Positions 1 through 26,919 of a DNA stretch of 26,919 nt are shown here, piece by piece; position 1 is the stretch's first letter; the number at the start of each line of letters is the position of its first letter. A program made the translations under genes and the position numbers. Source of the DNA: Candidatus Zhuqueibacterota bacterium (GTDB lineage: Bacteria > BS750m-G25); contig JADHWK010000004.1 of assembly GCA_016783505.1 (NCBI GenBank), forward strand, positions 62,001 to 88,919. The letters run 5' to 3'. Under the pieces are notes generated by a model, which saw only the letters and a program-made list of their open reading frames with translations, was not told the origin of the DNA and made no database searches.

Positions 1-56
1 AACTTCGCCCCAAAGCAGTCAAGCCCTTGACTGACCGATGAGCCAAGAAGCCCGCA

Positions 57-325
57 AGAAAATCCGAAATTCGAATATCGAAATACGAAACAAATCGGTC
101 AGGCACCCGACTGATTCAAAATCCAAATATTCCGCTGCAGGCGGATTCAAAACGGTATTTACTTCTACACAATATGGACCCGAAAATATCTGTGCTTATT
201 ATAAACCCCTAACTTACGGGGTAAAACCTGTCGTTGTTTTTATTGCTGTTTTGGATTTTGAATTTTGGTTATTCGGATTTGTTTCGTCCCGAAGTCTCGG
301 GATCGGACTTCGTACTTCGAATTCT
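57..325. repeat. MITE-like intergenic element: heptamer-periodic left arm (AAATCCG/AAATTCG/AATATCG/AAATACG) and reverse-complement-like right arm, with nested short palindromes
   Basis: 61-80 (aatccgaaattcgaatatcg) recurs exactly at 12101-12120 and 24979-24998. Right arm 249-325 (ttttggattttgaatttt...gatttgtttcg...cttcgaatt) mirrors the left arm imperfectly. Confidence 0.85.
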
Positions 326-368
326 TAATGTATTACATTCTGCAACAAAATTGCATACTTAACTAAAG

Positions 369-983
369 TTATAGATAACCCAAAGCCTCAAGCCTTTTAT
401 CAATCTTTTTCTTTTCCTCCTCGGAATACACCCCCTCCTCGACCCTTTCAATATATCGGTGTTTCTCCAGATAATCAATGACCTTGGCGGCGCTTTCCTC
501 CGGGGTCTCCCGATCCGTTTCCAGCACGACCTCAGGGTTCAACGGCTCTTCATAGGGATCGGAGATCCCGGTAAACTGTTTGATTTCCCCAGTGAGGGCT
601 TTAGAATAAAGACCCTTAATATCCCTTTTTTTAAGAACTTCTAAGGGACATTTGGCATAGACTTCCACGAAGTCCCCAATCAGATTCCGGTTGTAATCCC
701 GTATTTCCCGGTAGGGGGAGATAGCAGCACCGATGGCCACCACCCCGTTGCGGGAGAGCAGATGACAGACGAAGCCGATGCGCTTGATGTTAGTGTCCCG
801 GTCCTCCTTGCTGAAACCCAGCCCCTTGCTCAGATTGGTGCGGACCACATCCCCGTCCAACACCTCCACCTTCAGCCCCCGTTCTTTTAGTTTCTTCTCC
901 ACCAGTCGGGACACGGTGGTCTTCCCCGAACCAGAAAGTCCCGTAAACCAGATGGTAAATCCCTTTTCCACATCCTCCTCCAT
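369..983 (-). CDS. cysC: Adenylyl-sulfate (APS) kinase with a C-terminal RLEALGYL extension
   Basis: [13 protein letters not shown]-loop, [34 protein letters not shown] motifs; in an operon with sat. Confidence 0.97.
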
Positions 984-988
984 TAAAG

Positions 989-1216
989 TTACAGGTACCC
1001 TAAATTCTTCAATCGTCTTCGGATAAGTTGGATCTCCTCCCGGGTTAGGGATCCCCCTTCCCCGGTAGCGCCACCCCGGGAGGCCAGATCCCGCAGTACG
1101 TAGACGATAAAATCGGTGACCGAGTTAAACCCGGTGTCCTGGATAATGGACTTCAAATTGTTGTAGAGCGCCCGGGGGATCTTGATGGTGACCTTATTCT
1201 CTTTGGGTTCGGTCAT
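989..1216 (-). CDS. CopG/ribbon-helix-helix family small DNA-binding protein with a C-terminal RLKNLGYL tail
   Basis: N-terminal beta-strand KVTIKIP followed by helices ([23 protein letters not shown]) fits the RHH pattern; 5-nt gap to the cysC start. Confidence 0.8.
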
Positions 1217-1250
1217 GTTAATGAACCTAGCCCCGAAGGTTCAGGGCAAT

Positions 1251-1370
1251 TGGAAGAATGGAATGTTGGAATGATGGAATAATGGGGCAACAAATTGGAA
1301 TAATGGGATAATGGAATATTGGTTTAAGCTTTTACCCAACATTCCAGCATTCCAATACTCCATCATTCCA
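1251..1370. repeat. Octamer tandem repeat (TGGAATnn) followed by its inverted copies (CCAnnATT)
   Basis: tggaagaa tggaatgt tggaatga tggaataa ... tggaataa tgggataa tggaatat tgg (1251-1322), then ccaacatt ccagcatt ccaatact ccatcatt cca (1336-1370). Confidence 0.9.
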
Positions 1371-1453
1371 GAAATGCTGAAATTGGAATAATGCTTAAAT
1401 AATACTAATATTTCCAATCCCGAAACTTCGGGAGAATTTCCGAGAAGTTAAAA

Positions 1454-2833
1454 TTAGACAACAATCTTCCCTTCCACATTGGGCGGAACGTCAACGCCCA
1501 TAAGGTTCAGCACGGTGGGCATCACATCCATTACGTGGAGGCCACTTACCCTCCTACCCAACTTCTGACGGGGATCGTAGAGGATAAAAATCCCCTGCTG
1601 GGCGTGATTGGCGTCGTCGGGGCCGGTGTCATTCTCAAAGGTCCAGACCCCCGGGTTGCCAACCGTCCCCACCGACCGCCAGTCCAGGTCAGCGAAGTAG
1701 ACGATGAGGTCGGGGGGTATACCCCTCACCTCGGTATAAATGTCATCGGGCTTAAAAACCTTGGTTCCCAGCGGCCGTCCTCTATGATCGGTCAAGGCTT
1801 CCAGCTTTCTGATCAGTTCATCCCGAACCCCCTCATAATGTTCGGGCGGGATTTGACCCTGGGGTTCCCGGCCCTTAACGTTCAAAAAAAGCCGGCCGTA
1901 ATACCCTCCCGAACCCCAGGCCAGGGATTTGCCCCAGTCCACCATCTCATTTTTAAAACGGGTGGGCTCATCCACCCCGGTTTTGAGGGTCAAATACCCC
2001 TCCCGGATCAACCAATCGTTAAAACAGATCCCCCCGTCCATCTTTTTAGCACCATGATCGGAGACCACCAGAACCACCGTATCCTCGTCCAACAAGGCTA
2101 ACAGACCGCCGATCTCTTCATCCAGGTATTTGTAATAGTCAAAGATGGCATGTTCATAGGGGGAGTTCGGTTCGTATTTAATGTGCTCCCGATCCATATA
2201 TTTCCACAGCCCATGATGAACCCTATCGGGCCCCATCTCCACGAACATGAAAAAATCCCATTCTTTCGCGGTCACCAGGTAATGAACGGTCTTAAAGCGG
2301 ATTTCTGTCATTTTGTAGATTTGATGTAAAAGGTAATCCTTATCTTCGGTGCGAAAATCGTGGACATCAATTATATAATCGCCCACTTTCTCCCGAATTT
2401 CATCCTTTAATGATGAAGGATAGGTGTAGTCACTATCGGTGTCCGGCGTCAGGAAACAGCCGATCATGATACCGTTTAACGGTTTCGGGGGATAGGAGGG
2501 GGGCACACCCATAACGATGACCTTTTTCCCCTGACGGGACAGGATGTCCCACACCGTATCCTCCTTGACCGAATAGGAATTGGCGAAAAACATATCGTCG
2601 TAGGAAAAATTCTTCCGGTTTCGGAATCCGTAAAAACCCAGCCTACCCGGGTTTTTGCCGGTAACCATGGAGGCCCAGGCGGGGAGGGTGATGGGGGGGA
2701 TGGTGCTTTCCAATTCCCCGTAAATCCCGCCTTCAATGAGCTTATGCAGATTGGGTAATTTATTCTTCCAATCCCCGAAAACCAGCTGCGGGGTGGCGCA
2801 GTCCAGTCCAATAACGAATACTTTTTTAGCCAT
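1454..2833 (-). CDS. Alkaline phosphatase superfamily protein (type I phosphodiesterase/nucleotide pyrophosphatase-like)
   Basis: VIGLD metal ligand, STIPPITLPAWASMVTGKNPG nucleophile region, DRVHH, VSDHG, and a late His (DDANH). ATG at 2833 preferred over TTG at 2839. Confidence 0.9.
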   Translation of the reverse strand: MAKKVFVIGLDCATPQLVFGDWKNKLPNLHKLIEGGIYGELESTIPPITLPAWASMVTGKNPGRLGFYGFRNRKNFSYDDMFFANSYSVKEDTVWDILSRQGKKVIVMGVPPSYPPKPLNGIMIGCFLTPDTDSDYTYPSSLKDEIREKVGDYIIDVHDFRTEDKDYLLHQIYKMTEIRFKTVHYLVTAKEWDFFMFVEMGPDRVHHGLWKYMDREHIKYEPNSPYEHAIFDYYKYLDEEIGGLLALLDEDTVVLVVSDHGAKKMDGGICFNDWLIREGYLTLKTGVDEPTRFKNEMVDWGKSLAWGSGGYYGRLFLNVKGREPQGQIPPEHYEGVRDELIRKLEALTDHRGRPLGTKVFKPDDIYTEVRGIPPDLIVYFADLDWRSVGTVGNPGVWTFENDTGPDDANHAQQGIFILYDPRQKLGRRVSGLHVMDVMPTVLNLMGVDVPPNVEGKIVV

Positions 2834-2849
2834 AGCCAAACCTTAATAT

Positions 2850-2920
2850 GATTTCGGATTTCGGATTTTTTATCCGCAATTACTAATCCGCATTCCGAAA
2901 TCAGCAATCAGCAATCCACA
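2850..2920. repeat. Heptamer tandem repeats in inverted arrangement filling the sat-AlkP gap
   Basis: gatttcg gatttcg gattttt, then atccgca attacta atccgca ttccgaa atcagca atcagca atccaca. Confidence 0.85.
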
Positions 2921-2925
2921 GGATG

Positions 2926-4080
2926 TTAATCATTCCTAAATCCGCTGATCAGCACCTCTGCCACCTCGGGTCGGGTAAACTCTGGGGGGGGAACTTTCCC
3001 CTTTCTCAGCATCTCTCGGACCTTGGTGCCGCTGAAGAAGACATGATCCTCCCCGCCGTGGGGGCAGGTTTTGGTGGTAGCCATCCCGCCGCAGGGTTTG
3101 CAGTAGAAGGCATGCTCAAAAAAGAGGGGGGTGATGCCCAGTTCTGCCGGCTTGAACTCGCCAAAAATATGCTGGGCGTCGTAGGTGCCGTAGAAGTTCC
3201 CCACCCCGGCATGGTCCCGGCCAACGATAAAATGGGTGCAGCCGTAATTTTTGCGGACGATAGCGTGGAAGATGGCCTCCCGGGGGCCGGCATACCTCAT
3301 GGCGGCCGGGTTTACCACCAATGCCACCCGATCCTTTGGATAATAATTATTCAGCAGAATTTCGTAACATTTCATCCGCATTTCAGCGGAGATGTCGCCC
3401 TCTTTGGTCTCCCCCACAATGGGATGAATGAGGAGCCCGTCCACCATCTCCAGGGCGCATTTCTGCAGGTATTCGTGGGCCCGATGAATGGGGTTTCGGG
3501 TCTGAAAGCCTACTACCGTCTTCCACCCATTTTTCTGGAAAAGGGCCCGGGTTTCGGCCGGCCCCAAGCGGTATTTGAGAAAATTCCGATGGGGAACCCC
3601 TTGCAGCAGGGCAACGGGTCCGGCTAAAAGAACCTCCCCCATCCGGTAGGTGGCCGCCACCCCTGGGTGGGCCTCATCGGTGGTCAAAAAAACTTTTTGG
3701 GCTCTTTCCCTTTTATCAAATTCATATTTCTCTGAAATATCCATAACCGCAAGCAGGGTTCCCTTAGAATCCGTCAGGGCCAACCTTTCCCCTACTTTGA
3801 GCATACGGGCCTGATCCCTTTCCACTGAAAGGGTAATGGGGATAGTCCAGGGCAGACCGTTGGTCAGATGCATGCTATCCAGCACGCTCCGGTAATTCCT
3901 GCTGTCCATAAAGCCTTCCAACGGGCTTAACGCCCCGGAGGCGATCATCTCCAGGTCCGACAATTCTCTATCGTTCAGAACTATCTTTTCTAATTTGGCC
4001 GCTTTGGCTACCCATTCCCTCCGTTCATCCTCGTCCATTGACCGGTTCACCAGCCGGCCGCCGTGTGGATTAATAGCCAT
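2926..4080 (-). CDS. sat: Sulfate adenylyltransferase (ATP sulfurylase)
   Basis: PHGG.LV N-terminus, SPLEGFM, FQTRNPIHRAHEY, MRYAGPREA, GRDHAGVG, CxxC...CPH zinc site, SGTKVREML; RBS AAGGGG upstream. Confidence 0.98.
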   Translation of the reverse strand: MAINPHGGRLVNRSMDEDERREWVAKAAKLEKIVLNDRELSDLEMIASGALSPLEGFMDSRNYRSVLDSMHLTNGLPWTIPITLSVERDQARMLKVGERLALTDSKGTLLAVMDISEKYEFDKRERAQKVFLTTDEAHPGVAATYRMGEVLLAGPVALLQGVPHRNFLKYRLGPAETRALFQKNGWKTVVGFQTRNPIHRAHEYLQKCALEMVDGLLIHPIVGETKEGDISAEMRMKCYEILLNNYYPKDRVALVVNPAAMRYAGPREAIFHAIVRKNYGCTHFIVGRDHAGVGNFYGTYDAQHIFGEFKPAELGITPLFFEHAFYCKPCGGMATTKTCPHGGEDHVFFSGTKVREMLRKGKVPPPEFTRPEVAEVLISGFRND

Positions 4081-4132
4081 CGTTATCCCCTTGTTGAATC
4101 ATTACTACTAAAACACCCTTATTGTAGTGTCA

Positions 4133-4175
4133 AATATAACAAAAAAATCGGATAAAATCAAGTCTTTTATCCGAT
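4133..4175 (-). promoter_or_regulatory. Putative sigma70 promoter of the sat operon overlapped by a perfect inverted repeat (candidate operator)
   Basis: Minus strand TTGATT (4161-4156), 17-nt spacer, TATATT (4138-4133) preceded by TGn. Inverted repeat atcggataaaa (4147-4157) / ttttatccgat (4165-4175). Confidence 0.55.
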
Positions 4176-4225
4176 AATTCCAATCAGTAAATAGGTAAAT
4201 GATAATATCCACAGGGAGTTGGGGC

Positions 4226-4269
4226 ATAAATAAGAAAGGCGGAAAGGATATTCCCTTACCGCCTTTTTT
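4226..4269 (-). terminator. Intrinsic terminator after the C25 gene, probably bidirectional
   Basis: Stem aaaggcgg-a-aagg / cctt-a-ccgccttt (4235-4266); T-rich tails on both strands (minus: TTTCTTATTT; plus: TTTTTT). Confidence 0.8.
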
Positions 4270-4284
4270 GGGATGTGTTCTTCC

Positions 4285-7200
4285 TCATTTCACCAGGATC
4301 ATTTTCCTCACTTTATGAAATTCGCCGGCCTTGAAATGAACAAAATAGATACCAGAGGCAAAATCTGACCCATCCCAGGTGACCTGATGATAGCCCGCCA
4401 CTTGCCTTTTATCAACCAAAGTGGCCACCTCCTGTCCTAAGATGTTGAACATCTTTAAGGTCACCTGACCGTCATCAGGCATCTGGTATCTGATTACAGT
4501 CATAGGGTTGAACGGATTCGGGTAGTTCTGTGCCAGATCGTAATGCTGGGGGAGTAGGGATGAATCGGCCAATGCAGTAATGGGCTTGCGGGGCCAATCG
4601 CTGGTGGAAGTGGTGATCAGGATGTTGTCCAAATGATAATGGGACTCAGCAGTTTGTAAGTAGATTTCATCAAGCTGGGTAATATCAGCCAAGGACACCG
4701 TTGTTCCCTTCTGGACATCATCCATGTAAAACTTGACCGTCCCGTTTAGATCATCAATCACGAATTTGCAATTGTAAAAGGTATTGAAATCGAGATAGAG
4801 ATCCAAATCTTCATAAATGGTAACATGACCGCTGGCACTACTGTGCTGCCAGGCCTTAAAGTCCTTATTACGTTCATAGTATCTTACCCCAAAATCCTGG
4901 GTATTATCCCTATTCCTAAACTTGATTAAAAAATAATCCATATACATTTCACCAACCTGCTTGAAGTCAAATGAGATGGTGGTCACCGCCCCGCTGCCTA
5001 CGATACTTAATGGAACAGTGGTATAAAATGATTTTTTGGCATATTTCCACCCCGTGTTGTTAGCGCCGTAGTAACTCAATTCCCCATCTTCTATCAGAAA
5101 TTCCCCAGGGCTGGTATTGTACCAGGTAACCCAGCCCGAAGTATCCACCGGATGGTCAAACCCATAATAGTAGATATTCTTTCTGAAATAGACCAAATCA
5201 TCGTACCAGCCATCAGACCAGATCCACCGGGCCGGGGTATCGGTGGGCATACCGGAAACGTTATAGCCCCAGGGATCTGACCCATAGGCACCATAATCCG
5301 TAACATTGGGCCAGGAGGAATCGTCAAAATAGATGGAATTCCATCGGGCGGGATTGTTTAAAGAATATTTCCAGGAACCATCAGAGACGATCTTTATCCC
5401 ATTGGGAAGTGTCAGTTGAAAAAGAAGGCCGCCGTAAAGAAGGTCGTTTTTGCCTTTCACAGCGATAACATTTTCCCCGGAATTAAATAAAATGTGATGG
5501 GTTCCCGCCGCATGCCAGTCTTCCCTGCTACCGATCTTTCGGCTATTGACGTAGAGATCATAGGCATCATCACAGCTCATTATAATCTCATCGGTGTAAT
5601 CAATCGAATTAAACGCCAGCTCCATGGCCGGATCGCCGAAGAGGGAATATCTTTTAGCCTGCCAGACGCGAAACCAAAGCACAGATTCAAAATTTATCTT
5701 GGCCATGGTAATAGCTGGTCCCAGGGCAATGATATTATTTTCAAAAATGCATTTATAAAGTTCAAAAGATAAAATAATATTCCCGCCTTGACCGGTTCCT
5801 CCAGTAGGCGCAAAGGCCCCGATAATTCCGTATTGATGAAGGAGAAGTTTTTCAACGACCACGGGCGCCTCTTGGGTAGGGGTGGCGTCCGGGTCACATT
5901 TTTGAAAACTTCCGTTATCACAGGAGGCAGCCACTAAAAAAGGATACATTCCCAAATTAGTTAAGTTGTTGTAATTGCTGGAGTCATAGTAAAAATAGAC
6001 CAGATTATCCCACCTAGCTCCCGTGCCAAATCCATTAATGATCATTTGCCCGGTATTGACGGCATTCTCAAAAGCAGCCTCCCGGTCCGCTCTTCCAGCA
6101 TTGCCTTGCGGGTAATCTGTGCCTAATTCAGTGATTTTATCCCAATTGAGAGGGAAAAAATTATCCCGCATTAACTCAGTCATCCGTTTTATCATTGCAC
6201 CAGAACCCGGATAACCGGGTTTATCATAATCGTAGGTGATAAACAGAGCATTGTTCTTCCAGTCGGCATAGAAAGTATTATTCTCGTATTCCTCCAATTT
6301 GTTAACAAAATTATTGACTTCAGTAATCGTCTCTGCCGGAATTCGCCCTACATGTAAGTCTGGGAAATAATCCACCTGCTCACCACCATACTCATTCCAG
6401 GAAGTGGTGATGCACACATAGCCATCGTCCCGGCAAACCTCCTCTATAGTTCCAAAAAAGCAAGGGATATCTTCATAATAACCGGGCACCATATTTCCCG
6501 AGGAAGCATCGGCAATTTCCCGGCTAGAATCAGCCATCCCCTCGCTAAAGGCATCCCCTACTAGAAAAACATAGGAGGGCGTAGTGCTGGTATAATAAGC
6601 CTCCGTGATGTATCCCTTAATATCGGTGGTGGTTTCCCCGTCATAGATTTGCTTAACCCCCACCGATAGACCCTGAGAGTCTTTAAGCAATGCAAGGGTA
6701 TATACCCAACCTTCATAGTCGTAGAGTGAATTGTGAACAATGAGTAGGTAGTCTGCATCATTAAAGGGAACAAGAATTGGCGGGGGATCCGGATCTGGGT
6801 CCTCTGGTTCCCCTGGCGGTAGTCTATAAAGAGGATTAGGATCTGAATTACCCGAAGACGAACGCCGGACGGGCAATCGCCAGTCTTTAGCCGAACTGAA
6901 GTTAACCGTTGTTTTCTCGTAAATTTTTTCAAAGGCAAAATCCCCCTCACCCCCAACCGCTCCCCCGCCCAATTGCCTCCGTTGAACTTCAGCAGGGATG
7001 AATGTTTCATCAAAGCTTATTTTGACCTTTATCTTTTTGTAAACCCTCAGTTCCCCTTCAACCGGATTGTATTGAACCGGAAAAAAGGAAAGGTTGGCCA
7101 ACCTCTGGCTGCGCAGAAACCCCACATGATTGATTTTCACCGGAATTTCCGGGAAAAATTTGTTTTGGGAATAAAGATTATCATCAATATAAAATTCCTC

Positions 7201-7605
7201 TTGATAAAATCCGCTTCCATCAGAAGGAGGGCTCAATTTCGGAGCAGGATAGACTTTACCTGTTTCCCGGGTTTCATATTCTGCATCAATGATGGAAACG
7301 GTTGGTTTCCCAATAATCGGAATCCCCACATTAAACCCCTTCACCGGAAGCTGGGGCTTGCCCGCTTCCCCGTAAGGGATGAAACCATCCATTTCCAAGG
7401 TTTTAAAGCTTTGACCATTTTCGATCTTTTCCCCGAATTCTAAATTCTGGGGGGTGAGTTCAAGGATGATTTCAGATTGGGTAGATTGAAGGACTTCTAC
7501 CCCTTCGTAAAGATCACGGCCAGCAACATTTCCGGAAAACAAAAGTATCAAAACTGAAATGACAATAAAAAATGTGCCCTTTCTTTTCTTTATTATCTTA
7601 CGCAT
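4285..7605 (-). CDS. Secreted gingipain-like peptidase C25 family protein: propeptide, C25 domain, carbohydrate-binding-like beta domains and a C-terminal T9SS type A/FlgD-like sorting domain
   Basis: Signal peptide; GKPQLPV and PVQYNPV propeptide motifs; DYLLI, YVFLVGD, PDLHVGRIPA, ASC, LFGDPA; SCDDAYDLYVN...NVIAV...SDGSWK...FDDSSW...RWIW beta-sandwich; LAQNYPNPFNP...SGIYF...KMILVK. Confidence 0.9.
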   Translation of the reverse strand: MRKIIKKRKGTFFIVISVLILLFSGNVAGRDLYEGVEVLQSTQSEIILELTPQNLEFGEKIENGQSFKTLEMDGFIPYGEAGKPQLPVKGFNVGIPIIGKPTVSIIDAEYETRETGKVYPAPKLSPPSDGSGFYQEEFYIDDNLYSQNKFFPEIPVKINHVGFLRSQRLANLSFFPVQYNPVEGELRVYKKIKVKISFDETFIPAEVQRRQLGGGAVGGEGDFAFEKIYEKTTVNFSSAKDWRLPVRRSSSGNSDPNPLYRLPPGEPEDPDPDPPPILVPFNDADYLLIVHNSLYDYEGWVYTLALLKDSQGLSVGVKQIYDGETTTDIKGYITEAYYTSTTPSYVFLVGDAFSEGMADSSREIADASSGNMVPGYYEDIPCFFGTIEEVCRDDGYVCITTSWNEYGGEQVDYFPDLHVGRIPAETITEVNNFVNKLEEYENNTFYADWKNNALFITYDYDKPGYPGSGAMIKRMTELMRDNFFPLNWDKITELGTDYPQGNAGRADREAAFENAVNTGQMIINGFGTGARWDNLVYFYYDSSNYNNLTNLGMYPFLVAASCDNGSFQKCDPDATPTQEAPVVVEKLLLHQYGIIGAFAPTGGTGQGGNIILSFELYKCIFENNIIALGPAITMAKINFESVLWFRVWQAKRYSLFGDPAMELAFNSIDYTDEIIMSCDDAYDLYVNSRKIGSREDWHAAGTHHILFNSGENVIAVKGKNDLLYGGLLFQLTLPNGIKIVSDGSWKYSLNNPARWNSIYFDDSSWPNVTDYGAYGSDPWGYNVSGMPTDTPARWIWSDGWYDDLVYFRKNIYYYGFDHPVDTSGWVTWYNTSPGEFLIEDGELSYYGANNTGWKYAKKSFYTTVPLSIVGSGAVTTISFDFKQVGEMYMDYFLIKFRNRDNTQDFGVRYYERNKDFKAWQHSSASGHVTIYEDLDLYLDFNTFYNCKFVIDDLNGTVKFYMDDVQKGTTVSLADITQLDEIYLQTAESHYHLDNILITTSTSDWPRKPITALADSSLLPQHYDLAQNYPNPFNPMTVIRYQMPDDGQVTLKMFNILGQEVATLVDKRQVAGYHQVTWDGSDFASGIYFVHFKAGEFHKVRKMILVK

Positions 7606-7618
7606 TTTGATTTCTCCC

Positions 7619-9508
7619 TTATTTTATCAAAAGCATTTTTTTGACATCCAAAAATTTGGTTTGATCAGAAGTAGCTTCAATCTTATAAAAATATATTCCG
7701 CTACTGAAACCAGTTCCATCCCAATTGACAGAATAATATCCGGCATCTTGAACCTGATTGATCAAAGTGGTAACTTTTTGACCGAGAAAGTTAAAAATGG
7801 TGAGGTATACTTTTGAGGGTTCAGGCAATTGGTATCTTATGGCAGTTAATGGATTAAAGGGATTGGGATAATTTTGTAAAACCGAGAAATAAGTAGGAAT
7901 ACTGTTTGAATTACTTTTTTCGTCAACAAATAAAATTGGGGAATATTCCTCTGAAGCTTCCATTACTCCATGTACATTGTAAACATCAATATATACCCAA
8001 TCAATCTCTTGAGGTGAAAAATCAAATGTAAATCTGGTTGTATGATCATCTGGCGGCCACTCACCAAATGTATAGGGATCCACAGTAACACCATTGACTG
8101 TTTGGTCAAAATCACCGTAATCATCTTCAATATAATCTACATTAATCTTATCATCATAATTTATTTCCTTGTATAAATTTTGCCCAGTTGCTGAAGTACC
8201 CCAAACTGTTACTTGATTTAAATCAAGTTCGCCCCCAGGCACGGTCACCTCAAAGACCACACTGGTGGCCGTTGAGGCATCCTCATCCAATGCTATGATC
8301 ATTCCGTAGGTATCGTTATAGGGCAAGATGTTCATAGGGTTTCGTGAATCATGTTTGCCTAGATTGCCTTCCCAAGTTCCCCAATAATCCTTAATATCCA
8401 AATGGTCGTCGTATATGTCAGCAAAATGGGTCTGACCGGCTTTTAAATCATCATTTACCGAAAGTCCTGCAATTGCTGTAATATGGTAATAACGCATAAA
8501 ATGCCAAGGATCGAGAACATCTTGAGCGATGACTGTGTGTCTGTCACCCGATATCAATTCCACCCTTCCAGAGAAAACCGGATAAACATCTTCTTCGCCC
8601 ATATTATCATCTTGAATATCTAACCCCCGGTGGAACCTGTATCTACCGTCAGGATAATGTCCGGGTCCGTAAGGGGCTGTTAGACCATGGGCTGGCGATG
8701 AACTCCGGGACAATGGCCAGCAATATTGCCCACCATCATCGTTGTAGTAAATCCATATCTTCAAATAGTCAATATAACCGGTATATAATTCCACTTCATC
8801 CCTGGCAAAAAGAGTCCAAGTTTGATTTACAGGATCACCATTAAAGGCAAATGTATATCGGTACATATAAATATCATAATCATCTTCGGAATCATCGTCA
8901 TCCCCATCGTCTGATCCATCAAAAGGATCACCATCTTCCAATCCATCCCATACTACAATATAATTCGCATAATCATTATAAAATTCCACGTATAAGTCTG
9001 TCAGCCATGAGTGAACAATTTGTAACTGAACATCCACACAAGTAACTACTGCATCATATGGCTCTACACCCGAAATCGTAATAGTGGAAGTGCGACCTCC
9101 CCAATCATAATCAGGAATATTATAATGAGTAGTATTTTCACCATATTCGATTTGAGCCATTATTTCTTCTGGATTATACCTTCGACCCTCTATTAGTATC
9201 CCCTTTCTGGCTATTATAAAGTTAATCCCCAGATTTCTGAGTGTTGAAATTTTATATTGCTCTACAGGAATAAGTCTATCTTGAAAATATTTGCAATCAA
9301 TCCCTAATTTCCTCAACTGTTCAATTTGCACTGAGGAAATTGACCTTATCTTTATAAGGACGATATCTTTCTGTGAAAATCTTAGCCTGTTTCTTGTAGA
9401 TTGCCGACTTGAGGCAAAACAATCAGGAATATAAAATATGGTCATTAATGAAAGAATGGTCAGCACCAGAAAATTTGTTGTGAAGATCCATCGAATAAAA
9501 CACTTCAT
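7619..9508 (-). CDS. Secreted protein with proprotein-convertase P-domain, M23-peptidase-like domain and C-terminal T9SS type A-like sorting domain
   Basis: Hydrophobic N-terminus; IPD...TSTITISG...IVHSWLTDL...FNGDPVNQTWTL...D...GYI (P-domain); YGP...FHRGLDI...VYPV..G.V...YYH...HL (M23-like); VLQNYPNPFNP...KKMLLIK. ATG at 9508 preferred over TTG at 9535. Confidence 0.75.
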   Translation of the reverse strand: MKCFIRWIFTTNFLVLTILSLMTIFYIPDCFASSRQSTRNRLRFSQKDIVLIKIRSISSVQIEQLRKLGIDCKYFQDRLIPVEQYKISTLRNLGINFIIARKGILIEGRRYNPEEIMAQIEYGENTTHYNIPDYDWGGRTSTITISGVEPYDAVVTCVDVQLQIVHSWLTDLYVEFYNDYANYIVVWDGLEDGDPFDGSDDGDDDDSEDDYDIYMYRYTFAFNGDPVNQTWTLFARDEVELYTGYIDYLKIWIYYNDDGGQYCWPLSRSSSPAHGLTAPYGPGHYPDGRYRFHRGLDIQDDNMGEEDVYPVFSGRVELISGDRHTVIAQDVLDPWHFMRYYHITAIAGLSVNDDLKAGQTHFADIYDDHLDIKDYWGTWEGNLGKHDSRNPMNILPYNDTYGMIIALDEDASTATSVVFEVTVPGGELDLNQVTVWGTSATGQNLYKEINYDDKINVDYIEDDYGDFDQTVNGVTVDPYTFGEWPPDDHTTRFTFDFSPQEIDWVYIDVYNVHGVMEASEEYSPILFVDEKSNSNSIPTYFSVLQNYPNPFNPLTAIRYQLPEPSKVYLTIFNFLGQKVTTLINQVQDAGYYSVNWDGTGFSSGIYFYKIEATSDQTKFLDVKKMLLIK

Positions 9509-9565
9509 TGTATACCCCAATTTAAACAATGACAATTAATTGGTAATTTTCATAAAGACTAAAAT

Positions 9566-10861
9566 TTAAGGCTTTATATCAATCTTTTGAATAGTGGTTT
9601 GATCTTTGCTTAGAATAATAAACGAAGTTGGGCTTTCCTGTAAATCCCAAATGGGAACAATGGAACCAAAAGCACTATAGACATCTGGGTTTTCTTGCAA
9701 CTCGCCAGTCTCTATATTAAGTATGGCGATCTTCTTGTCTCTACCCCACTTGGAAGAAATAATATAATTGTGGTTTGAACTAAAATCATTCTGGATCCCG
9801 TAAAATCTTTTAAAAATTTTACGCCATTTTACCTCTCCCGTCCTGCAATTAAGTAGCTCCAAGCCTCCCCTTGGTCGTTGAACAAATATATATTTTGAAT
9901 CCCAGGAAAAAGAAAAACTACTTATTCCACATAATATGCCATCAATGTAGACACTATCTTCGTCATACCATAAAAGGTTACCTTTATTGTCAAACATAAT
10001 TAAAGTTTGCGCATAAGCTTGGTGAACTCCAAAATTTTTGACACCTAAAGCAATAAATCTACCATCATTACTTGCCTTGATTCTGGGACATGCCTCACTT
10101 ACCCACAATGGATGGGGATTCTCTATTACATCATTAATGTCCACCTCCCATTTGCTTTGACACTTTTTAGCATCAAAAAGAATTAACCTGGTATAGGCAA
10201 TCTCAAACCTATTTTTCTCTGTATTGAATTTCTCTTTAGTTTTGATGTAAGCAATTTCGCTGTCATTTAGAAAAGTAGCAAACCAGCTGGAGGCTTCTGG
10301 ATCACGATAGATTTCTTCACCAGACCTATTGTCAAACAGATGAAAAAAACCCGTAATCTCCTCCCCACTTTGCTGGGTAGTAATGGCATAATTCCCCAAT
10401 GGGGATATCGTTAAACCAGGATCCCTGACAGAAGCCTTCCATTTCAGATTCCCATCTTTATCATAGCTTCTAGAGACAAGAATTTCCCCATATGGCTCGG
10501 CCGAATTTATAATAAACGACTTCCCATCCCTGGACAAGGAAATATTGATTATGCGATCTTCTTTATCATGTTTCATCACCTTACTCTGTTCCCACAAGAC
10601 ATTCCCATTAAAATCCAAGTATGAGACTTTAGTGATGTATGAAGGTGTAGTAAGTGGCCTCTTATAACTAAATACTAATATATTTTCTCCACCCACCTGC
10701 ACATCCCTGATTTTCCCATCAAATTCTTTTTCCCAGGAAACCAAAGAATTGGGGAAAAGCTGCTGGATCACTTCAAACTTCACTTGCCCACCGGCATAAT
10801 TGAAAAATAAACTGCTTATCAAAATAGACAAGCAAATATGCTGACGACAAAACCCTCTCAT
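9566..10861 (-). CDS. Secreted hypothetical protein, probable PQQ/WD40-like beta-propeller
   Basis: Signal peptide; repeated D..GN.LW / TGE..W blade motifs; GGAGG RBS just upstream of ATG 10861. Confidence 0.7.
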   Translation of the reverse strand: MRGFCRQHICLSILISSLFFNYAGGQVKFEVIQQLFPNSLVSWEKEFDGKIRDVQVGGENILVFSYKRPLTTPSYITKVSYLDFNGNVLWEQSKVMKHDKEDRIINISLSRDGKSFIINSAEPYGEILVSRSYDKDGNLKWKASVRDPGLTISPLGNYAITTQQSGEEITGFFHLFDNRSGEEIYRDPEASSWFATFLNDSEIAYIKTKEKFNTEKNRFEIAYTRLILFDAKKCQSKWEVDINDVIENPHPLWVSEACPRIKASNDGRFIALGVKNFGVHQAYAQTLIMFDNKGNLLWYDEDSVYIDGILCGISSFSFSWDSKYIFVQRPRGGLELLNCRTGEVKWRKIFKRFYGIQNDFSSNHNYIISSKWGRDKKIAILNIETGELQENPDVYSAFGSIVPIWDLQESPTSFIILSKDQTTIQKIDIKP

Positions 10862-11001
10862 TTTAGCCTCCAAATATCTATTATCCAGGTTATTTGATTT
10901 GTCTTAATAATATCCTTCTCTTTCCTTTTATCTTATCTTCACAGCAATTCCACAAATATCGTCCCAATAATCAGAAAAAAAGATTGGATACTTCAGTGCT
11001 T

Positions 11002-11030
11002 AAGATAACAATTATTTTTCGAAATGTCAA
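11002..11030 (-). promoter_or_regulatory. Putative sigma70 promoter for the secreted-protein cluster
   Basis: Minus strand TTGACA (11030-11025), 17-nt spacer, TATCTT (11007-11002) with TGn extension; long A/T tracts directly upstream. Confidence 0.7.
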
Positions 11031-11243
11031 GAAAAAAAGTAAAAATCTTAAAAAAAAAAAAATAAGATTATTTTAAATGTAATCATCTTAGTAATTACTA
11101 ATAAAATTCCTTTTTTATAGGATAAAAAGAATAAATAAACGAATAATGTTGGGGACCGAATATTATATTTTACTCAGGCAAACCAACAATCCACTATTCC
11201 GCTCCCCCGGTCTATCAGCTCCGCTCTTTCGGAAATCGGATAC

Positions 11244-11266
11244 AAAAAAGGAAGCCACCGGCCTCC
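11244..11266 (-). terminator. Intrinsic terminator downstream of PTS IIB
   Basis: Minus strand GGAGGCC-GGT-GGCTTCC-TTTTTT. Confidence 0.7.
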
Positions 11267-11356
11267 CTACGTTTCAATCCCTTATTAAAAATTTCCTGAA
11301 CCAATAGCCAGCCCAGTCGGTTAGTGGCACTTTATTCAAACCTGATCAGTCCTCTG

Positions 11357-11500
11357 TTCTTTCAAGGTTGAACCTTGAAAGAATTATTTTACCTTTAGGT
11401 TAAAGACATGATCAGGCTGTTTAGCTCCAAAGGGGGGGTGTTTCTACGATTATGGAATAATCTAAAGGTATCTGTAATACTTCAAGGTGTAACCTTGAAG
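11357..11500. repeat. Pair of REP-like palindromes with a TTCAAGGT...ACCTTGAA core
   Basis: ttctttcaaggtt-g-aaccttgaaagaa (11357-11383, perfect 13-bp arms) and cttcaaggt-gta-accttgaag (11480-11500, perfect 9-bp arms). Confidence 0.85.
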
Positions 11501-11545
11501 CAACAAAAACGTCAGTCGGGTACCTGAATGAAAAGTGTCTATAGC

Positions 11546-12025
11546 TTAATCGAACTTTATCAACTTACACAGATCAACCTTCTTCCCGGTGGGGACGTCG
11601 CAGCATTCCAGTTTTACCCCCAGGGCCTTGATCTTTGCCAGTTCCTGGATGTCCGCAGGGTTCAAAAAGAGATAGGGCAAAATCTCCCTTTTGCCCGGCC
11701 GATAGTGGATCCCCCCCAGATTAATCTTATCCAATCGCAGGCCTTCTTCCAATAGTCTCAGGGCGTCCCGGGGAGATTCCACCAACACCATCACGTTTTT
11801 CCCCTTGGAATGCCCCCCCATAAGGGCTGCTGCCGTCTCTTCAATGGACAAAACCTCGGTTCTCATATCGGGGCAGAACCCGTTCTCATATAAAGACCGC
11901 TCCCAGGCATCACCCCGAATGCGGTCATTCGCCAGAATGAGAACGTCCAGCCGCAGATGGTTCCCCCACCCAGTCACCACCTGGCCGTGGATCAGCCGAT
12001 CATCAATCCGCACCCAGAGGTTCAT
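11546..12025 (-). CDS. PTS mannose/fructose/sorbose family IIB component
   Basis: RIDDRLIHGQV phospho-His motif, ANDR, INLGG. Start placed at MNLWVR (12025); the upstream ORF extension runs into a repeat. Confidence 0.93.
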   Translation of the reverse strand: MNLWVRIDDRLIHGQVVTGWGNHLRLDVLILANDRIRGDAWERSLYENGFCPDMRTEVLSIEETAAALMGGHSKGKNVMVLVESPRDALRLLEEGLRLDKINLGGIHYRPGKREILPYLFLNPADIQELAKIKALGVKLECCDVPTGKKVDLCKLIKFD

Positions 12026-12091
12026 AATTAATCCGACACCCTCTTCCTCGGTTTTAGTTCTTAATACTCGGGACAAATGTTCTACATCCAT

Positions 12092-12190
12092 ACCTAAATA
12101 AATCCGAAATTCGAATATCGTCATGCCGAAGGCAGATCCACCTTTGGCGGAAAATCCGAAACAAATCGGTCAGGCGCCGGACTGATCGGA
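12092..12190. repeat. Second copy (left arm) of the heptamer-periodic element with a 31-bp insertion
   Basis: 12092-12120 identical to 24970-24998 (29 bp); 12152-12186 matches 81-115; insert tcatgccgaaggcagatccacctttggcgga at 12121-12151. Confidence 0.85.
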
Positions 12191-12263
12191 TTTTTCAATG
12201 TATTCTGTTCTGCCTAACCAACCGCTAAGATTCGGGAATAACCATCCGACAATACCTTAAGTT

Positions 12264-12671
12264 TTATGATACCCCAATACCTTTAAGTCCAGCATCTTTA
12301 ACCAAGCCCAGCAACTCCTTAGTCGAAAAGCTTTTTCTTTTAGTTAGAAAGGAGAGCAGCATAGGAAGGTTGAGCCCGCAGACCAGAAAAACGTTCTTCA
12401 TCCCCTTGGCCGCCAAGCGGGCGGCGTTGTAGCAGCTCCCCCCTTTGGAGTCAACGAACAAAAACATCGGGGTCCGATCCGACCCCTTCAACACCTGTTT
12501 TATGGACTCTGAAAAGTCCTTAAGGCTCAGGTTATGATTAGAAAGACAGACTATATCCTTCTGCCGGCCGAGGATGCCTTCGGCGGTGGACAGGAATGCC
12601 TTCCCCAGATTCCCATGAGTGATCAAGACCCCTTCAACCCTGGCCCCTGTGGTCCCCTTATTCAAAATCAT
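12264..12671 (-). CDS. PTS mannose/fructose family IIA component
   Basis: LITHG phospho-His motif, VD..GGSCYN, GLNLPML; overlaps the hprK stop. Confidence 0.9.
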   Translation of the reverse strand: MILNKGTTGARVEGVLITHGNLGKAFLSTAEGILGRQKDIVCLSNHNLSLKDFSESIKQVLKGSDRTPMFLFVDSKGGSCYNAARLAAKGMKNVFLVCGLNLPMLLSFLTKRKSFSTKELLGLVKDAGLKGIGVS

Positions 12672-13623
12672 GGAGCAAATAATCCTTGATCTGCCTCCGA
12701 GCCCTCATTCCTTCCAACAGCCGGCGGTTAAATTCCTTGGCTGGATCAAAGCCGTAAACCTTCAAATGAAGGTTCAGGGCGATGACTTCGGCGATGACGG
12801 TGATGTTCTTACCCGGGAAGATGGGCAGTTTGATGAGGGGGATTTTGACCCCCAGGATTTCCCGGTATTGTTCGTCCAATCCGATCCGCTCGTAGTCTAA
12901 GTCATCCCGATACTCCTCAAGTTCCACCTCGGTCTCCACCCGTTTATGGAGGCGGATGGCCCGGATCCCGAAGATGCGCTGGACGTTGATGATGCCAATG
13001 CCCCGGATCTCCATGAAGTGCTTCAGCATCTCACTGCCGGAGCCGATGAGCACCCCCTCAGCTTTCCGGGTGATGGTCACCACATCGTCGCTGACCAGCC
13101 TATGACCACGCTCCACTAAATCCAGGGCGATCTCGCTCTTACCGATGCCGCTTTGGCCGGTGAAAAGAATGCCGGTGCCGTAAACGTCCACCAGCGTTCC
13201 GTGAACCGTGGTGCTGGGGGCAAAACGATCATCCAGGTAGTCGCTGAGCAGATGGACCAGCTCGGTGGTGACCAGCGGGGTTCGGAAGATGGGAACCCCT
13301 TTCTCGTCCGCCATTCCCACCAGCTCCTTAGGGGGACGGCTGCGGCTGGTAATGATAAGACAGGGAATTTGAAATCTGAAGAACTTTTCAAAAATGCGGC
13401 GTTTTTCAGCGGCATCGTGCTTTTTTAAGTATAAAATCTCAGAATTCCCAAGAACCTGCACCCGGTCATAGGTAAACAGGTCAAAAAAGCCGGCCAGGGC
13501 CAGCCCGGGCCGATGGAGCTCCTTGGTGACGATTTTTCGCCTAAGGCCCTTCTCCCCGGCCACCAATCTCAGCTTAAGACGATGTCTATTATCCCTCCAG
13601 AAGGTATCAACGGTCAAGCCCAT
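12658..13623 (-). CDS. hprK: HPr(Ser) kinase/phosphorylase
   Basis: RPGLALAGFF, HGTLVDVYG.G, GQSGIGKSEIALDLVERGHRLVSDD, MEIRGIGII, PGKN. Confidence 0.97.
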   Translation of the reverse strand: MGLTVDTFWRDNRHRLKLRLVAGEKGLRRKIVTKELHRPGLALAGFFDLFTYDRVQVLGNSEILYLKKHDAAEKRRIFEKFFRFQIPCLIITSRSRPPKELVGMADEKGVPIFRTPLVTTELVHLLSDYLDDRFAPSTTVHGTLVDVYGTGILFTGQSGIGKSEIALDLVERGHRLVSDDVVTITRKAEGVLIGSGSEMLKHFMEIRGIGIINVQRIFGIRAIRLHKRVETEVELEEYRDDLDYERIGLDEQYREILGVKIPLIKLPIFPGKNITVIAEVIALNLHLKVYGFDPAKEFNRRLLEGMRARRQIKDYLLHDFE

Positions 13624-13936
13624 AGGTTATCCCCTGTTTAGCAATTTTATTCCGATTTTTAAGTTTCGTCTTAAATTTACGCAATTGTCTCTCCAGCTTC
13701 GACCCGGCACGATCTATGGATTTATAGATATTATCTGAATTTTCACGGGCGGCGAGACTTCTACCTAAAACACCCAGTCGCATCTCACAGATCTTATTCT
13801 CCCGCTGCCAATCCAACACCACATCACAATCAATGATACCGTCATAATATTTCTTCAGTCCTTTAGCGACGTCAGTAGCATACACTTTCAGCTCCTCGGG
13901 AAGTTTAAAATGCCTGGCCGTGACCGTAATCCTCAT
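13607..13936 (-). CDS. hpf: Ribosome hibernation promoting factor / RaiA family
   Basis: I.VTARH...LK.Y...L.KYYD.I...V.L...Y.SID....KLERQLRKFK; GGAG RBS; adjacent to hprK. Confidence 0.9.
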   Translation of the reverse strand: MRITVTARHFKLPEELKVYATDVAKGLKKYYDGIIDCDVVLDWQRENKICEMRLGVLGRSLAARENSDNIYKSIDRAGSKLERQLRKFKTKLKNRNKIAKQGITYGLDR

Positions 13937-14006
13937 TTTGCTCCTCCGTTTTTAAACCTTTACTTATATAAACTCATAGCGATAAGAATCATATAGATCA
14001 AAGTAA

Positions 14007-14160
14007 ATCAGAATATCAGTCCCGAAGCTTCGGGATAGGCAGGTTATCAGAGTATCAGAATACCAGGTTATTTTCACCGTGAAATGTTTAACTTGTTTAT
14101 CTTGTCCTGTTCTTGTGGTCTTCTGATATTCTTCTCGCTGATCTTCTGATCACCTGATAT
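14007..14160. repeat. Octamer tandem units (ATCAGnnT) with inverted copies (CTGAT), containing a TCCCGAAGCTTCGGGA palindrome
   Basis: atcagaat atcag[tcccgaagcttcggga...]ttatcagagt atcagaat accagg (14007-14067) and ttctgat...gctgat cttctgat cacctgat (14121-14158). Confidence 0.8.
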
Positions 14161-14292
14161 ACTTATTACCATAGGATACTTCCGACTTTTTAGTCCTTAA
14201 AGACCGCCGGTTATTGTTGCGTCTTTACTATAACCAAATCACATCCCGAAGCTTCGGGATTCACGATTTTTCAAGCTTAAAAGTTTACTAAG

Positions 14293-15189
14293 TCAGGATT
14301 TTCCCCTCTCCGCCCGGGGATGAGCCTGAGCATAGACCTTCCTCAATCTTTCCGGGGTCAGGTGGGTATAGACCTGGGTGGTAGAGAGGCTCTCATGACC
14401 CAGGAGTTCCTTCACCGCCCTAAGGTCCGCCCCTCGATCCAGCATGTGGGTGGCAAAGGTATGGCGGATCAGGTGGGGGGACAGCCGGGTTAGCTCCGAG
14501 ACGGCGGTCAGGTAGCGGTGGACTATTCGCTGCACGCTACGGGCTGAAATCCGGTTGTCCTGGCGGTTCAAAAACAAGGCTTCACTTCCACCGTCCCCCC
14601 GAAGGGAGAGGTAATTCTTGAGAGCCGCTACTGCCTTGCTCCCCAGGGGAACTATGCGCTCCTTTCTACCCTTACCCATTACCCTAACCTGGGTGTTAGT
14701 AAAGTCCACCTGATCCAGGTTAACGCCCACCAACTCAGACAGCCTCAGCCCACAGGAATAGAACAACTCCAGAATGGCGGCATCCAGGGCCCCCTGTAGG
14801 GTGTGTCGGTCCGGTATCTCCATCAGCTTCTGGGCCTGATCTATGCTCAGAAAACTGGGCAGTCCCTTCTTCAGCTTGGGGGTAGGGATACCGGCGGCTG
14901 GATTAACCCCCAGAATCCCCTCCCTGACTAAGAACCGGAAAAAGGAGCGAATACTGGCCAGCTTGCGGGCCACCGATTCGTTGGAGAGACCACCCTTCAA
15001 CAACATACCCAGAAAATGCTTGATAGCCAGCTTATCCACATCCCCCAGGCCCACCTCTTTCTTACCCAGCTGATCCTGAAGGAACTCGACCAACTGCTCC
15101 AGGTCAATGCCGTAGGATTTGATGGTGTTATCTGAGAAGTTCCGCTGAAGTCCCAGGTAGAGAAGATATTTTTTTATGTAGGATCTCAT
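14293..15189 (-). CDS. xerC: Tyrosine recombinase XerC
   Basis: Catalytic residues in CGLRLSEL, GKGRKER, SPHLIRHTFATH, LLGH, TTQVYTH, and the AHPRA end. ATG 15189 overlaps the restored HEPN stop (ATGA). Distinction from xerD rests on context (after topA). Confidence 0.88.
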   Translation of the reverse strand: MRSYIKKYLLYLGLQRNFSDNTIKSYGIDLEQLVEFLQDQLGKKEVGLGDVDKLAIKHFLGMLLKGGLSNESVARKLASIRSFFRFLVREGILGVNPAAGIPTPKLKKGLPSFLSIDQAQKLMEIPDRHTLQGALDAAILELFYSCGLRLSELVGVNLDQVDFTNTQVRVMGKGRKERIVPLGSKAVAALKNYLSLRGDGGSEALFLNRQDNRISARSVQRIVHRYLTAVSELTRLSPHLIRHTFATHMLDRGADLRAVKELLGHESLSTTQVYTHLTPERLRKVYAQAHPRAERGKS

Positions 15190-15600
15190 CCCCTTTCTAT
15201 TTCTAATATAAATCTTGACCAATTTTCTGAAATTCTATTAGCCAGATTTTCTAAATGAGCCTCATCAAGCATAAATCCATATCCATGAACAAAAAAAATG
15301 TCTAAAGGTTAGGTTTTCATAAAGTTCATCAGAAAGCTTCTCCGAAATAACACCAAGGGATACGGAAAGATTCAGTAGCTCCTTATGCCATGTCTCAGAT
15401 TTAGGCACCTCAACATTTTTTGCATGCAGAACTTGCTTCAAAATATTTTCTATCCAGTTATATATGTTATGAAGAAATGTACCGATAGCAGCTAGTTCAA
15501 TAACCGACTTCTTTTTCCTCGCCATAGCTTCTTTAAGACTGCTTAATGCTGTCTCCACGTTCTCTTTTTCTGCGAGTATTTCCTTAGTTAGATCATCCAT
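15186..15600 (-). pseudogene. HEPN/DUF86-like ribonuclease toxin, frameshifted in a T8 run inside its R-X4-H motif
   Basis: LHNIY..IENIL, WHKELL, FRHFF. Deleting one base of A15291-15298 gives FRHFFVHGYGFMLDEAHLENLANRISENWSRFILEIERG* (137 aa). The ORF as given stops at 15265. Confidence 0.85.
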
Positions 15601-15862
15601 AGATTTTTACAACAGTTTCTTCAACAAGTTCATTAAATAATGATTTCTTAGATAAATCAACAAGATCAACAGGTTTGGGTAAGTATTTGAATAACTCGGC
15701 ATAAAATTTGAAGAATGACCGAGGTTCAATTCCTTTCACCCCAATGTCTATATCATTAACCTCTCTGCCCTTCCTAACTGATGAACCAAATAAAAAGATC
15801 GAAGAAACATTATATTTTTTAGCACATTTTAAAATTATCTCTTTTTCTTTTTCTGTTATCAT
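15593..15862 (-). CDS. Minimal nucleotidyltransferase (MNT) antitoxin
   Basis: LFGSS...NDIDIGV and VDLVDL motifs; 8-nt overlap with the HEPN gene. Confidence 0.9.
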   Translation of the reverse strand: MITEKEKEIILKCAKKYNVSSIFLFGSSVRKGREVNDIDIGVKGIEPRSFFKFYAELFKYLPKPVDLVDLSKKSLFNELVEETVVKIYG

Positions 15863-15931
15863 TTTAATCCCCTCTTTTTGCCCAGATTTCGGAAAACCAG
15901 AAAATTGACGAAAGGCCAGGACCGGGCAGGT

Positions 15932-18151
15932 TTACCGATCCTCAGTCTCCACGGAAATCTCCGCCTTGCACTTCAAGCAGAGTAGATAATCCCCTTTGAT
16001 CTTTGATGATTTTTCCACCAGAAGCCCATATCCGCATTCCGGGCACTTCCGGGCGACGGGCTTGTCCCAGCAAGCAAATTTGCATTTCGGATAGCGATTG
16101 CACCCGTAGAAAACCCGTCCCCGTTTGGACTTTTTCTCCACCAATTCACCATCACAGCCATCCTCCGGACAGGGGATCCCCAGGGTATAGGGCTTGGTGT
16201 TTCTGCACCTGGGATAGGCCGAGCAGGCCCAGAACTTTCCGAACCGCCCCTCCCGCAACACCATGGGGGCGGAACACTTTTCACATACCTCCTCGGAGTC
16301 TGCCTCTACCTCGACCAAAGGCCGGGTATTCCGGCATTTGGGAAAAGCCGAGCACGCCAGAAACTTGCCCCTTTTTCCCCAACGGATCACCATTTCAGAA
16401 CCGCAGCGGTCACAGACCACCCCGGCCGGCTCCTGGAGTTGCTGGCGGATCTCCTGTTTTTTGGCATCAGCCTCCACGAGGGCCTGACTGAACGGCCGCC
16501 AGAATTCCTCCACCACCCCCGACCAGTGGGCCTTGCCCCCTTCAATACGGTCCAGTGCCTCCTCCATCTGAGCGGTGAATTTTACGTTGAAGATATGGGG
16601 AAAACCGTTGACTAAAATGGTGGAAACCGCTATCCCCAATTCGGTGGGAAACAGGGACTTCTTCCTTCGCTCTACGTAATTTCTAAGGTATAGGGTGCCG
16701 ATGATGGCAGCATAGGTGCTGGGCCGACCGATGCCCCGTTCATCCAGCTCCTTAATCAGGCTTCCCTCAGTGTAGCGGGGGGGTGGCTTGGTGAAATGCT
16801 GCTTGGGCAGCAGATTAAGGAGGGTAAGCCTCTCCCCCACGTTAATCCCGGCGGGCAATTCTTGCCCGGCCCCCTCCTTTTCCTCTTTGGGCTCCTCGTA
16901 AACCTGAAGGAACCCCCGGAAGATGACCTTCTGTCCCCGGGCCCGGAATAGATATTCCTCAGCATTAATATCAATGGTGGTCTGTTTAAACTGAGCGACG
17001 GCCATCTGTGAGGCTACGAAACGGCACCATATCAAATAGTAAAGCTTCCATTGATCTGTGGCCAGGAATTTCTTAACCTTCTTGGGTTCTAAGGACATGG
17101 AGGTGGGACGAATGGCCTCGTGGGCCTCCTGTGACCCCTTCTTTTTGAACATCCGGGCCCGCCGGGGCACATATTCCAGGCCATAGGTGTTGAGGATATA
17201 CTCCCGAACCGCCCCTATGGCCTGCTGGGAGACCCGATAGGAATCCGTCCTCATATAAGTGATCAGACCCTGAGTACCCGACTTTCCCAGCTCGATTCCC
17301 TCGTAAAGCTGTTGGGCGATGGCCATCGTCTTCTGGGGGGAAAATCCCAGCCGGCTGGCGATCTCCTGTTGCAGGGTACTGGTGATGAAGGGGGGATGGG
17401 GTTCCTTTTTGATCTCCTTGACGGTAATGTCGCTGACGACAAATGGCTTCTTTTTGACATCATTGACAAAAGCATCCGCCGTGGGCTGGTCGGGAATGCG
17501 GGGTTTCTTTCCATCAATACGGATCAGTTCGGCCAGAAAGGGTTTTGCCTTCTTTCCCTTTAACTCGGCGATGATCGTCCAGTATTCCTCGGGGACAAAA
17601 CCGACAATTTCCCGTTCCCGATCACAGACCAACCTTAAGGCCACCGATTGCACCCGTCCCGCCGATAAGCCCTTGGCCACCGTCTTCCACAACAGGGGGC
17701 TGACCTTATATCCCACCAGCCGGTCCATCACCCGCCGGGCCACCTGGGCCTCAACCTTGGCCCGGTCAATCCGGCCCGGATTTTGAAAGGCCTTCTTCAC
17801 CACCATCTTGGTGATCTCATTGAAGGCCACTCGATACACGTGTCTATTATCCGTTCTGATGGACTTGGCAATGTGGTAAGCAATGGCCTCCCCCTCCCGG
17901 TCGGGGTCAGTGGCCAGATAGACGTGCTCAACCCCGGCGGCGGATTTCTTCAATCCGTTTAAGATCTTCCCCTTCCCCCGGATGATCACGAACCGGGGCT
18001 TAAACCCGTTTGCGATGTCCACCCCCATTTCTTTTTGGGGGAGGTCCAGCAGGTGACCCATGGAGGCCTTGACTAAAAAATCATCCCCCAGAAAGCGATG
18101 GATGGTATGGGCCTTAGCGGGGGACTCGACGATGACTAAGGATTTGGGCAT
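15932..18151 (-). CDS. topA: DNA topoisomerase I (type IA) with C-terminal zinc-ribbon repeats
   Basis: LVIVESPAKA, ATDPDREGEAI, SAGRVQS, ITYMRTDS, QEAHEAIRPT, GIGRPSTYA, repeated CxxC...C..YP.C. Confidence 0.98.
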   Translation of the reverse strand: MPKSLVIVESPAKAHTIHRFLGDDFLVKASMGHLLDLPQKEMGVDIANGFKPRFVIIRGKGKILNGLKKSAAGVEHVYLATDPDREGEAIAYHIAKSIRTDNRHVYRVAFNEITKMVVKKAFQNPGRIDRAKVEAQVARRVMDRLVGYKVSPLLWKTVAKGLSAGRVQSVALRLVCDREREIVGFVPEEYWTIIAELKGKKAKPFLAELIRIDGKKPRIPDQPTADAFVNDVKKKPFVVSDITVKEIKKEPHPPFITSTLQQEIASRLGFSPQKTMAIAQQLYEGIELGKSGTQGLITYMRTDSYRVSQQAIGAVREYILNTYGLEYVPRRARMFKKKGSQEAHEAIRPTSMSLEPKKVKKFLATDQWKLYYLIWCRFVASQMAVAQFKQTTIDINAEEYLFRARGQKVIFRGFLQVYEEPKEEKEGAGQELPAGINVGERLTLLNLLPKQHFTKPPPRYTEGSLIKELDERGIGRPSTYAAIIGTLYLRNYVERRKKSLFPTELGIAVSTILVNGFPHIFNVKFTAQMEEALDRIEGGKAHWSGVVEEFWRPFSQALVEADAKKQEIRQQLQEPAGVVCDRCGSEMVIRWGKRGKFLACSAFPKCRNTRPLVEVEADSEEVCEKCSAPMVLREGRFGKFWACSAYPRCRNTKPYTLGIPCPEDGCDGELVEKKSKRGRVFYGCNRYPKCKFACWDKPVARKCPECGYGLLVEKSSKIKGDYLLCLKCKAEISVETEDR

Positions 18152-18209
18152 AAGTAATTTTCAGGTTAATTCATTCAGGCGTTAGATAATCAGACAGACG
18201 TTTCAATAG

Positions 18210-18356
18210 CCTGTCCCGAAGCTTCGGGGCAGGAATTAAGATTCACAAACGAAAATCCCAGGGCGTTCACGCCCTTCAGTTATTCCCTTTTTTAAACGCC
18301 GTAAACGACGTAATATTACAATTAATACTCCCCGTACCCCGCCGTAAACGACGGGG
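18210..18356. repeat. Cluster of REP-like palindromes between secA and topA
   Basis: cctgtcccgaagcttcggggcagg (18210-18233); agggcgt-tc-acgccct (18260-18275); cgccgtaaacgacg twice (18297-18310, 18340-18353), the second within ccccgccgtaaacgacgggg. Confidence 0.8.
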
Positions 18357-18456
18357 CTATTAATCGGCAGATATGGATTGATATAATATTCATCCGTTTT
18401 TAGCTCTGTAGGAGCAGAATGTTCAAACTAAAATGTTAACCATAAAAAATCACCGT

Positions 18457-18508
18457 TTCCCCTTATCTCCCCCTCTCCTCTGCTCCCCCGCCCCTCTGCC
18501 CCCTGCCG
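18457..18508. repeat. Pyrimidine-rich octamer tandem units (CTCCTCTG-like); related runs at 23572-23612 and 24424-24450
   Basis: ctccccct ctcctctg ctcccccg cccctctg ccccctg; at 23580 ctcctctg cacccctg ctcctccg ctcctctg; at 24425 ctcccccg ctcctctg. Confidence 0.8.
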
Positions 18509-18512
18509 AATT

Positions 18513-21500
18513 CTATCTCCCATGGCAATACTTATACTTCTTCCCACTCCCGCAGGGGCAGGGATCGTTGCGTCCTATCTTGGCCCTTTCACGGCGGAAC
18601 GGAACCCTCTTGCCGACCTGGGGAGGACCTTCGCCTTCTGGTGCCCCCTCGGCGAGTTGGGGACGGGCCTGGAAGCCCAACCCCACCGCTTCCTGATGGA
18701 CCAGGGTCACCCGCTGGGGTCCCCGCGCCCGATCCCGCTCAATCTGGAATTGGGCCTTAAAGATGAAACCCAACGCCTCCTCGTTGATGCGATCCAGCAT
18801 ATCCCTGAACATCAGAAAGCCTTCTTTCTTGTATTCCAGCAGGGGATCCTTCTGACCATAGGCCCTGAGGCCGATTCCCTCTTTCATCTGGTCCATCTCG
18901 TAGAGGTGCTCTTTCCAGCGCTCATCAATGATCCGCAGAATGGCGAACCGCTCCAACCGTTCCATCAGCTCCTCGCCCACCGTCTCCTTTTTTCGCTCCA
19001 TAAGTTCCAGGGCCTTCTGTCGAATACTCTCAGTAAGGTCTTCGGGCTTCATGGTGGGTTTTTCATCTTCATAGACCCCGGTCTGCAGCAGCAATACCTT
19101 CATCAAATCTTCTTCCAAACCCGCCCAGTTCCAATCGTCGGGGTGGGGGCTGCCATTAGTGTGCCTCTCCAGTTCGGTTTCGATGAATTCGTCAATCATC
19201 TGATGAATTTCATCCTCCAGATCCTCCCTCGCCCCCGTAAGGGCGTGAGCCCGGCGGTCGTAGATCACCTCCCTCTGCTGGTTCATGACGTCATCGTATT
19301 CAAGCAGGTGCTTGCGGATGTCGAAGTTGTGCATTTCTACTCGTTTCTGGGCGCGTTCGATGGACCGGGTGATCATGGAGTGTGTGATCACCTCGCCCTC
19401 CTGGACACCCAGCCGATCCATCACTCCGGCTATGCGGTCGGAGCCGAACAGCCTCATCAGGTCATCTTCTAAGGAGAGGTAGAAGCGGGAAGAACCCGGG
19501 TCCCCCTGGCGGCCGGAGCGGCCCCGGAGCTGGCGGTCTATGCGTCGGGCCTCGTGGCGCTCGGTGCCAATGATCCTCAAACCGCAGGGCACCTCGGGAC
19601 GGCAGTTCAACTCTTCAAAATAAGGACAGATCTCCTCGTCCGGTCTTGGGTCCTTCAGGGCACAGTTAGGATGGCGAACTATCCCGGAGCCCAGCTTGAT
19701 GTCCGTCCCCCGGCCGGCCATGTTAGTGGCGATGGTCACCGCCCCTGGCTGACCGGCAAAGGCCACTATCTCCGCCTCCCGCTGATGGTGCTTGGCGTTC
19801 AATACGTTGTGGGGGATGCCCCGCCTCTTTAGCATTTTACTCAAAAGCTCCGAGACCTCCACAGAGATGGTACCTACCAGCACCGGTCTTTTCTGGCTAT
19901 AGAGTTGCTCGATCTCCTCGATAATGGCGTTATATTTCTCCCGCTTGGTGCGGTGGATGACGTCCTCATAATCTAGCCTGCGGACGGGCTCGTTGGTGGG
20001 GATAACTACCACGTCAAGCTTGTAGATGTCCCAGAACTCCTTGGCCTCCGTCTCCGCCGTTCCCGTCATACCCGCCAGCTTATCGTAGAGTCGGAAGTAG
20101 TTCTGCAGGGTAATGGTGGCCAGGGTCTGGGTCTCCTGCTCTACCTTGACGCTCTCCTTGGCCTCCAGGGCCTGATGCAGGCCGTCCGAATACCGTCGCC
20201 CTGGCATCAGTCGGCCGGTGAACTCATCAACGATTAAGACCTTGCCGTCCTGAACCACGTATTCCACGTCTTTCTCGAACAGGGAATAGGCCCGGAGGAG
20301 CTGGGATATGTTCTGAATGCGTTCCGACCGCTCGCTGTAGAGGCGGTGGAATTCCTCCTTCTTCTTCTCCTTCTCCTGAACAGAAAGCTGGGGGTCCCCT
20401 TCGATCTGGGAGAGTTCAGTGGAGAGGTCGGGGATGACAAACATGTCTTGGTCCCCCCCGTGGTCGGAAAGGACCTCCCGTCCCTTTTCGGTCAGGTCAA
20501 TGACGTGACTCTTCTCGTCAATGGAAAAGTAGAGGGCCTCGTCAATTTCGTGCAATTTTTTGTCCCGAAGGTAATCGTTCTCCACCCGGGTGATCAGCTT
20601 TTGGGTGCCCACCTCCTGATACAGCTTCATCAGCCTTTTGTTCTTGGGCGCCCCCCGCCGCGCCTTCAGAAGCAGCTCCCCGGCCTCATATTCCTTCCCA
20701 TCCTCGAGCAGTTTTTCAGCCTCGGATACGATTTGATTGACCAGGTGGGTCTGGCTGCTCGCCAGCCGCTCCACCTCGGGTTTCAGTTCGTCAAACTTCT
20801 GCGAGGTGGAGGTGGACACCGGTCCCGAGATGATCAGGGGGGTGCGGGCCTCGTCAACCAGGACCGAATCCACCTCGTCCACGATGGCATAATGGTGGCC
20901 CCGCTGCACCTGGTCCTCGGGCCGAATGGCCATGTTATCCCTGAGATAATCGAAACCGAACTCGTTGTTGGTACCATAGGTGATGTCCTTATTATATTCG
21001 ACCCTCCGCTCTTCGGGGGTCATGGTGTGGAGGATACAGCCCACCGAAAGCCCTAAGGTTTCATAGATCTTTCCCATCCATTCGGCGTCCCGCTGGGCCA
21101 AATAGTCGTTGACGGTCACCAGATGGACACCCCGACCCAAAAGGGCATTCAGGTAGAAGGGCATGGTAGCTACTAAGGTCTTCCCCTCACCGGTAGCCAT
21201 TTCGGCGATCTTCCCCTGATGAAGGACCACCGCGCCGACGAGTTGAACGTCATAGGGCACCATATCCCACCTAACCTTCCCCCGGGCGGCCATCCAGGAC
21301 TTGCCCACCAATCTCCGACAAGCCTCCTTGACTAAGGCAAAGGCTTCCGGCAGAATCTCGTTTAAGATCTCCGCCTCCCGCTCCAGAACCCTGTCATACA
21401 TCTCCTCCTTGCTCCACCCCTTCTCCTGACCCTCCTGTTGGGTTCGCTCCCGTTCCTTTCTAATACGCTCTTTAAATTCCTCAGTCTTGGCCCTTAGCCC

Positions 21501-21623
21501 TTCTTCGGGAAGTTCGTGAAGGGTCTCATAAATTCGATTGATTTCCTCCACCACCGGTATGGTCTTTTTAATATCCCGCAGGTGCTTAGTGCCGAAGACC
21601 TTGGTTATGACATCATTAAACAT
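18513..21623 (-). CDS. secA: Preprotein translocase ATPase SecA
   Basis: [66 protein letters not shown]-terminal [19 protein letters not shown]. Confidence 0.99.
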
Positions 21624-21642
21624 ATTGGTTATTCCCCCCTTA

Positions 21643-23517
21643 TTAAATCCCTACCAATAAAACCTCTTTAGCCGCCTTATTGTTACTCAAAACATATTTA
21701 TAGTCCGTTTTGTTTACCTCTACAATATCCCTCTTATACTTGCCTAACAGATTCACTAAATCTTCAATTGAAGGAATCCCATCACTGCGATAGGAAACGA
21801 CAAGAATACTGTGTTGGAATTTATTGAAAAGTCTACCAAAGGCATCATGGATCTTGCTTTTATCCGTCCAAATTGATTTCTGATGCTTAAGTTTCCTGTG
21901 TTTACTTCTGTGATCAATCAATTTGTCCCAATTAGAATAATTAAGCAACCCTTCCAAGAAATGATAAAATTCAAAATAATCCACCCCAACCCCTTTATTT
22001 GAAATATACGGGGTGTCAATGTATACCAAATCATATTCATTCATAATGCCGAAAACATCTTTATTCAGCGCCTTGTTTTTATAACCATTTGAGAAAACCG
22101 CATTATTAGCCTCTTCAACAAATTTTTTAAAATGCACTTCAAAAGGGGTATCCCATGTCGTTTTGTTACCAAAATTTCTTTCAACATCAGAAAAACGTAT
22201 ATATAAATTTTTTCTGTGAAAAAGATTATAAGGCCTTTTGATAATACAGGCTTGAAAAAGGGCAAAATATGCCATAGCTTTTTTATAGCGATTGTCCAAT
22301 GAGTCTATATTGGTCACTACCACATCAAGCCATTGGCTTTCCTCGTCAGTGTAATAAATATCGTGAAAGGTGTCATAAATAAATGAGGGATAACTTATTC
22401 CGGGGTGCCGCTGAAGCAAATAATCAACGTCCTTACGGGAGAGGGTCACTTTATCATTCTCAATCAAGGCCAAACCAATAAAATAGTTGAACTTCAAAAT
22501 GTCATTGTAAGTAACCTGTTTGTCTTTACTTTTAAAATAATGGCTGACGCAGCCTGTGCCACCAAAAGCATCCAGAACAGAAGAAAAATTTAAATGTTTA
22601 ATATTATCCCAAATCCACTCCGTAATTTTTAACTTACTTCCTTGAAATCTTGTTGATGGAAATTTTGGGGTTTTTTCTAAAAGCTCTAATTGATTTGAAG
22701 TTCTGTAGGCAACTCCAGTTTCTCTAATCAAGGGAATTTTTTTTGATTCTATATATCCCTTGAGATTAGAATAGGGCACCTTAACTAACCTTGCCCTTTC
22801 CGCCATGTCCTTTGTCAAATAGTTCATCCAATAATCATCAAAGACACCTACTCCTAATTTTGAAAAAACACCTGTCCCATTTCGTAATTCTTCAATTTTG
22901 TTAGTCGAACCTATATTTTTTGTATTTCCGCTTCCCGGCCGATCTGCAGCTATGGTATATTTCTCTTGAACGATGAACTCAAAATCTGTAACCACAGATA
23001 AAATTTCTTCAAGATCATCAATAGTATAAATTCGTTTTTCATCAATTTTTTCTTCCTGCTGAGTATAAATGATTCCTAAGACAAAATGTTTCTCATATTC
23101 GTCATAAGGGAAGGTGATATTCTTACGACTTGTTCGCTCACGAAAATATCCGGTGAAAGCACCCAGGGTAAAACCTGATACCGTAGTGACAGATTTTCGA
23201 TAGGTGCTTTTAATATCTAGAGCAATTTGGGAGCCATCTTCATCTATGAAGCTAACATCGGGATAGAAATTTTGTTCCTTGCTTAAGACCATTTTATAGT
23301 TATTTTCCTGGGCAAATTTCTGAATAGTCGGGAAAAGCATCAGCTCAAGAATCTTTGATATTACTTTCGTATCAACAGAGATGGTGTAAATATTTTTAGC
23401 GATATCAATGAATCCCTTGACCGTCCAAGAACCATCAGGGGCTGATAATACTTTCTGAAATTCAGCAACGTATTTCGTCAATATTTTCTTGAAATTCTTC
23501 TTCATAAAAAACCCCAT
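21643..23517 (-). CDS. EcoRV-family type II restriction endonuclease (about aa 1-260) fused in frame to a D12/Dam-like N6-adenine DNA methyltransferase
   Basis: EcoRV-like [16 protein letters not shown]...ALDIK (PD-D/ExK), [14 protein letters not shown]; MTase [14 protein letters not shown] (motif I), YIDTPY (motif IV variant); visibly more AT-rich than the flanking genes. Confidence 0.88.
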
Positions 23518-23654
23518 ACTTATCCATAAATCGAAAAAAAGACGGATGTTTTTGAATTAAATGGATAGCTTACCCTTCACTCCTCTGCACCCCTGCTCCT
23601 CCGCTCCTCTGCTGTTCATAAACATCACTGACTAAAATATCACCTCAAAATTTC

Positions 23655-24329
23655 TTATCTCCCCACCAACAACCGATCCGCCAGAAAACCCGGCAGCCCG
23701 GCCCGGCGGATCTTTTCAGCCGCCAGTTGATTATCGTATTCCGAGCGTCGGAAGCTGAAATCGTCCCTTTCATTATCGTAAACCCCGAAGCAGAGCTCGG
23801 GGTTCCCATCCCGGGGCTGGCCCACCGACCCCACGTTAATGATCCGCCGCGTCCCCAAACTAAAAATTCCTGGATGATGGGAGTGACCGATAAAACAGAC
23901 CTTTTGGGTGAAATACCCAAACTGCCGTTCTGCTTCCATCGGTGAAAAGATATAATTCCACTGCTCCGGCTCTTCGGGGGTGGAGTGGACGAACAGGCAA
24001 TCATCCCTTTCTATCTTCAGGGGCAAATTTTTCAGATATTCCATGTTCTCAGGGGTAACCATCCCCTGATGTCGGAGCACCGCCTCCCGGGCGTAAACGT
24101 TAAAATAAGAGATGTCCGACTTCCCGCACACCGCCCAGTCATGGTTGCCGGCGATCACATGGGGGGTCAGATCCCGAACCGCCTCGATACACTCATTAGG
24201 ATTAGCCCCATAACCCACCAAGTCTCCAAGGCAGATAACCCCCGTTAGACCCTCCTCTTTAATTAAATCAAGGGCGGTTTGGAGGGCTTCCAAGTTTCCG
24301 TGAATGTCCGATATAATGGCCAGTTTCAT
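23655..24329 (-). CDS. Calcineurin-like metallophosphoesterase
   Basis: ISDIHGN, LGDLVGYG, GNHD, GHSH, NVGSVGQPRDG; ATG at 24329. Confidence 0.93.
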   Translation of the reverse strand: MKLAIISDIHGNLEALQTALDLIKEEGLTGVICLGDLVGYGANPNECIEAVRDLTPHVIAGNHDWAVCGKSDISYFNVYAREAVLRHQGMVTPENMEYLKNLPLKIERDDCLFVHSTPEEPEQWNYIFSPMEAERQFGYFTQKVCFIGHSHHPGIFSLGTRRIINVGSVGQPRDGNPELCFGVYDNERDDFSFRRSEYDNQLAAEKIRRAGLPGFLADRLLVGR

Positions 24330-24496
24330 TATCAATAAATGCCTTGGAATTTCTAAAACTTCATGAAAATTTCGATTCCAGAGTTTCTGGTCGGAACGAT
24401 CTTGGGACGGGGCTAAGTTCTTTTCTCCCCCGCTCCTCTGCCTCCCTTCTTCCCTACTTTTTCAAGTTTTGAAATTTCTAAGAGAGAACCCCAAAG

Positions 24497-24931
24497 TTAC
24501 CCCGAACATTCGGGGTTATTTTCTGTTTCCCCGGCCTTCATGTCCCCATAAACGGCGTCGAGGATACCGTTTACGAACTGACCGCTCTTCTCGGTGCTGT
24601 ATTTCTTAGCGATCTCGATGGCCTCATTGATGGTTACTTTGGGGGGGATATCGTCGAAATACCACAGTTCACTAATGGCCATCCGCAGAATGAGCCGGTC
24701 AATCAAAGCGATCCGCTCCAGCCGCCATTTCTGGGCCTTAACCCTGATCTCCATATCTATGTCCGATTGGTGTTCAACCGTCTTCCGAACCAGTTCCCGG
24801 GCGAATTGGACCGACTCACCATCTGGGGTAAACAGCGGATCTTCTAATAAATCACCCAGATCATTTTGGGTTAGTTCGTAAGCGTAAAGAACCTTAAGGG
24901 ACAGCTCCCGTCCCAGGCGCCTGGTGCCCAT
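24497..24931 (-). CDS. nusB: Transcription antitermination factor NusB
   Basis: RR..RE....LY, W.LERI..IDR.ILR, P.VTINEAIEIAKKY, FVNGILD. Confidence 0.97.
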   Translation of the reverse strand: MGTRRLGRELSLKVLYAYELTQNDLGDLLEDPLFTPDGESVQFARELVRKTVEHQSDIDMEIRVKAQKWRLERIALIDRLILRMAISELWYFDDIPPKVTINEAIEIAKKYSTEKSGQFVNGILDAVYGDMKAGETENNPECSG

Positions 24932-24969
24932 ACCCTACTCCCGCTAACAACTGAGCTGAGGAAACCCCC

Positions 24970-25140
24970 ACCTAAATAAATCCGAAATTCGAATATCGAA
25001 ATTCGTCCCGAATGCTCGGGACAAAATTCAAATGCTCAAATGCTCTAAACTATTTGATGATGTTTAGATGAATTTATGTGGATGTCTATTTTGGTCATTT
25101 GGATTTTGGACATTCGAATTTGTTTCGAGCTTCGGATTTT
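24970..25140. repeat. Third copy of the heptamer-periodic inverted-arm element, with a GTCCCGA-ATGC-TCGGGAC palindrome inside
   Basis: Left arm 24970-25050; right arm ttttggtcatttggattttggacattcgaatttgtttcgagcttcggatttt (25089-25140) resembles 249-325; palindrome at 25005-25022. Confidence 0.85.
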
Positions 25141-25177
25141 TAATGCATCCTGTAACCGGCTCAACCAAAGTTTTATC

Positions 25178-26101
25178 CTACAGATAGGTCAACCATCCAT
25201 ATTTATCTTCTGCTTCCCCGTTGATGATTTCAAAGAACCGTTTCTGCAGGGCTTCGGTAATCGGTCCTCTCCGGCCCTCACCAATGACAATACGGTCAAT
25301 GGAACGGATCGGGGTTACCTCGGCTGCCGACCCGGTGAAGAACACCTCATCAGCAATGTATAACATCTCCCTGGGGATAAACTGTTCCCCAACCTCAATA
25401 TCCATGTCGGCCGCAATCTTGATAATGGAATCCCTGGTGATCCCCGGCAGGATGGAAGCCCCTAAGGGGGGAGTAACCATTCTCCCATCCCGGATCAGAA
25501 AGATGTTTTCGCCAGACCCCTCGCTGACATAACCAGCCGCATCCAGGGCGATCCCCTCTACGTAACCATCGGCCAGGGCCTCCAGCTTAATCAGTTGGGA
25601 ATCCATATAATTAGCAGCACACTTGGCTAAAGCGGGCAGGGTGTTGGGGGCCATCCGTGTCCAGGAGGATACCCGTACATCCACCCCCTTTGTCAGGGCT
25701 TCCTCACCTAAGTATTTTCCCCATTTCCAGGTAATAATCACCGTCTCTATGGGACAGGAGGTCGGGTCTACCCCCAGTGAGTGATAGCCCCGGAAAACGA
25801 TGGGTCGAATATAGGCCTCATCGTAGCCATTAATCTTCACTGTATCAATACAGGCCTGGTTCACCTCGTCCTGGGAAAACGGAATATCAATACGATACAT
25901 CTTGGCTGAATCGAACAACCTCCGGGTATGGTCCTTCAGCCGTAAACAGGCCGATCCCTTCGGGGTCTTGTAGCATCTCAGTCCCTCAAAGACCGCCGAT
26001 CCATAGTGGATGACGTGGGAACAGACGTGAACGGTGGCCTCCTTCCAGTCCACAAACTTGCCCGAAAACCAGATCTTTCCCGTCTCATCAAATGCTGCCA
26101 T
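25178..26101 (-). CDS. ilvE: Branched-chain amino acid aminotransferase
   Basis: HYGSAVFEG.R.Y, YIRP, AKCAANY (PLP Lys), EGSGENIF, LPGITR, FFTGSAAEVTPI; GGGAGGG RBS. Confidence 0.95.
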   Translation of the reverse strand: MAAFDETGKIWFSGKFVDWKEATVHVCSHVIHYGSAVFEGLRCYKTPKGSACLRLKDHTRRLFDSAKMYRIDIPFSQDEVNQACIDTVKINGYDEAYIRPIVFRGYHSLGVDPTSCPIETVIITWKWGKYLGEEALTKGVDVRVSSWTRMAPNTLPALAKCAANYMDSQLIKLEALADGYVEGIALDAAGYVSEGSGENIFLIRDGRMVTPPLGASILPGITRDSIIKIAADMDIEVGEQFIPREMLYIADEVFFTGSAAEVTPIRSIDRIVIGEGRRGPITEALQKRFFEIINGEAEDKYGWLTYL

Positions 26102-26128
26102 ATTCCCTCCCTATTTTCTGATCGTTTA

Positions 26129-26919
26129 TCACTTATTCAGCCATTCCCCAATACGATGGATGGCCTTTTTGATCTCATTCAGCGAGGTAGCGTAGGAAAA
26201 CCGGAGATAGCCTTCGGCGTTTTTTCCGAAGTCAATCCCCGGGGTCACCGCAACCCCGGCCTGGGTCAAAATTCGGTTCGCTAATGCTACCGAATCGGCC
26301 CCATATCTTCTGGCGTTCGCCAGCACATAGAAGGCGCCGGTGGGCTCCACTGTAATACCAAAACCAAGCTTACGCAGTTCCCGGATCAAGAATTGCCGCC
26401 GCTGATTGTAAACCCGGACCATCTGGGCTGAGGAATCCTGGGGTCCTTTGAGGGCCGCTACCCCCGCTTTTTGGACAAAGGCGTTAGCCGAGAGAAAAAA
26501 ATTCTGGTGAATTTTATGTAAGCTGCGAATAAAGTCCATGGGGGCGATGATATACCCCAGCCGCCAGCCCGTCATCGCATACAGCTTGGAGAATCCGTTC
26601 AGCACGAAGGCCCGGTCAGTGAACTCCAGAATAGAATGGGCCTTCTCCCCATAGACTACCCGGTGATAGATCTCGTCTGAAATGATGAACCCCGGGAACC
26701 CATCGGCGATCTGGGCCAGGTTAGCCCGGTCGAGGACAATGCCGGTCGGGTTGGAGGGGGAATTTACCATTAAGGCCCTGGTGCGGGGACTAATTTTCTC
26801 CTTTACCCTCCCCCCCGAATAGACGAACCCCTCATCTTCCTTTAGATCAAAGAACACCGGTTTTCCCCCCATAAAGGAGACGGTATTGGGATAGCAGGCG
26901 TAATGGGGGTCGGAGAGGA
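26129..26919 (-). CDS. PLP-dependent class I/II (aspartate-type) aminotransferase, 5' end outside the window
   Basis: NSPSNPTG, SDEIY, GFSKLYAMTGWRLGY, GAFY, LRFSYA. The frame stays open to the window edge (LSDPHYACYPNTVSF precedes the listed Met). Confidence 0.93.
   Translation of the reverse strand, partial: LSDPHYACYPNTVSFMGGKPVFFDLKEDEGFVYSGGRVKEKISPRTRALMVNSPSNPTGIVLDRANLAQIADGFPGFIISDEIYHRVVYGEKAHSILEFTDRAFVLNGFSKLYAMTGWRLGYIIAPMDFIRSLHKIHQNFFLSANAFVQKAGVAALKGPQDSSAQMVRVYNQRRQFLIRELRKLGFGITVEPTGAFYVLANARRYGADSVALANRILTQAGVAVTPGIDFGKNAEGYLRFSYATSLNEIKKAIHRIGEWLNK

Follow-up and report, generated by a model that had tools for sequence, protein, structure and literature searches.

Genes and features of the locus

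The 26,919-nt stretch of DNA analysed here (the window) carries on its minus strand a single ORF in which a complete EcoRV-family restriction endonuclease (REase) is followed by an N6-adenine DNA methyltransferase (MTase), with a run of eight adenines (A8) at the boundary between them (Table 1). The endonuclease-methyltransferase fusion ORF that the first-pass annotation had described is confirmed: Pfam matches to both enzymes lie within the one 624-aa frame, and the ORF is also free of stops in the whole-genome contig. Alignment with homologues makes Met5 (23505) a likelier start codon than Met1.

Table 1. Features of the fused restriction-modification (R-M) locus, in window coordinates.
Feature	Coordinates	Strand	Basis or remark
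Fused R-M ORF	21643..23517	minus	ORF listing; 624 aa counting Met1; stop TAA at 21643-21645
EcoRV-family PD-(D/E)XK endonuclease domain, aa 24-259	22741..23448	minus	Pfam PF09233
A8 run	22737..22744	minus	T8 on plus strand; gene nt 774-781
In-frame TTG (Leu263)	22729..22731	minus	Opposite the start region (GTG or ATG) of separate MTase genes in alignment
Linker motif IRETGVAY (aa 264-271), a case of I-x-E-x4-Y	22705..22728	minus	Only in fused lineages
N6-adenine DNA methyltransferase part, aa 274-624	21646..22698	minus	PF02086 and identity to stand-alone MTases
Low-GC island, about 2 kb, holding only the fused gene	21642..23654		Contig joint and GC

The N-terminal part matches the Endonuc-EcoRV profile over positions 2-243 of 244 (E 3e-99; 331.9 bits, cut-off 25), and it matches the EcoRV chains in the PDB by sequence with an E-value of 7e-36. 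In the PDB alignment its NFYPD (aa 83-87), its LDIKS (aa 100-104) and a recognition-loop-like segment of ten residues (aa 195-204) bring YPD, LDIK and the loop opposite the YPD, IDIK and GSGNTTNIGS of EcoRV, and we take the aligned residues to have the same roles as in that enzyme, forming the catalytic motif and the recognition loop. The domain is thus a full-length member of PF09233 in which the PD...(D/E)xK catalytic motif also aligns. In the C-terminal part, residues 291-541 match MethyltransfD12 (E 7e-14; 52.5 bits, cut-off 22), and the motifs comprise a ten-residue segment at aa 286-295, DAFGGTG (316-322) and DTPY (501-504), so that the profile score, the FxGxG AdoMet motif and the D/N-P-P-Y-like motif of a D12-class enzyme are all present, in the motif order of the alpha class. 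Stand-alone MTases, about 355 aa long, share 66-72% identity with this part, which has no match at E <= 1 among PDB sequences. NCBIfam gave no family match. An AlphaFold2 model of the full-length fusion, built on an alignment of 21 rows, reached a mean pLDDT of 55 and a pTM of 0.38, values too low to read linker or domain packing from it.

The fused gene is the sole occupant of its island. On one side of the island is a metallophosphoesterase-like gene with its stop near 23655, on the other secA, whose ATG is at 21623; the GC content is 0.33-0.36 inside the island and 0.50-0.60 outside. A related strain lacks the island altogether: in contigs of sequencing runs X1 (depth 12.3) and X2 (depth 19.3), the sequence passes from 21641 to 23655 without the 2013 nt in question, with 62 other letters in their place, and the flank of these island-less contigs differs from the window at 20 of 177 positions. 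No direct or inverted repeats were found at the island ends, and no promoter-like site just 5' of the ORF (the scan gave 10 sites against 7.4 expected).

The junction and its A8 run

On the minus strand the joint reads GAA TCA AAA AAA ATT CCC TTG ATT AGA, and the eight adenines run from the third position of the Ser258 codon, through the codons of Lys259 and Lys260, to the opening position of the Ile261 codon. The Pfam domain ends at aa 259, which agrees with the earlier statement that the run marks the place where this domain ends. Three-frame translation likewise reproduces the frames that had been described around it: with seven adenines the endonuclease would end ...ESKKFP at a TGA that overlaps the TTG of Leu263, and with nine, or after a -1 slip, it would end ...KKNSLD at a TAG, so that both alternative frames meet stops within 2-5 codons of the run. 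The alignment that sets this TTG opposite MTase start codons is a three-frame junction alignment with the split systems L014, L026, L037, L040 and L042 ('VIR.IE' against 'LIRE').

A junction that hangs on a single homopolymer raises the matter of assembly error, an option that the first-pass annotation had listed, in which the true sequence would hold A7 and encode two coupled genes. Homopolymers are indeed error-prone, and the NCBI annotation of the contig has only a 387-aa protein starting from Met238, that is, the C-terminal part alone, with the nuclease half overlooked. That protein is nonetheless in the fusion's own frame, and so implies A8 there too. The evidence from sequencing runs consists of Logan contigs from 10 runs listed, and contigs drop rare length variants. 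The run is A8, with neither gap nor difference, in contigs of both X1 (1590 bp, depth 49.5) and X2 (859 bp, depth 22.5), which belong to two studies (2020 and 2024) and are both possible sources of the assembly itself; an identical 624-aa protein is encoded on a separate 2424-bp ENA contig. Two further runs bear on the surroundings of the joint: contigs of an approximately 92%-identical relative in run X7 end at 22680 and restart at 22750, either side of it, and those of run X5 have nothing over 22093-22785. Because A8 recurs without an indel in the contigs of two studies, and is alike in the MAG contig and the ENA contig, we regard an assembly or sequencing error as very improbable.

Is the A8 run a slippage site?

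The A8 is the only run of eight or more in the ORF, and one might suppose that it is there for a purpose. Programmed frameshift sites include the dnaX-type A_AAA_AAG, and phase-variable R-M genes carry homopolymers; the window resembles both in having a homopolymer, or slippery heptamer, in a coding region where a change of frame alters the product. In such a reading, the A8 or its A_AAA_AAA would shift the frame in part of the transcripts or ribosomes, yielding a free REase of 262 or 264 aa, and a methylase started at the TTGA overlap, beside the 624-aa fusion; in an alternative form of the same idea, the length of the run would vary within the population (phase variation). The heptamer does lie in the zero-frame phase expected of a slippery heptamer, the shifted frames stop within a few codons beside the in-frame TTG, and the A8 exceeds every homopolymer in the tails of 154 split REase genes. 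In the last 45 nt of those genes the longest homopolymer is at most 7, being A7 in 12 and A6 in 23, while in 52 it is 5, of which 49 are A5. The other fused lineages, too, have homopolymers at this place, G6 (plus a later C7) in one and G4 in the other.

At the same time, the other marks of a programmed -1 frameshift, a downstream structure and conservation among relatives, are not seen. No stimulatory RNA structure was found 3' of the run, where the minimum free energy, -12.7, is less favourable than the mean of the shuffles (-15.7; z +1.0) and 168 of 200 shuffles are at least equally stable, and no Shine-Dalgarno-like stretch is visible just 5' of the A8 or of the TTG. The run has no indel among the X1 and X2 contigs, which hold A8 only and from which rare variants would be dropped. 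Its sequence differs among the fused lineages, and a run of G or C would be unremarkable in GC-rich Chloroflexota genes. The window thus differs from dnaX-type and phase-variable sites in having no stimulatory structure, no length variation seen in contigs and no conservation of the run. Synonymous-codon shuffles within the gene, moreover, give a run of eight or more somewhere in 1141 of 2000 cases and one overlapping the A8 site in 286 of 2000 (14%). Among 156 aligned sequences, the Lys259 position holds K in 113 and R in 42, and the Lys260 position holds K in 65. The A8 therefore looks like the family's conserved Lys-Lys codons, flanked by A in an AT-rich gene, and on such sequence comparisons the fusion can be explained without it.

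Overall, we consider a slippage switch at the A8 quite unlikely. The broader proposal, in which the homopolymer where REase and linker meet (A8, G6 or G4) is a working slippage site in the fused forms, with a frame change in a fixed minority of transcripts or ribosomes that releases free nuclease and lets the methylase restart at TTG or ATG, seems to us a long shot. Were it true, one gene would supply the fusion and the free enzymes in a constant proportion, and restriction and modification would be held in balance by a new means that needs no controller protein.

Split and fused relatives

The first-pass annotation had held that EcoRV-type endonucleases and their methyltransferases are normally encoded by separate genes, and the family bears this out. 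The 158 best related loci, drawn from the best 80 of each of two sets among about 700 confirmed relatives, comprise 154 split loci (123 R->M and 31 M->R) and four fused ones, the latter being the window and two Chloroflexota lineages. The usual layout of the family is a closely packed, co-directional gene pair, with the REase stop about -11 to +15 nt from the MTase start, and the distance between anchors modulo 3 is 0 in 54 split loci, 2 in 35 and 1 in 29. A search of 5.8 billion clusters gave, among the 120 matches listed, two fused clusters besides the window, with 16 and 3 members (NCBI, JGI, ENA and Logan). In the cluster of 635-aa proteins, 15 members are listed: one stops short of the joint, and the 14 that cross it are fused without exception. 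Some members of this cluster appear to be truncated. In the 628-aa cluster all three are fused. Both domains occurred together in none of the 10 long proteins scanned among the best 150 representatives, nor was a fused form found in 60 genomes of the same domain, 8 of which had scattered partial matches.

All three fused lineages retain the nuclease and methylase motifs. The Chloroflexota junctions read AAG GGG GGA (the G6) and AGG GGA ATG (the G4) and contain no A run. The first-pass annotation had itself proposed that homologues which are fused but lack an A run at the joint would speak for an ordinary stable fusion, and two such lineages are what we find. A linker motif, I-x-E-x4-Y, which was defined post hoc from the fused forms, is present in all four fused and, in any frame, in none of the 154 split loci of the best 158; among stored proteins it occurs in 19 of 19 fused-cluster proteins that span the joint and in none of 117 others with an MTase anchor. 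Judged from these comparisons, fused R-M genes exist in at least three lineages belonging to two or more phyla, and they are apparently maintained.

Origin and age of the fusion

In trees built without the junction region, the rows nearest to the window are the fused forms (path lengths of 0.54-0.58 in one tree and 0.56-0.64 in another), and all fused forms fall inside one 17-row clade with support of 94/92. In the best tree the fused forms are paraphyletic: the window branches off at the base, 13 split loci form the sister group of the remaining fused clade (90/86), and a single change suffices in only 1% of bootstrap trees; a single fused clade is nonetheless not rejected by the AU test (p 0.14). 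Two independent fusions, or one fusion followed by a re-split, would explain these trees, and we hold the two to be equally open.

The first-pass annotation had offered a nascent fusion as one of its options, and a closely related scenario deserves consideration, namely that the window lineage underwent its own recent frameshift fusion, neutral or attenuating and independent of those in Chloroflexota. The most economical route would be the loss of an A from an ancestral TAC tyrosine codon directly ahead of the run, turning Tyr-Lys-Lys-Asn into Ser-Lys-Lys-Ile, and the outcome may be a weakened nuclease in a gene drifting toward an orphan methylase. The position of Ser258 fits such a route, being aromatic in 154 of 156 sequences (Y 114, W 30, F 10, I 1, S 1) and serine in the window alone; together with the closing of both frames at the TTG, this could be the mark of a recent 1-nt deletion in the window lineage. 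The best tree, which needs two changes, and the junction frames, which vary freely in split loci, point the same way. In locus L003, one G fewer would give a YRE-TGA overlapping an ATG, which suggests separate frameshift events. The KKNSLD-stop over the TTG resembles, in addition, the overlap of a GDKND-stop with ATG in the sister split clade. As proof of a recent deletion, this vestigial REase stop was down-weighted: the MTase start codons are homologous, the third-frame likeness to split relatives follows from that homology, and it is therefore weak evidence.

Against so recent an origin stand the linker motif, which only fused forms possess, and the place of those forms as the nearest relatives in trees where their union is not rejected. 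The 624 codons hold no other lesion and the catalytic motifs are intact. Compared with the run X7 relative, the REase part is also better conserved than the MTase part, with 26 differences in 658 nt and 78 in 1069 nt, respectively, and 19 of the 28 differences listed for the MTase part are synonymous. (Between L002 and L082 there are 16 differing codons, 9 synonymous and 7 non-synonymous, too few for a call on selection.) On balance we think a recent, lineage-specific fusion unlikely and do not favour the nascent state proposed earlier. The fused state is probably old, because it is common to two Chloroflexota lineages and has a linker motif of its own.

A probable one-gene restriction-modification module

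We believe, with a probability of roughly 0.6, that the window encodes a stable, natural and heritable one-chain R-M enzyme, in which a complete EcoRV-family REase is joined to its cognate D12, alpha-type MTase on an acquired island. EcoRV itself is the textbook case of a Type IIP system, specific for GATATC, whose nuclease and methylase are separate proteins, and its R and M genes are divergently arranged. The window resembles the EcoRV system in its full-length Endonuc-EcoRV domain, in the PD...D-I-K motif and GSGNT.NIGS loop, and in having a D12 adenine methylase as partner. It differs in being one chain, where EcoRV is two proteins (the PDB chains have 244-245 aa), and in a methylase part of about 350 aa that is without a counterpart in the PDB at the threshold given above.

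The general working of such a module can be outlined. The host, an uncultured bacterium of the FCB group, would have acquired the 2-kb island horizontally, and the fusion would have arisen when the reading frame of a short, Lys-rich REase tail ran on into the region where the MTase starts. SecA homologues, at 68-69% identity, point to Fidelibacterota/KSB1-like bacteria for the host. The C-terminal methylase domain, the only D12 methylase found in the 60%-complete genome, would protect the sites of the host, while the N-terminal nuclease domain would act as a homodimer and cut unmodified DNA, probably at GATATC-like sites. (The window does not avoid GATATC, with 6 sites against 8.2 expected.) Cutting would need dimers and methylation would not, and a freshly made fusion would therefore methylate before it cuts, a delay that could take the place of the missing controller protein. 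In this context, the fusion poses a distinct regulatory question, namely how a one-gene module that delivers both activities at 1:1 becomes established in a new host when no controller protein is at hand.

With endonuclease and methyltransferase domains in one ORF, the protein has the domain make-up of a Type IIC enzyme. The known single-chain enzymes of Types IIC, IIG and IIB, such as Eco57I, MmeI, BpuSI and BcgI, are described in the cited portion of the review by Pingoud et al. (2014, PMC4081073) as having mostly a gamma-class NPPY methylase, with BtgZI an alpha-class exception, and as mostly relying on one common specificity module and cutting outside their site. As far as that portion describes them, the window shares with them the presence of both activities' domains in one polypeptide and an N-terminal PD-(D/E)XK nuclease. 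It departs from the IIG/IIB-like kind in these features, however: its methylase has DTPY, with FGGTG about 180 residues upstream in the alpha-type order, and its nuclease is of the Type IIP kind with an EcoRV-type recognition loop of its own. A Type IIP-type fusion matters because the known single-chain enzymes are built differently, and none of the literature searched by full text describes a natural R-M fusion of the EcoRV family.

The closest precedent is a laboratory one. RM.Eco29kI, in which a Type IIP REase and its MTase were joined by engineering, was reported in the cited part of Mokrishcheva et al. (2011, PMC3039593) to be fully functional, with phage protection 100-fold less and REase activity 3-fold less; with such losses, a fusion may be a handicap. 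In what that part of the paper describes, the two cases have in common head-to-tail R->M genes, a palindrome-cutting system, a single chain and two independent recognition modules. The Eco29kI fusion, by the same account, was made in the laboratory from another nuclease family and an m5C methylase, whereas that in the window is natural, has an m6A-type methylase and contains a lineage-specific conserved linker. The passages cited from PMC3039593 also predict that fusions of this kind could arise naturally through point mutations, and propose that Type IIC enzymes can arise from head-to-tail Type II gene pairs. The window fusion would be a natural counterpart of RM.Eco29kI and lends support to that proposal as worded there.

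A single open frame for nuclease and methyltransferase

Overall, we believe that the gene encodes a stable, natural single-chain restriction-modification (R-M) enzyme carried on a mobile island, and that the A8 run at its joint is an incidental product of conserved Lys codons, a reading to which we assign a probability of about 0.6. The same frame is open in the whole-genome contig, where it extends over 637 aa from stop to stop with no internal stop. The first-pass annotation had described an EcoRV-like endonuclease joined to an adenine methyltransferase, identities borne out by Pfam and, for the nuclease, by alignment to EcoRV crystal-structure chains (E 7e-36) through the PD, D-I-K and GSGNT.NIGS segments. 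Its account of the junction was likewise confirmed by three-frame reading: with one base fewer the nuclease ends ...KKFP-TGA, overlapping the in-frame TTG, and with one base more it stops at ...KKNSLD-TAG. Its interpretation of this junction, as a nascent fusion, a slippage switch or an assembly error, stands only in part. Homologue alignment suggests Met5 as the translation start. The public NCBI annotation of the 88,919-bp contig holds only a 387-aa protein starting at Met238, inside the nuclease domain, and leaves the EcoRV-like half without annotation.

Features of the fused gene and its surroundings, in window coordinates
Feature	Position (nt)	Residues	Strand	Detail
Fused open frame	21643-23517		minus	single frame, 624 codons
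Putative start, Met5	23505	5	minus	homologue alignment
EcoRV endonuclease domain		24-259	minus	complete; Pfam, E 3e-99
Start of annotated 387-aa protein	22789-22806	238	minus	public NCBI record
A8 run	22737-22744		minus	last base of Ser258, Lys259, Lys260, first base of Ile261
In-frame TTG	22731-22729	263	minus	Leu263
D12-class N6-adenine methyltransferase		291-541	minus	Pfam, 52.5 bits vs cut-off 22
R-M stop to secA ATG	21623-21645		minus	19 nt
C/T-rich repeat	23582-23616			35 nt, CCTCTGC units
A13 run	11050-11062			AT-rich intergenic stretch

The junction was checked in Logan contigs, which hide minor run-length variants. Contigs from two sequencing runs, X1 (1590 bp, depth 49.5, spanning 21465-23054) and X2 (859 bp, depth 22.5, spanning 22196-23054), match the window with zero differences and zero gaps, and no insertions or deletions are listed over the junction region in either. 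X1 dates from 2020 and X2 from 2024, in separate studies; each carries a flag as a possible assembly source, and we infer that at most one of them is the source. The exact 624-aa protein is also found on a 2424-bp ENA contig, and the 387-aa NCBI call shares the frame of the fusion, so that A8 is implied there too. An assembly error, which the first-pass annotation had offered as one option, is therefore highly improbable.

The gene also bears signs of function. No lesion was found across its 624 codons, and in all three fused lineages both domains retain their catalytic and cofactor motifs. In a population sampled by another run, X7, the gene is ~92% identical; with 40 of 139 difference rows listed, 19 of the 28 listed in the methyltransferase part are synonymous, and the nuclease part differs less (26 differences in 658 nt vs 78 in 1069 nt). 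A search of the genome (60% complete) for a further D12 methylase found none.

Fused and split relatives

Stand-alone relatives number in the thousands for each half, at 65-72% identity (nucleases of ~261 aa, methyltransferases of ~355 aa). We took the best 80 of 413 confirmed relatives on genome contigs and the best 80 of 285 on metagenome contigs, which with the window gave 161 loci; both anchor motifs were present in 158, the nuclease anchor being absent in three. Nuclease and methyltransferase are split in that order in 123 of the 158, split in the reverse order in 31, and fused in four, and since the query was a fused alignment, biased toward fused matches, the true fused share is lower than this count. 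The fused loci are the window, two of one lineage named Chloroflexota (L002 and L082), and L003, named Anaerolineae. A search of 5.8 billion clusters returned just two other fused clusters among the 120 rows listed, both at the top. Of the ten long proteins scanned within the top 150 of 1.84 billion representatives, not one held both domains in a single chain; these ten combine a methyltransferase with LexA-like or helix-turn-helix domains, are double methylases, or join an EcoRV-like nuclease to a Mutator transposase. Examples are P0522 (575 aa), in which such a nuclease runs into a Mutator-family transposase, and P0378 (570 aa), a methylase of this family fused to a LexA-like DNA-binding and S24 peptidase module.

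Split loci in nuclease-first order leave little space between the genes: in the majority of the 118 examined, the methyltransferase frame has its first ATG -11 to +15 nt from the nuclease stop. The relation between the two frames is variable (0, 2 and 1 in 54, 35 and 29). In some ANME-type split systems (L014 and L026) the genes are in frame, parted by a single TAA and one codon ahead of a GTG, and one substitution would fuse them. In two related systems, L129 and L137, other genes (~0.5 kb and ~3 kb) are inserted between nuclease and methylase. The methylase-first loci (L045, L053-L055, L061, L066, L067, L070, L072-L080, L138-L161) form a sub-family of 31 that groups cleanly as a single clade (support 100). 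For 14 of these loci the nuclease frame opens right behind the methylase stop, so that one stop codon is all that separates two in-frame genes.

The A8 run

The first-pass annotation had held that fused homologues with no A run at the junction would mark an ordinary stable fusion, and such homologues are what comparison revealed. In a 635-aa cluster of 16 members (NCBI, JGI, ENA and Logan), 14 of the 15 listed extend across the joint, each of them fused, as are all three members of a 628-aa cluster; one junction reads GAA TAC AAG GGG GGA ACC (G6, with C7 further on) and the other TAT AGG GGA ATG AGC (G4). Three proteins of the 635-aa cluster on long contigs (P0247, P0248 and P0250) either begin within the nuclease domain or terminate out of frame; they probably represent fused-gene copies in decay.

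Lys codons at the run are the family norm (first position K in 113 and R in 42 of 156 relatives; second position K in 65 of 156), and nuclease tails are Lys-rich in split relatives as well (...EYKKLKR, ...EYRNIKNL). Across the final 45 nt of 154 split nuclease genes, the maximum homopolymer is A7 for 12 genes, A6 for 23 and five bases long for 52 (A5 in 49 of these); none has a run of at least 8. The fused gene uses AAA for 45 of its 64 Lys codons, and synonymous shuffling produced a run of at least 8 somewhere in 1141 of 2000 shuffles, and at the A8 site itself in 286.

A slippage switch would yield both fused and free endonuclease from this run. A homopolymer does lie at the equivalent place in all three fused lineages, and L003 with one G fewer would end YRE-TGA overlapping an ATG. 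Against such a switch, the fold of the 121 nt that surround and follow the run is no more stable than that of shuffled sequence (z +1.0; 168 of 200 shuffled versions were equally stable or more so), and no Shine-Dalgarno-like stretch is evident in the sequence ahead of the run or the TTG; we consider it quite doubtful. A recent, lineage-specific frameshift fusion is also unlikely, if less markedly so. Its main support is Ser258, where 154 of 156 relatives carry an aromatic residue: if a TAC codon had lost its middle A, the Ser and the change of frame would both be accounted for.

One origin or several

Trees were built from the nuclease and methyltransferase cores, with the junction excluded. 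With FastTree (123 rows, 35 of the 158 loci being dropped as incomplete), the nearest rows to the window are the three other fused rows (path 0.54-0.58). With IQ-TREE (38 rows: a 30-row clade and 8 chosen outgroups), the window is basal within a 17-row clade (94/92), the remaining fused rows form a clade (100/97) whose sister group (90/86) is made up of 13 split loci, chiefly from ANME-type archaea, and the fused label requires two changes. A single fused clade was not rejected by the AU test (delta lnL 3.1, p 0.14). The window's core identity to the fused forms (nuclease 72-72.5%, methyltransferase 68.5-69.2%) leads only marginally over that to L037, a split locus (71.9% and 65.7%).

Apart from the trees, and as evidence that does not depend on them, all fused forms share a linker, I-x-E-x4-Y followed by Q-L/M. 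This pattern, defined after the fused forms were seen, was present in all 19 stored fused-cluster proteins extending to the joint and in all four fused loci; it was found in none of 117 other stored proteins with the methyltransferase anchor and, with every frame scanned over the 150 nt ahead of that anchor, in none of 154 split loci. The sequences thus favour shared ancestry for the fused state, or at any rate for its linker, while the window's lineage may instead have undergone a separate fusion of its own.

Comparison with known systems

According to passages of Pingoud et al. 2014 (PMC4081073), Type IIC enzymes mostly combine a PD-(D/E)XK domain with a gamma-class methylase, share a specificity module and cut outside their site, BtgZI being the alpha-class exception. 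The relevant portions of Mokrishcheva et al. 2011 (PMC3039593) describe fusion of the Type IIP Eco29kI genes into a functional chain with 80% of methyltransferase activity, one third of restriction activity and 100-fold less phage protection, and predict that genes paired head to tail in nature could become fused through point mutation. That fusion, as described there, was engineered, whereas the present gene is a natural example that pairs an EcoRV-type nuclease with an m6A-type methylase. Full-text searching of the main articles in one literature library turned up no description of an EcoRV-family fusion occurring in nature.

Genomic setting

The R-M gene is the sole cargo of a ~2-kb island with a GC content of 0.33-0.36, vs 0.50-0.60 in the flanks. 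No flanking repeats were found around the island. Related-strain contigs in X1 and X2 lack it, 21641 being joined to 23655 with 62 other letters between; their flank differs from the window at 20 of 177 nt. The R-M stop lies just upstream of secA on the same strand with no terminator-like site in the gap, and secA is thus probably transcribed through the inserted island. The host SecA shares 68-69% identity with proteins labelled Fidelibacterota and candidate division KSB1, and no close relative was present among the 60 'relatives' in the genome set.

The C/T-rich repeat that separates the R-M gene from its upstream neighbour is dispersed through the host genome, with six further copies (80-91% identity); over 23556-23632 the summed contig depth is very high, at 498 in X1 and 1506 in X2, with many differing flanks. 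A longer homopolymer, the A13 run, lies elsewhere in the window.
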